64,000 bases of DNA from Chlorokybus atmophyticus (lineage: Eukaryota > Plantae > Mesostigma and Chlorokybus algae): assembly GCA_009103225.1 (NCBI GenBank), contig RHPI01003642.1:669932-733931 (forward strand), written 5' to 3'. Each line of letters starts with the position of its first letter. Position 1 is the first letter of the stretch. Shown one piece after another: positions 1 to 64,000 of this stretch. The notes beneath the pieces were generated by a model. It did not search any database, was not told the DNA's origin, and was given only the letters and a program-made list of their open reading frames with translations. The translations under genes were made by a program, and so were the position numbers.

Positions 1-74
1 CAACACTGAAACAGCAATAGTCAGTGTCAGGCATTAGGGGGCAACGGGCTGCTGACTACATGGCCCGTCCTCAC

Positions 75-537
75 CTTTTTCATCCATGTCCATGGCTCTA
101 ATCTTCTTGCGATTTAAGATTTTGATAGCAACTTTGTGGCCTGTGGGAATGTGTTCCGCAACCTGCACGTGTATAGACGTTACAAGGTCTTGAAATATCC
201 AGCTTGCGCTGACGAAGTTATGCGTACAGATATGCATTCTGTCAGGCAGTGTGCTGCACTACTCACTGCTCATGACCTTACATGTCAATGAATCGTAAGC
301 AATCTATAACATAACATAAAGATATGGTATCCAAACAGTGTAGCAAACTGGTGTGCAAGAGGTCCGATACCACCCATATCATGCGTCTTTGAAATGTTCT
401 CACAGTTGCAATGTGACTACCTTGACTTTGCCAAACGACCCAATCCCCAGCGTCTTGCCCAGCCTGTAGTTTGCCAGGACGGTGTGGTGGTGGCTGCCAT
501 CGCCGCTGGCGGCTGCCGACGCCGGTCCATTGTCCAT
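75..537 (-). CDS. SNRK1: SnRK1/SNF1/AMPK catalytic alpha subunit, first two exons (421-537, 75-162); gene runs off the left edge
   Basis: Spliced translation MDNGPASAAASGDGSHHHTVLANYRLGKTLGIGSFGKVK/VAEHIPTGHKVAIKILNRKKIRAMDMDEK: Gly-rich loop and VAIK lysine typical of plant SnRK1; canonical GT-AG junctions. Confidence 0.92.
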
Positions 538-1343
538 GTGTCACTCGACGTCCAACTTCCTGACTCAACTACTAGCAGCTGTGAAACCAGCGCTGCTGTG
601 CTGTTGTGTGCAACGCTCTGCGCGCTTCAAGCCCCAAAAGGCATTGCGAAAAGCACTCACTAAACACCATCAAACCCTCCACGACGCAGCAAGAAAGCTG
701 CAAATGCACCCCGTCTGCGTTAACCCTTCACAGCCAAGCCACCAAACCCTATTCACACCGTCGCCGCTTCATCATGCCCCTAGCAACAGCGACAGCACAG
801 CCTGTGTGGCGAGCAGAGAGTAGCGTGTTTGTGGTCCTTCAATGGCCGCCCTCACTGATGCCAAGCAGGCTTTGCGCCAGCACTCGACCTCGACCGCCTC
901 ACCACCAATCAACACGCTACCCACGCCCACAAGCAGCAAGCACACTCCACTGCCACCGCAAACAGCCTACGCTGCAGACCAAACCCGCGCGCTGCTTCGC
1001 CCACTCCGCCACCACCCTCCCGCCCGCACCACCGCCGCCGCCACCACCACCCAGGGCGACGCTGCCACCAGCAAAGTCCCCAATCCGGTCAGTCTCCCTC
1101 GAGCCGGAATCAGGACCTCGGCCAGCTGCAAGCTGATTGGCTGGGCTGTGAACTTTTGCACCAGCAGCAAAATGCGGGTGCGCTTGCAGCCGTCCGATGG
1201 CAGATATCTCTTTAGCCATCTCTAGCCTTTGGCACTGTCCGTGGCGTGGGCGGTGTCGGTGTAGGTGTGAGCGGCGGCGGTGACGGTGGCAGTGCAGGTG
1301 GTGTTAGAGATAGAGGGTTGGTGGTGTTGGAGAGCTGGTCATC

Positions 1344-2507
1344 ATGGAGGCGGTTTCGACGCGCGTGTTCATGTCCTCAGTGGCTGTGAGCAGCAGCGCG
1401 AGGTGCAGCGGCGCTTGCTCGCATCCGAGCAGGAGCAATGTAGAGGCTGCTTCGGCTGTAAGCAGACGGGGTGCTTTCTGCGGGCAGCAGGTTACAGGGC
1501 GGCCGCACAGCGCGTCGTTGCATAGCTCCCCAGCTGCTGCTTCCGCTTCGCCTCGAAGAACTCCCACAGTGGCCGCTGTGAGGGTGTCCACTGCACGCAC
1601 CGTCGTCCTCACCGCTACGCTTGTCGCTAAGGAAGGCGCCCGCGACGAAGTTATGCAGCTCTGCAAGGACGTTGTCAACAGGACCAAAGAAACGCAGGTA
1701 TGACCACTTACGCTGTTGAACAATGTCTGCAATGAGACCCGACATGCACTTCATGCGCCTACGCCTGCTCTCCCATTGCTTACTGCACGTTACAGCGTGG
1801 ATTTCTCTTGTTCAAAGGAATCCTGCTGTAGTGTGCGCTGCTTTTGTGCCCCATGATGCTGCATGCGTGCTGCGTGCATGTCTCGTGGCATTCATTTGTT
1901 GCGTCATGCAGATGCAGCCGGGTTCAAAGAGTGGCGTCATTAGCTACGAGTGCAGCGAGGATGGGTATGAGCCAGGCGTTTTCCACTTCTGGGAGCGCTA
2001 CACAAGCCAGCAAACCATGACGGCGCACCTACAGTCAGAAGAGCACAAGACCTTTGTTGACCAGGCAAGGTTTCAAACGGCTATCAACCGGGGTTGGCCA
2101 ACCGCCGCATGAGTTATTTACCGATTGATGTGCAGGTGGCAAAGCTGCTCTCCAAGCCAATTGCTATGTGTCTGTATGAGTACAAGGACGGCCAATTGGG
2201 ACCAGTTGCTTATCCTCTGGGTAAGTTGTTGCCTCGCTTTGTTGATTGACAAGGGTGAAGACACAGACCCCGACAGTTACAAACAGTGACGAACACCACT
2301 AGTGTCGGGTGGCTTGATAATCACATGTTGAATGCAGGCCCCAAGGGTGAAGGAGGTCTGGATGATGCCACCGGCCAGGGCGGTATGGCAGGTGGTGCAG
2401 GCATGAAGCAGCACGCGCAGGTAGACCTCGGAATGGTGGAGCGGGACTCTTGGGGACTGGACAAGATGCTGAAGAGCATGACCAGCATTTTGGGCGGGAA
2501 GAAGTAG
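1344..2507 (+). CDS. Putative plastid-targeted ABM (antibiotic biosynthesis monooxygenase / dimeric alpha-beta barrel) domain protein, 4 exons
   Basis: Ser/Ala/Arg-rich transit-like N-terminus, then VVLTATLVAKEGARDEV...YECSEDGYEPGVFHFWERYTSQQTMTAHLQSEEHKTF (ABM pattern). Exons about 1344-1697, 1912-2064, 2136-2220, 2339-2507; TGTAA at 2559. Confidence 0.75.
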
Positions 2508-4562
2508 GCATGATAGACATTGTTTGTTTTGGCGCGTTTACATAGCAGCAATACACAGTGTAAACAATACTGCGTGTGAAATGCGGCGCGGCTGCGCACA
2601 TGCATATTACTTGAACAGTGTGTGTGAAGAGCTTGGACTGGAATTTGATACACAGGGCACCTGCAATAGTGCACTCTTACTCACCAAGCCTAGACATACA
2701 TATGGCCTGTAGCAACAGTCCAAGCAAGTGCCAGATCAAGAAATTGCGATACTAAGACAACTGCAGTGCACTATGTGCAATGCGCAGGTTATTAATCACA
2801 TTTTCTACCATGCAGTCTGCGCTCACACATCTATCAAGCTATGCACACCACAGGCAAGGTAAGATACGGTGCGGCAAGCAGGTGGGCGCAGTGACATGAC
2901 ACTTGGAGTCATCACGTTACATATACTCAGTGCCCTTATGTGCTATGCAATGCGTAGGCAAGGACAATTGTGGTAGACTTACAGGTAATTAGCAGGCAGC
3001 ATGAAGGCGCCTTGCCGTGGTGGTCGATGTGGTGAGTGTTGGTGGTGTTGGTTGCATTGATGTGCACGTAGGTATGCATTCGCTCTTGCAACTTTTGTAC
3101 AATGCATATGGTATATGCCATAGGGCAAAGAAGCAATCCAAATGCACAACAAGCAGCACCGCAAGCAGCAGCAAGCCAGCAAGCTGGACACAAAGACAGG
3201 CAAGAGCAAGACTTCAATTACTACAGGGGGCTTTACAACTATGTGCACTACATGCACTACGTGCTTTAGGCGGGGCATGCATGCAATATGACTTATACCC
3301 TATGCATGTGTGGTAGGGTGCAGTGTAAGACCCGCTCGCACAAGCTTAGACACTGACTACACTTGGCAAGGGCAAGAGAGTAGGGAAACACAAGTGTTAG
3401 CAACGCAGCAATAAGTAAGTAATAGTGAATGCGAGTTAATATGCAGTCTACCAGCTGTTAACACAATCTCAAAGCGCTCGTGCAACAACTCGGTTGTTGC
3501 GCAACATTTGCAATCCCTAACCTTAACTCACCACAACAATGCAAATGCGTTGCAGGATTAATATAACAAAGTCTTGATACAATGCAAGTCGTCATCGCTC
3601 CATCACGCGGCCGTTGCTGTGCAGGTTGTCCTCTCGTCTATTGCGTGCCCTTGCTTTGCCCTACCTTTTTATTACGTTAGGCCTCTTTCTACGTATACTA
3701 CTAGGGTCTTTGTTGCGTCTAGCTGAGTCTAGAACGTTGTTCAGACCTATCGTGGTGGATTGTAGTCCAGCTGTGTAAGTTGCGACATCTGCAACTTGCA
3801 AAAGTACACAACAATATATATAAGTTTAACAAAGAATGCGAACGCAAATGACGCGTGTGCGTTTGAATATCGCAACCCTCGCGTGAAGTGTCAAAAGTTA
3901 ACTATTGTGCGTTTGGTGACTTAACGCACACAACCCATCAACATGTATGTTTTATAATCAACATAAATACGTCAATAAAAGAGCAGTTATGAGCATGTTT
4001 TCAACAGACTTATCGTAACTTCGCTGCAAGATGTTTATGTGATTAAGACTATCTACGAAATGCAATAGAGACCTGACGCGTGGTCTTACTGTGTGCTTCA
4101 ATAACCATTTCACATAAGTTCGAGTAAAGCTGCGTGGGATATTCTGTGGCAGGGGCTATGCAAAAAGTAGTGAAAATTGTCACAGCATTAATGGCCTCGT
4201 CGTCATAGGCTGCAAATATTCGCGACGTCAAACGCAACTTTATTGGGGATTTTTATGACAGCGCCGCCGGTACTCAACATATCACCCCACGAAGCCTAAT
4301 TCGGCGGTGTACGAAATCAATTATAAAAGCACACTGCATTCATTATATAATAACTAACTTTATGATGTACACCTATTGATTATTATTTAACAAAACAATG
4401 CATAATGTTGCATTTAACTTAAGAGAAAAAATTGTTCGCATTCTGTTTGTAAGTGTGACCGCTTGTATTTCATATGTTTCAATATGTTTACTTAGCCGAT
4501 CCGCACAACATGCTTGATAGGTTGTATTTATTAGTAGCATATTACAACATGTCATTGAATTG

Positions 4563-5465
4563 TGAGGGCGCGACATCGATGACAGCAACGGTGGCGAAGA
4601 CATGTATGCCCACGTTGCCATGGAGTAAAGCGGCAACCTCACCCGTGGTCCATAATATTGGGGTCAGCACAATCGCGCCTCAGCTTGGCTCTCACACATG
4701 GGCGCCGCGACGGAGGCAGTGAGCTTAAAAGCACACAACCATTTCACCACTGCAGCTTTTGTCATACATGCGCGACTACTGTATGTGCAATTATATGTAC
4801 CAAAGTGAAGAAAAGCACTTTGCTGCTGAACATGCACAAACGGGGTGTTTCGTCAGCTATGACCACCTGCATTTACACGCGCATGTAACCTTTTTTAACA
4901 ATCTATTATGTGATATATACAACTCTTGATAATGTTGGCAAACTTGAAAACATGATGCATAATGCTGCGTCAGATTGTGAAGATGTTTGAAAATTGTTTG
5001 TCTTAAGTTGCTATAAGGTATCATATGATATCAACTTGAAGTGGGAGATCGCTTTCAAATTGTTAGTTTTAATATGTTTGCTTATTTAATGTAATTATCT
5101 TAAGCATAGAACATGCATATGCCATTTAAGTGGTGAGGGCGCGACATAGATGTAACAATGATGGTGTCAAAGATTGTATGCTCACATCATTACACGTTTA
5201 AAGCGGCAACCTCACTCGTGGTCCACAATATTAAGGTCAGCATTTTTGAGCCTCAGCTCGGCTCTTACACACATGAACGCAGCGACGGAGGCAATGAGCT
5301 CAAAAGCACACAACCATTTGGCAGCCGCAGCTCTTATCATACAAGGGCGCCTATTGCGTGTGTGTAATAGTACGCACAAAATTGAAGAAAAGCAGATTGC
5401 TAGTGAACATTATATGCACAAGCAGGGTGTCCCGACAGCCATGACCACCTGCATTCACGCGCATG
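4563..5465. repeat. Diverged direct repeat, two ~330 bp copies (4563-4890, 5134-5465), period ~575 bp
   Basis: Shared colinear blocks TGAGGGCGCGACAT, GCGGCAACCTCAC.CGTGGTCCA, GCGACGGAGGCA.TGAGCT.AAAAGCACACAACCATTT, ATGACCACCTGCATT. Confidence 0.8.
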
Positions 5466-5855
5466 CAAGTCTCTCCCAAACAGAGTCAATCAATTATTGA
5501 GATCATCGCACATTTTACACGGTGACTGATAAGAGACTCAGGACTGTCGAATGCCTGACCCTATCTGACCCTAACGGACCTAACGACTTCGACCACAAAG
5601 GGAATAAATGAACTGAGCCGTCAGTGGCGTGTCGATTATAGTGTCGATTATAGTCTCAGTCGACGCGGGCCGAATTGACGTTGTCGAACTTTGACGGTAA
5701 AAGTGCCTGTCGACGTCGACATGAGACAACCGTTCAACAGTTCGAGCGGGATGGACTTGTTGTCTGAGAATCACAATGTGATTTAGGGTTGGTGGGCACA
5801 AGGACATCTACATGGCGGCAAAAAGAAGTGGCGCCGGCGGGAGAAGCACAAAGAC

Positions 5856-5863
5856 AAACCCTA
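5856..5863 (+). promoter_or_regulatory. Telo-box-like AAACCCTA upstream of the enoyl-CoA hydratase gene
   Basis: Exact motif ~370 bp before the ATG; the same motif recurs upstream of purA, importin alpha and RPB9. Confidence 0.35.
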
Positions 5864-6236
5864 AATCCCACACAATGAACAGGCACTGTCGATGTCGACG
5901 CGCGTCGGCGCCTCCAAACGTGTCATGCTCAGTCGACCTCGACATGAGATGACCGATCCACCTCTGTCAGCATCGACAGAACCCAACAGCCTGTTGCCTG
6001 TCATCGTCGACACGCGCTCAATTGTTGACATTGCTGAGTTAATACTTGCCTCACCAGCACTGCTCCGGCTCCCCGACTGCAAAGGGCCTGTCACAGCTTG
6101 TGGTGACCGGCTGACGTCAGCAGCCGAGGTGCCACCTCGGATAAGCTCAAAAGCGAAATGCAACGCTGCTCGCACTTGTCGCGCTTCTGTCCGCCGAGCG
6201 GCGGCGGTGGACGGTGACATCGTCTTCCGCGACACC

Positions 6237-7841
6237 ATGGAGGGCGGCTCGTTGGTAGCGGTTGAACGCCGTGAGCACGTCGCCATCGTGACGTTGAACC
6301 GGCCCGCCGCCCTTAACGCGCTCACCGTGGGCATGATTCAGGAGCTGGCCGCAGTGTTCCGGGAGCTGAAAACGGACGCCACGCTGTGCTGCGCCGTCCT
6401 CACCGGCGCCGGAAAGGCCTTCTGTGCCGGTGTGGTAAGACCTGAGTGTCTGACATTGTTGCGTACGCGTTGCATACCTGGGCCAACGCATGTGTAGTTC
6501 CCGTTTGGAGAGTGCGTACGTTCTTCCACACAACAGTTGGCTCGCTACTGCGACAGCAGCAATGCCGGCGCACACACCAACGACTCGACTGTACTGTAAA
6601 GGCTCATGTCAATATGCGCACTAGGCTTTCGTGCATACATCACAATTACATGTGTTCCTCCCCCTTTGCCATTCCAGCGAGATTTGAACATGGAAGTGAC
6701 CTGCGCCACGCTATGTTCATGCTGGGCATCGAAGTAGCGCGATTGCACAAGTACAAGAACGTGTATGTAGCTGTGATCAGAAAGCCTTTTCTATTGTTGT
6801 GACAAACCGCACACCATGCAATCTGCAATGCTTGCAACACAGCTTGCATGCCTATCGCCACGGTGCATGAGTTCGGTCGATTGGTTGTACTCATTGCACC
6901 GGCAGCATTGCAGCCAGACTCAGTGCATTGGCAAATACCTTGCATGTACACTGGCCAACCACGCTTCATTTTGGCTGCCACTTCGGGGTATGCCCACAGA
7001 AAAATACGCTGCGTCCCACGCGCTTTTCCATTGTCAGGTCACAAGCAGATCAGCTAACTCTGCTGCTTTACGATTGAACAGGATCTGACCGCCGGCCAGT
7101 CTGTCTTCCAAGGAGGCTACCGTGATCCAGAAACGGACCCCGTTGCACAGATGGAGGCCTGTCCTTTCCCAATTATTGGAGCTGTAAATGGTGCTGCATA
7201 CACTGGCGGATTTGAGCTAGCACTCGCTTGCGATGTACTTGTGGCCTCATCCAGTGCCAAGTTTGCTGACACGCATGTGAAGTTTGGAGTTATGCCAGGG
7301 TAAGATTAAACCATAACTTGGTGTTAGCTGCTGCACAGATGGCAAAGTTGTGCGGACAGGCTTATGCTTGCCAGTTTATGCGCAGTTGGGGTTTGTCACA
7401 GAAGCTCTCGCGGTTAATAGGTGCTAACCGCGCTCGCGAAGTGTCCTTCACTGCGCAGCCTATTGATGGAGCGCTGGCAGAGAGATGGGGCTTGGTCAGC
7501 AGAGTGGTCGCCCCTTCAGAGCTTATGCCTACTGCGCTCAGCATTGCAGCGAGCATATGCAGCAATGTGCCTGACCTTGTGCGGCGCTACAAGTCTGTGC
7601 TGAACGATGGACTCAGCTTGCCACTTGGCGAAGCAAGGCAGCTTGAACGGGTGAGGATGCAATCCTGTAGGTCCATCTTGTGCTTACTGCGTTCATTCTG
7701 CCCGCACTCCCTGACTATTTTACCTTGCTGCAGGATCGGGCCGCAGACTATTACTCCAACATGACTCCAGATCAATTCAAGGCCATGCAGGATTTCATCC
7801 AACAGAGGTCGAAGTCGCAGTCTGCAAGGTCGAAGCTATGA
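6237..7841 (+). CDS. Peroxisomal enoyl-CoA hydratase/isomerase (crotonase family, plant ECHIA-like), 4 exons
   Basis: VTLNRPAALNAL...GAGKAFCAGV/DL...PIIGAVNGAAYTGGFELALACD...FADTHVKFGVMPG/WGLSQKLSRLIGANRAREVSFT; last exon ends ARSKL-stop (PTS1). Exons 6237-6434, 7082-7299, 7386-7650, ~7734-7841. Confidence 0.93.
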
Positions 7842-8738
7842 AAATACCAACAGTTACTCGTCGTTCCTCAGATGGCGTTTTGTGCTGCAAACACACATTG
7901 CTTGTGCAATGCTTCCTAGCAGCAGGGTGTTAGCAAGGCTGCAGGCCACAGCCTGGGAATGCCATGGCATTGGCGTCCTCTATTGCAAATCCTGCGCATG
8001 CTGCAAAACTCATGCTAGTCGCTTATGCATTGTAGACCTCTCTGTACCACTACACAACTATCTGACATGAGCTGTCATGCTAAAAGATGCCATAGTGCCA
8101 CTCCACGCGCATGCCCACGCAGTTACAAGCAATCAAGCAGCAGCTGTCGTACTGTGTACATCAACCTCTAGTCTACTACGCACATGCAAGGTATTGCATG
8201 GTCATACATGACATCATGCACATATTTCATCAAGCAAATGAGCATACGCATGTGATTAGATGCCTGCACCGGGTACTATGACTAGCGCACACTCTATACT
8301 ACCCACCCCGCTAGACATGGCAGTCAACATGCAGTCCATGTTTACCTGCAACACGCCAAGGTGTGGGTACCTATACCAAGCACTGATGCACTTCATGTTT
8401 GAGTTGATGCAACCGCGCGATGGCCAGGCTATATCGCGTCGACAGTATACTATACTCTGGTCCAGCATCATGCAGGGAATGCAAGGGCGTTGTGGCATTG
8501 GTTCCCACAAACAGTTGATGACCCACTTTCAGCGCGCCCACCATGGCCACCAGGCGCCATAGCAACATCTGAGTGCAGTGCTGAGGGCGAAAGACATTGA
8601 GAAACCATGCACCTCAGCAATGCAGAAGGCATACACAGGTAGAACTGCACACAATAATGACAACAACCACAGGTTGTAATGGATACCATTGTTCTCTTCC
8701 AGCAAGCGCAATACATGCCACGCAGGCATAAAGATTGA

Positions 8739-11165
<2,427 letters not shown>

Positions 11166-11317
11166 TGCCACCGTCCTGTCGTCCCTGGAAATTTGCAGGT
11201 CAGGTTCTGTCAGCACTCGACGCAGCGCCTGTCTACCAGCCCATCCCAGCACCGCCCTCTACACGGGCACCGCCGCCGACACCGCCGCCGGCGAGCAAAG
11301 AGACGCCAGGGCGCCGG

Positions 11318-11326
11318 AAACCCTAA
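11318..11326 (+). promoter_or_regulatory. Telo-box-like AAACCCTAA in the purA / GRAM-gene divergent promoter
   Basis: Motif in the 460 bp GC-rich head-to-head spacer, with GCCCA/TGGCCCA site-II-like motifs near 11380-11397. Confidence 0.4.
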
Positions 11327-11627
11327 CTCTAACGAACCGGATCCAATAAGGGAAATTAGTCAATCGGGATCGTCCGACGCCCAAGCGTGGCCCAAGTGGC
11401 GTAATAATCAGAGCCACTGTAACACGTCAGGTGGTCAGTGCAGCGCTTATCGCCGCCTGTATAGGCGGGAAAGGCTGGGAGGCGGGGGATAAAGCTTGGT
11501 GGGTTCTTGTTCTTGTTCTTGCCCTTGTTGTGCTCATTGTAGGCGTGCGCTGCGTGCTTGTGCTAGGGTCGGCTTCTCGCCGGACTGGAACTCTGGGAGA
11601 GGGAAGCCTGGTGGTGTGGTCAGGGCG

Positions 11628-13572
11628 ATGCCGGCCGGCGACCCCGGCCTGAGCTTAGATTCGGACTGGGAGGCGGTGGAGGCGGTAAAGGACTCGGACG
11701 TTGAGGACGCCATGGTGAGCCCCTCTGCAACAGCGGAGCCACCACCTCCTGAGGCGCAGGAGGCGGAGGTAGCAATTGGCACAGACGACGACAACGACGA
11801 CCTTGACGACCGTGGCGGCGACGACAAGAATGACGGCGCTGGCCAGCGCAGTCGTGGTGAGGGCGCCGCAGCCGACAGCCAGCAATTGCCGTCCCCTCAA
11901 GCTGCCGCCGCCACCTCTGAGCCCGCGCAAACACAAGACGACCAAGACAAGCCGCAGGTTGAGGCCGGCAGCGCAGCAGACGCGCCACCTCTAGGTACTT
12001 GTCTTTTGTACTTGTAGTTGCCACTTTGACATAGTCAATTCTCAAGCATAGCATTTCGTGTAATTCTGCATGTTTGGTACCAATGCAGTGACAGCCAATC
12101 ACTCTTGCGTGAAGAGTTTGCGCAAACATTGCTGTGTGTAAGTCCAAAGAGTGTGTGCACCAGCGTAACTTGCCTTAACTGACTACAATAGCACACCACA
12201 AGTTGAGCAAATCTTGATCCTCAGGTCCCACCTTGGCGGGTTGGGATGCTGCGCTGGGGGGTGATGCCTGGTTGGCGGGCGGAGCGACCCCGCATGGAGA
12301 GCGGGATTGGCAAGAAGTTGAGGAGGTGCTGTTCTGTCCATAGCTTCTTGTGAGATCACTTGCAATGCCCCGGTAGTGTTTGTGCCAATAGCCGATTGCA
12401 AAGCAGATGCAGCGAACTGCGCAAGAATTCGCAGCGGATGTAGCAGTCATGGCTGCGGCAGCTCGCAAGGAGGCTGCAGCTGCTGTGAGCAAGGTATGAC
12501 TTCCACAAAGCATACATCCCTTGTGTTGCATGTAGGCAAGGGGTGCAATTTGGTTTGGTGATGTTCAGAGCGTCTTCGTTGCAGCTGTCTTGAGTAGCAT
12601 TGTGGTCACATTTAACGTTGCAGTGAATGTCTGTGGTTTGAATGCAACATATGTGCACTTACAGGGCGAGCAGTTGGTCGTCGAGGGCATGAGGCGGCTC
12701 GAGCAGACAGCACCCGGCCTCAAGAATGTGGCACAGGGTTTGGGAACCAAGCTCACCAGCTGGTGGAGCCATTTTGACCCTGTGCCAACAGCAGCTAGCG
12801 AACCAGCGGCAAGCCCATCCACCCGCCAGCGTCGGCTTGAAGCAGACCCCAGGGTGTTGCAGTCCGTCTTCAACCTTCCAGTCGAAGAGCACCTGTTGGA
12901 AGGTGTGTGATGCGAGGCGGTTCGTTGGCTGTTATCACTGTGGCCATCTGAGAGGTTGCATGCAGTTCAGTTGGTTCCAGTCATGTTTGACAAGCTGACA
13001 TTGTTTGTGCTGCACAGCATTCCGTTGCAAGCTTTTGCAAACATACCGCTGCGCGCACAATGGATACACTCCAGATATCCAAATGGCGTTTCAAGGCACA
13101 CTATACATAAGTGATAAGCATGTCTGCTTTCATATAGAAGAGCGCGGCCGGCGCCTGCCAGTAAGGACCAAAAACGACACGAGCTTCGATACATGCCATG
13201 TGTTGCAACAGTCCTGGCTTAGGGTCTCATGCTGCGATGTCTGATGAGCGTTGTGCCTGTATAAGGTGGTGGTTGAGCATGCACAAGTTACCAGTGTGTT
13301 GCGACAAGCGGCTCGCGCTAAAGGGGAGTCAGACATTCTCAAGTTGGAGTTACAGAATGCCGAATCTGTAAGTGGTCAAGCACTGCACCCCAACTTCTCA
13401 TGATTTGACTGCATGGTCGAGAGGTCCTTGGTGTATCGCATTTCGCATGTCTCGTCACCTCATAACCAATGCCTGTTGCCTGAACACACAGATCAGCATG
13501 CGCGACTTTGAAGGCAAGGACTTGGAGAGTGCACATGCACTTCTGGAGCATATGTGTGAGCCTGCAGAGTAA
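11628..13572 (+). CDS. GRAM-domain protein with acidic disordered N-terminus, ~7 exons
   Basis: LQSVFNLPVEEHLLE/AFRCKLLQTY...AFQGTLYISDKHVCFHIE matches the GRAM/PH-like pattern; reading frame kept across splice sites to HMCEPAE-stop; TGTAA at 13922. Confidence 0.75.
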
Positions 13573-15239
13573 CAGCAGAAAGCATCTGTGCTCCACATCA
13601 AGCAACGACGCAGCTGCAATAATCAGGCGTCTCTGGGGGCCAAGCACCAATGCCTTGATTGCCTTGTTCAAAATTCCCAAATCACTCATTTCAGCACTGT
13701 TGCTCCCTTCCAAGTCCTCCTCATCGTACTCTCCTCTCAAATGGCCTGCCCTGCTCCTGTTGCACTCGACAGAAAACCGGAGAGCACGGTTGCTTGCAAC
13801 GCTGGAAGCATGTATATATGCTATGTGGATGATACGCAGCCAACACAGGTTGCGCAGATGATGGTGCCTGGCCATGATTTGCTTAGGTGCATGTACATTC
13901 CCAAGTGTCGTGCAGAGTTTGTGTAATGCGGTGTCTGGGATGGGCTGTTCACGCGTGATACGTTCTAAACAGGGGGAGGGACTAGCCCCGCATAGTCATT
14001 GAAACGCAAATAACAATGGTTGGCGCTCACATGATTGAATCAAAGGACCTTTACATACTGTGCATGCACAACCAACTCACATTGCATAAATGAAACAATA
14101 ACCAAGTCTCTCTGTCACACACACATAGTACTATTACGGCAAATATGGCCATGTATATTACTGAATGACAATGTAACATCAGAAGATACGTTGTGATTCA
14201 GAAATATTATACAAAAAAACATGCCAATACGCTGTCGCACTTGCAAAACTGATTATCAAAGTGGCATGGCTACAGGTCTCAATATTGAAATACAACTGTT
14301 GCAAGTTGAGCCCTTGGCCCACTATACTACTCTGCCAGGCTGATACTATGTGCATGATGGAGAATGGCCGCAAAGGGTTTATGAACTTTCTCAAGTGGTA
14401 AGGTGCCAGCTTGAAATCATATAAATCCTTTTTTATATTATATTCATACCAATCAACTCTGCAATCCCACTATGCACCTCATTTTCACTCATATGCAATT
14501 CACGCGTGATCATGTCAAAAACCCGTACCGATACTGAACCGTAGTACTGCACGCGCAATGTGCATCATGACGAATTTTGGAATTTCAAATGCCCCAACCA
14601 ATTGACAACTTTCCAATCACTGTTACTCATGTTGATTGCTTGCAAGACATGCAACAATAGAAATCATTCACTGCATCTGTGGTGACCCTGTGACATGCGG
14701 GTTGCTAATGACAACCACCTTATGAAACCAAAATGTGTTTGACAACCTTCATCACTTAATTGGCTGAAATTGGCAGTAACTACCTGCACACGCGTTCATG
14801 TTGATGCACGTATGCTGCTGCTCATGTTGTGGCCCATATTGTGCTGAATGGCAAATAAGTTGCAATTGTGACACGCTGTAACACTCGTGCGCAAACAAGC
14901 AATGCGGAATGTAGGTTAGGGAGGAAGAGATGCGCTGACGTGATTGCACAAACCTTATGTGCACAAACAATGACACATGCAGCATTTGTAAGCAACGCAC
15001 CAGGTGACAACTTACGATCACACACACTCGCAGCTGCATAATGCAATTAATTGCTGCGTGACACACAAGGTCATGCAGCTTAACAATTAAAGCCACTATG
15101 ACAGGTTGCAATTCGTCTAATACAATGCAATGAACGCTATCACTTCCCTGCCAGAGGCGAAGACACATGCTGTGACCCATGAAATGCAAATGAGTACTAG
15201 TGACACGACCGGCGGGACTTGGACAAGTACCAGATCACC

Positions 15240-15300
15240 CATGCCATGCTGCCATGCCATGCCGTGCCGCCATGCCATGCCGTGCCATGCCATGCTGTGC
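15240..15300. repeat. Imperfect (CCATG/CCGTG)n pentanucleotide microsatellite
   Basis: ATGCCATGCTGCCATGCCATGCCGTGCCGCCATGCCATGCCGTGCCATGCCATG. Confidence 0.85.
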
Positions 15301-15584
15301 ATGTGCCGAACAATGCAGATTGCAAATGCAATGCCTAGTGCGTCCAGCTGTTCCACTCCGCCTTAGAGTTGTGTCACCATGCTTGATGCCGCAACTTGGC
15401 CTCCACCAAGCGCCACCAAGCTCCTGATTGCTGCAGGGAGCCAGCCAGACGGAACTCGCTTGTTGCACGACGGGAGAGGAAGCAACACACTGTGTGCCCT
15501 ACAGCGCAGCAACCGCTATTGGGTGACGGCAACTGCACTCAGTCCATGCACTCTGCAAGTAATGCTTACCACTTCTGACCGCGC

Positions 15585-18316
15585 CTAAGCAGTCGGTCCA
15601 AAGCTGAAGCCTCCTGGAGGCGGGACAGGTTGCGCCCCACCAAATGCATATGTGCTTTGAGAGGCATCCACAGCTGGCGCCAGATTCTGGTCTTCATCAT
15701 CCTCCAGGCCGAAGTATACCTCAAGAATCTTGACAGCTTTCTCATAAATATCATTGTTGCTGTGGTTTTGCAACTGTTCAATCTTCTCCAAGCCCTCCGC
15801 CTCGTCTACCCACTGCGCGTACAGATTGATGCCGCCCGTCATCCCTTGCTCCTTGTCATGCTCCCCGACCTTCAGGATGTTCTCAAGGCCTTCCAAGGCC
15901 ACCGTCACAATGCGAGCGTCTGAGCACGTCAACAGGTCGCATAGAGGCTTGATGCATGCTTGACTGACAAGGTACCTGCGCCAGTGCTGCATTAGACCAC
16001 AACAGCCAAACACAGTACAACCCTACAACGCTGCACAACCCTTGCAAGTGCCAAATTACTCCACTGCAGCAAAAACATACTTGATCTGATCAGGTGTGCC
16101 GCCAGATGTAGCATTGGAAATTGCCCAAGCAGCTTCTTTCTTTATGTCAAACTCTGCAGTCGCTAGCAGATGCACAAGGGGAGGGATGATATTGGCCTCG
16201 ATGACAGCCTGTATCTGGTCCTTATTGCCAGCTGTGATGTTGGAAATCGTCCAGCAGGCCTCCTTTTTGATGCTCTTCTTGTGGTTCATGGTCAAGAGAT
16301 TGTGCAGCGACGGAAGTGCATTGCAGTTGATCACAATCTGATGCAACAGCCACCAAATCAGCACTACAACTCACTGCATGCTCAAACAAGCCTGCCATGC
16401 ACCTGAAACTCACCTGTGTTTGCACATCGTCACCAGTGACAATGTTTCCCACTGTCCTAAGCGCTGGAATCAGTACTGCAGCGGAGTGATGCCTGCAAGA
16501 ATAATAGTCATAAGTGGCAACCTCTATGCAAGCGCAGCTGCCAACAATGCGATGCGACTCCTTACGATAGCAACTCTACAAGCCGCCGTGTAACGCCAGC
16601 TTCAATGACAGCTTGGATCTTGTCATTGGTGCCATCAGAGAGATACGACAGTGCCCAGCAGGCATCAGTCAAGACCTCTTCATCATTAGATTCAATCAGC
16701 CACTTCAGGGCTGGTAGAGCGGGCTTGGACTGTACAGCAACCATTAGTAAACTTGCATGCTGCCAGGAGGCAGGAGTTGCTGCTCATGCTGCATGCGTGA
16801 CGAACAAATAAGGACCACTGCTATACCTGTTCAAAGGACGGTTGAGGCTTGCCTCGGCAAAAGTTTGACAGAGTCCAGGTGGCGTTGCGCAGCATTGTGA
16901 TTTTGGAGTTCTCGCTAAGCTGACTCAGCAAGGGCTGAAGTGCGCCGTGGCTCAATACAAGATCACGGCATTTGGGCGAGTCTCCAGCAATGTTACCCAA
17001 AGCCCAAACCGCCTACGTGGACAGCGTGTCAAAGCCATGCCGCAAAGTAAACTGCCACTAAATAAAATACAGAACGGGAGGGACAGACAAAGTACTGCTG
17101 AGTACCTGCTCTCGCACATCATCATTCTGAGACATCAACAACTGCACCAAGATGGGAACTGCTCCATGGTCAATGACAACTCCAGTGTGATCAGAAGTCC
17201 CAGAGGCAATATTGGTCAACGCCCAAGCTGCTTCAAACTGCGATGTGCACATTCAGCACACAGTGCAGGGAACTGAGATACCAGCACAACTGCACTCTGG
17301 CAGATCACGAGAACATGCAAATTTCAGAGGTAAGCCATACCTGCAACTGCGGAAATTCATTGGCTTGCAAAAACTGTACAAAGCGCGGCACAACACCTGC
17401 TTTGATAACTTCTTCTATCGGTGGGCTTCTCTCTGCATGCACCATATGTCAACAACCAGCATCGGCAAGGTGACTCTCCTCGTAGGTTTCCCACCCACAC
17501 GGGCGCAAGCAATTGCATGTGCTACAGATCAAATAACAATGCAATCAGAGACGCACCAATTGAAAGCAGCTTGCGGAACTGTTGCGTCGCCTCTAACATC
17601 ATCTGTGGATCTTCGGAGTACACCCCTCGTACCATGTCGGGAAGGCTTTCCAACTGCATTGAATATTAGGCGCGTCAGTACAAACCTGCAAAACATCCCA
17701 ATCATGCACGACGCATGACGACTACGGTTGAGGATGTGCGTTGCGCCAACACATCAAAACAATGAACATGTTGTCGATTATGTGTTGTGACCGGCAGTTG
17801 TGGCATATACTTACATGCTGCACAGAGCAGCAGGAGCGGCGCAAAATGCTCTCATGTCATGCACAGACATGCAGAGACCATGCTTCGCAGCCAATGAAAA
17901 ACAGGGAAGCAACGTGTCTGAATTGCAGTGCAGCAAAATGTTCACAACACTCCGGCGACAGGACATTGCCTAGTGAGTTGAGCACTCCAGCATGCATGGC
18001 TGTACCAGGTACTGCTGACTGCAGCAAGGGTTCGTACATCGTACAGGCAACCAACGTGCAGAGCTAAGCTGGGAGCGACAATCACCTTTTGCATGACAGT
18101 TGTATGCAAGGGTTTCGACGAATCTGCAGAGAGCGCTAGGGAAGAGCCTGAGCCCGGTAGGCCTTCACGGCGCTTCTTCAACAACGACTCCTCCCTCTTG
18201 GACTTCCGAATCTCGACCATGGTGTCCTCCCGCTTGCGCCTGCTCTCGTCTGCATCCATCGCCTTCTTCCATCCCTTCTTACGAGCCTCGCTCCGGCTTC
18301 CCGGCCTGAGTGACAT
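15585..18316 (-). CDS. IMPA: Importin subunit alpha, multi-exon
   Basis: IBB domain [50 protein letters not shown]; ARM repeats [60 protein letters not shown]; C-terminal [13 protein letters not shown]. Confidence 0.97.
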
Positions 18317-18541
18317 CTTGGCAGCCCACCCACCTGCACCAACTCCCAGCCTACCCGCCGGACGCTGACGCCGTCTTGACAGCAACCCGAGTGCGCAGCT
18401 GGTTGCTCACCTCGCAAACCCACTCGCCTCTCAGCGGTGCAAAGCGCTGACCCCTTGTACAACAAGCCTCTTGATGCCGCCGCCTCGACCCTAACCTCCA
18501 ACGTTGCCGACGACTCCGCCGCCGCCGCCCGTACTTTGGGC

Positions 18542-18549
18542 TAGGGTTT
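18542..18549 (-). promoter_or_regulatory. Telo-box-like motif upstream of importin alpha
   Basis: TAGGGTTT on the + strand, ~230 bp upstream of the ATG. Confidence 0.4.
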
Positions 18550-20121
18550 GCGCAAACTGTGGTGCTTTGCGCCAACTCCCGCGTTTTTCAAAGCTCAAAG
18601 CCTTCAAGGCTGTCGGCAGCCAAACCGGACCAGGTCAATGGACTGTGATGGTGAGAGCATCGGCTTCTTAGCTGACATCCGTCTTGCAGCTTGCAAGGGT
18701 CGTTAGCACCACCGCTGTCCATTAGACTCAGTTTCCTGAAGCTAGCGTTACCTTACAATCGTTACGACTGTGGTGTACTCCATGTCACATCATGTGACTC
18801 ACACACGTGAATGGCATTCACAATGAGTGGCCACTCACAAAGATAATTTACGATAACTTACTTTGAGTGCCAATTTATTGGTTGAAGCGACGTATACATG
18901 TCACTTAAGCATCGTTCCCACCATGAGAAAATTGAAGCAAAAGTTGCACAACTCCTGTTTTGTTGCACTGCATGATGTGGGTTACAATTGGAATTGCTAC
19001 ACACACACAAGTGCAAAATGTGAGATTATGTCAGCATAAAAAGCATTGAAGTCTGTATTCAAGGGTAAGACCATTTATATATAAGTTGACTATCATATAT
19101 ACTGCGTGAAGATTGCTCGATAAGTTTACATAGCGAAAAGGTAAAGACATGTTGCTGCTATCTATTAATATACTGTGTTTACATGCGTGTGTTGTACAAC
19201 TTATAAAGACACACGTGCGTTTTTATATGATGGTATGCTCACACGATATAATTGCATGCGATGTTATGGTTGAATGTTAATATGCGCGTTTACGCTTCAT
19301 ATTAACAACTTGCAATGCAAGCTATGTATGTCGCATTTTTCTCATCTCATTTCATTTTATCATATCGTATGTTATGAATATCATCATATAGGTATATGCA
19401 CATATGCATGGTTATATATAAGCAATGACTTTTTCGAGTACATATTGTAAACGTAGAATTTGGTTGGGGCTACAACATTAATACAGGTTTTATGGAATAC
19501 GCACATGTTTCGGCCTTCTCATTTATGTTTGCTTGACAATCACGCCACTGTGTTTCAGACATCGCGTAATTGCATGATAAAATGCATGGATTATCTCACT
19601 AATCTATACTTATACATGAAAGTAACGCATATCATGTAATTCTTACATGGCAACACGGAGGGCCGCGGAATGTCAACATACATAAACGCCTTGCGCATGT
19701 CGTGTACAGCACCAATTTGTCTTCTTGCATTGCACTATTAATGCTACATACACATTAAAGACAACAATAATTATGTAAACAAGCTTAGCTTGAGCTGAAT
19801 CGGGGTTGGCCTAGACATATCAAGTTCTCAACTATGCGTGCAAAGGCAGGATAGAAGGGCAGGGCACGCAGGTGGAGCCTTGGACAAGCAGCAGGCAGCG
19901 TTCAGCTAGCCGTACATGCTGCGTACAAGAGCATGTTTGCTTTACTTACAATTGCAACAACTACGAGCGTTGTCAAGCAAGTGTTCACCGTCAGTGCAAT
20001 CATGCATAGCTGCCACCATGCCCGACTGAGCCTAACACAACCTAGACGCACAACCAGTCATGCTATGCGAGCGCCGCATTTGCCTCAAGCTGCTGGGCCG
20101 TGAGCCACATGTCCCCACCGC

Positions 20122-20648
20122 TGTAACCGGAGCAATAATAATAGGGGTAATATTGCTACATAAATAACACATTCTGTATGAATAAGTATTTAAACATGCT
20201 TATTTATACCTCCTTTTTTACGGTTCCTCGCTTATAAAAGGCTATGATGCTTTATCGTAGCTGAAATAAGTCCCACTGGGTGTAGAATCGCTTATTCAAG
20301 CCTATATAGTGTCACATTTGATAAAATGTGATCACTATCTCGTTCGGTACCTTACGATAGGTATCTTCCAGTAGGTACATTATCGATAGGTACCTTATCT
20401 GAGCTTTGATTGGCTCACGCTAGATTTCCTAACTACCCTATCCGTAGGGTTGATGTCTGGTTGTTAGTTAATTATCTGAACGTATATATTTGATATACTC
20501 TAAATATCAAAGGTCACATTAAACTGATGTGGGGACTTTCAGTTCTCTGCTCAGTGGCGGCCGCGCCGTTGAAAGGCTTGTCATAGGCGGTGTGGGTGTT
20601 GGGGTAGAGGATTGAAGGGGCATCACCGGCGACGGTGGTGCTGTTACA
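20122..20648 (+). repeat. 5' LTR of element A
   Basis: Direct repeat of 32630-33156; TG...CA ends; followed by PBS. Confidence 0.96.
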
Positions 20649-20854
20649 TTGGTACCCAAGAGCTGGGGGGTGACGTGGGTACTTATAGGGGGCGGCGACC
20701 TGCTTTTGGCCAATCAGAAGGCGTCGGCGGCGGCCTCCTATTCGTCCATGCAGCCCAAGCTTCAAGTTAGCTTCCCTGCGCTACCTTCACGTTGAAGCCA
20801 CCCATAAAAGAGGCGGCTTCTCCACGTGTGAGGTACCATCACACACGTCGGTGA

Positions 20855-21130
20855 CTTGCCCGCTTGCCAGCTGCTTGCCAGCTGCTTGCCAGGTGCACGT
20901 GTGTACTTTCATGCACATCATTCAGTGACTTGCCAGTGCATGAGTGCGGCTTGCTAGTGTGCCATCACTGCTTGTCACACTTAGTGCACTATCATTGCTT
21001 GTAGTGATTGCCTGTTATTGCATGCGGTGATTGCTTGTCATTGTGCTTGCCAGTGCATGTCACGATTGGTCACGGTACGGCTTGCCTTTTGCATGCCTGT
21101 GACGTACCTGTGACCTGCCAGCTGCTTGTC
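20855..21130 (+). repeat. Degenerate TGCTTGCCAGC-type short repeats in the leader of element A
   Basis: GCTTGCCAGCTGCTTGCCAGCTGCTTGCCAG plus many (G/A)CTTG(C/T)CA variants. Confidence 0.7.
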
Positions 21131-22377
21131 CGGGTCGCTTGACCCGAGTCTGCAAGTTCCGAACCAAGCTGTTCCCAAACCCTCCCCCTGGAGATTGGGA
21201 TTTGGTTAGGACAGTTTTGGGGCGAATCTAGGGCATTCTGTTCCCAAACACTGTTAATCTGAAACCTTCCCCATCTGGCTTCAGCCTGGAGATTGAGACT
21301 TGGTTGAGGACAACACAGGGTTAGGACATTCTGGTCCCACTCAGACTTGTTCTGTTTGATGAATATCCAGATCTAACGTTTCTCGTTTTGAAACTGGTTT
21401 GGACTTTGTTTGAGACTTTTACAACTTGGGGTCATTTTGATCCTCTCGTTGAACCTGATCCGTTGGTGAGGTTCTCACCATTTCATTTTGCCTGTTTTGC
21501 AGACAAATGGAAGAGAACTCGGTGCCCACCTCAAAGGGGGAAAGCTCGCGAAAAGAGCAATTATCCCGTGAGGAGGAGTTTCCATCTATGGAGGATATTT
21601 CCAACCCGGATGATGCACCTGATGAGTCTCATGCTGCTAAGGATGTGGATGGCTTGGTGGAACCAGACGGGCCACCACCACCACCATCATTCGTGCATCC
21701 TGAAATCTCAATTCGCTTGACAAAACAGGAGTTGATGGACCACTTTCTTGGCACCTATGATGAGGAGCCTCGTGAGGCGATTGTCTCGCTCGTCAACTTC
21801 CTCTTTCATGAGGCGGAAAAGATCTGAAAGCTCCCCACTTTATGGGGCAAAATTGGGAGGGATTAACGGGTGAAGGCAAACGTGTTCTGAACATGATCGA
21901 GCTCCTTCAACGCTGTAACGGAGTGCTACCTCTATAGAGGTTCCCCGCCCTTATTTAAGATTAGATAAGGGTCCCAACGGGTATATACAGCCAATTAAGC
22001 CGTATTAGGGCCGTTAACCTAGTGTTAAGGCCCTAATGTAGTGTTACTTAACTGTAACACTGATATCGACAATCGACATGAGTCTCATGTCGATATCAGC
22101 TGTATGGCGGCACTGCTAACGCAGCAGCCGCCATAGCCAGGGGATCTTCTGCTTCGGCAGTTGCCCCTGGCGGCGGCGGTGTGGTTGGCGTGGCTGGTGG
22201 TGGTGTTGGGGTAGGGGATTAAAGGGAGGAGGTAGCACCCCCTCTCCTTACATTGGTATCGGAGCACGGGCGGCAAGGGGCCTGTGGGAGGGGCGGCGGC
22301 AGGCGGCAGCGACGTTAAACTAGTGGTAGTTAAAGTGTTTTATGTTTTAACTATAATAGTTAAACGCTGCTGCTGGT

Positions 22378-22435
22378 GCCTAGCCTAGCCTAGCTTGCCA
22401 TGCCATGCATGCCATGCCTAGCCTAGCATGCTTGT
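22378..22435. repeat. (CCTAG)/(CCATG) pentamer tract in the leader of element B
   Basis: GCCTAGCCTAGCCTAGCTTGCCATGCCATGCATGCCATGCCTAGCCTAGCATGC. Confidence 0.75.
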
Positions 22436-23027
22436 CCTAGTCTAGTTTGTTATTGTGTGAAGGGAGCCGGCCATTCAGGCCTATCCCTGAAGCATTGCAT
22501 TGCAGCACAACACATAGTAAACATACATTGATTGTGTTATATTGTGTGTGTACCACCACGTGGATTCGTGGTGGTGTAAGGGTTTTTCTATTAATTTGGA
22601 AATTCCCTTGGGGGGGGGGCAGTTCGGTGGCAACATCGACTGTCTCAGTGCCGCCATTTTGAGCGGTGAGGCCGCCAGGATTTTCTGAGCGGCCGATATC
22701 AAACTCACCATTCACAACTGGTCGATATCGGCATGTAAGGTCGATTTGACGAGATTTTGGCACCTTGTGTGTCAATCACAGTTGTGAATTGTGCTGGGTT
22801 GTACAAAGTGAAAACTTTGAGAAATCATAACTCGTGAAACGTCGCGTGGATTCGCGCACGGTTTGTTGCAGAGTGAGTGTCTAGTTGAGGTGTGTGGAGA
22901 GCTCTTTTTGGGGTGTATACTCCATCGTAACGCCTTAAAACTTGACGAGACAAAATCAGTAGATTTTACCTGTATTGCAGTGCACAATCTGAGTACTTGT
23001 GCACTTGCTAACGGCTGTCTTTGGGCA

Positions 23028-26000
23028 GATGTCTGACCAAGAAGAGGGAGGTGAGAAGTACTTTACCGTCCCTGACTCGTCGTCATCATACGAACCATCA
23101 AGTGATGACAAAGTGAGAGACTCGGACACGAGTGAGAGCTACAAGCTCACTGAGAGTGACAAGGAGGAAGCTGCGCAGGATAGCGAAGCTTCTCCCAATC
23201 AATCTACTCAGAGTGGGCCAGCTACAATAGACACACAGTCTGTCATTGGTGGGGCTATTGAGAAGTATGCGCAAGAGCGCAAAGCCTTGATCGATGCTCA
23301 CCCACAGCTTCGTCAGGAAGTGTGGGATGCATGGGCGCAGACGGTTCGTGATGGCTATGAGACAGACTTTGCCACACTCCCTCGTGCAAGCAAGGAGATG
23401 GTGATCCGCATGCTCGAGCATGAGCTGACGAACAACATCCCGCCACTCGTGCGAGGTGATCCAAAGGTGGCTGCTATCATGACCGTATATGATAAGCCTC
23501 TCCCTTACCAAGGCAAGCGAATGGCGTTTGAGGCTTTGGCCAACTTGGGAGTGGAAACCTCACAGCGTTGCAAGGACGTGTTCTGGTGGCGGGTGCTACT
23601 TCAGCAGCTGGTGCATCAGCGGGGCTGCCGGTTACAGCACTGAACAAGCCTGAGAAGTTCAAGCCCAACGGCAGTGTCAGCATCCATGATTGGGTGGTCA
23701 CTGTTGAGCACTATTTGACAGCACTGAAGCGCCCAGTTGGTGAGCACATTGCTGTTGCTGAGTTGCTCATGCCATCTGACGCTCTCGCCGAGTGGGCGAG
23801 GCAGACAGAGGATGGTGCGGCTAAGACAGTGGAGGCACTATTCAAGTTCCTTGTGGAGCGCTATGGTGGCATGGATCAACATCGAAAAGTGGAAGAGTAT
23901 GCTTGTGTGCTTGTACATGTGGAGTTCAACATGCTTACCGATGTGTTGCATGCATTGACTGAGTTGCAAAATAAGCACAGAACCTTGAGTATGGTGGTAA
24001 TGGTGCCAAAGTATCATGGCCCATGGTTCAAACATACTCGCGGAGGGTCTGTGTTGAAGCAATTCAGCAAGCGTGAAACAGGGACAGTACGGTTGTCAGC
24101 CATATTGATCAACCCTCGCATTGGTCACGGACTCTTGGCTACATTTCAAGGACGGGTGGTACCTCTGTTGTGGACATTTAGTGGCACAATGCAAGGTGTA
24201 AACAGTTCGTTCTTGATTGACACTGGTGCAACACACAACTTCATTGAGGAACAATGGGTTGTGCGCAACAAGATAGCGTGTAAACCCTCAGCATTTTCAG
24301 CTGCCGGTGCGGGGGGGTGCGTTGCCAGTGAAAGGGGATATAAAAATGAAAGTAAAGATTGGTAATTATCATGCCACTCTTACTTTCATAGTGGTATCCA
24401 TCAACATATCAGGTGTTGATGTGGTATTAGGACAGGAATGGCAGGAAAATGTCAAAATGACATTGGATACTGGCGCACGCTTGTGCACAGTACAGAAAGG
24501 TCGTAAGCGTGTAACATTGTCTGTGAAAGGGTCACATAGCTTGGACCACAAGCAGACCGACCCTGCGCTACTCACTGCACTGCAAGTGAAACGTGCGTTG
24601 CGCAAAAATACACCGGCGTTTCTGGTACACTTGACGTCGTCGGACGACTTTGTGCCGGGAAATATAGAAGGTGTTGCAGACATCATTGAGGAATATCAAG
24701 ATGTGTTCTCAGATGAGTTGTCAGGCTTACCTCCTGATCGAGGTGTCGGACACACATATCACTCATTCCTGATAGTGAGCCTCCGTTTCGGCCTATATAT
24801 AGGCTGAGCCCCCGAGAGGGGGGGGAAAGGGAAACTCAAATCAAAGAGTTATTGGAAAAGGGATTGATTGAACCGAGTTCTTCACCCTTTGGCGCGCCCA
24901 TCTTGTTTGTGATGAAAAAGAATGGAAAGCTGCGCATGTGTGTGGATTATCGTGCTTTGAACAAGATCACGGCAAAGAATCGATACCCGCTGCCCCGGAT
25001 TGATGATGTGTTTGATAAACTGTCGGGAAATGCGTACTTTAGTACGTTGGACTTAACAAGTGGGTATCATCAAATCCGGATTCATCCTTCTGATGTTTAC
25101 AAGACAGCATTCAGAACACCTTCGGGCCATTATCAATACAAAGTGTTACCTTTTGGATTGACTAATGCGCCCGCAGTGTTTCAGAAGGAAATGAATAAGA
25201 TTTTTGGTGGCATACTTGGCAAGTATGTTATGGTTTACTTGGATGACATTATTGTCTTTAGTAAAACCAAGGAAGAGCATAAGCAGCACTTGAAAGCGGT
25301 GTTCGCCTTGCTGCGTACACATCGCTTGTTTGCCAATCTTGCGAAGTGTGACTTCTGCAAGACGGAGTTGCCATTCTTGGGGCACATTGTGAGCGGTGCG
25401 GGTGTGAAACCTGACCCTCGCAAAGTGCAAGTTGTAAAGGATTGGCCTCAACCTAAGAATATCCATCAGCTGCGATCATTCTTGGGATTGGCAAACTACT
25501 TTCGCAAGTTTATGATGGGGTACTCCACAGTAGTGGTGCCTTTGACAAAACTGTTGCGAAAAGATGCTCCATTCTTATGGACAGCTGAACAAGAAGCTGC
25601 TATGCAACAGGTGAAGCTAACTTTGACTTCTGCTCCAGTGTTGGCATTGCCAAACTGGGACAAGCATTTCACTGTGGTTAGCGATGCGTCCACCCTTGGG
25701 TGTGGTGCAGTACTGTTGCAAGATGGCAGACCATGTGCTTATGAGAGAAGGAAGTTCATCCCAGCAGAGGTGAATTACAATACCACCGAGCAAGAGTTGC
25801 TTTGTATAGTACATGCTCTGGAAACATGGCGATGTTACTGGGAGGGGGTTCAGTTCACAGTGGTGACTGATCATAATCCATTGGTGTATGTCTCAACACA
25901 GCAAAACTTGTCACGAAGGCAAGCCCGCTGGAATGAGTTTCTGTCTCGGTTTACCTTTGAGTGGGTATACCGGCCAGGCAGAACCAATGTTGCTGATCCT

Positions 26001-27512
26001 CTGAGTCGTTGTCCATCATTGTTGGCAGCTATGCGTGCGCAATTGCTTGCGACGCGCGGTACATTGCCACCAAATGATGAGTTTGTGCAAGTTGTTGTGC
26101 AAGGGTATGCTTTTGACCCATGGTTCTCGTCAGAGGACAACGTGCAAAAGCTGAGCAAACGAGACAACTTATAATATGTGGGCACCAGCTTGGTAATACC
26201 TGACCATGCTGGATTGCGTGCGAAATGCATAGCTGATGTACACGATCCACCGTACGCTGGGCACTTTGGCAGTCGCAAGATTGTTAAAGCAGTGCAACAG
26301 TTGTATTGGTGGCCATCGTTGCCTGTTGACGTAAAACGGTATGTGGACACGTGTGACAAATGTCAGCATGATAAGCCGTTACGTCAGAAACCCGCTGGTT
26401 TGCTGCGACCATTGCCTATTCCTGATGGCAAATGGGAAAGTGTGAGTATGGACTTAATTACTGAGCTCCCAGAGACAGCATTAGGTCACACTGCGGTTGC
26501 AGTTTTTGTGGATCGTTTAACAAAAATGGTCCACATTGTCCCTTGTCGCACGGAGATAGGCTCCCGTGAGTTGGCGATGGTTTTTGTCGCGTCTGTGTTC
26601 AAGTTGCATGGCTTGCCCCGCAACTTTGTGTCAGATCGCGATCCGCGATTTGTGGCTCAGTTTTGGAAGTCGCTATGCAGCTTCTTACACATTCAGCAGA
26701 ACATGAGCACTGCTTACCATCCACAGACGGATGGTCAGACAGAACGCGCCAATCAAGTGATTGAGGAAACCATCCGGCATTATGTGAGCCCGAATCAGAA
26801 TGATTGGGATATTTATCTCCCAATGGCTGAGTTTGCGATCAATAATGCATGGCAAGAGAGTGTGCAGGAGACTCCGTTCTTCTTGAATTACGGAGTGCAT
26901 CCACTGAGTCCTGCGAACATTAAGTTGCCCGCTACTGACGTGACTCGCGTACCTGCAGCGCGCGAGATGGCTTCGGCCATGCAGGATAGGTTAGCGTTGG
27001 CAAAAGACTGTCTGCGCGCAGCGCAAGACAGACAAAAAGCCCAAGCTGATGCGCATCGTAGAGAGGCCAACTACGATGTGGGCTGTTCGGTGCTTTTATG
27101 TACCAAAAACGTATCCATCAAGGGAGTGGGTACCCGCAAGTTTTTCCCTTGCTGGATAGGCCCTTTCAACATAACTGATCGGGTCGGCACTCACGCGTAT
27201 CGGCTGGACTTGCCAAAGTCGATACGCATTCACAATGTGTTTCACGTGAGTGTACTGAAACCATACCGTTCTGACGGTCGGGTTCAACCTCCTCCACCCC
27301 CCGTTGCAGTGGATGGCGACGATACCTTCGAGTATGAGGTGGAAGCAATCCTGAGTCACCGTAAGCCTCGACGCGGACGCGCGCCGTCTTACTTGGTGAA
27401 ATGGAAAGGGTATGGTGTTGAGCACAATACGTGGGAGCCCGAAAGGAATCTTACCAACTGCCAAGAGATTCTTCGGGGGTACTGGAATGCTGTGTCCACA
27501 CGAGGACGGTAA
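23028..27512 (+). pseudogene. gag-pol of element B (gag, protease, RT, RNase H, integrase, chromodomain), disrupted
   Basis: FLIDTGA near 24210, LRMCVDYRALN, YLDD 25236-25247, SDAS/TDH RNase H, integrase HDPPYAGH-CDKC, MDLI, SDRD, GQTER, chromodomain YEVEAIL...YLVKWKGYG...TWEPE. Frameshifts near 23560, 24315, 24760 and in-frame TAA at 26172. Confidence 0.93.
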
Positions 27513-27634
27513 AAGGGTGCTGGCAGACATCTTTACCGCTTCGGCCCTGGTTCTCTCACTGCTTTGGTTTTCGGTGATCATGTAGGGCTTTGCTAACCCT
27601 TCATTGAGGACATTGAAACCTAAGTGGGGGGGAA

Positions 27635-27973
27635 TGTAACGGAGTGCTACCTCTATAGAGGTTCCCCGCCCTTATTTAGGATTAAATAAGGGTCCCAACG
27701 GGTATATACAGCCAATTAAGCCGTATTAGGGCCGTTAACCTAGTGTTAAGGCCCTGATGTAGTGTTACTTAACTGTAACACTGATATCGACATGCGACAT
27801 GAGTCTCATGTCGATATCAGCTGTATGGCGGCACTGCTAACGCAGCAGCCGCCATAGCCAGGGGATCTTCTGCTTCGGCAGTTGCCCCTGGCGGCGGCGG
27901 TGTGGTCGGCGTGGCTGGTGGTGGTGTTGGGGTAGGGGATTAAAGGGAGGAGGTAGCACCCCCTCTCCTTACA
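27635..27973 (+). repeat. 3' LTR of element B
   Basis: Direct repeat of 21914-22252, preceded by PPT. Confidence 0.97.
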
Positions 27974-27978
27974 AACGC

Positions 27979-30900
27979 TCTGACAGTGGTCCACCTGTTT
28001 AGGCGCTTGCTCGACCTGCCGAGTTTGTTCCCAACAAACAAGCGGCAATTTTCGACTGGCTCGTGAAGCTGAGACACTATGTTCACTCCCTTCACATTTC
28101 TGAGGAGGGAAGTTGCGTTCGCTGAGTTGCTGATCCCAAACGATGCTCTGGCAGAGTGGTACCGCCGTAAGCAACGGGACACGAACCTCGGGCGGGAACT
28201 AAACAGTTGTGCTCTTTCATCGAGCAGCGCTATGGTGGCGCAGATCCTGCCCAGGTTGCTCGCAACCAGCTGCACAATCTGCGTCAGAACGGGCGTCCGG
28301 TTCAGCAGTATATCTAGAATTTTTAGTCGTTTGTCAGCAAGATCAATGCTGGCAACTACCCATCAGTGATGCTGATCAGCTAGATATGTTCAGGCGTGGC
28401 TTGAACACAGATCTCGTGCAGCATGTAGCCGTCAACCCCACGAGTTTGCAAGAGTGGGCCTTGACGGATCCATCAATGCTGATGCAGATGGTTGTTGCTG
28501 TGGACAGTGTGAAGCGCTCTCACGCAAACATGCAAACCACAGCAAAAGAGGCAGCCCCGGTTTTAGCTGCAAAGCGCCCGGCCACTGACAACAAACCTTT
28601 TGTGAAAATGGCGAAAACATCTCAGCCTGTTGGCCCCTACAACGCGGCCAAATCCACCATCACTTGCAACTTCTGCAAGAAGACAGGTCATGGGGAGGCC
28701 AAGTGCTATGCAAAGCAGAATGCATAGAAGGCCAAGCAGCAAAAGGACAAGAAATAGGAATTGTCCGTGGTTGGTAGCTTAGTCGAGCAGAACGACTTAA
28801 AAAACTCCATACTTCGTGGTAAAGTTTCCTCTCTTTGTGATGTATTAGATGTATGGACTGATATGAGCACACCACCTGTGTTGACACATGCAAACGGTTG
28901 TGTTTTAATCAATGTTCCATTCTCTGAATTGGTAACTGCTGTTAAGCACTTACACGAGTTGCAATTACAACATGCTGTCACTGCATGTGTAGTTATCCCT
29001 CAATATCATGGCCCGTGGTCGCAATTGTTGAAAGGGGGAGAAGTAATTATGCAACTCTCACGCAAAGATATAGGCACTTCACCGTTACAAGTGATTTTTA
29101 TCAAGCCTGCTACCAATCACGGCACTCCGACATTAGCTACATTTGATGGTCACTCAATGCCACTCCAATGGAGATTTGAGAGTTAACTTATGGGTACACC
29201 AAGTACAGCATTGATTGATACTGGTGCAAACCATAACTTTGTTGAACATGCTTGTGTGAAACGTAATAACATACCTTTCACACCAGTCACGTCGTATGTA
29301 CGTGCTGCTGGTTCCACCCTTAATGCAATTGGGGAGGTAAAGGGGCGTCTTTTTATTAACAACCACAAGACTCGACCAACGTTCATCGTGGTGGATATAG
29401 GTATCCCCGGGGTGGATGTTGTTTTCGGTGAACAGTGGCACACCGAAGCAGGTTTGCAATTAAACTCTCGAACAAATACGTGCACCTTTCGTCAGGGTAA
29501 ACGTCAGGTGACGTTAATTGCACCTGCACTCGCACGTGTTGCTCGTGACAATGTTCCGTTCCTCTCTGCTATGCAACTGAAACGTTGCATGCGTAAACGT
29601 GAGGAAGTATATTTGATGCACTTACGACAGGTAGGGACACCTATAAAACAGACCGTATCTGACCCTGTGGTGCAATCACTTACGGAACAATACGCAGATG
29701 TATTTCAGGATGAACTCCTGGAGTTGCCTCCTGATCGAAACATACATCATACCATTCCGTTGGAAGAGGGGGCAAGCCACCTTGGCGGCCTATCTATAGG
29801 CTAAGTCCCTTTGAACATGCGGAAATGGAAAAATAGCTCAAAGAGTTATTGGACAAAGGTTTAATAACAAAGAGCATATCTCCTTTTGGTGCACCAATTT
29901 TGTTTGTGCTCAAAAAGAATGGCAAGCTACGCATGTGTATTGATTACCGTGCTTTGAACAAGGTAACTGTGAAAAACAGATACCCTTTGCCTCGGATTGA
30001 TGATTTGTTTATAAGCCGGTCAGGTGCAACAGTGTTCAGCACACTTGATTTGACCAGTGGTTATCATCAAATCAAAATCCACCCGTCGCATATACAAAAA
30101 ACTGCATTTCGCACCCCATTGGGACACTTTGAGTATAAAGTGTTACCATTTGGGTTAACAAATGCACCGGCTACATTTTAGACAGCAATGAACGCGGTAT
30201 TTGGTGATGAATTGTACAAGTTTGTACTGGTATATCTTGACGACATTATTGTGTTCAGCAAAACCCGGGAGGACCACCACAAGCATGTGGAATTGGTTCT
30301 AGCTAAGTTACGCGAACACAAATTCTATGCCAACCTGTCCAAATGCAACTTTGCAAAGGATGAACTACCATTTTTAGGGCATGTGATTGGCAAAGAAGGA
30401 TTGAAACCAGATCCTCAAAAGGTGTGTGCGGTGAAGGATTGGCCACCACCCAAGGATGTACATCAGTTACGTGCTTTCTTGGGGTTAGCCAATTATTTCG
30501 CAAGTTCATGCGAGCATATTCTAGCATGGAAAATCCTTTAACATCTTTACTGAGAAAAGATGTTAAATTTGTGTGGACGGAGGCACACGAGGTTGCTTTT
30601 ACACCCATTAAAGATGCATTAACACAAGCCCCTATGTTAGCCTTCCCCGACCACACCAAGCCTTTTGTGGTGATCAGTGATGCTTCCACCATTGGGTGTG
30701 GGGCAGTCCTTCTACAGGATGACAGACCATGTGCATATGAAAGCAGAAAGTTCATTCCTACTGAACGTAACTACACAACCACTGAGCAGGAATTGCTTCG
30801 GGTGGTGCACGCGCTGCGCACATGGCGTTGCTATTTGAAAGGTGTGCAATTTTCAGTGATTACTGATCACAACCCGCTCACATTCTTTCATACGCAACAG

Positions 30901-32460
30901 AACCTGTCGAGGCGGCAAGCTAGGTGGAATGAATTCATTTCTCGTTTCACTTTCATTTGGCAATACCGTCCAGGTCGCACCAATGTGGCGGATCCACTAA
31001 GTCGTAGCCTCGCTCTTTTGGCACTTACGCGCTTTCGAAGTCTGCGTAATGTGCAACAGCCTGAAGATCCTTTTTTAAAGGAAGTGTCCACAGGTTATAA
31101 CTCAGATGGTTGGTTTAGCAGTCAAACCAACTTGCAACAGCTTACTGCTGTTAGCAATCTGTGGTATAAAGGGGAGCAATTGGCAATTCCCAACTCGGGC
31201 GACTTGCGTAAGCAATGCTTACATTCAGTGCATGACCCGCCGTATGCTGGGCATTTGGGGAAACACAAAACACTCAAAGCTGCGCAACAGTTATACTGGT
31301 GGCCGTTAATGTCAGCTGAAGTGGATCAATATGTTCGCACATGTGACGTGTGTCAACGTAATAAGCCACTACGACAATAACAAGCGGGATTGCTTAAACC
31401 ATTGGTAATTCGAAAATAAAAGTGGGATAGTGTCAGTATGGATTTGATTACTGACCTACCTAAAACAGCAGCCAAATACACTGCTATTGTGGTTTTTGTC
31501 GACCGTTTGACAAAAATGGTGCATTTTGCCCTGTGTTGCACAATCGTGAGTGCACGGGACTTGGCACATTTATTTGTGTCCACGGTCTTTCGAGTTCACG
31601 GTATACCGCGTGAGCTTATCACAGATTGTGATCTTCGGTTTGTCTCCAAGTTTTGGAGAGAAGTCTGTGAATTGTTGGGGGTAAAACAAAGCATGTCGAC
31701 TGCTTTCCACCCGCAAACGGACGGACAAACTGAGCTAGCAAATCAAATACTGGAAGGAATGCTTCGCCACTATGTGGCTCCTATCCATGCTGATTGGGAC
31801 AGGTACTTGCCAATGGCAGAGTTCGCTGCGAACAACGCGTGGCAGGAAAGTGTAAAGGAAACCCCATTTTTCATGAATTATGGGATTCGCCCGAACACAC
31901 CAGCGTCATTGCGTGTACCTCGCAATGCCCTGACGGTACCAGCGGCAAAGGAATTTGCCACTGATATGCAAGAAAATATGACTCGAGCCAAGCTATGTCT
32001 GTCAGAAGCACAGGACAGGCAAAAAGCTTATGCTGATACACATCGAAGAATGGCCACTTTCGATGTCGGCGATAAAGTTTTGCTTAATGCAAAGAACATA
32101 ACCATCAAAGGTGCGGGTGCTCGCAAGTTGCTGCCCCGATGGTTAGGTCCCTTCTCTATCACTGATAGAGTTGGTACGCACGCTTATCAGCAATTGCCCC
32201 CAAGTGTGCGTATACACAACGTGTTCCATGTGAACTTGTTGAAACCTTACCGCTCAGACGGTAGAACACAGCCTCCACTACCGCCAGTTGAGGTGGACAG
32301 CGAGCTCGAATACGAGGTGGAAGTGATATTGAACCATAAGCTAAATAGTCGAGGACGCGCAACTCGCTATTTGGTGAAATGGAAAGGGTATGGCTCAGAA
32401 CATAACAGTTGAGAGCCCGACAGGCATTTGACGCACTGCCGCAAGGTGCTTCGAGCTTAA
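27979..32460 (+). pseudogene. Remaining gag-pol of element A, with many stops and frameshifts
   Basis: CNFCKKTGHGEAKC 28665-28706, LIDTGA near 29211, YLDD 30233-30244, integrase, chromodomain YEVEVIL...YLVKWKGYG; in-frame stops near 28725, 29184, 30178, 31378, 32410. Confidence 0.93.
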
Positions 32461-32629
32461 TGGGATTCAAGTCGTGTCCCATAAACTGTGGGCTTGGTTT
32501 TATGACAGACTGGCAGTGCAGTTTCATTACCACCCTGTCATTTCCTGCTATCTCACTGGTCACAACTACTCAAAATCAAGCATGATTAACTGAGTTCAAC
32601 AAGACGTTGAAAACCTAAGTGGGGGGGAA

Positions 32630-33156
32630 TGTAACGGGAGCAATAATAATAGGGGTAATATTGCTACCTAAATAACACATTCTGTATGAATAAGTATCTA
32701 AATATGCTTGTTTATACCTCTTTTTTTACGGTTCCTCGCTTATTAAAGGCTATGATGCTTTATCATAGCTTAAATAAGTCCCAATGGGTGTGAAACCGCT
32801 TATTCAAGCCTATTTGATGTCACATTTGATAAAATGTGATCACTATCTCGTTAGGTACCTTACGATATGTATGTTCCAATAGGTACCTTATCGATAGGTA
32901 CCTTATGTGAGCTGTGATTGGCTCACGCTTGATTTCCTAACTACCCTATCCGTAGGGTTGAAGTCTAGTTGTTGTTTAATTATCGAGAGGTATATATTTG
33001 ATATACTCTTGATATAAAAGGTCACATCAAACTGATGTGGGGACTTTCAGTTCTCTGCTCTGTGGCGGCCACGCCGTTGAAAGGCTTGTCATAGGCGGTG
33101 TGGGTGTTGGGGTAGAGGATTGAAGAGGCATCACCGGCGACGGTGGTGCTGTTACA
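32630..33156 (+). repeat. 3' LTR of element A
   Basis: Direct repeat of 20122-20648, preceded by PPT. Confidence 0.96.
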
Positions 33157-33789
33157 ACCGTGGCCACCGCCGCCGCTTTAAGATCGCCTGTGCTTCTTGA
33201 CTCACGAACTTTACAAGGACCCTGACAACTTCAGTGTCATATTGTGTCACGCGGTACCAAATACAACTTATTACAATCTTAAACCCTTACCGCCTCTCCT
33301 CGGCGCAGCGCTTTTGCTACGATGACCATCATGGTTGTGATATTGGTATTTGAGCTTGCAACACAGGTTCGAATCTCGATGCGGATGGGTGAGAAGGGCG
33401 ACTGTGTTCCATGCATAGCTGCCACCATGCCCGATTGAGCCTAACACAACCTAGACGCACAACCAGTCCTGCCATGCGAGCGCCGCGTTTTCCTCAAGCT
33501 GGCGGGCCTTGAGCCACATGTCCCCACCCATTACCGCGGCCGCCGCTTTAAGATCGCCTTTGCCTGTGTTTCTTGACTCACAAACTTTACACGGACCCTG
33601 ACAACTTTAGTGTCATATGGTGTCACGCGGTACTAAACACACATAATTACAGTCTGAAACCCTTGACGCCTCTCCTCAGCGCAGCGCTTTTGCTACGATG
33701 ACCATCATGGTGGTGACATTGGTATTTGAGCCTGCGACACAGGTTCGAATCTCGCTGCGGATGGGTGAGAAGGGCGACTGTGTTTCATG
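33157..33789. repeat. ~375 bp tandem duplication; unit 1 is split by element A (20001-20121 plus 33157-33413), unit 2 is 33410-33789
   Basis: 20001-20120 matches 33410-33530 (CATGCATAGCTGCCACCATGCCCGA...GAGCCACATGTCCCCACC); 33157-33413 matches 33533-33789; CATG at the junctions. Confidence 0.9.
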
Positions 33790-34089
33790 GAACAAAAATT
33801 TGGATTGAACTCGCGGGTCGCTTCGCGTATCTGGCTGCGCGCTGAATTGCGTGGGTAGATACCTGGCCAGTACGAAATCCTGTTTGGATTGTACCTTCGT
33901 ACACGGGGACGCGGCAGTGCGTCGCGGGCTAAAGCCGAGAGGAATGTCACGCCGCGCTTGATAATAAACCATAAAACCGTGACGCCTCTCCTCATGGACC
34001 ATGAGTCATGGACCATGAGTCATGGTAGCCCTCATGGACCATGAGTCGTGGTAGCGACTTTTGCTACCATGGCCGAGATGGTTGTGATA
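33621..34089 (+). mobile_element. TRIM-like non-autonomous miniature LTR element
   Basis: 98 bp TGTCAC...GTGACA repeat (33621-33718), then T-TGGTATTTGAGC (PBS-like), ~225 bp non-coding interior, GAGAGGAA (PPT-like), and a second TGTCAC...GTGATA repeat (33945-34089). An extra LTR+PBS copy lies at 33245-33355. Confidence 0.65.
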
Positions 34090-34632
34090 GATTGCACACG
34101 GTTCGTGCAAAATTAAAATGAAGATACTACTACCCAGCAGCGTCAATGTTGATGTCAGACTGCAACATGTGAATGATTGGAAGGTATCTCTCATCTTATG
34201 ATACATATGCATGGACAATTCGTCGTACAATATGCAGGAATGCAGAAGTACTGCTGCAACATGTGACATGTGATAACAACCTTTCCACACCACTAAGCAA
34301 GGCACACACAGCAATGCCCAAAGCAAACATGCCATAAAAGCCATGGGTCAACTTCATGGCAGCGCTGCTAACATGTCATGCATTCCTCAATCCCTGCATA
34401 CTATATGTTGTACACCCAGCCCACTTCCCTCGTGCACCCCATTGCGCACAGTAGGCCGTCGGCATCCCCATGACATTGTGTGTCATGAATTCTGACACTC
34501 CTCGCACAGCCTTCCTCCTTGCCGGATGTCCGATATGTTGTGTTCACCCCAGCTGGTATTTTACTCGCTATAACTCAGTGCTGTGAACTTGCACATTGTG
34601 AGATTTGAACTGTAGTCTGCGAGATGTAGACA

Positions 34633-37600
34633 TCAGAACTGTTTTCGTTTTGAGCTAACGCACATTTTATACACAAAGCCTACAAGGACTCCTGTGACTG
34701 CCAGCAGGATGATATGCCACCAATACGATGTGGGCGATGCATCCTGCAAATGATTACGGCGCATAAGAAGAATGTGCAGTGTCACCAATGCCACTTCAAA
34801 CACAATGTGTAAGACTGGCCAAAAGGCAGCATGACGGAAACATACCATGTAGCAGAAGTAGGCCGTGGTAACATCTGCTGCAGCAGCGGTGAGCAGCTGC
34901 TCAACAGCGACAAGGTCATGGCGCGCCGATAGTGCATAGTACAGGGCAGCGCGCTGGTTGTTCAAGGACAGATAATATGTTGCTTGATGCAGTTTGTGCC
35001 TCAACACGTTCCAGCGCTGCACAAAGTGGTAGTGCTGAGAATGCGTCATCACTCTGCTCTCATTGCCATATCTCTGTCACAACAGTGAAGAGTCAGCAGA
35101 TAACGTACATCAGAGGGTGAGAGACACAGTGAGACAACATACAACGTACCAGACACGTACAATGGCAATCTAAACTGCCTAAAGCTATGCAGTGGCGTCA
35201 TCATACCGCAAATTCGTTCAGCAGGTCCATTGCCTCCCCAGCAGTCTCGTTTAGGTAGGTGTACACAAGGTTACGATGTGCCGCATCGCGTTGTGCAAAT
35301 GAGACAGAGACGATGCTTGACAACGGTCCAAATGGGGTGTTGCCCACTGACCAGAGGTAATTCTCCGAAGGACGCTGCTGCTGCGCATCCCATATGACAT
35401 GACTGTAACAAAAATGCATAAGCCTTTCATGAAGCGCATGACACTGCTGCGAGCACCTGGGCAGCACACGCACAATACTCACGTAGGGTTGACTCCCCAA
35501 CCAGCTTGCAGCACTCCGGCTAGCACTTGGCGCGCAATCACTCTTGGATTGAACAAGACGACCTCATCGTTGCAGCTGCATAAAACAAGGCCTTGTCACC
35601 GCTTAGAAACAACAACCTGTGCAGGTCCTGCATGGCTGGTAAGCAAGCAGTGTGGCAGCACCTGAAATCAACAATGGACTCCCCAGCATTGCTACGCACC
35701 ACAAGTACCATGTCGTCAAAAGCTACCACCTGCGATAACGCCAATCCAACACGAACAGTTGTATACGCAGATTATCACATTGCCTGAGGCCTGTGGCGAT
35801 TACATCTCTAGTAATGGCAGAAGTGCGGCCAGACAATGGCAGACATGGCCTGCGTGTGGAGATATGTGCGCACCTGGTGGTGGCGATCTAGTAATAGAAG
35901 TTCATTGGAGGTTACATCAAAGATGTAAACAGGAAGGACGCGAGTATTTGCTTTACTGGGGTCCTTCAGACCAGCATGTTGGTTGCCCTCGGCACCAGCA
36001 TCACCGGGTTTTCGTATGCCAATCTCTCCTGCGCACGCAACGAGTACGGCTTATCAGCAACTGTGCTGAATAAGAGGATCATTTAACCATCAGAGGAATG
36101 ATTGATCCCTTAACATGGTATAGTCAACATGCTGAGAGAGATCTGCGGTTGCCCAACTCTTACTTACTGGTTATGTCTCTTTGAAAGGCTTTGAGCCAAT
36201 AGTGAAGCTCTAAGGCATCCAAGTAATCATGCACGACAGCGCCTCCACGCACAACATTGCTGGTATGTGCCTGCAGACAGAAGCATTGTAGACCATGAAG
36301 ATGCGCTGGATAGCATGGGATTCGACTGCTTGCAACACGCGGAGGATTGAACCTTTGCCAGTGTGGCACTGACCTTCAGGGCGTGTGCGTATGCAGCAAC
36401 GCAGAAGTCGCACATGCCAAAGGACGTGTGAACAGTCGTGACACGGAGTTTTTCGTCCAGTACTGCCAAGCCACTAAGCTGTCACCAAAGAATACGGATC
36501 AGTGTATCATAACAGCCCTAGCAACCAGCAGGCGCCAAGTTGAAAGTAATCCAGACCAAGCGCAGCCATCAGCACTGATTGCGACATGGCAAACTGACAG
36601 CCAACTGGCAGCTTTTGCCACAACTTGCATGCAGAGGGCGCACCGTATGCAGTCAACAATCGTCATACCAAGTTGATGGGTGCAGGACAGCCTTACCTGA
36701 GACTCTAAGATGCGTGTACTGAGACCGGCTGGTCCACTGTGTCGAGGAGAGTCTTCATCAACAGCCACGTGCACTATGCGCACTTCAGTGTCATCATAAT
36801 GCCAGACTGGGTACCATGACAGCGGAGGGGAAATCAGATGCTCGCAAGCACTCCATATGAGCGTAATCAAGTCAGTCACAAGCTCCTGCGAACAAAATAA
36901 CCGCTTTGTGCACGTTGTCTAACGCGGATCTGAAGTGAACAGCAGGCCTGGAATCTACCTGCTCCCTCACCTTCTGGTGCTGCGAATGGCGATATTTTGT
37001 TACGCGCGGAATATCTTGTGGCTGAACAAAACCTTTGCGAGCAGACTGGGGACCGTAGGACACAGGCCCAGCCGTCAAGTCAAGCCACGCATACCGTTGT
37101 TCCTGCACCAACAATTCAAGCTCAGTACAGCAAGCACGCCAGCGCTTTACAAAAGCCACTGAGGTACGCAGCATGCACCTTTGAGACCCACAAAGAGCCC
37201 ATACAACTGTGGAGAGGTGTGCCTGACTCTTCATAGTAATAGGCATATGGCTGAGTTTGCGACTTGGGGTTTAGAAGGTACAGTGTGTATGTTGTCCGGC
37301 TGCGACTGGGCTCCTTTGCAATCAGCTTATCCACCAGCGTGTGCGGCAGTTCGGCCAGTTTTGCACTAATGTGGCCCTCAGGAGTTTTGTAGCCTGTCTA
37401 GTTGAACATGTTATCACTCAACCACATGCACCAACCAAGACTGAAGTACTGCAGATTGTAAGTAAGATTGCAAGATGGAGTGTGCGTGTGTTGCTGCCAC
37501 GCACCAGGTACCCGGCGATCTCGTTGCTAATGTAAGTCGCAAGCTGTGGCGCAGCTTCCGAAAAATGCAAAACAAGCTTGGGTTTCACAAGAAGATGATG

Positions 37601-38410
37601 CGGCTGCGTGGCAACGAAAACTAAGTGACAAACTAATGCATGCGCCCTTTTGGACAGCATAGCATGGAGCTGGGTTTGTGAGCGTCGCGATACAACTCAT
37701 ACCAGTGAGCCTGATGTTGGCTGCAGCAGCTAATCTGAGAAAGTGCGTACCGGAGTGTTGATGACAGAAGCCTGAACGTCTGCTTGTATGGCCTCCAGGA
37801 AGGGGTCAAAGTTTTCCTGCCATGCAGTACAGTTGTTGAAAGTAGCATTTGCCCATGCTTTCCTGCAGCTAAATTGCAGGATTAGCGCAAGCATGACATG
37901 ACTACTACTACTAGAGAATTGTCTCCAGTTACCTAGTAGTCAATTCTTCTCAGTTCCGAGCAAAGACTAGTTGCTTTGTTCGTTGGGATGCTTACAGCTT
38001 AGGGATATCCGAATGGAGATTGGCATGCACACACAAATACTCACTGGTCTCAACTCCACTTTTCCATTGCCGTCGCCATCAAAGCCAACAAGCTTGATCT
38101 CCAGCCCCACGGTGACGTCCAGCGACTCGGCCAGCTGGGCGGCTTTGGTGTGCATGTTGCTGCCGTCGTCTCTGGCCCAAGCCCGCTTGCTGCTCTGCGG
38201 GAGCAACTCAAAGCTGTCCAGCTTGGCCCTGGGATCCTTATCCAGCTGGAACAGCTCCAGCTCCACGGACGGTCCATACTCGCCCTCACGCCACTGCTCT
38301 CGGGAGGACGGGGTCAAGCCTTCAACCAGGTGCCAACGTCCGCAGCTCAACAGCAGCAACGAATACACCGCACTCAGCGCCGCCGCCCGCCTTCCCCAAG
38401 CGTGCTCCAT
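34633..38410 (-). CDS. Conserved uncharacterised secretory-pathway protein, Arabidopsis At3g28720-like, multi-exon
   Basis: Signal peptide; YLLNPKSQTQPYAY...CMGSLWVSK/EQRYAWLDLTAGPVSYGP; YLWSVGNTPFGPLS...SFAQRDAAHRN; FVQRWNVLRHKL; C-terminal TM and KRKQF-stop, matching the recalled plant family. Confidence 0.8.
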
Positions 38411-39044
38411 ACCTCACAGCTTGCTGCCATTGTCCACCAAGTGCATGCAATTTCCCGCGCAATGTGCGCGTTGGATTGCTCTACCGTTGGCGGTGGCGGC
38501 GGCGGCCGCAGCGCAGGGTGCCGTTCATTGTTGCCCTAGGCGGTTGGAGCCGTTATCTTGCACGAGGTAAGTGTGAGCGACGGCGACTGGAGCAGTTCAT
38601 CGCTGGGTGTTCTCGCTACAGCATCGCATTTGCAAAGCTGCTGTTGTCTGTGTCAATTGTGCTTGGACACGCGTTCGCCGCACTACGACGGTGTCTCAAA
38701 GTTACACTACCAGCATTCGTAGCTAACTTCGCTCTTTTATACACACACACAATCTGGCATAGTGTCGCTTTGGCATGTACCTTGCCCAAGTGATGCTACC
38801 GGCCTGTGTATTTCCGGGTGCTATACGTGTATTCCTGAGCTGCACATTGTTTGTCACAGCAACATACGCGTAGAATGATACCATGCCATCTGGATTTACG
38901 TCTGATGACGATTTGCGCGTATGACGAGGCAGAGAGGCAGCTCACAAGCCGTTGCGCACTTTGCGGTGCATTTGCAAGCTGTAAACATATAACAAGCTCG
39001 GTATCAACTATGAGCGGCCGACATATCTGCATGCAGGTTACCAA

Positions 39045-40891
39045 ATGGTAGTGGACGTGGACATGACGGCTGCCGAGCCTGCGGAATCACAGCCTCCGCG
39101 GTTCAGTCGCACTGACAAGGGCAAAGCGGTTGTGGGAGTGCTGAGCGCGAAGGCGCAAGCTGCACTGGAGAATGCTCCTTGGGTGGAGAAGTATCGACCT
39201 CGGTCGCTTGGAGACGTGGCCGCCCACAGTCAGATCATTGACACGAGTAAGACTGCGCTACGCCATATCACTATGTTTTGCCATGACCGTACCCACGCAG
39301 TTCATCAGTACTCGATGAGCGATTGAGCAAGCTTGATGCAGCGCCCATCATTCTTGTTTCTGTTATGTCAGTGTGTCAGCTGACAATCATTGTCAACCAG
39401 TCGGGAAGCTCACAAGAGAGGGACGCCTACCGCACCTGCTGTTATATGGTCCACCTGGAACAGGCAAGACCTCAACAGTCTTGGCTGTCGCAAGGCAGCT
39501 ATATGGCGACAAGTACCAGAACATGACGCTGGAGTTAAATGCTTCTGACGACCGTGGCATTGATGTGGTGAGGAATCAGATACAAGACTTTGCTTCCACA
39601 CGCACCATCTTCAGGTACAGTTTTGCGTCATTGTGCCGAGTGTGCATTCGCGTACTAATGGAAGGCATGCATGCAGTTCGGGGCTCAAGTTGATTATTCT
39701 TGACGAAGCAGATGCAATGACGAAGGATGCTCAATTTTCACTCAGAAGAAGTGAGTCCTGCTGAACTGGCACTACGCAGTACACATTCATGGTTCAGCAA
39801 GTCATACATTTCTAGCACAGATATGCGCATGGTTGTCTTACACGTTGTCGTTGCGCTGACGAGCATGTCGATCGCAGTCATTGAGAAGTACACAAGAAAC
39901 ACGCGCTTCTGTTTGATATGTAACTATGTGAGCAAAATCATACCTGCTTTGCAATCACGGTGTACAAGATTTCGGTTTGCACCACTTGATCGAGTACACA
40001 TTGTTGAACGCCTGCGCCATGTTATTTCAGAAGAAAGGTCAGCCACAGCACATGACCCAGTCCTTGGCATGCTGCGAGTTGCAGTGCCCTTCATTTGCAA
40101 GCTTGCTGCAACATACAGTGTGAATTTCGTTTGCAGTGTGAACATCATCGATGAAGGTTTGGAGGCCATTGTAAGGTTATCCGGAGGTGACATGCGGCGC
40201 GCTTTGAACATTCTGCAGGTATGGGCAGTTAGCGTCTACTCATTTCGTATTGCACAGCTTGACTCTGCTTTGGTAAAAATGTTTTCTGTTTGCAGTCCAC
40301 ACACATGTCAGCGCCTCAGGTGGATGAGAAAGCAGTCTATCTTTGCACAGGCAACCCACTGCCACAGGACATAGAGCAGATCGTACACTGGCTTCTCAAT
40401 GAGCCGTTCAGCGTCTCCCACAGTCGTATCCTAGTGTTCATGCGGTGAAGTAGTACTGCACAGCTCACATGTGTTGTGATGACCACTGCAAGTGTGGTCC
40501 TTAGCTTCTCTGCAGGCATTCAAGAGCTGAAAATGCTGAAAGGCCTTGCGCTTACTGACGTCGTCCAACAACTTCAACCGTATGCCACCTGCTGCTATTC
40601 ATCAAGCTTTATCCTTTGGCAGCAGTACACGTTTAACATCATGTTGATTCGCAGGTGGGTGTTCAGGTTGAGCCTGCCAGCGGATGTGCGCATCAATCTC
40701 ATTGATGCTCTTTCCAACATAGAGTAAGTGGGCACCATTCTTCGTGGCAGCTGCAACTTGTTGGAACCTAACATGTTTGTTGTGGTTGCAGATACAGACT
40801 TTCAGCAGGGACATCAGAAAAACTGCAACTTGGTTCACTCATTGGCGCCTTCACACACGCCCGCATTGCCGTTGTTGCTGCAGCTGGTTGA
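39045..40891 (+). CDS. RFC5: Replication factor C small subunit (human RFC5 / yeast Rfc3 type), multi-exon; probable 5'-UTR intron ~38567-39036
   Basis: [62 protein letters not shown]; last exon ends AVVAAAG-stop; TGTAA at 41103. Confidence 0.95.
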
Positions 40892-41842
40892 GCTTTAGTG
40901 GATTGGCAAGTTGCGACTTACATAAGCAATGTGGAACGTTGACCTGCACTGGCCTTGGCTACGAACAATTGGGGCAATTTGGGCAATACAAGCTGCCTGA
41001 GTGCTGTGGAAAGCTTCTTGGGTCAAGCTCGAGTGAACTTGCTTCTCCCATTTTGAGCAGTTGGCGGTTGCAGTTGTTGCGGCTCATGACTGGTTCCACC
41101 AGTGTAAAAGTCGAAAATTAATTTCACTCGTGATGAGAGTGGTTATTCAGGTGCATTTACCAACAATCCATGTTGCGATGGGTGATGAATGGGTCATTAC
41201 GTGGGTTACAAAGCATTGTCTGCAACTCTCGAAGCCAGAACAGCGATTGCCATGGGTCTTCCAAAGTCATCAACTTGTCTCAGCCTGTGTAGTTATAGCT
41301 GCGCGTCAACACAAGTTGCACGCAACGGGCTGTCTTGCAGCCTTGTGTTTGGCGGGCTTATGTTGAAAACAATCATGGGCATATCAGTGATTACAGTATT
41401 GCTTGCGACTGTCATGCACATGGTAATGTAGAGGGGCCTGGATTACCAGCAGCTGCCATTCACATCTGAAGTGTGTCGAGTCCACTTTTACTGCGATTCA
41501 CACGCGCATGTTGCCTGTGGTAGTAGAGTACCCACAATTGATCGATGGTTGCAAGCAGTGCTGTCAGCAGTGTTGTCATAGCAGAGCACGGTGCCGTTGC
41601 CACAGCCGCTCACCTTACGCTGCTTGTTCATGTGCTGATGAATATGTGTGCAAGGCAAGTTGTAACACTCGCGCTTGTTCAAGCGCGAGTGTTACAGTGC
41701 TGCTGGACTACTGACAGCCATCATGGTCTTTGTAGTATACTAGCGTGCTTATTGCTGCTAACACGGCAGCATTAGTGCGACATGCAAAGTTGTGCGCAAG
41801 TGGATACTGAAACTAATCTACGCAGAGCGACACCAATGAAGG

Positions 41843-42727
41843 TTAGTCCCGCCATCTATGTCCGCAATTCGCATTACAACACACAAAAAATAGGGTCATT
41901 CCTTCCTCACTCCGGCTTGTAGCCTGCACGAGTCGCGTTGACAGGGTTGTCATTGTAATGGTTTTCGCCATAAAAGCATGTGAGTTTCTGTGATATCTGC
42001 CTGTGAGCCAACTTGATCAAAGATGAAAGCAGAAAAGGAGAAAGAAAGGGCATCCAAGTGATACCTGGAAAAATACTGCTTCTCGGTGCCCGCACTTGAC
42101 GCACTTGACGTCTTTTGTTCTAGGCAATGTTGGATCCGCACTCACGTCTTGAAGAATCTGTGTTCGCTCGCTAACACAAACCAAGTGTGAATGCAGTGAT
42201 CAAGAGTTGCGCTGCTAACATGGGCGTCAGTTACTCAAACACTTACTCCTCAGAATGGTGGATCTCATTCCTGTACACGCAGTTGTTGTCAGCCGCCTCC
42301 TGCAGCAAGATTTGGTTAACTGCTGCTAGCATTTTATGCATGCTGCACAACATTGTTCAATGTCTTGTCTAACGCTGGCAGTGTTGCGCTGTTAAAAGCC
42401 ACTTGCATGTGGCATATACAAGGTCACACGAAGCAGCTCGCAGTCAATGATGACTGTTGACACAAAGAAAATTTGTGACAAGATTCATGTAACGTGCCAC
42501 TTACTATGCATGCAAACATGCTACACCTCTTACCGTATGGTCACATATCCGGCAGGCATATAATAGCACCTTGCGTTCTTTTTCTTCACGTGGGTACAAC
42601 ATGTTGTTACTGCAAAACCAGTAGTTTGCGATGTGTGTACACAGGGTTTGAGTATCAAACGGGAGGAAGCAAAGGGCAGGTTGAACGCAAGCACGCACCA
42701 CTCGCGACAGAAGCGCATAGTACTCAT
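41843..42727 (-). CDS. RPB9: DNA-directed RNA polymerase II subunit RPB9, 5 exons
   Basis: [50 protein letters not shown]/...[50 protein letters not shown]-stop: both zinc ribbons present. Confidence 0.96.
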
Positions 42728-43690
42728 GTCTACTGGCCTGCTGAAGATGACCGGAACAAAACTTCCCGCATTCAACAACGGCAAGCAGTCTGCGCGGCTT
42801 TCAACCAACCACCCACACAAAACCCTACCGACGCCCCAGCAGAACGCAAACGCAACACTCAACGTCTCTTTCAGGCAGCGGGCTAAGCTTGAAGTAATAC
42901 ACCGCCGCCCCGCCGTAGCCACCACTGACTTTGGCGCCAATCTGCGTTCGGCGCCTGCCGCTCTGACTGTTGCCGCGCAGAAGACGATTAAAAGCGGTTT
43001 CTAGCGGCACTATTAGCTCAAAAGTTTAGCTACCTGTTCCGCTACTACAGGTCTGGCGGTCACGCGTACCCGACGGACGTGAGTACGGTGGCATTCACGG
43101 TGCAGTCGGTGTACTGCCGCAGTACTGCGCCTGGTGGTGGACGAGGATGCCGGATGACTGCCACGTTGCAGTTGCGGTATGTGGGCAGAGGGGCAGGCTG
43201 CATTGGCGGCTAGACCTGCCATTGTGGTGGTGAAAGGTTGTGGTGTTGTCGGAGGCGTGGCGGCTGTTGAGCGCATGGGCAATGCGGTGCGTTCTGCTTC
43301 CGGTAAAGCTTGGGGGTGTTTGTTGGTGTGAGTGTGACAGCTGGTCACGGTTGTGAGTTGCGAGTTGCACTTGGGTTGTGGGTTCTGGTGTGTGCTATGC
43401 TTGCCGTCTCCTGCCGTCTCGTTGCATGCTATGAGGGTCTTGGTGGTCAGCTATTAAGTCGACTGTTGAAGTCGGCGCTCCAGCTTGCAATGCACAATTG
43501 TGATGCGCTCCAGGTGCTTGAAGGTGATGATATCCACGCACTCACCGGCGGATGTTTCAGAATGCATGCGTGCTAGCTTATAATTTAGAAGATGCGCTAG
43601 CATGAAACCGTGGCAAGCCAGTCGTAGGCAACCGGCAGGATTGTCTTGTGCACTGCTGTGCCAAGATAACCGATAGGCTGGTTGATTGGA

Positions 43691-46600
43691 ATGGGAACTG
43701 AAGTTTGTGAAGACTACACGACCGCACCTCAAGCCAGCGGCTCCGATCATGCTGATGCCATCGCAGTCACGGTGGTTTCAGACCACGGTGGCAAAGAGCA
43801 CGAAGTCAAGGTTACAATACATGCAGCCAATTCCTCGGAGAACAAGGCTCCTGCAGACGCTCAATTGCGCCCTACCATCTCCAGAGCGGACAGTTGTCTT
43901 GCACCAGACGGGACGCACGAGAGCCTGCAACAGGTTTTACTACATGTTATCGTGACAATGCATGCGACCAGTTACTGCTGTCGCGTCTCAACATGTTGAC
44001 TTCCTGCAGGTTATGGCGAATAAGTACAAAGATGACAGCTGTTCAGAGATTGTGCTTTTCCCACAGACAAAACTGGAATTGCTCTCTCAGCGGGAAACGG
44101 ACTTGTTCTCATATTTGCTGATTGCTGGGATATTCATTGCGCTGCTCATGATGACACTGGCAGGAGTTGTGTCAAATAGCGGCAGGTAAGTATGGTAGTA
44201 TGCACATGCAGTGTACGCATCCAGTGTCGTTGCGTCGGTCGGTCATGTGTCTCTTGACATTGCACCTTGTGCTTGTTCAGCCCAGGCACAGACTTAGGCG
44301 CAGTTGACATTGTGAACCTGGTCTTCCAGCTGGGCCTCTTGTTTGGTACAGCCTCAATGATCGTGCTTTACATCAGGCGCTGTTTCGGTTTGCAGCCTCG
44401 AGAGCAACGCGTGCGTCAGCAAAGGTGTGCTGGATTTTCTGTTCATGTGTCAGTGATGCCTGATGCTAAGTGAACATTCTTGCTCCCACAGATGGGTGCT
44501 GATGCTTCTAATTGGGTTTTATCTGTCATCCGACATGCTGGGCTGGTTTGAGGCGGTGATCACTCGTAAGCGATATGGACCTGTTGCAAGATATTCAGCC
44601 CAAGTTACATCAGCAACATGCATCGCTGCATATTACTTGTACTGGATGCTGAACACCCACTGGTTCAGATTACTCACTCCAGAGCTGCCTCGCAACTTTT
44701 ACTGGCCAAAGGTGGGTTGAACCGGTTCGCCATCTGTGCTGCTGGGCATTTTGCGGTGGCATGCTAAATGCAATATAACTTAACAATGTTGTTCGTGCAG
44801 GTGACTGTGTGTGTTGGTTACTACATGGTTCGCACAACACTACAGCTGACTTTTGATTTCCAAACTTTTACGGCACCTGTCACTTATGCAGTCGCAGCTG
44901 CCCGGGTGCTGGTCTGTTTCGGACCTGAAGAGCTTAGCGCAACTGATTACCAAGCATGCTATGCGGCGATAGGGCTGGCAGGACTTGACATTGTCATTGC
45001 CTTGCAAGTCGTATTGTCGATGCACAAGACGCGAAAGTTACTTCATGACTTACCCTTTTTCAAGTACCGGTACGTTGTTGACGGTATTGTACCTCACTTG
45101 TCAGGCTTGCTCATGCCACGCATCTTACTGATGGGATGTACAACAACAGGTCCAAGATGCTCGGCTTTAGGGCTCATGTTCTGCAGATTGGCGTGCTGTG
45201 GAACTTGGTTATGGTGTTCACAGCTGTGCACGTGCTCAGTGTTCCCTCAAAGGGTTTCATAGTAAACGGGGGGCACCGCAACTTCAATGGGAATACATTC
45301 ATGTCAATTGGCATTGGGTTCGTTGCCATTGCATGGGCTTTTGTTCAGGTGAGGTGAGGGGTTTGGGTTGGGTTTTGAGATCGTGCCTTTTGGTAGAACA
45401 GGTTGTGGGGTACATTGCTCAGCATTCAAAGCTGCTGATTGTACGCACAGGCGCACATGCATCTGCCCATGGATACCCATCACCTCGGACTGCGCGGTTG
45501 GCTGTACACAGACCCAACATGGAGCTTGTACAATGACTTGGAGCGATTGCCAACTTACTCTTTACGGCGCAGCAGGAGCCATAGTACACAACTGAGACCT
45601 CACTTTTCATTGGAGGATTGCGTCGAGGCTTTCAACTTGTCAGCAGTTGCTTATCGCTCCCCTAGTGCTGCATTTGAAATTTTGGCATCGCCAGAAGCTA
45701 TGGCGGACGGCGACGCCGCTGCCTTCATTTGTATAGGACATGTTGTTGATAGTGATACAGATACCCATGTATATATATTTAGCAGTAGTAATAAGATAGC
45801 CGTCACCTTCCGCGGTACGTCGAGTTTGAACTCGCTCGCGACAGACCTGAGATTTGGGATGTCGCCAGTGGATGAAAGTATGCGGCACTTGCAGCTTGGC
45901 AACAAGAAGAAGGTGAAGGAGTGTAGACAGAATTATGGCAATTCAACACAGCACAGCTGTGTAATAAAGGCCATTGTCTCCAAGCGCCAAGTTGCAGGAA
46001 GGTAAGCTGTTGCATCCCATGTGCGCACTACGCCTGCAGGATGTTTGCAACTTGGGCGGCTGCGTACGTGCTGACGTCTGTCATTGGTCCACAGACACAA
46101 AGTTCGCCAGACAGACGCGAGCAGCAGCAGCTCATCACATGGAGGCGCTGTCGCTTCTGTCAGTTCTGCGTGCAGCGCTGATGCATCGTGTCTACATGTC
46201 AATGATAACAAAGAATGGTGGGACAGCCTCCCTGGCCCACTCCCTGGGTACCAGGAGCAAACCGGTGTCCCGCAGGCTGCATTGTCTCATGACGGCAGTC
46301 AATCGAGTGACACTGCCAATGCAGAGGTTGTGGTTGAAGACCTGGGCGCAGGAGGTGACTATACTCAGGCAGCTCGGCAAGTTGTCGATAACATCCGAGA
46401 TCGAGCCACCAGGAAGAAGATACGGCGTGTGCACTCAGGGTAGGGGTCTTACTCTTCTACTATGCTTGACGCCCCGCAGCAAACCCAACTGTTGCATACA
46501 TGATAAATCTATTGATTTACCGGCATTGTCTCAGGTTCTACATGGCGTGGCGGCGTGTGGCTCGAGAGGTGACTTGAGTTGCACATGCAGCACAACCTAC

Positions 46601-47396
46601 TCTCTGTGGGGGGACTGCTATTACGTGTGGCATGTCGACTAAACCGGCAGGGCGTGCAAATGAGCTGTTTGTAAGCTACTATGTGCCCACAGGTGCTCAG
46701 CCTTGTGTCCCAAGAGCGAGTGAAGGTCGAGGAGCCGAGACCAGTGTTGGTCACTGGCCACTCACTTGGCGGCGCGCTTGCTGTACTATGCGCATACGAT
46801 ATGCGTGTGGCTATGGGTATACCTGCCGGAGAAATAACGGTCTACACCTTTGGCTCGCCGAGGATTGGCAACAGCGGTTTCACAACAAGGTTTAACGAAC
46901 TAGTGCCTGTGGCATTTCGCGTTGTCAATAATCGTGACATGGTTACAAAGCTTCCAATGCAAGTGCTGGGGTTCACCCATGCAGGAACACTGGCTCTGTT
47001 CGACGCACAGGTGAAGCCATACATCTACTGCTACTGTTGTAGTTATGTGAAGTTGTGATCTAACATGCGAGTTGTGAGAGTGTAACTTGGATCTGACTGA
47101 CTTGTGTTCTTGGCATGTTGCAGAGTCACAATCTACTGCTCGATCCGAGTTGGGCAGAGGTGGTGTTCATGCACAACGCGCCCTTTGGCAGGACGAGCCG
47201 TCACACCATGATTGCATACAAGGCCTCCATTACTGGTTGGACCCAAAGAACTCACAGTCGAAGCAACTGGGCACCCCCCTTCTGGCCGAAAGCGCTTCGA
47301 GCATCAGGAATTGAGGAGGCTGTACAGCAGGACAACCTTCGCCAGCCTATGAGGCGACTGACTCGGCTCTCATTCTTTTCAATTAGACGGCAATGA
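43691..47396 (+). CDS. Multi-pass membrane (TMEM181/Wntless-like) plus class-3 lipase fusion protein, copy 1; start codon uncertain
   Basis: About 8 hydrophobic segments, then VTFRGTSS, RVHSG/FY, LVTGHSLGGALA (46756-46770), VYTFGSPRIGN, RVVNNRDMVTKLP, SRHTMIAY. Reading frame preserved across the GT-AG introns checked. Confidence 0.85.
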
Positions 47397-47956
47397 TTAT
47401 CACGTTAACCACCAATATGTGGTATTGGTCGCATGCCTCAGCATAGGTTATCTAAATGGGGTGTGTGATGGCAGCAGTTGTGATGGCAGCAGTTGCAATG
47501 GCCTGCACGGTTGACTATTGCGTTGAGCTCTGTCTAAGCTCTTGCTGAGGTTGCACTGCCAAAATGGTCGTTGTACATGCTAACTTACATTTCTGTTGAA
47601 ATGGTGTGCTGTCAGGTCCGCATGTGACTGGTGGTACACAAATCCTGGCTGGCGTGCATTGACACCGGGTATTTGTATTTGCTTCCTTACACACTTCCGT
47701 GGGGGCATGGTTTGAACATGACTGCGTCAAGCACTGCAACCTTTCTATGTTATTGTAGTAGCGGTCCTGTGTCATTTGTATGTGGACATGTGCTGATGGT
47801 AATAATTATGGTGTTTTTTGCAAAATTTACATAACCTGCAGCTTGAGTGAGCACTGAACACCACCACCACTTGACCTAAGCAGAGCCACTGGGCAAGTTG
47901 CAATATGCAGCCTACACTTGGCACTAAACATAACTCTACCAGGATACATCTAGTGG

Positions 47957-50121
47957 TCATGTGGCTGCAATTTTAAGCTCGCACCCGCAGAGCACATGCA
48001 ACAGCACCTGGGTTATCTCTCGCATCGGCTCGTCACACCAGTGAACCATGTCTGCTTGCCTACGATGCGCATCCTCTCGCACCTACAATGGCAGCTTTCT
48101 AGTCAGTGCCCAGCGATGGCCATAACAATGTCATGGTGACTATGGCAAGGGAAGTACCTGAGTAATTGCGCCATGCGTCAAGTACGTCAACAGGTGCATC
48201 TGCTGCTGGTAGCGTGCTCAAGGCGCTCTTGATGAGGTCATTGGTAAGCCCAACATTTGCAGGCGTAAAATGCTGATGTTTCTGCTGCATGCAGGTCGGA
48301 TAGCCCAATGTTGCCAGTCGCATCTGGCTTGTTGCGATCAGCAGGTGCACTGCTGTGGCTGTCATCCAGATCAGCCTGTCAAACATCGGGATGGTCCGAA
48401 CAGCAGCAACAAACCGCTTCACCTGCTTGCACATCACATTAGTTCTGCTGCCAAGCAACTGTCCTCGAGCTCATAGCCATGCAGATGACACTGCCACACA
48501 CACCGCGGGTATGAGGTGTTCTTTGGTGACTCGGCCGTAAGCAGCATCATGCAGGCCGATGGCAAAAAGAAAATGTTCTCGAGTGCTGGGGCTGCCTCGC
48601 AGCCGCTCGTTGAGGATGGCGCGCATGTTGGCCACAAGTTCCTTGTCAGTGTAGTGTTCAACTGCGAAAAAACAGCGATCCCCTAAAGTCTATTTGTTGC
48701 TGATAAACTGGTCAGCAGCGGTGCAACGACATTGGAATGAGGTACCCAACATTCCAAGGTGCGGTTCGATGCGCGCAGGTGAGGTCACAAGATGGGCTGT
48801 GCGACTGCGCACACTGCAAGTATGTGCACAGCTGCATGCCGACCGAATCAGCCACCATCGCAAGCGTGATGTTTTGAAAGACACTTCTGGCCGCTCGCCT
48901 GTCTGTAGCGACCGTACTGGCAGTCCCTGCCCTGCCACATCTCATAGCTGCAATACTCTGGATATTTACTTGTCAACTGTGAACCGCCCCACTTGGATGG
49001 ACAGTTATAATGGCCGTCTGCTCACTTGCAAGCCGGACAGATGGGCGTGGCATCTTGGTGCGGGCTGAAGACATCCCTTTGACTTGCAGAAGTCCAACTC
49101 GCCCAGTACCCAGCGTTGTTGGTAGAGGTACAAGCATGGGATGGCAGTGGTTGCAAGACGTATAACTGAGGAATGCCAATGGCAAAAGGGGCACCAGCCA
49201 CATACTACCCGACGTATCACTTTGCCTCTGGCTGTTCTCGTCCCGATCGGTCAACAGCACCCATGCGGGATGTATTCAACCCATACAATAACCTGTGTGA
49301 CCACTGGTTGGCACTGCGCCTCCATGTCTTGACATAGAGCCCAGCCATGTATAATCCATGCACAACTTGGCCACGCATCAAGACATTGCCACACACCGTG
49401 TGAGGTCCAGCTTCTACAGGGACAAAGTGGATGTTACTTGCCAGGCCGCAGATTGTGGCGCACCACTTGACACACTGCCTGATCCTATGAATAGGATATT
49501 CAATAAGTGTGTTGCCAAACCTCTGCACAAGGGGGCAACAGCAACGTGGTGGCATTGGCGTTGCTGCAGCGCACCTTTGACAATTATGTACAACACTGCG
49601 TCCGTAGATTGTCGTGGGTGGGTCCGGCCTTGGCACGGTGGTGTTACCGCACAACCAACCCCAAAAAGACAGTAGGGAGCTCAATGTCATAGTGAATGTC
49701 ATGTGTGCCGTTCCAGACGGCTGTGTGCGAAGGGATGTTCATCAACTGGTTTGACTGGGATCTGCACATGATACCGCTTGGTGAACAACGCAAGTAAGTT
49801 TTGGCACAACCCACAAGCAGCGAGTGTGACAGTAGTATGCGCAGCACATGCAATTCAGAGCTCTGCTATAGCTGCACAAGTGTCAAGTGCAACGCGGAAC
49901 CTGGAATGCACAGTTTTTGACTATGATGGCTAATGCTCACCTGCTGTACAAGCAGAGCTGTACAAGCAGTGGTTTTGTCGACTGATGGGACGTCTAATGC
50001 TAAGGTGCGGGGTGCACGCAACTCGGCAAAGGACCTCCATAGACAGGTGGCGGAAGCAACCGCGGCAAAAACCAGCAGAAGAACCGCCCTCCGCGTCACT
50101 GAGCCGCCCACCATATCGCAT
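47957..50121 (-). pseudogene. NXPE/PC-esterase-like gene, copy 1, probable pseudogene
   Basis: Paralogue of 55600-57764 with a 4 nt insertion near 49618, 2 nt deletions near 49435-49445 and 49271, and a CAG-to-TAG stop at 48690-48692. Confidence 0.75.
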
Positions 50122-50370
50122 GCAAGCACCTTTCACCGGGACAGGTGGACAGTTAAAGGGCTAGCAACCTGACGGCTAACAAGGCTAGCTACTAAACACG
50201 CAAATGCAGCTACACAGCAGTGGAAGGCTGGCCTAAAACTGCCACAACCTCATCGTCACCCAGAAGACCGCCAGCGCCGCCGCTCATGGAAACAACACGT
50301 TGTTGCTGCAATCGCAGTTGTGTGCATGCCCAGCTTGTAAAGACACTAGATAAAGCGGTTGGCAAATTGA

Positions 50371-50412
50371 ACGCAAACACTCACCACTCACGACGACGCG
50401 CATAGTACTCAT
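50371..50412 (-). pseudogene. Orphan decayed copy of RPB9 exon 1
   Basis: Minus strand reads ATGAGTACTATGCGCGTCGTCGTGAGTGGTGAG versus ATGAGTACTATGCGCTTCTGTCGCGAGTGGTGCG in RPB9; no downstream RPB9 exons follow. Confidence 0.8.
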
Positions 50413-51361
50413 GCCGGCTAACAACAACCAGAACAAACTCCCCTCTTTAACGGCAAGCAGTCTGCGCAGCCTTTCTTGGGCCACCATTGGTGGCCCAAGA
50501 AAGGCGGTAGGGTTTGGTGTTGGTGGGCCACCAACACCAAATCCTACCGCCACCCCAGCAGAGCGCAAATGCAACACACTCAACGTCTGTTTCAGGCAAC
50601 GGGCCTCATCGCCACGACCGACTTCAGGACGACTGACTTTGGCGCCAATCTCTGCTTCGCCTGCCTCAAGCCTGTTGCCGCACAGGAGCCGATCTGAAGC
50701 GGCTTGCTAGCGACACCATCAGCCCAGACGTTTTAGCAACCTGTTCCGCTACTAGTACAGAGGTCTGGCGCTGGTCACGCTACCCGACGGACGTGTGTGT
50801 GTACGGTGGCACGGTGCAGTCGGTGTACTGCGCCTGGTAGTGAACGGGGATGCCGGATGACTGCCGCGTTGCAGTGGCGGTGGGTGGGCGGAGGGCGGGG
50901 TGCATTGGACGTTGTGGAGGGGGGAGGTGGTTTCGTCGAAGGCGTGGCGGCTGCTGGGCGCAGGGACAATGCGGTGCGATTCGGTTCCGGTAAAGCTTGG
51001 GGTGTTTGTTGTTGGTGTGAGAGTAAGAGCTGGTCACGGTTGTGAGATGCGACTTGCGCTAGGGTATGGGTTTTGGTTTGTGCTTTACTGGTGATTAGTC
51101 TCGTTGCATGCTGTGCTTGGTGGTCAGCTACTAACTCGACTGTTGAAGTCTGCGCTCAACCTTGAAATGTACAACTGTCCAGGTGCTTGAAGGTGTTGAT
51201 GTCCACGCACTCACTGGCGGATGTCTTGGAATGCATGCGTGCTAGCTTGAAGTGTAGAAGATGCGCTATGAAACCGCGGCAAGCTAGTCGTAGGCAACCG
51301 GCAGGACTGTACCGTGCACTGTACTGCTGGGCCAAGACAACCGCTACGCTGGTTGGCTGGA

Positions 51362-54300
51362 ATGGGAACTGAAGCTTGTGAAGGCTACACGACCGCACCT
51401 CAATCCAGCAGCTCCAATCTTGCTGATGCTATTGCAGTCGCGGTCGTTTCAGACTGTGGCAATGCAGAGCAAGAAGTCAAGATTACAATACAAGCAGCCA
51501 ATTTCTCAGAGCACAATGCTCCTGCAGACGCTCAATTGCGCCCTACCATCTCCAGAGCGGACAGTTGTCTTGCACCAGATGGGACGCACGAGAGCCTGCA
51601 ACAGGTTTTACAACATGTTCATCTCGACAACACTGCATGCGCACACCTACCTGTCGCGTCTCAACTTGTCGATTTCTTGCAGGTTATGGCAAACAAGTAC
51701 AAAGACGACAGCTGTTCAGAGGTTGAACTTCTCCCACAAACAAAACTGGAATTGCTCTCTCAGCGGGAAACAGACCTGTTTGTATATTTGCTTATTGCTG
51801 CGACGTTCATCGCGCTACTTACAATGACACTGGCAGAAGTGGTGTCAGATGGCGGCAGGTAACTGTTGCAATATGCACGTGTTGTGCATGGAAACCAGTG
51901 TCGTTGCGGCGGTCAGCCATGCATCTCTTGACATTGGACTCTATGCGTGTCCAGCTCAGGCACAAGATTAGGCGCAGTTGACATTGTGAATATGGTCTTC
52001 CACCTGGGCCTTTTGTTTGGTACAGCCTCGATGATTATGCTTTACATAAGGCGCTGTTTCAGTTTGCAGCCACGAGAGCAACGCGTGCATCAGCAAAGGT
52101 GTGCAGGACTTTACGTTTATGTGTCACTTGATGCTTGATGCTGAGTGAACATTCTTGCTCCCACAGATGGGTGCTGATGCTCCTCATCGGGTTTTATTTA
52201 TCAGCCGGCATGCTGGCCTGGTTTGAAGAGGTGGTGACTCATGAGCGATATGGACCTCTTGCGAGATACTCAGCCAAAGTTACGTCTGCATTCAGCATCG
52301 CTGCGTACTATTTGTACTGGATGCTGAACACTCACTGGTTCAGATTACTTACTTCCGAGCTGCCTCGCAACTTTTACTGGCCAAAGGTGGGATGAACCGG
52401 CTAGCATTTGGCGTTGGTGTGCATTGCATGGTGGCTTTCTGTGCCTATGCAGATGCAACAACATCGTGGCAACGCTGTGTTTGTGCAGGTGACCGTGTGT
52501 GTGGGTTACTATGTGGTTCGCACGACACTGCAGCTGGTGTTTGACTTCCCAACTTTTACTGCACCTGTCACTTACGCAGTCGCAGCCGGCAGGGTGCTAA
52601 TCTGTTTCAACCATGCAGAGCTTAGTGCAGCTGATTACCAAGCATGCTATGTGGCGATAGGACTTGCAGGGCTTGACATAATCATTGCCTTACAAATTGT
52701 ATGGTCCATGCACGAGACGCGAAAAGTACTTCGTGATTTACCGTTTTTCAAATACCGGTATGTTGATGACATCTACGCAGCTTATCAGGCATCGCTCATG
52801 TTATGCATCTTACTGATGCACAACAACAGGTCCAAGATGCTTGGCTTTAGGGCTCATGTCCTGCAGATTTACGTGCTGTGGACCTTAGTTTTCGTGTTTA
52901 CGACTGTAAGCGTAGTCATTGTTCGCTCGGAGGTCTTCATTGTGGACGGGCATGGGCACCGCAACTTCAATGGGAATACATACTTGTCAATGGGCATTGG
53001 GTTTGTCGCCGTTGCATGGGCTTTTGTTCAGGTGAGCTGTTGGATTCAACAAAATACTCCTGGGTCATGCACCAAAATTGTGCACTTGGTAGAACAGAAT
53101 ATGATGTGCATTGCTCAGCATATTGCTGCTGGTCGTACACAGGCGCACATCCATCTGCCTTTAGATACACATCACCTCGGACTGCGCGGTTGGCTTTACA
53201 CGGACACAACCTGGAGTTTGGATAATGACCTGAAGCGATTGCCAACTTACTCTTTACGGCGGAGCAGGAGCCGCAGTACACAACTGAGACCTCACTTTTC
53301 ATTGGAGGATTGTGTTGAGGCTTTCAACTTGTCGGCAGTTGCTTATCGCTCCCCTAGTGCTGCTGTTGAAGTCTTGGCATCGCCAGAAGCTATGGCGGAT
53401 GGCGGTAGTGCCTTTACTTGTGTAGGGCATATTGTTGATATTGACACAGACACCCATGTATATATACTTAGCAGCATTGATAAGATAGCTGTCACTTTCC
53501 GCGGCACATCAAGCCTGAACTCGCTAGCAACAGACCTGCGACTGGGGATGTCGCCAGTGGATGAGAGCATGCGGCATTTGCAGCCTGGCAACAAAAAGAA
53601 GGTGAAGGAGTGCAGACAGGATTCTGGTGACTCGAGACAGCACAGCTGTGTGATGAAGGCTATCGTCTCCAAAGGCCAAGTTGCAGGAAGGTACGCTGTT
53701 GCATCCCATTTGCGCACTATGTCCGCGACATGTTTGCAAGCGGAGTGGGCATAGATGCTGACGTCTGTATTTGCTCCACAGGCACAAAGCTGACCAGGCA
53801 GACACGAGCGCCAGCAGGTTACCACATGGAGGAGGCGCTGTCGCTGTTAGTGCGGACTCAGTCAGCTCTGCGTGCAGCTTTGATGCATCATGTCTAATTG
53901 TAACCAATGCAAGTGAATGGGCGGACAGCCTCCCTGGCCCACTCCCTGGATACTCTTTGGAGCAAAATGGTGTCCCGCCGGCTGCATGGTCCCGTGACGG
54001 CAGTCAGTTGAGTGACACTGCAAATGCAGAGGTTGTGCTTGAAGATCTGCGAGCAGGAGGTGACTATACTCAGGCAGCTCGGCAAGTCGTGGATAACATC
54101 CGAGAGCGAGCCACCAGGAAGAAGACACGGCGTGTACACTCAGGGTAGGGGTCTCACTCTCCTACTATGCTTGACGCCCCGCAGCAAATCCAACTAATGC
54201 ATGCACCGGCATTGTTTCACTCAGGTTCTACATGGCGTGGCGGCGCGTGGCTCGAGAGGTGACTTGAGTTGCACGTGCAGCACAACCTACTCGCTGTGGG

Positions 54301-55090
54301 GGGACTGCTATTACGCGTGGCATGTTGAACCGGCAGGGTGTGCAAATGAGCTGTTTGTAAGCTACTATGTGCCTACAGGTGCTCAGCCTTGTGTCCCAAG
54401 AGCGAGTGAAGGTCAAGGAGCCGAGACCAGTGTTGGTCACTGGCCACTCACTTGGCGGCGCGCTTGCTGTACTATGCGCATACGATATGCGTGTGGCTAT
54501 GGGTATACCTGCCGGACAAATAACGGTCTACACCTTTGGCTCGCCGAGGATTGGCAACAGCGGTTTTACAACAAGGTTTAACGAACTAGTGCCTGTGGCA
54601 TTTCGAGTTGTGAACAATCGTGACATGGTTACAAAGCTTCCAATGCAAGTGCTGGGGTTCACCCACGTAGGAACACTGGCTCTCTTCGACGCACAGGTGA
54701 AGCATACGTCCATTGCTATTGCTGTGGTTACGTGAAGTGGTGGTCCAGCATGCAAGTTCTTCCGAGAGTTTAACTTGAATGTAATTTATTAATTTGTGTG
54801 TTCTGGGCACGTTGCAGAGTCACAATCTCTTGCTCGATCCGAGTTGGGCAGAGGTGCTGTTCATGCACAACAGGCCCTTTGGCAAGACGAGCCGTCACAC
54901 CGTGATTGCATACAAGGCCTCAATTACTGGTTGGACCCAAAAAACTCACAGTCGAAGCAACTGGACACCCCCCTTTTGGCCGAAAGCGCTTCGAGCATCA
55001 GGAATTGAGGAGGCAGTACAGCAGGGCAGTCTTCGCCAGCCTATGAAGCGACTGACTCGGCTGGCATTCTTTTCATTTAGACGACGATGA
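51362..55090 (+). CDS. Multi-pass membrane (TMEM181/Wntless-like) plus class-3 lipase fusion protein, copy 2; start codon uncertain
   Basis: Same exon structure as copy 1; GHSLG at 54442-54456, NNRDMV and SRHTVIAY intact; indels relative to copy 1 are in frame where checked. Confidence 0.85.
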
Positions 55091-55599
55091 TGATCACTCC
55101 AACCATCATGAGATGTTGGTATCAGTCGCACACCTCAGCATAGGTTACTCATGGGACTGTGCTGCACAGTCCCAACAGTTGCAATGGCATGCGCCTTTAT
55201 ATATATGATAAGCTCCTATGTCTGAGGTTGGAGTGTCAAGATGGTTGGCGTATACATCCATTCTTTGGAAAGCCTATTTACTGACTTTTATCCTCATTGG
55301 TGTTGCACACTGTCAGGTTCGCATGTGACTGGTGGTAAACAAATCCTAGCTGGCTAGCGGTTTGCGACATCGGTTGCGTTTTGTGACATTTGGAACCTTT
55401 ACATATATAGGTACATAGAGTAGTGATCCTGTGTAAGTTACATAACCCGTAGCTCGTGTGAGCTCTTAACACATGTCTTCAGCATTGCCACTAGGCAAGT
55501 AGCATAATGTAGCTTACACTTGGCTACAAGATGCAAGTTGGCACTTGCAAGAATCTACTTAGGATAAAACTAGTGCCTATGTGGCTGCAAATCTATGAG

Positions 55600-57764
55600 C
55601 TAGCACCCACAGAGCATATGCAACAGCATTTGGGTTATCTCTCGCAATGGCTCGTCACACCAGTGAACCATATCTGCTTGCCTGCGGTGCGCATCCTCTC
55701 GCACCTGCAATGACAGCCTACGAGTCAGTGCTGACCGCTTGTCAGAATTTTTTTTCATGGGTAGCAAACTACCTGGGTAAGTTGCCATGCGTCGAGTACA
55801 TCAACAGGTGCATCTGCTCCTGGTAGCGAGCTTAAGGCGCTCCGGATGAATACGTTGGTAAGCTCAACATTTGCAGGCGTGAAATGCTGATGTTTCTGCT
55901 GCATGCAGGTCGGATGGCCCCAATGCTGCCAGTCGCATTTGGCTTGTTGCGCGATGAGCGGGTGCACTGCTGTGGCTGGCATCCAGATCAGCCTGTCAAA
56001 GAGCTGGACTGCCCGAACAGCGGCAACAAAACGCTGCACCTGCTTGCACATGAGGTGAGTTGTGTTGCTATGCATTTGTCCTCGAGCGTACAATGTGAAA
56101 AATGAATTGCCACACTCACCGCAGGTATAAGGTGTTCTTTGGTAACTCGTCCATAGGCAGCGTCATGCAGACCAATGGCCAAAAGCAGCACATGTTCTAC
56201 AGTGCTGGGGCTGCCATGCAGCCGCTCGGTAAGGATTGCGCGCATGTTGGCTGCGAGTTCCTTGTCAGTGTAGTGTTCAACTGCGAAGAAACCGCGATCC
56301 CCCAAAGTCTGATTGTTGCTGATAAACTGGTCAGCAGCGATGCAGACGACGTTGGAATTAGGAACCCAGCATGCCAGGGTGCGGTTTCGATGCGCGCAGG
56401 TCAGGTCACAAGCTGGGCTATGCGACAGGGCACACTGCAGATATGTGCACAGCTGCATGCCGACCGAGTCAGCTACCACCGTAACAGTGATGTTCTGAAG
56501 ACACTTCTGGCCGCTCGCCTGTGTGTAGCGACAGTACTGGCAGTCCCTGCTCCGCCACATCTCATAGCTGTGATACTCCGGATAATTGCTTGTCAGCTGT
56601 GAACTGCCCCAGTTGGATGGACACTTGTAATGGCCATCTGCCCATTTGCAGGCTGGACAGATGGGCGTGGCATCTTGGTGCGGGCTGAACACATCCCTTT
56701 GACTTGCAGAAGTCCAGCTCGCCCAGTACCCAGCCTTGTTGGTAGAGGTACAAACCTTGGATGGCGGTGGTTGCAAGTCGTCTGACTGAGGAATGTCAAC
56801 GGTAAAAGGGGAACCGGCCACATACTGCCCGACGTATCGCTCTGCCTCTGGCTGTTCTCGTCCCGATCGATCAACAGCACCCTTGCGAGATGCGTATTCA
56901 ACCCGTACAGTAACCTGTGTGACCACTGGTTGGCACTGCGCGTCCATGTCTTGACATAGAGCCCAGCCATGTATGATCCAAGCACAACTTGGCCACGCAA
57001 CGCATCAAGACATTGCCACACACCGTGTGAGGTCCAGCTTCTACAGGGACAAAGTGGATGTTGTACTTGCCAGGGGCCACAGATTGTGGCGCACCACTTG
57101 ACACACTGCCTGGTCCTGTCAATAGGATACTCAATATGTGTGTTGCCAAACCTCTGCACGAGGAGGCAACAGCAACATGTGGACATTGGCCTTGCTGCAG
57201 CGCACCTTTTGCAACTATGTACAGCACTGCGTCTGTAGATTGTCGTGGCTCCGGTCTTGGCACGGTGGTGTTACCGCCCCACCAACCCCAATCAGAGGGC
57301 AGGGAGCTTAGTGTCACGGTGATTGTCACATGTGTGCCGTTCCAAACGGCTGTGTGCGCAGGAACGGGCTCATTAACTGGTTTGCCTGGTTTCTGCACAT
57401 GATACTGCTTGGTGACAACAACTCAAGTAAGCTTTGCCACATTCCACCAAGCAGCAAGTGCAGCACACCAGTATGCACGGCACATGCAATCCAGAACTCT
57501 GCTTTAGCTGCGCAACTGTGAAGTGCAATGCATATATTTAGGATTCTGGAATGCAACGGTGTGACTATGATGGCTAATGCTTACCTGCTGGAAAAGCAGA
57601 GGTGTCACAGTGGTTTTGTCGACTGATGTGACGTCTATTTGCAAGGTGCGGGGTGCACGCAAGTCGGCGAAGGACCTCCAGAGACAGGTGGCGGAAGCAA
57701 CCGCAGCAAAAACTAGTAGAAGAACCGCTCTCCGCATCACACTGAGCCGCCCACCATGTCGCAT
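55600..57764 (-). CDS. Type II membrane protein with Ig/filamin-like domain and SGNH/PC-esterase-like (NXPE/TBL-type) domain, copy 2, apparently intact
   Basis: Signal anchor RRAVLLLVFAAVASATCLW; GPGSVSSGAPQSVAPGKYNIHFVPVEAG...YVAGSPFTV; WRSRDC..RYT...KCLQNITVTVVADSVGMQ (GDS-like, 56465-56473); LLLAIGLHD; VDVLDAW; DMVH (DxxH, 55663-55674). Confidence 0.65.
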
Positions 57765-58262
57765 GCAAGCACCTCCCACCGGGACGGGCGGACAGTCAGG
57801 CGGCTATCAACCTGACCACAATGCCGAACCACACGCAAATGCGAGTGAGATGCTACGCACAGCACTTAGGAGGCTTGAACAGCAATGCTTGCAACATCAT
57901 AGTCATCTACAAGACCACCAGCGCCGCCGCCGCTGCAAACACTACGGACCCATGCCACCTTTGCCGCCACTGCAGCTCTGCTCATCACTGCTTGCGTGAT
58001 CAGCATGCACAGAGCCGACAGTCGGCGCTGCTGCTTATCAATGCCAGTGCCGGCAGGCATGTAGTACACAACAAGTACAACGCTGACAGACGCAAGGCGC
58101 AGAAGTCGGCGCACGTTCAAAAGCTTGCTGTTGTGCGTTAACCTTGAAGCTGACTATCGGCTCTGTCCTTGCTGCCATGTGGCGGCATGCGACACCGTCC
58201 GGGGTGCAGGTGGTATCTACGGCTGGGGCGAGGATGTTGCTGCAGGCGAAGAAGGAGGCAAG

Positions 58263-60200
58263 ATGTTGAGGAGCAGCAGCCTGCCAGCAGCTTCTCGTCT
58301 ATCGGAGCAAGGCGCAAGGCTACACCGCCCGGCATTGGCGCAGCTTCACGGAAACGGCAGCCTGCCCGTCTTGCATGTAGCCTTCAGTACGTTTGTGGAG
58401 GATGGCGACGGCTGAAGACGCTCGAAGTGTGCACAACGCCCAGCAGACCAAGCAATTTGACGAGGCTGTGGAGCAGTCACACAACCCATCCGGCATAAGG
58501 TAACGTCATGTTACTGTTTCATCCCAGCAGGTCGAAGCTGCAAGAAAGTCGGTGTTATTCCATATTGTCTTGCAGACATGCTTGTTGGCTCAGCTGCTCA
58601 AGGCGCATCAGTGGTGCAGTGTCGTTAACAGACTGCACCAGATTGTGGAAGCTGCAATGTTGGCAAAGTCGGCGCGTGTCTTGGATGTTGGTTCGGGTGT
58701 CGGGCTTTCATCACTATCATAGATAGGACAGCAGTTGCAATGTTCCCTCTCTAGGGTTGCGGTGTCCACACCATTCCTTGGCATACCATAAGGGATTTCT
58801 GCTTCCCGAAAACCCACGCAGCTGCTCGGTAGGTGCCCCTGACCGCTGTATAGAACACCTGCCAGCGCACGCAGCAAAGCAAGTGCATGCTGGTAGCATA
58901 GGAACAACCGCGGCATCCAGTTGCAGAGGCAGCAAAAGTGCTGCAAGGCCACATTGTTGCCACGGACCTGTAAGAGGCAATGCTGACAGAGTACAAAGCT
59001 CGCTACGACGATGTGTCTGTCGGAACGGGATGTTGCAGGCTTGCCAAGAAAGTGTGTTCGCTTCGATGCAGTATTAATTACCGCCGACTTCGGCAACTTG
59101 TATGATCAGACAGCTGAGCTGGATGCTATCGCCGCACTCTGCAACCCAGGTGCAAAGGGCTATCAGTGGTGGAAACCTGTATGCTGGTGTTTTGTGTTGT
59201 ACATGATTAATCAATGCCGTGATCAGGTGCTGCCATTATCATTAGCCACCCACTGGGTCGCACATTGTGGAGCAACTTATCAAGAAACGCCGGACCTTGT
59301 GCCCAACAGTTTGCCGCATAAAAACGCACTTGACGAGATGACATCGCTAGGACTGGTGTGGAATCCATGTTTGTTCAAGAGGACTTGTACCTGGCTCTTT
59401 TGCAGGTGCGTAGTGCACTTACTGTCTGCTCAGCTATGCGTTGTTTGATCTGCCCCAAACTCTTGAAGCAGATAGGTTGCTGCAAATCAAGCAAAGCGTG
59501 CAAGACATGGCGGCTTGGAGGTGCAGCCATTGCACACTGGCGACTTGTGCAATCCGTCTAGCAAGTTGCAACCATTTTGCATTGCAGCGCATTACGGATG
59601 TGCTTGAGAGAGTATGATTCACAACTTTGTTGTGACAGGTGGCTCATACCTTAACAGGGCTCTTCTTTACCTGAGGTTCCATGGTCAGTGGCTTCGGCTG
59701 AGGCAGCAAGCAGATGGGCATATTACCAGGTACCTTAATTGCTGTACTGCCCAGTACTGTTTCAAGTGTCTCTGGTTTGGTAGAATGGGCGCACGGCATT
59801 GCACTAACTGCGTGTGTAACCAGTCAACCATTGGATCAGCTGCAAGAGGAGTTGGAGGGCATTCATCTGGGAGTGTACTTTGGGTGGGACTGCCCTGGTT
59901 GAAGGGCATGACCAACCTCATAATGGTAATACATGTGGGCAAGCGACCGACATTCATGGATGAGGAGATTGCTGTGATAAGCGTCTTTGTCAGTAGCAGC
60001 CACGATGCCTGTGCAGTCCTACCCGGACGTGAGCAACATCGGATCCATTGGCCATGTATGACATCAAGGCTTGCAGGAACTTCACACTATGCACAAGTAT
60101 CGCTCAGACTTTTATGGCAAAGAGCTTCGTGCCGTCGTCCTTGGCTTTGCGCGCGGAGAGCAGAAATTGTCCTCGACGATTATGTGCAATTCGCATGCAT
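58263..60200 (+). pseudogene. Decayed class I SAM methyltransferase plus riboflavin kinase gene (probably one fused gene); 3' end uncertain
   Basis: VLDVGSG, HIVATDL*EAM (TAA 58971-58973), RFDAV, IIISHPLGR, YLALLQ; then VSGFG*GSKQMGI (TGA 59699-59701), GVYFGW, VGKRPTF, DFYGKELRAVVLGFAR; several frameshifts. Confidence 0.75.
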
Positions 60201-61479
60201 CTGACGTATACGAGTGGCCTCATCGTGGACAGACAAGCTCATTGCACACAATAGTCTTGCGGATTTATGTACACCCAGTTGCAGATGCAGCTCTTGATTG
60301 ACCGATGTGGTCAGTGTATCACAAGGATTCATTATTCAGTTTATGTTGCATTCCAAGTTGAAGCTCACGCGCAGCTGAGTCTTGCTTGTCCGAGGAGGTG
60401 CTATACGAAGGTTGAGTGCTTGCATGTGGTTTGCTACAGCTGCTTGCCTACGGGTCAGGTCTGCTTACTCTTGCACTGCGAGTGTTGTGTGCCCTTTGCT
60501 AAGTGCCTACAACGACAATGGTGCATTTTATGCCATACCATGCCGCTGACGTGCGTGTGAGTATGCTAGTGCGATGATAGGCAGGGATGACAGTGCATAG
60601 CATGGTGTGACGATTTTGCTGATAGTTTTGATAAAATTTTACCCGCTGTCATCGCTACTTGCTGTCCATTGTGCCTCGCTGCACCGTAGTCACTGTGCAC
60701 ATTACTTATTTGTCATGGTCACTAGCCTGCTGTGTAGAGTATATGCAATGCGGTGATTGTGCAACCACAATTGGGTTGCTTGCTTTTCTATTGAGATTCT
60801 CTGTCATGCATAAAGCGGTTGTGTAGCGTGTGCAGGCCAGTGCTGCTGCCCAATTGCATCCTTGCCGTTGAAGACATGATCGTGCTCGCTTCTGACTTTG
60901 AGCTAGTGTTACAGCCCTCCCATGTGGAGCTGAATAATGATACCCCCTCCCGTCCAAAGGGTGGCTTGTTAAAGTCCGGCAAGCTCCGCCAATTGTTGAA
61001 ACTTGGTACTATGCAACAGCAGCCGCACGTGAAATTAGCAGGCTTGCATCCAGTGGTGAAGCTGGTGTTGAGATCAACACTCGAGGCAATTGCTGGCACT
61101 GCCGGTGCAACCGAGGATACCACGATGGACACATTGTGTTGCGAGGCTGTTATTGGGAACGACCGGATGGTAGAGATGCCATGCGGTTCCACATACCTTG
61201 CATCAGCAGCTGGTTGTACAATTTCTAAAACACGTGAGTGGGCAGCAGGCTCATTGTGGCGGGCAGCGTGACGCTGGTGGTTGACTTTGCAGTTTGTCAT
61301 GTAAACTCCCTCGGTGGGCGAATCATGGATGTCGGCGGCCGGTAAGCAGTTGTGTGCTGAAAACTCGTTTTCCTGCCTGTGCTTGTAATCTCATTGCGCT
61401 CAAAGCGAGTTATAGTGGATTGCATGCACCATCGCTCGCTGCCATCGCTGCAGACATGTACCCCCCATATCAGCACGAG

Positions 61480-61860
61480 GCCAGGACGAGAATTTGCAGT
61501 TGATGAGGACGGCACATGAATTGCGGCTGAATTGCGTGGTGTGTAGCTGACGCAAATAGTCAAACGAAACCAGATTTTTGCTATGTGATGGATGCCGCAC
61601 AGGCAGTCACTTTTAGTGCATCGAGCTTACCACTGCTACTTTTCCAGTCAGCATTGCAAACTTGCATTAGCTACTCAAACATGGCCTTCAAAAAAAGGTT
61701 GCACATTGAGTGGCCCATGCTGTGTTGCCTGGTAGTTGTCAAATTGACGTGTATACTTGCATGTTGTGGTGCAGTGTCATACCATGGTTATGGGACATGG
61801 TTACTGGCATATGGCTCCTCCTATGGCAGCGACTTTTGCTATCATGACCTAGTGGTTAAG
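61480..61860 (+). mobile_element. Degenerate relative of the 33.6-34.1 kb TRIM-like element
   Basis: Exact 14-mers GCTGAATTGCGTGG (61526 vs 33841) and AGCGACTTTTGCTA (61828 vs 34053) in the same order, with weaker flanking similarity. Confidence 0.5.
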
Positions 61861-63305
61861 GCGCCGATGTTGCATGCAGCGTGGATGGTTTTGCGACAGC
61901 TGCTACATCTCTGGGGATGCTTACATGATGGAGCCGTCACTGTTGCACACGGTGTGCAAACTCCAAACCTAAAAACTACACGGCCATTGAGTGTCGCCGG
62001 GTGAGTGGCACAATGCAAGCGCATCTCTGCATTGCCTTTGGTTGTTATGTTAAAAGGCAGAGTCATGACAATAAATTAATTATGTTTGCGGTTTCAAGGT
62101 CATGATGCAGCAGCTTAATACTGGTTGTACTACCGCAGTGTGCCTAACCCAGCTGCGCAAGAAAACCCTAACGCTGAGACCGTGCGCCTGCAACCGCCAG
62201 CGCTTGCACACAACAAGCGTCCAGCTTGTAAATGCGCCTGCACTGGCGCAGTCAGGCAAAGCATGCAGATTTTAAAGCAAGTGAATGCATGTATAAATAA
62301 GTGTGCATGTATGACATGCGATTATATATTTATTTATACATATATATACATATATATACATACGCTAAATCAATTGCAAACTGTAATGTTTGGTATAAAT
62401 GTGTGCATATTTGCACATGTGGATATATTTGAATTTCATAGGTAGATACATATAAACAATATATGTGATATGTGCATGATGTATGATGTGATTGTGCACA
62501 CCACTGCCAACACCCTGCCACATGCATACCATGAAAGCCTTCATGGCCTTCATGGCATCACATGCTCACCAATACCGTATAGCTACAAATCGTTCGTTTT
62601 TAAGCTGATAATAGGAAAGCGACAATCAAATCTTTCATTGTATATTCATGACTACAACGGCCTTGGCATCAATGCATTGCCTTTATTAAGATGGCAGCGA
62701 AAGAACGAATTGGAAGGTAAATGTCCAATGTGCAGCGCGTGTTACTACTTTGTGTCTCAATAGTATACACCTTACCATTTAATTATTATCGCGCTAACAT
62801 CCACTGCCATAACTTATACCGAATAGCCCGCACCGTTGAACATGCATGCACACTCATACGTGTATTATGTGGCAAACCATGTGTGGCATAAGATATGCAC
62901 TTTCAGTCTTAAATTCTTACATGTACGCGTCGCATTAACAAAGATCATTGAAGTTATGTCCTTTGTTGTTTACACGTATATATGCATGTTGATACATATG
63001 TAAATTTTTACAAGTATACATAGTTACCAATATATGCAAACCAATAATCGTATAGTGGGTTACACATACGCACACATTTAATCCAATAATTTACACAATT
63101 ATTATGACATTATTAACTGTACGCGTAAGTTGATGATATAGCACTCTTTTATGATGACACTTGTCATTCAACATGGGTAAAAGCATGGTGGTCAATTGGA
63201 ATGGGTATTATTTGTGCAAATTTGTTCAAGTCACTTGGAGCCAATATTATCAAAACCCTTCGTGTGTTAAACCCATCAGTGGCTACCAGGTCATCAGCTC
63301 AAGCT

Positions 63306-63345
63306 TCTAGGCTAGGCGTAGGAGTTCTAGGCGTAGGAGTTCTAG
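63306..63345. repeat. 15 bp direct tandem repeat CTAGGCGTAGGAGTT x2
   Basis: TCTAGGCTAGGCGTAGGAGTTCTAGGCGTAGGAGTTCTAG. Confidence 0.8.
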
Positions 63346-63950
63346 CTGTTTGCCTATCACAGGACTTATTGTGGTTCACATTTTCAGCGCGAAGGCAGAG
63401 GGCAACGCGTCACTCTCACTGAGTCTGTTGAGGACGGCAGAGAGCGAAGAACGTGCGCTAGCGCCTAACGTTATGGCCACAATCACGTGAGCCACTGCTA
63501 ATGAGACGCAAACCAAGCCCGCCCAACCTAACCGCCTGCTCGCCTGCTCCAGGCGGCGGCGGCGGCGGAGTAGGAGTAGGAGAAGGAGCATGAAGGCCGC
63601 TTTACGACAGGTAACTGAGGATGAGAAATGAGCATAAGACATAGTGACTCCGCCGTGCCTGGGCGGGTCTAGAGGCAAGCTGCTGCGCCGCTGTGAAGCA
63701 ACCGCAGCATGGCGCCGCAAGCTCAGGTAAGCAGCGGCGGAGGCGCATAGCACACCTTAAACCTTGTCCTTGTGCACTGTTTGTGGTAGGTCTCAAATGT
63801 TGTGTCCTGACAAGACGTCTGCGGAGCATGCTGCTGCGTCTGCTTGACGTTGCACTCATGCACAGTTGAGGTAGTTGCACACAGCGCATTCTGGTTTCAA
63901 CCGCTGACTACACGTTGAAGATGCGTGCAACTACAAAAACCAAAAAAAAG

Positions 63951-63952
<2 letters not shown>

Positions 63953-64000
<48 letters not shown>
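63953..64000. repeat. (AC)n microsatellite running off the right edge
   Basis: Perfect AC repeat, 24 units visible. Confidence 0.99.

Follow-up and report, generated by a model that had tools for sequence, protein, structure and literature searches.

The stretch of DNA analyzed here (hereafter the window) comprises 64,000 nucleotides from Chlorokybus atmophyticus, an early-branching green alga. A gene on the forward strand of the window, at positions 43691-47396, consists of 11 exons separated by 10 GT..AG introns of 67-124 nt, with the start codon ATG at 43691 and the stop codon TGA at 47394-47396. The features of the locus are as follows.

42675..48470, no strand assigned: duplicated unit bearing the gene, with its copy at 50361-56087 (blastn, 82% identity over 4971 columns, plus flanking pieces)
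43275..43690, forward strand: 5' untranslated region (unspliced contigs of runs X1 and X2 begin at 43275 and 43311)
43691..43933, forward strand: exon 1, start codon and N-terminal tail (residues 1-81), acidic and not hydrophobic (donor joint)
44010..44185, forward strand: exon 2, end of the tail and extra N-terminal helix TM0, residues 113-135 (joints on both sides)
44281..44424, forward strand: exon 3, 11-aa loop between TM0 and TM1, TM1 (residues 147-171) and Arg-rich cytosolic loop (hydropathy, charge, joints)
44492..44711, forward strand: exon 4, TM2 and TM3, with NFYWPK at the end (hydropathy, model secondary structure)
44801..45069, forward strand: exon 5, TM4, short hydrophobic loop helix, TM5 and Lys/Arg-rich TM5-TM6 loop (GOST_TM match, atlas neighbours)
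45150..45348, forward strand: exon 6, TM6 and TM7 (hydropathy, model secondary structure; joint into the lipase half)
45451..46001, forward strand: exon 7, His-rich linker, then N-terminal strands of the lipase as far as FRGTSS, and lid helix (alignment of paralogs and of Rhizomucor lipase)
45454-45498, forward strand: juxtamembrane linker HxHLPxDxHHxGLxGW, residues 419-433 (invariant H419 to W434 in three paralogs)
46095..46439, forward strand: exon 8, bulk of the ~160-aa insert after the lid, closing with VHSG of the VHSGF motif (1TGL alignment)
46535..46568, forward strand: exon 9, 11-codon micro-exon FYMAWRRVARE (joints on both sides; within the Lipase_3 match)
46693..47010, forward strand: exon 10, lipase core with GHSLG (Ser751, 46762-46764) and Asp809 (46936-46938) (PF01764)
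47124..47396, forward strand: exon 11, probable catalytic His860 (47202-47204), C-terminal tail and TGA (joint 47010->47124; His860 invariant)
51362..55090, forward strand: tandem paralog P0003 (Chrsp33S05158), 929 aa, 84% identical, same 11-exon plan (exact mapping onto the window)

All 10 introns were backed by joints in spliced contigs (runs X1, X2 or X3; two independent studies). The intron at 45349-45450 lies between the final exon of the membrane half and the first of the lipase half; its joint, 45348->45451, is in frame and was found in both X1 and X2, and a single contig covers exons 5 and 6 together with 165 nt of exon 7. The joined translation of 923 aa is identical to the C. atmophyticus database protein P0001 (Chrsp33S05157). 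The joined exons were used to check this identity and to count substitutions, and P0001 was used in the full-length searches. The ATG of exon 1 is the first one past an in-frame stop, and exon 1 contains no hydrophobic 19-mer. In the 5' untranslated region, an optional GT..AG intron (43302-43512) was indicated by the joint 43301->43513 in run X3. All parts of the protein, from the acidic tail through the eight membrane helices and the His-rich linker to the Lipase_3 domain, are encoded by one spliced mRNA.

A preliminary description of this locus had placed a membrane domain and a class-3 lipase on one transcript, and the joint 45348->45451, the spanning contig and the identity with P0001 bear this out. 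The idea that adjacent membrane-protein and lipase genes were wrongly merged by annotation, which arises because the two halves carry unrelated family signals and for which no positive support was found, is untenable in view of the in-frame joint from two studies, the contig across exons 5-7, the lack of any stop or alternative start between the halves, and the identical fusion in three paralogs. The five peptides quoted in the preliminary description are present in exons 2, 3/4, 4 and 5/6; the TMEM181 peptides set beside them are putative counterparts.

The same domain plan is shared by three paralogs, namely P0001, the tandem copy P0003 in the window, and P0002 elsewhere, and all three have retained the fusion of membrane domain and lipase. 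The linker adjoining TM7 is the most constrained segment, with a dN/dS of 0.12; the membrane domain had 0.26, the lipase 0.13-0.32 and exon 8 0.35. Both halves are under purifying selection. Beyond these three paralogs of a single alga no member of the family was found, and the fusion may therefore be peculiar to one lineage.

The full protein scored 102.2 bits with PF01764 (Lipase_3; cut-off 22, E 2.9e-29), and exon 10 alone gave 83.5 bits (E 1.8e-23). The closest solved relative of the lipase domain is the Rhizomucor miehei lipase 1TGL (E 4.5e-18), in which GHSLG and NERDIV pair with GHSLG and NNRDMV of the Chlorokybus protein. The FRGxSS strand and the lid helix also align with 1TGL, and the start of the lipase in exon 7 aligns to residues 61-94 of the Rhizomucor enzyme. 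After the lid, a partly low-complexity insert of ~160 aa (query 133 to 293) stands against 12 residues in 1TGL. Ser751, Asp809 and His860 are invariant in the three paralogs, down to 37% identity. His860 sits past the stretch aligned with 1TGL and was assigned by motif position; it is probably the catalytic His. The earlier statement that the lipase is intact is upheld, Ser751 and Asp809 having counterparts in 1TGL and the His being probable. The invariant residues of the linker ahead of the lipase include four His and one Asp.

Hydropathy, model secondary structure and charge balance gave eight spanning helices in a 1+7 arrangement. The hydropathy maximum of TM0 is 2.71. The loop between TM0 and TM1 is 11 aa long in all three paralogs, and the luminal GOLD domain that Wntless and TMEM181 carry there is absent, as the preliminary description had noted for a large luminal domain between the first two helices. 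The N-terminal 98 residues, upstream of TM0, are acidic and predicted to be cytosolic; they gave no Pfam match and contain no luminal GOLD domain. Since this tail is acidic, plastid targeting seems unlikely. An extra N-terminal helix ahead of a 7TM bundle, as is present here, is found among GOST proteins only in Wntless and TMEM181 (PMC11605061). The topology was derived solely from the positive-inside rule: in an N-in, eight-helix model, the cytosolic and luminal loops hold 17/7, 16/7 and 18/10 Lys plus Arg residues. Both termini are accordingly predicted to be cytosolic, and the lipase would therefore lie on the cytosolic face, a few residues beyond TM7.

The kinship of the membrane domain was analyzed with profiles, a protein language model and structure prediction. 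In Pfam scans run exon by exon, at full length and with 30 sub-pieces, only Lipase_3 passed, and all 7TM families stayed below their gathering scores. The best of these signals was PF06814 (GOST_TM), which scored 13.9-21.6 bits in P0001, P0002 and P0003, below the cut-off of 25.2 (E 1.8e-4 to 0.04). The matches share one register in all three proteins (profile 90 to 168-200) and cover TM4-TM6; exon 5 alone gave E 0.002 over profile 90-168. The same scans produced spurious matches to other membrane proteins, such as Cytochrom_B_N_2 (E 0.007-0.07). For PF06664 (WLS-like_TM), the full-length proteins and most pieces gave no match. The best one, at noise level, came from a single paralog piece (P0003:140-262; 12.2 bits against a cut-off of 28.3, E 0.11), where profile positions 7-114 of 247 run collinear with TM1-TM3. 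In the language-model atlas, in which scores below 0.9 serve only as leads, the nearest clusters to residues 95-420 were Wntless-like/TMEM181 (WLS-like_TM; 0.87, 0.86 and 0.85; 183 shared features), and those nearest to exon 5 were GPR180/TMEM145/GOST neighbours (0.89); all of these clusters belong to the GOST/Wntless superfamily.

The direct searches returned little beyond the family itself. Against PDB sequences, a membrane-domain profile and a single exon found nothing relevant, the profile having no match at E 10 to any entry, Wntless and TMEM87A included. An exhaustive phmmer search of 1.84 billion representatives with the 89-aa exon 5 query found P0001 and P0002 alone. Word searches at E 10 with the exon-5 ORF, the membrane region of P0001 and the three-paralog alignment found the tandem paralog alone; since they missed P0002, this method is insensitive here. 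Metagenome scans with the membrane domain and with the linker gave no match. AlphaFold2 models of the membrane domains of P0001 and P0002, built from three-sequence alignments, were unreliable (pLDDT 38 and 44) and of too low a quality to superpose on Wntless. In Foldseek searches of the PDB with these poor models, Wntless chains appeared at ranks 9-10 and 4 (E 0.1-1.4, TM-score 0.21-0.34), in non-significant lists filled by 7TM receptors and Wntless. Because of the low pLDDT values, we gave no weight to the Foldseek and atlas shape searches.

The PF06814 matches in one register, the language-model neighbours and the 1+7 helix count weakly support a resemblance of the membrane domain to the GOST/Wntless 7TM superfamily. 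The eight helices most likely represent an extra N-terminal helix followed by a 7TM bundle, from a highly diverged, GOLD-less relative of GOST/Wntless proteins. The candidate branches are TMEM181/Wntless, TMEM87/GPR107 and GPR180/TMEM145. Of the likeness to TMEM181/Wntless proposed in the preliminary description, the superfamily level stands weakly, through the GOST_TM register, the atlas neighbours and the 1+7 helices; membership in PF06664 does not, the membrane region failing to hit that family at the HMM level, an outcome that the preliminary description itself had named as refuting.

We consider, with a confidence somewhat better than even, that the gene encodes an expressed polytopic class-3 lipase on a diverged, GOLD-less GOST/Wntless-like scaffold, in which the lipase is cytosolic and the 7TM module serves as anchor and address. 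GOST proteins are Golgi and endosomal. The lipase would be tethered near TM7 at the cytosolic face of an endomembrane, and its proposed substrates are glycerolipids of the cytosolic leaflet, whose acyl esters it would cleave. Besides anchoring and addressing the enzyme, the 7TM module might also regulate it by way of the His-rich linker and the lid insert. No lipid would be handed over from the 7TM cavity to the lipase. The cavity of GOST/Wntless proteins opens to the luminal or outer leaflet (PMC9711517), and the lipase is predicted to be cytosolic. It is therefore unlikely that the cavity feeds the lipase, and the earlier suggestion of a lipid-presenting module feeding a hydrolase fits poorly.

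It is possible, though we find it distinctly less probable, that the protein is a plain membrane-anchored lipase, in which the eight helices are a lineage-specific anchor of non-GOST/Wntless ancestry and the function is DAGL-like. The weak family matches would then stem from the composition of membrane helices, much as unrelated membrane families match at noise level in the same scans. The sub-threshold scores of all 7TM families agree with such an origin, as do the lack of a match among PDB sequences, the recovery of paralogs only from the 1.84 billion representatives with the exon-5 query, and word searches at E 10 that gave no relative beyond the paralog. A multi-pass anchor joined to Lipase_3 is, moreover, an established design in DAGL (PMC2173631). 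However, the GOST_TM register recurs across paralogs that are only 36% identical, two independent methods (HMM and language-model features) agree on the superfamily, and the helices number exactly 1+7. Selection also constrains the membrane domain as much as the enzyme (dN/dS 0.26), beyond the usual need of a passive anchor.

A receptor-enzyme "bigram", in which the 7TM domain senses a ligand, lipid or pH and the linker switches the tethered lipase, a mode of action proposed for GPCR-PIPK and similar protist fusions, seems rather unlikely. The arrangement of an N-terminal 7TM domain and a C-terminal catalytic domain fits the GPCR-bigram class, and the linker, with its invariant His and Asp residues and the strongest constraint, recalls the juxtamembrane motif of GPCR-PIPKs (PMC5784254); the large insert in the lid region could be regulatory. 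On the other hand, a signalling function has been shown for no GOST protein (PMC9711517, PMC12716839), a ligand-binding ectodomain is absent, and the GPCR-bigram survey lists no lipase bigram (PMC5784254). The proposal is drawn purely from architecture.

It is likewise doubtful that the domain is a true TMEM181/Wntless member which, after loss of GOLD, binds lipid in its intramembrane cavity for presentation to the fused lipase. The whole membrane region has its nearest atlas neighbours in that family, the additional helix at the N-terminus is shared with Wntless and TMEM181 alone (PMC11605061), the PF06664 match over TM1-TM3 is collinear though very weak, and Wntless chains had the top TM-scores in one non-significant Foldseek list. 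Lipid densities have been observed in GOST cavities (PMC9711517). Against this stand the PF06664 score of 12 bits under a cut-off of 28 in one paralog piece only, the stronger HMM signal of PF06814, and a cytosolic lipase (predicted) set against a cavity and slot that face the luminal or outer leaflet (PMC9711517). There is likewise only a small chance that a true GOLD-less, lipid-binding 7TM domain of Wntless/TMEM181 type is functionally coupled to the lipase, whether it gates the substrate or senses lipid or pH and acts by way of the His-rich linker.

GOST proteins (TMEM87, GPR107/108, GPR180, TMEM145, TMEM181 and Wntless) are ancient and linked to human disease. To our knowledge, a molecular function is known for Wntless alone, and the main clue elsewhere is lipid densities in the cavities. 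We know of no Wnt in Chlorokybus. If the kinship is true, a GOST-type bundle fused to a lipase would act as a "Rosetta stone", hinting that membrane lipids are what the bundle works with, and such a fusion would bring a measurable activity. If the coupled Wntless/TMEM181-type reading were true, the protein would be direct evidence, from an organism without Wnt, for lipid handling as the ancestral task of the GOST/Wntless cavity, and would make an enzyme activity available as read-out for proteins that lack an assay. The extent of this significance is limited by the sub-threshold homology of the membrane domain. The literature cited here, including the GPCR-bigram survey (PMC5784254), describes no fusion of a lipase with a GPCR-like 7TM domain.

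Compared with known systems, the protein shares with Wntless/TMEM181 (PF06664) the single N-terminal helix followed by a 7TM bundle, and these are the nearest language-model neighbours of its membrane region. In contrast to them, it has an 11-aa loop instead of the GOLD domain, a 500-aa lipase in place of the C-terminal tail, and an HMM score far under the cut-off. The GOST/LUSTR proteins (TMEM87A/B and GPR107/108, PF06814; GPR180/TMEM145, PF10192) gave the strongest of these Pfam signals, reaching 21.6 bits under a cut-off of 25.2, and the nearest atlas neighbours of exon 5. GOST proteins, however, have a signal peptide, carry GOLD in the lumen and lack a catalytic domain. The Chlorokybus protein is without GOLD and has a further helix at its N-terminus as well as the fused lipase. 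The triacylglycerol lipase of Rhizomucor miehei and other fungal class-3 lipases, the nearest solved relatives of the catalytic domain, are secreted, soluble and about 270 aa long; the Chlorokybus lipase is membrane-tethered, with ~160 aa added between the lid and VHxGF.

The GPCR-bigrams of protists include GPCR-PIPK, -INPP, -AC, -PDE and -TKL (PMC5784254). In these proteins an N-terminal 7TM domain leads, by way of a conserved linker next to the membrane, into an enzyme at the C-terminus, often one that acts on lipids (PMC5784254). This architecture is present here in one polypeptide, as an architectural class and not a homologous family (PMC5784254). A lipase partner is absent from the survey (PMC5784254), and the 7TM parts of the known bigrams come from other GPCR families.

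The sn-1 diacylglycerol lipases (DAGL) offer the best functional analogy. Their insert lies at a different place in the lipase fold, their helices number four where we count eight, and we noticed no resemblance in sequence beyond the Lipase_3 core. Membership in DAGL was considered and rejected on the eight spanning helices against the four-helix anchor (PMC2173631). Nevertheless, DAGL alpha and beta are built much like the Chlorokybus protein, a multi-pass anchor at their N-terminus leading into a class-3 lipase that faces the cytosol and contains a regulatory insert (PMC2173631).

Three-frame translation of 43500-47600 revealed successive open segments on the + strand, in which 11 exons were read from the DNA:

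43691-43933, + strand, exon 1
44010-44185, + strand, exon 2
44281-44424, + strand, exon 3
44492-44711, + strand, exon 4
44801-45069, + strand, exon 5
45150-45348, + strand, exon 6
45451-46001, + strand, exon 7
46095-46439, + strand, exon 8
46535-46568, + strand, exon 9
46693-47010, + strand, exon 10
47124-47396, + strand, exon 11

The 10 introns (67-124 nt) are all GT..AG, and the reading frame of 2772 nt corresponds to 923 codons. All five peptides quoted in the preliminary description are found in the sequence; two of them are split by an intron, as its reader had inferred. Contigs of three public sequencing runs (X1, X2 and X3), which contain 38-68% of the window's sampled words, approximately the exon share, were placed on 43000-48200. 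The RNA nature of these runs is a guess, and they were taken as RNA because spliced contigs hardly have another source. Each of the 10 introns appears in the contigs as a GT..AG joint. The joint 45348->45451, from the last membrane exon to the first lipase exon, was observed in both X1 and X2, runs from separate studies, and a 655-nt contig spans exons 5 and 6 and continues 165 nt into exon 7. The two halves are therefore carried on one transcript, as previously proposed, and not on separate ones. The 5' UTR starts at about 43275 in the contigs. Its optional GT..AG intron (43302-43512) is removed in X3 and kept in the X1 and X2 contigs. One X3 contig skips 70 nt (43781-43852) with the ends AC..CC, which are no splice signal, and shows several base differences nearby; the skip, which would cause a frameshift if read on this gene, probably reflects another allele, strain or copy, not an intron.

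An exhaustive phmmer search with exon 5 (89 aa) against 1.84 billion representatives returned two proteins. P0001 (Chlorokybus atmophyticus Chrsp33S05157, 923 aa) is letter-for-letter equal to the spliced model, and was the reference sequence for the full-length protein analyses; a public proteome already has this protein, labelled only as a lipase. P0002 (1109 aa, 36% identical) sits on another scaffold. A third paralog, P0003 (Chrsp33S05158, 929 aa, 84% identical), is encoded at 51362-55090 by a gene with the same arrangement of 11 exons, inside the second copy of a duplicated unit (42675-48470 and 50361-56087, 82% DNA identity, introns included). The unit comprises the whole gene, the promoter region and part of a downstream minus-strand gene, and its copies lie about 7.7 kb apart. 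Spliced contigs showed that this convergent gene is expressed just downstream (47799-48156, minus strand; joint 48080->48156, CT..AC, or GT..AG on the minus strand); its 3' part lies within the duplicated unit. Between the tandem copies, synonymous divergence is about 0.4 in the membrane part and the N-terminal part of the lipase, but only 0.09 in the C-terminal part of the lipase (46693-47396 and 54379-55090), which suggests recent gene conversion at the 3' end.

The domain layout is common to all three paralogs. The membrane domain was found only in these Chlorokybus proteins, the sole exhaustive search being that with the 89-aa exon, and is provisionally regarded as restricted to Chlorokybus. 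Two metagenome scans for the membrane half or linker gave no match, and a literature search found no description of a 7TM-type membrane domain joined to a lipase.

The lipase half gave a Lipase_3 match of 102 bits. Among solved structures it is closest to Rhizomucor miehei lipase (1TGL, E 4.5e-18), and the alignment of the two covers the FRGxSS strand, lid helix, VHxGF, GHSLG and Asp motif. Ser751, Asp809 and His860 are invariant in the three paralogs, His860 being assigned by motif position only, beyond the stretch aligned to 1TGL. Directly after the lid helix there is a partly low-complexity insert of about 160 residues, where 1TGL has 12. The enzyme looks intact, in agreement with the preliminary description.

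In the membrane half, hydropathy and the secondary structure of the AlphaFold2 models both place a first helix at 113-135, followed after an 11-aa loop by seven spanning helices, the last of which ends at residue 417; a short hydrophobic helix lies in the loop between TM4 and TM5. If the N-terminus is set inside, the cytosolic and luminal loops of the three paralogs have Lys+Arg counts of 17/7, 16/7 and 18/10. By the positive-inside rule, both termini, and hence the lipase, are predicted to be cytosolic. The lipase follows TM7 via a short conserved linker, which contains, directly after TM7, the motif HxHLPxDxHHxGLxGW (45454-45498, residues 419-433), invariant in the three paralogs and without a family match. 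When the tandem copies are compared, constraint is strongest in the linker (residues 418-480; dN/dS 0.12); dN/dS is 0.26 for the membrane domain, at a dS of 0.39. The four His and one Asp of the motif at the membrane surface could form a metal site or pH sensor.

The kinship of the membrane half was analyzed by profiles, a language model and structure. Full-length Pfam scans showed no family other than Lipase_3. PF06664 (WLS-like_TM), the family named in the preliminary description, appeared only on TM1-TM3 pieces of P0003 (7.9 and 12.2 bits, best E 0.11), collinearly (profile 7-114 of 247), far short of the cut-off and in scans where unrelated families match with equal weight. PF06814 (GOST_TM) was stronger: exon 5 of P0001 scored 17.8-18.1 bits, pieces of P0003 17.9 and 21.6 bits, and P0002 13.9-14.9 bits. 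Its cut-off is 25.2 bits, however, and these scans also gave spurious membrane matches at E 0.007-0.07. The PF06814 match always begins at profile 86-91 and spans TM4 to TM5 or TM6; that this register recurs in a paralog of only 36% identity lends some support to GOST kinship. Neither the membrane-domain profile against PDB sequences nor word searches for relatives gave a match at E 10. The language-model neighbours were GPR180/TMEM145/GOST clusters for exon 5 (0.89) and Wntless-like and TMEM181 clusters for residues 95-420 (0.87, 0.86 and 0.85; 183 shared features), scores below 0.9 being leads only by the tool's own rating. AlphaFold2 models from the three-sequence alignment were of low confidence (pLDDT 38 and 44). 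Foldseek with these models gave no match below E 0.06 and lists full of 7TM receptors, with Wntless at ranks 9-10 and 4, and an atlas shape search gave noise; none of these structural results was given weight.

TMEM87A, GPR107/108, GPR180, TMEM145, TMEM181 and Wntless form one structural family, GOST (PMC9711517), in which only Wntless and TMEM181 have the extra N-terminal helix (PMC11605061). The membrane half shares this helix and the 1+7 count; the GOLD domain, the defining trait of the GOST/Wntless families, is absent. We consider the membrane half probably related to the GOST/Wntless superfamily, on three weak lines of evidence that are partly independent of one another: the HMM register, the language-model neighbours and the number of helices. 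The TMEM181/Wntless-like domain of the preliminary description holds to that extent, but formal membership of PF06664, or of any other of these families, is not supported, and placement in the TMEM181/Wntless branch specifically seems rather doubtful.

A receptor-enzyme in the style of the GPCR-bigrams is possible; the partners in the survey of those proteins are PIPK, INPP, AC, PDE, TKL and AP, lipase not being among them (PMC5784254). The earlier suggestion of a membrane module feeding lipid to the hydrolase is hard to picture as a direct hand-over, because the GOST/Wntless cavity and lateral slot open toward the luminal or outer leaflet (PMC9711517) and the lipase is predicted to be cytosolic. 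For this reason, and by analogy, we favor a membrane-resident acyl-hydrolase, to which the 7TM scaffold would give address and orientation, and in which the His-rich linker and lid insert may be regulatory elements. Diacylglycerol lipase, in which a multi-pass anchor keeps the cytosolic class-3 lipase close to its substrate in the membrane (PMC2173631), offers the nearest functional parallel.
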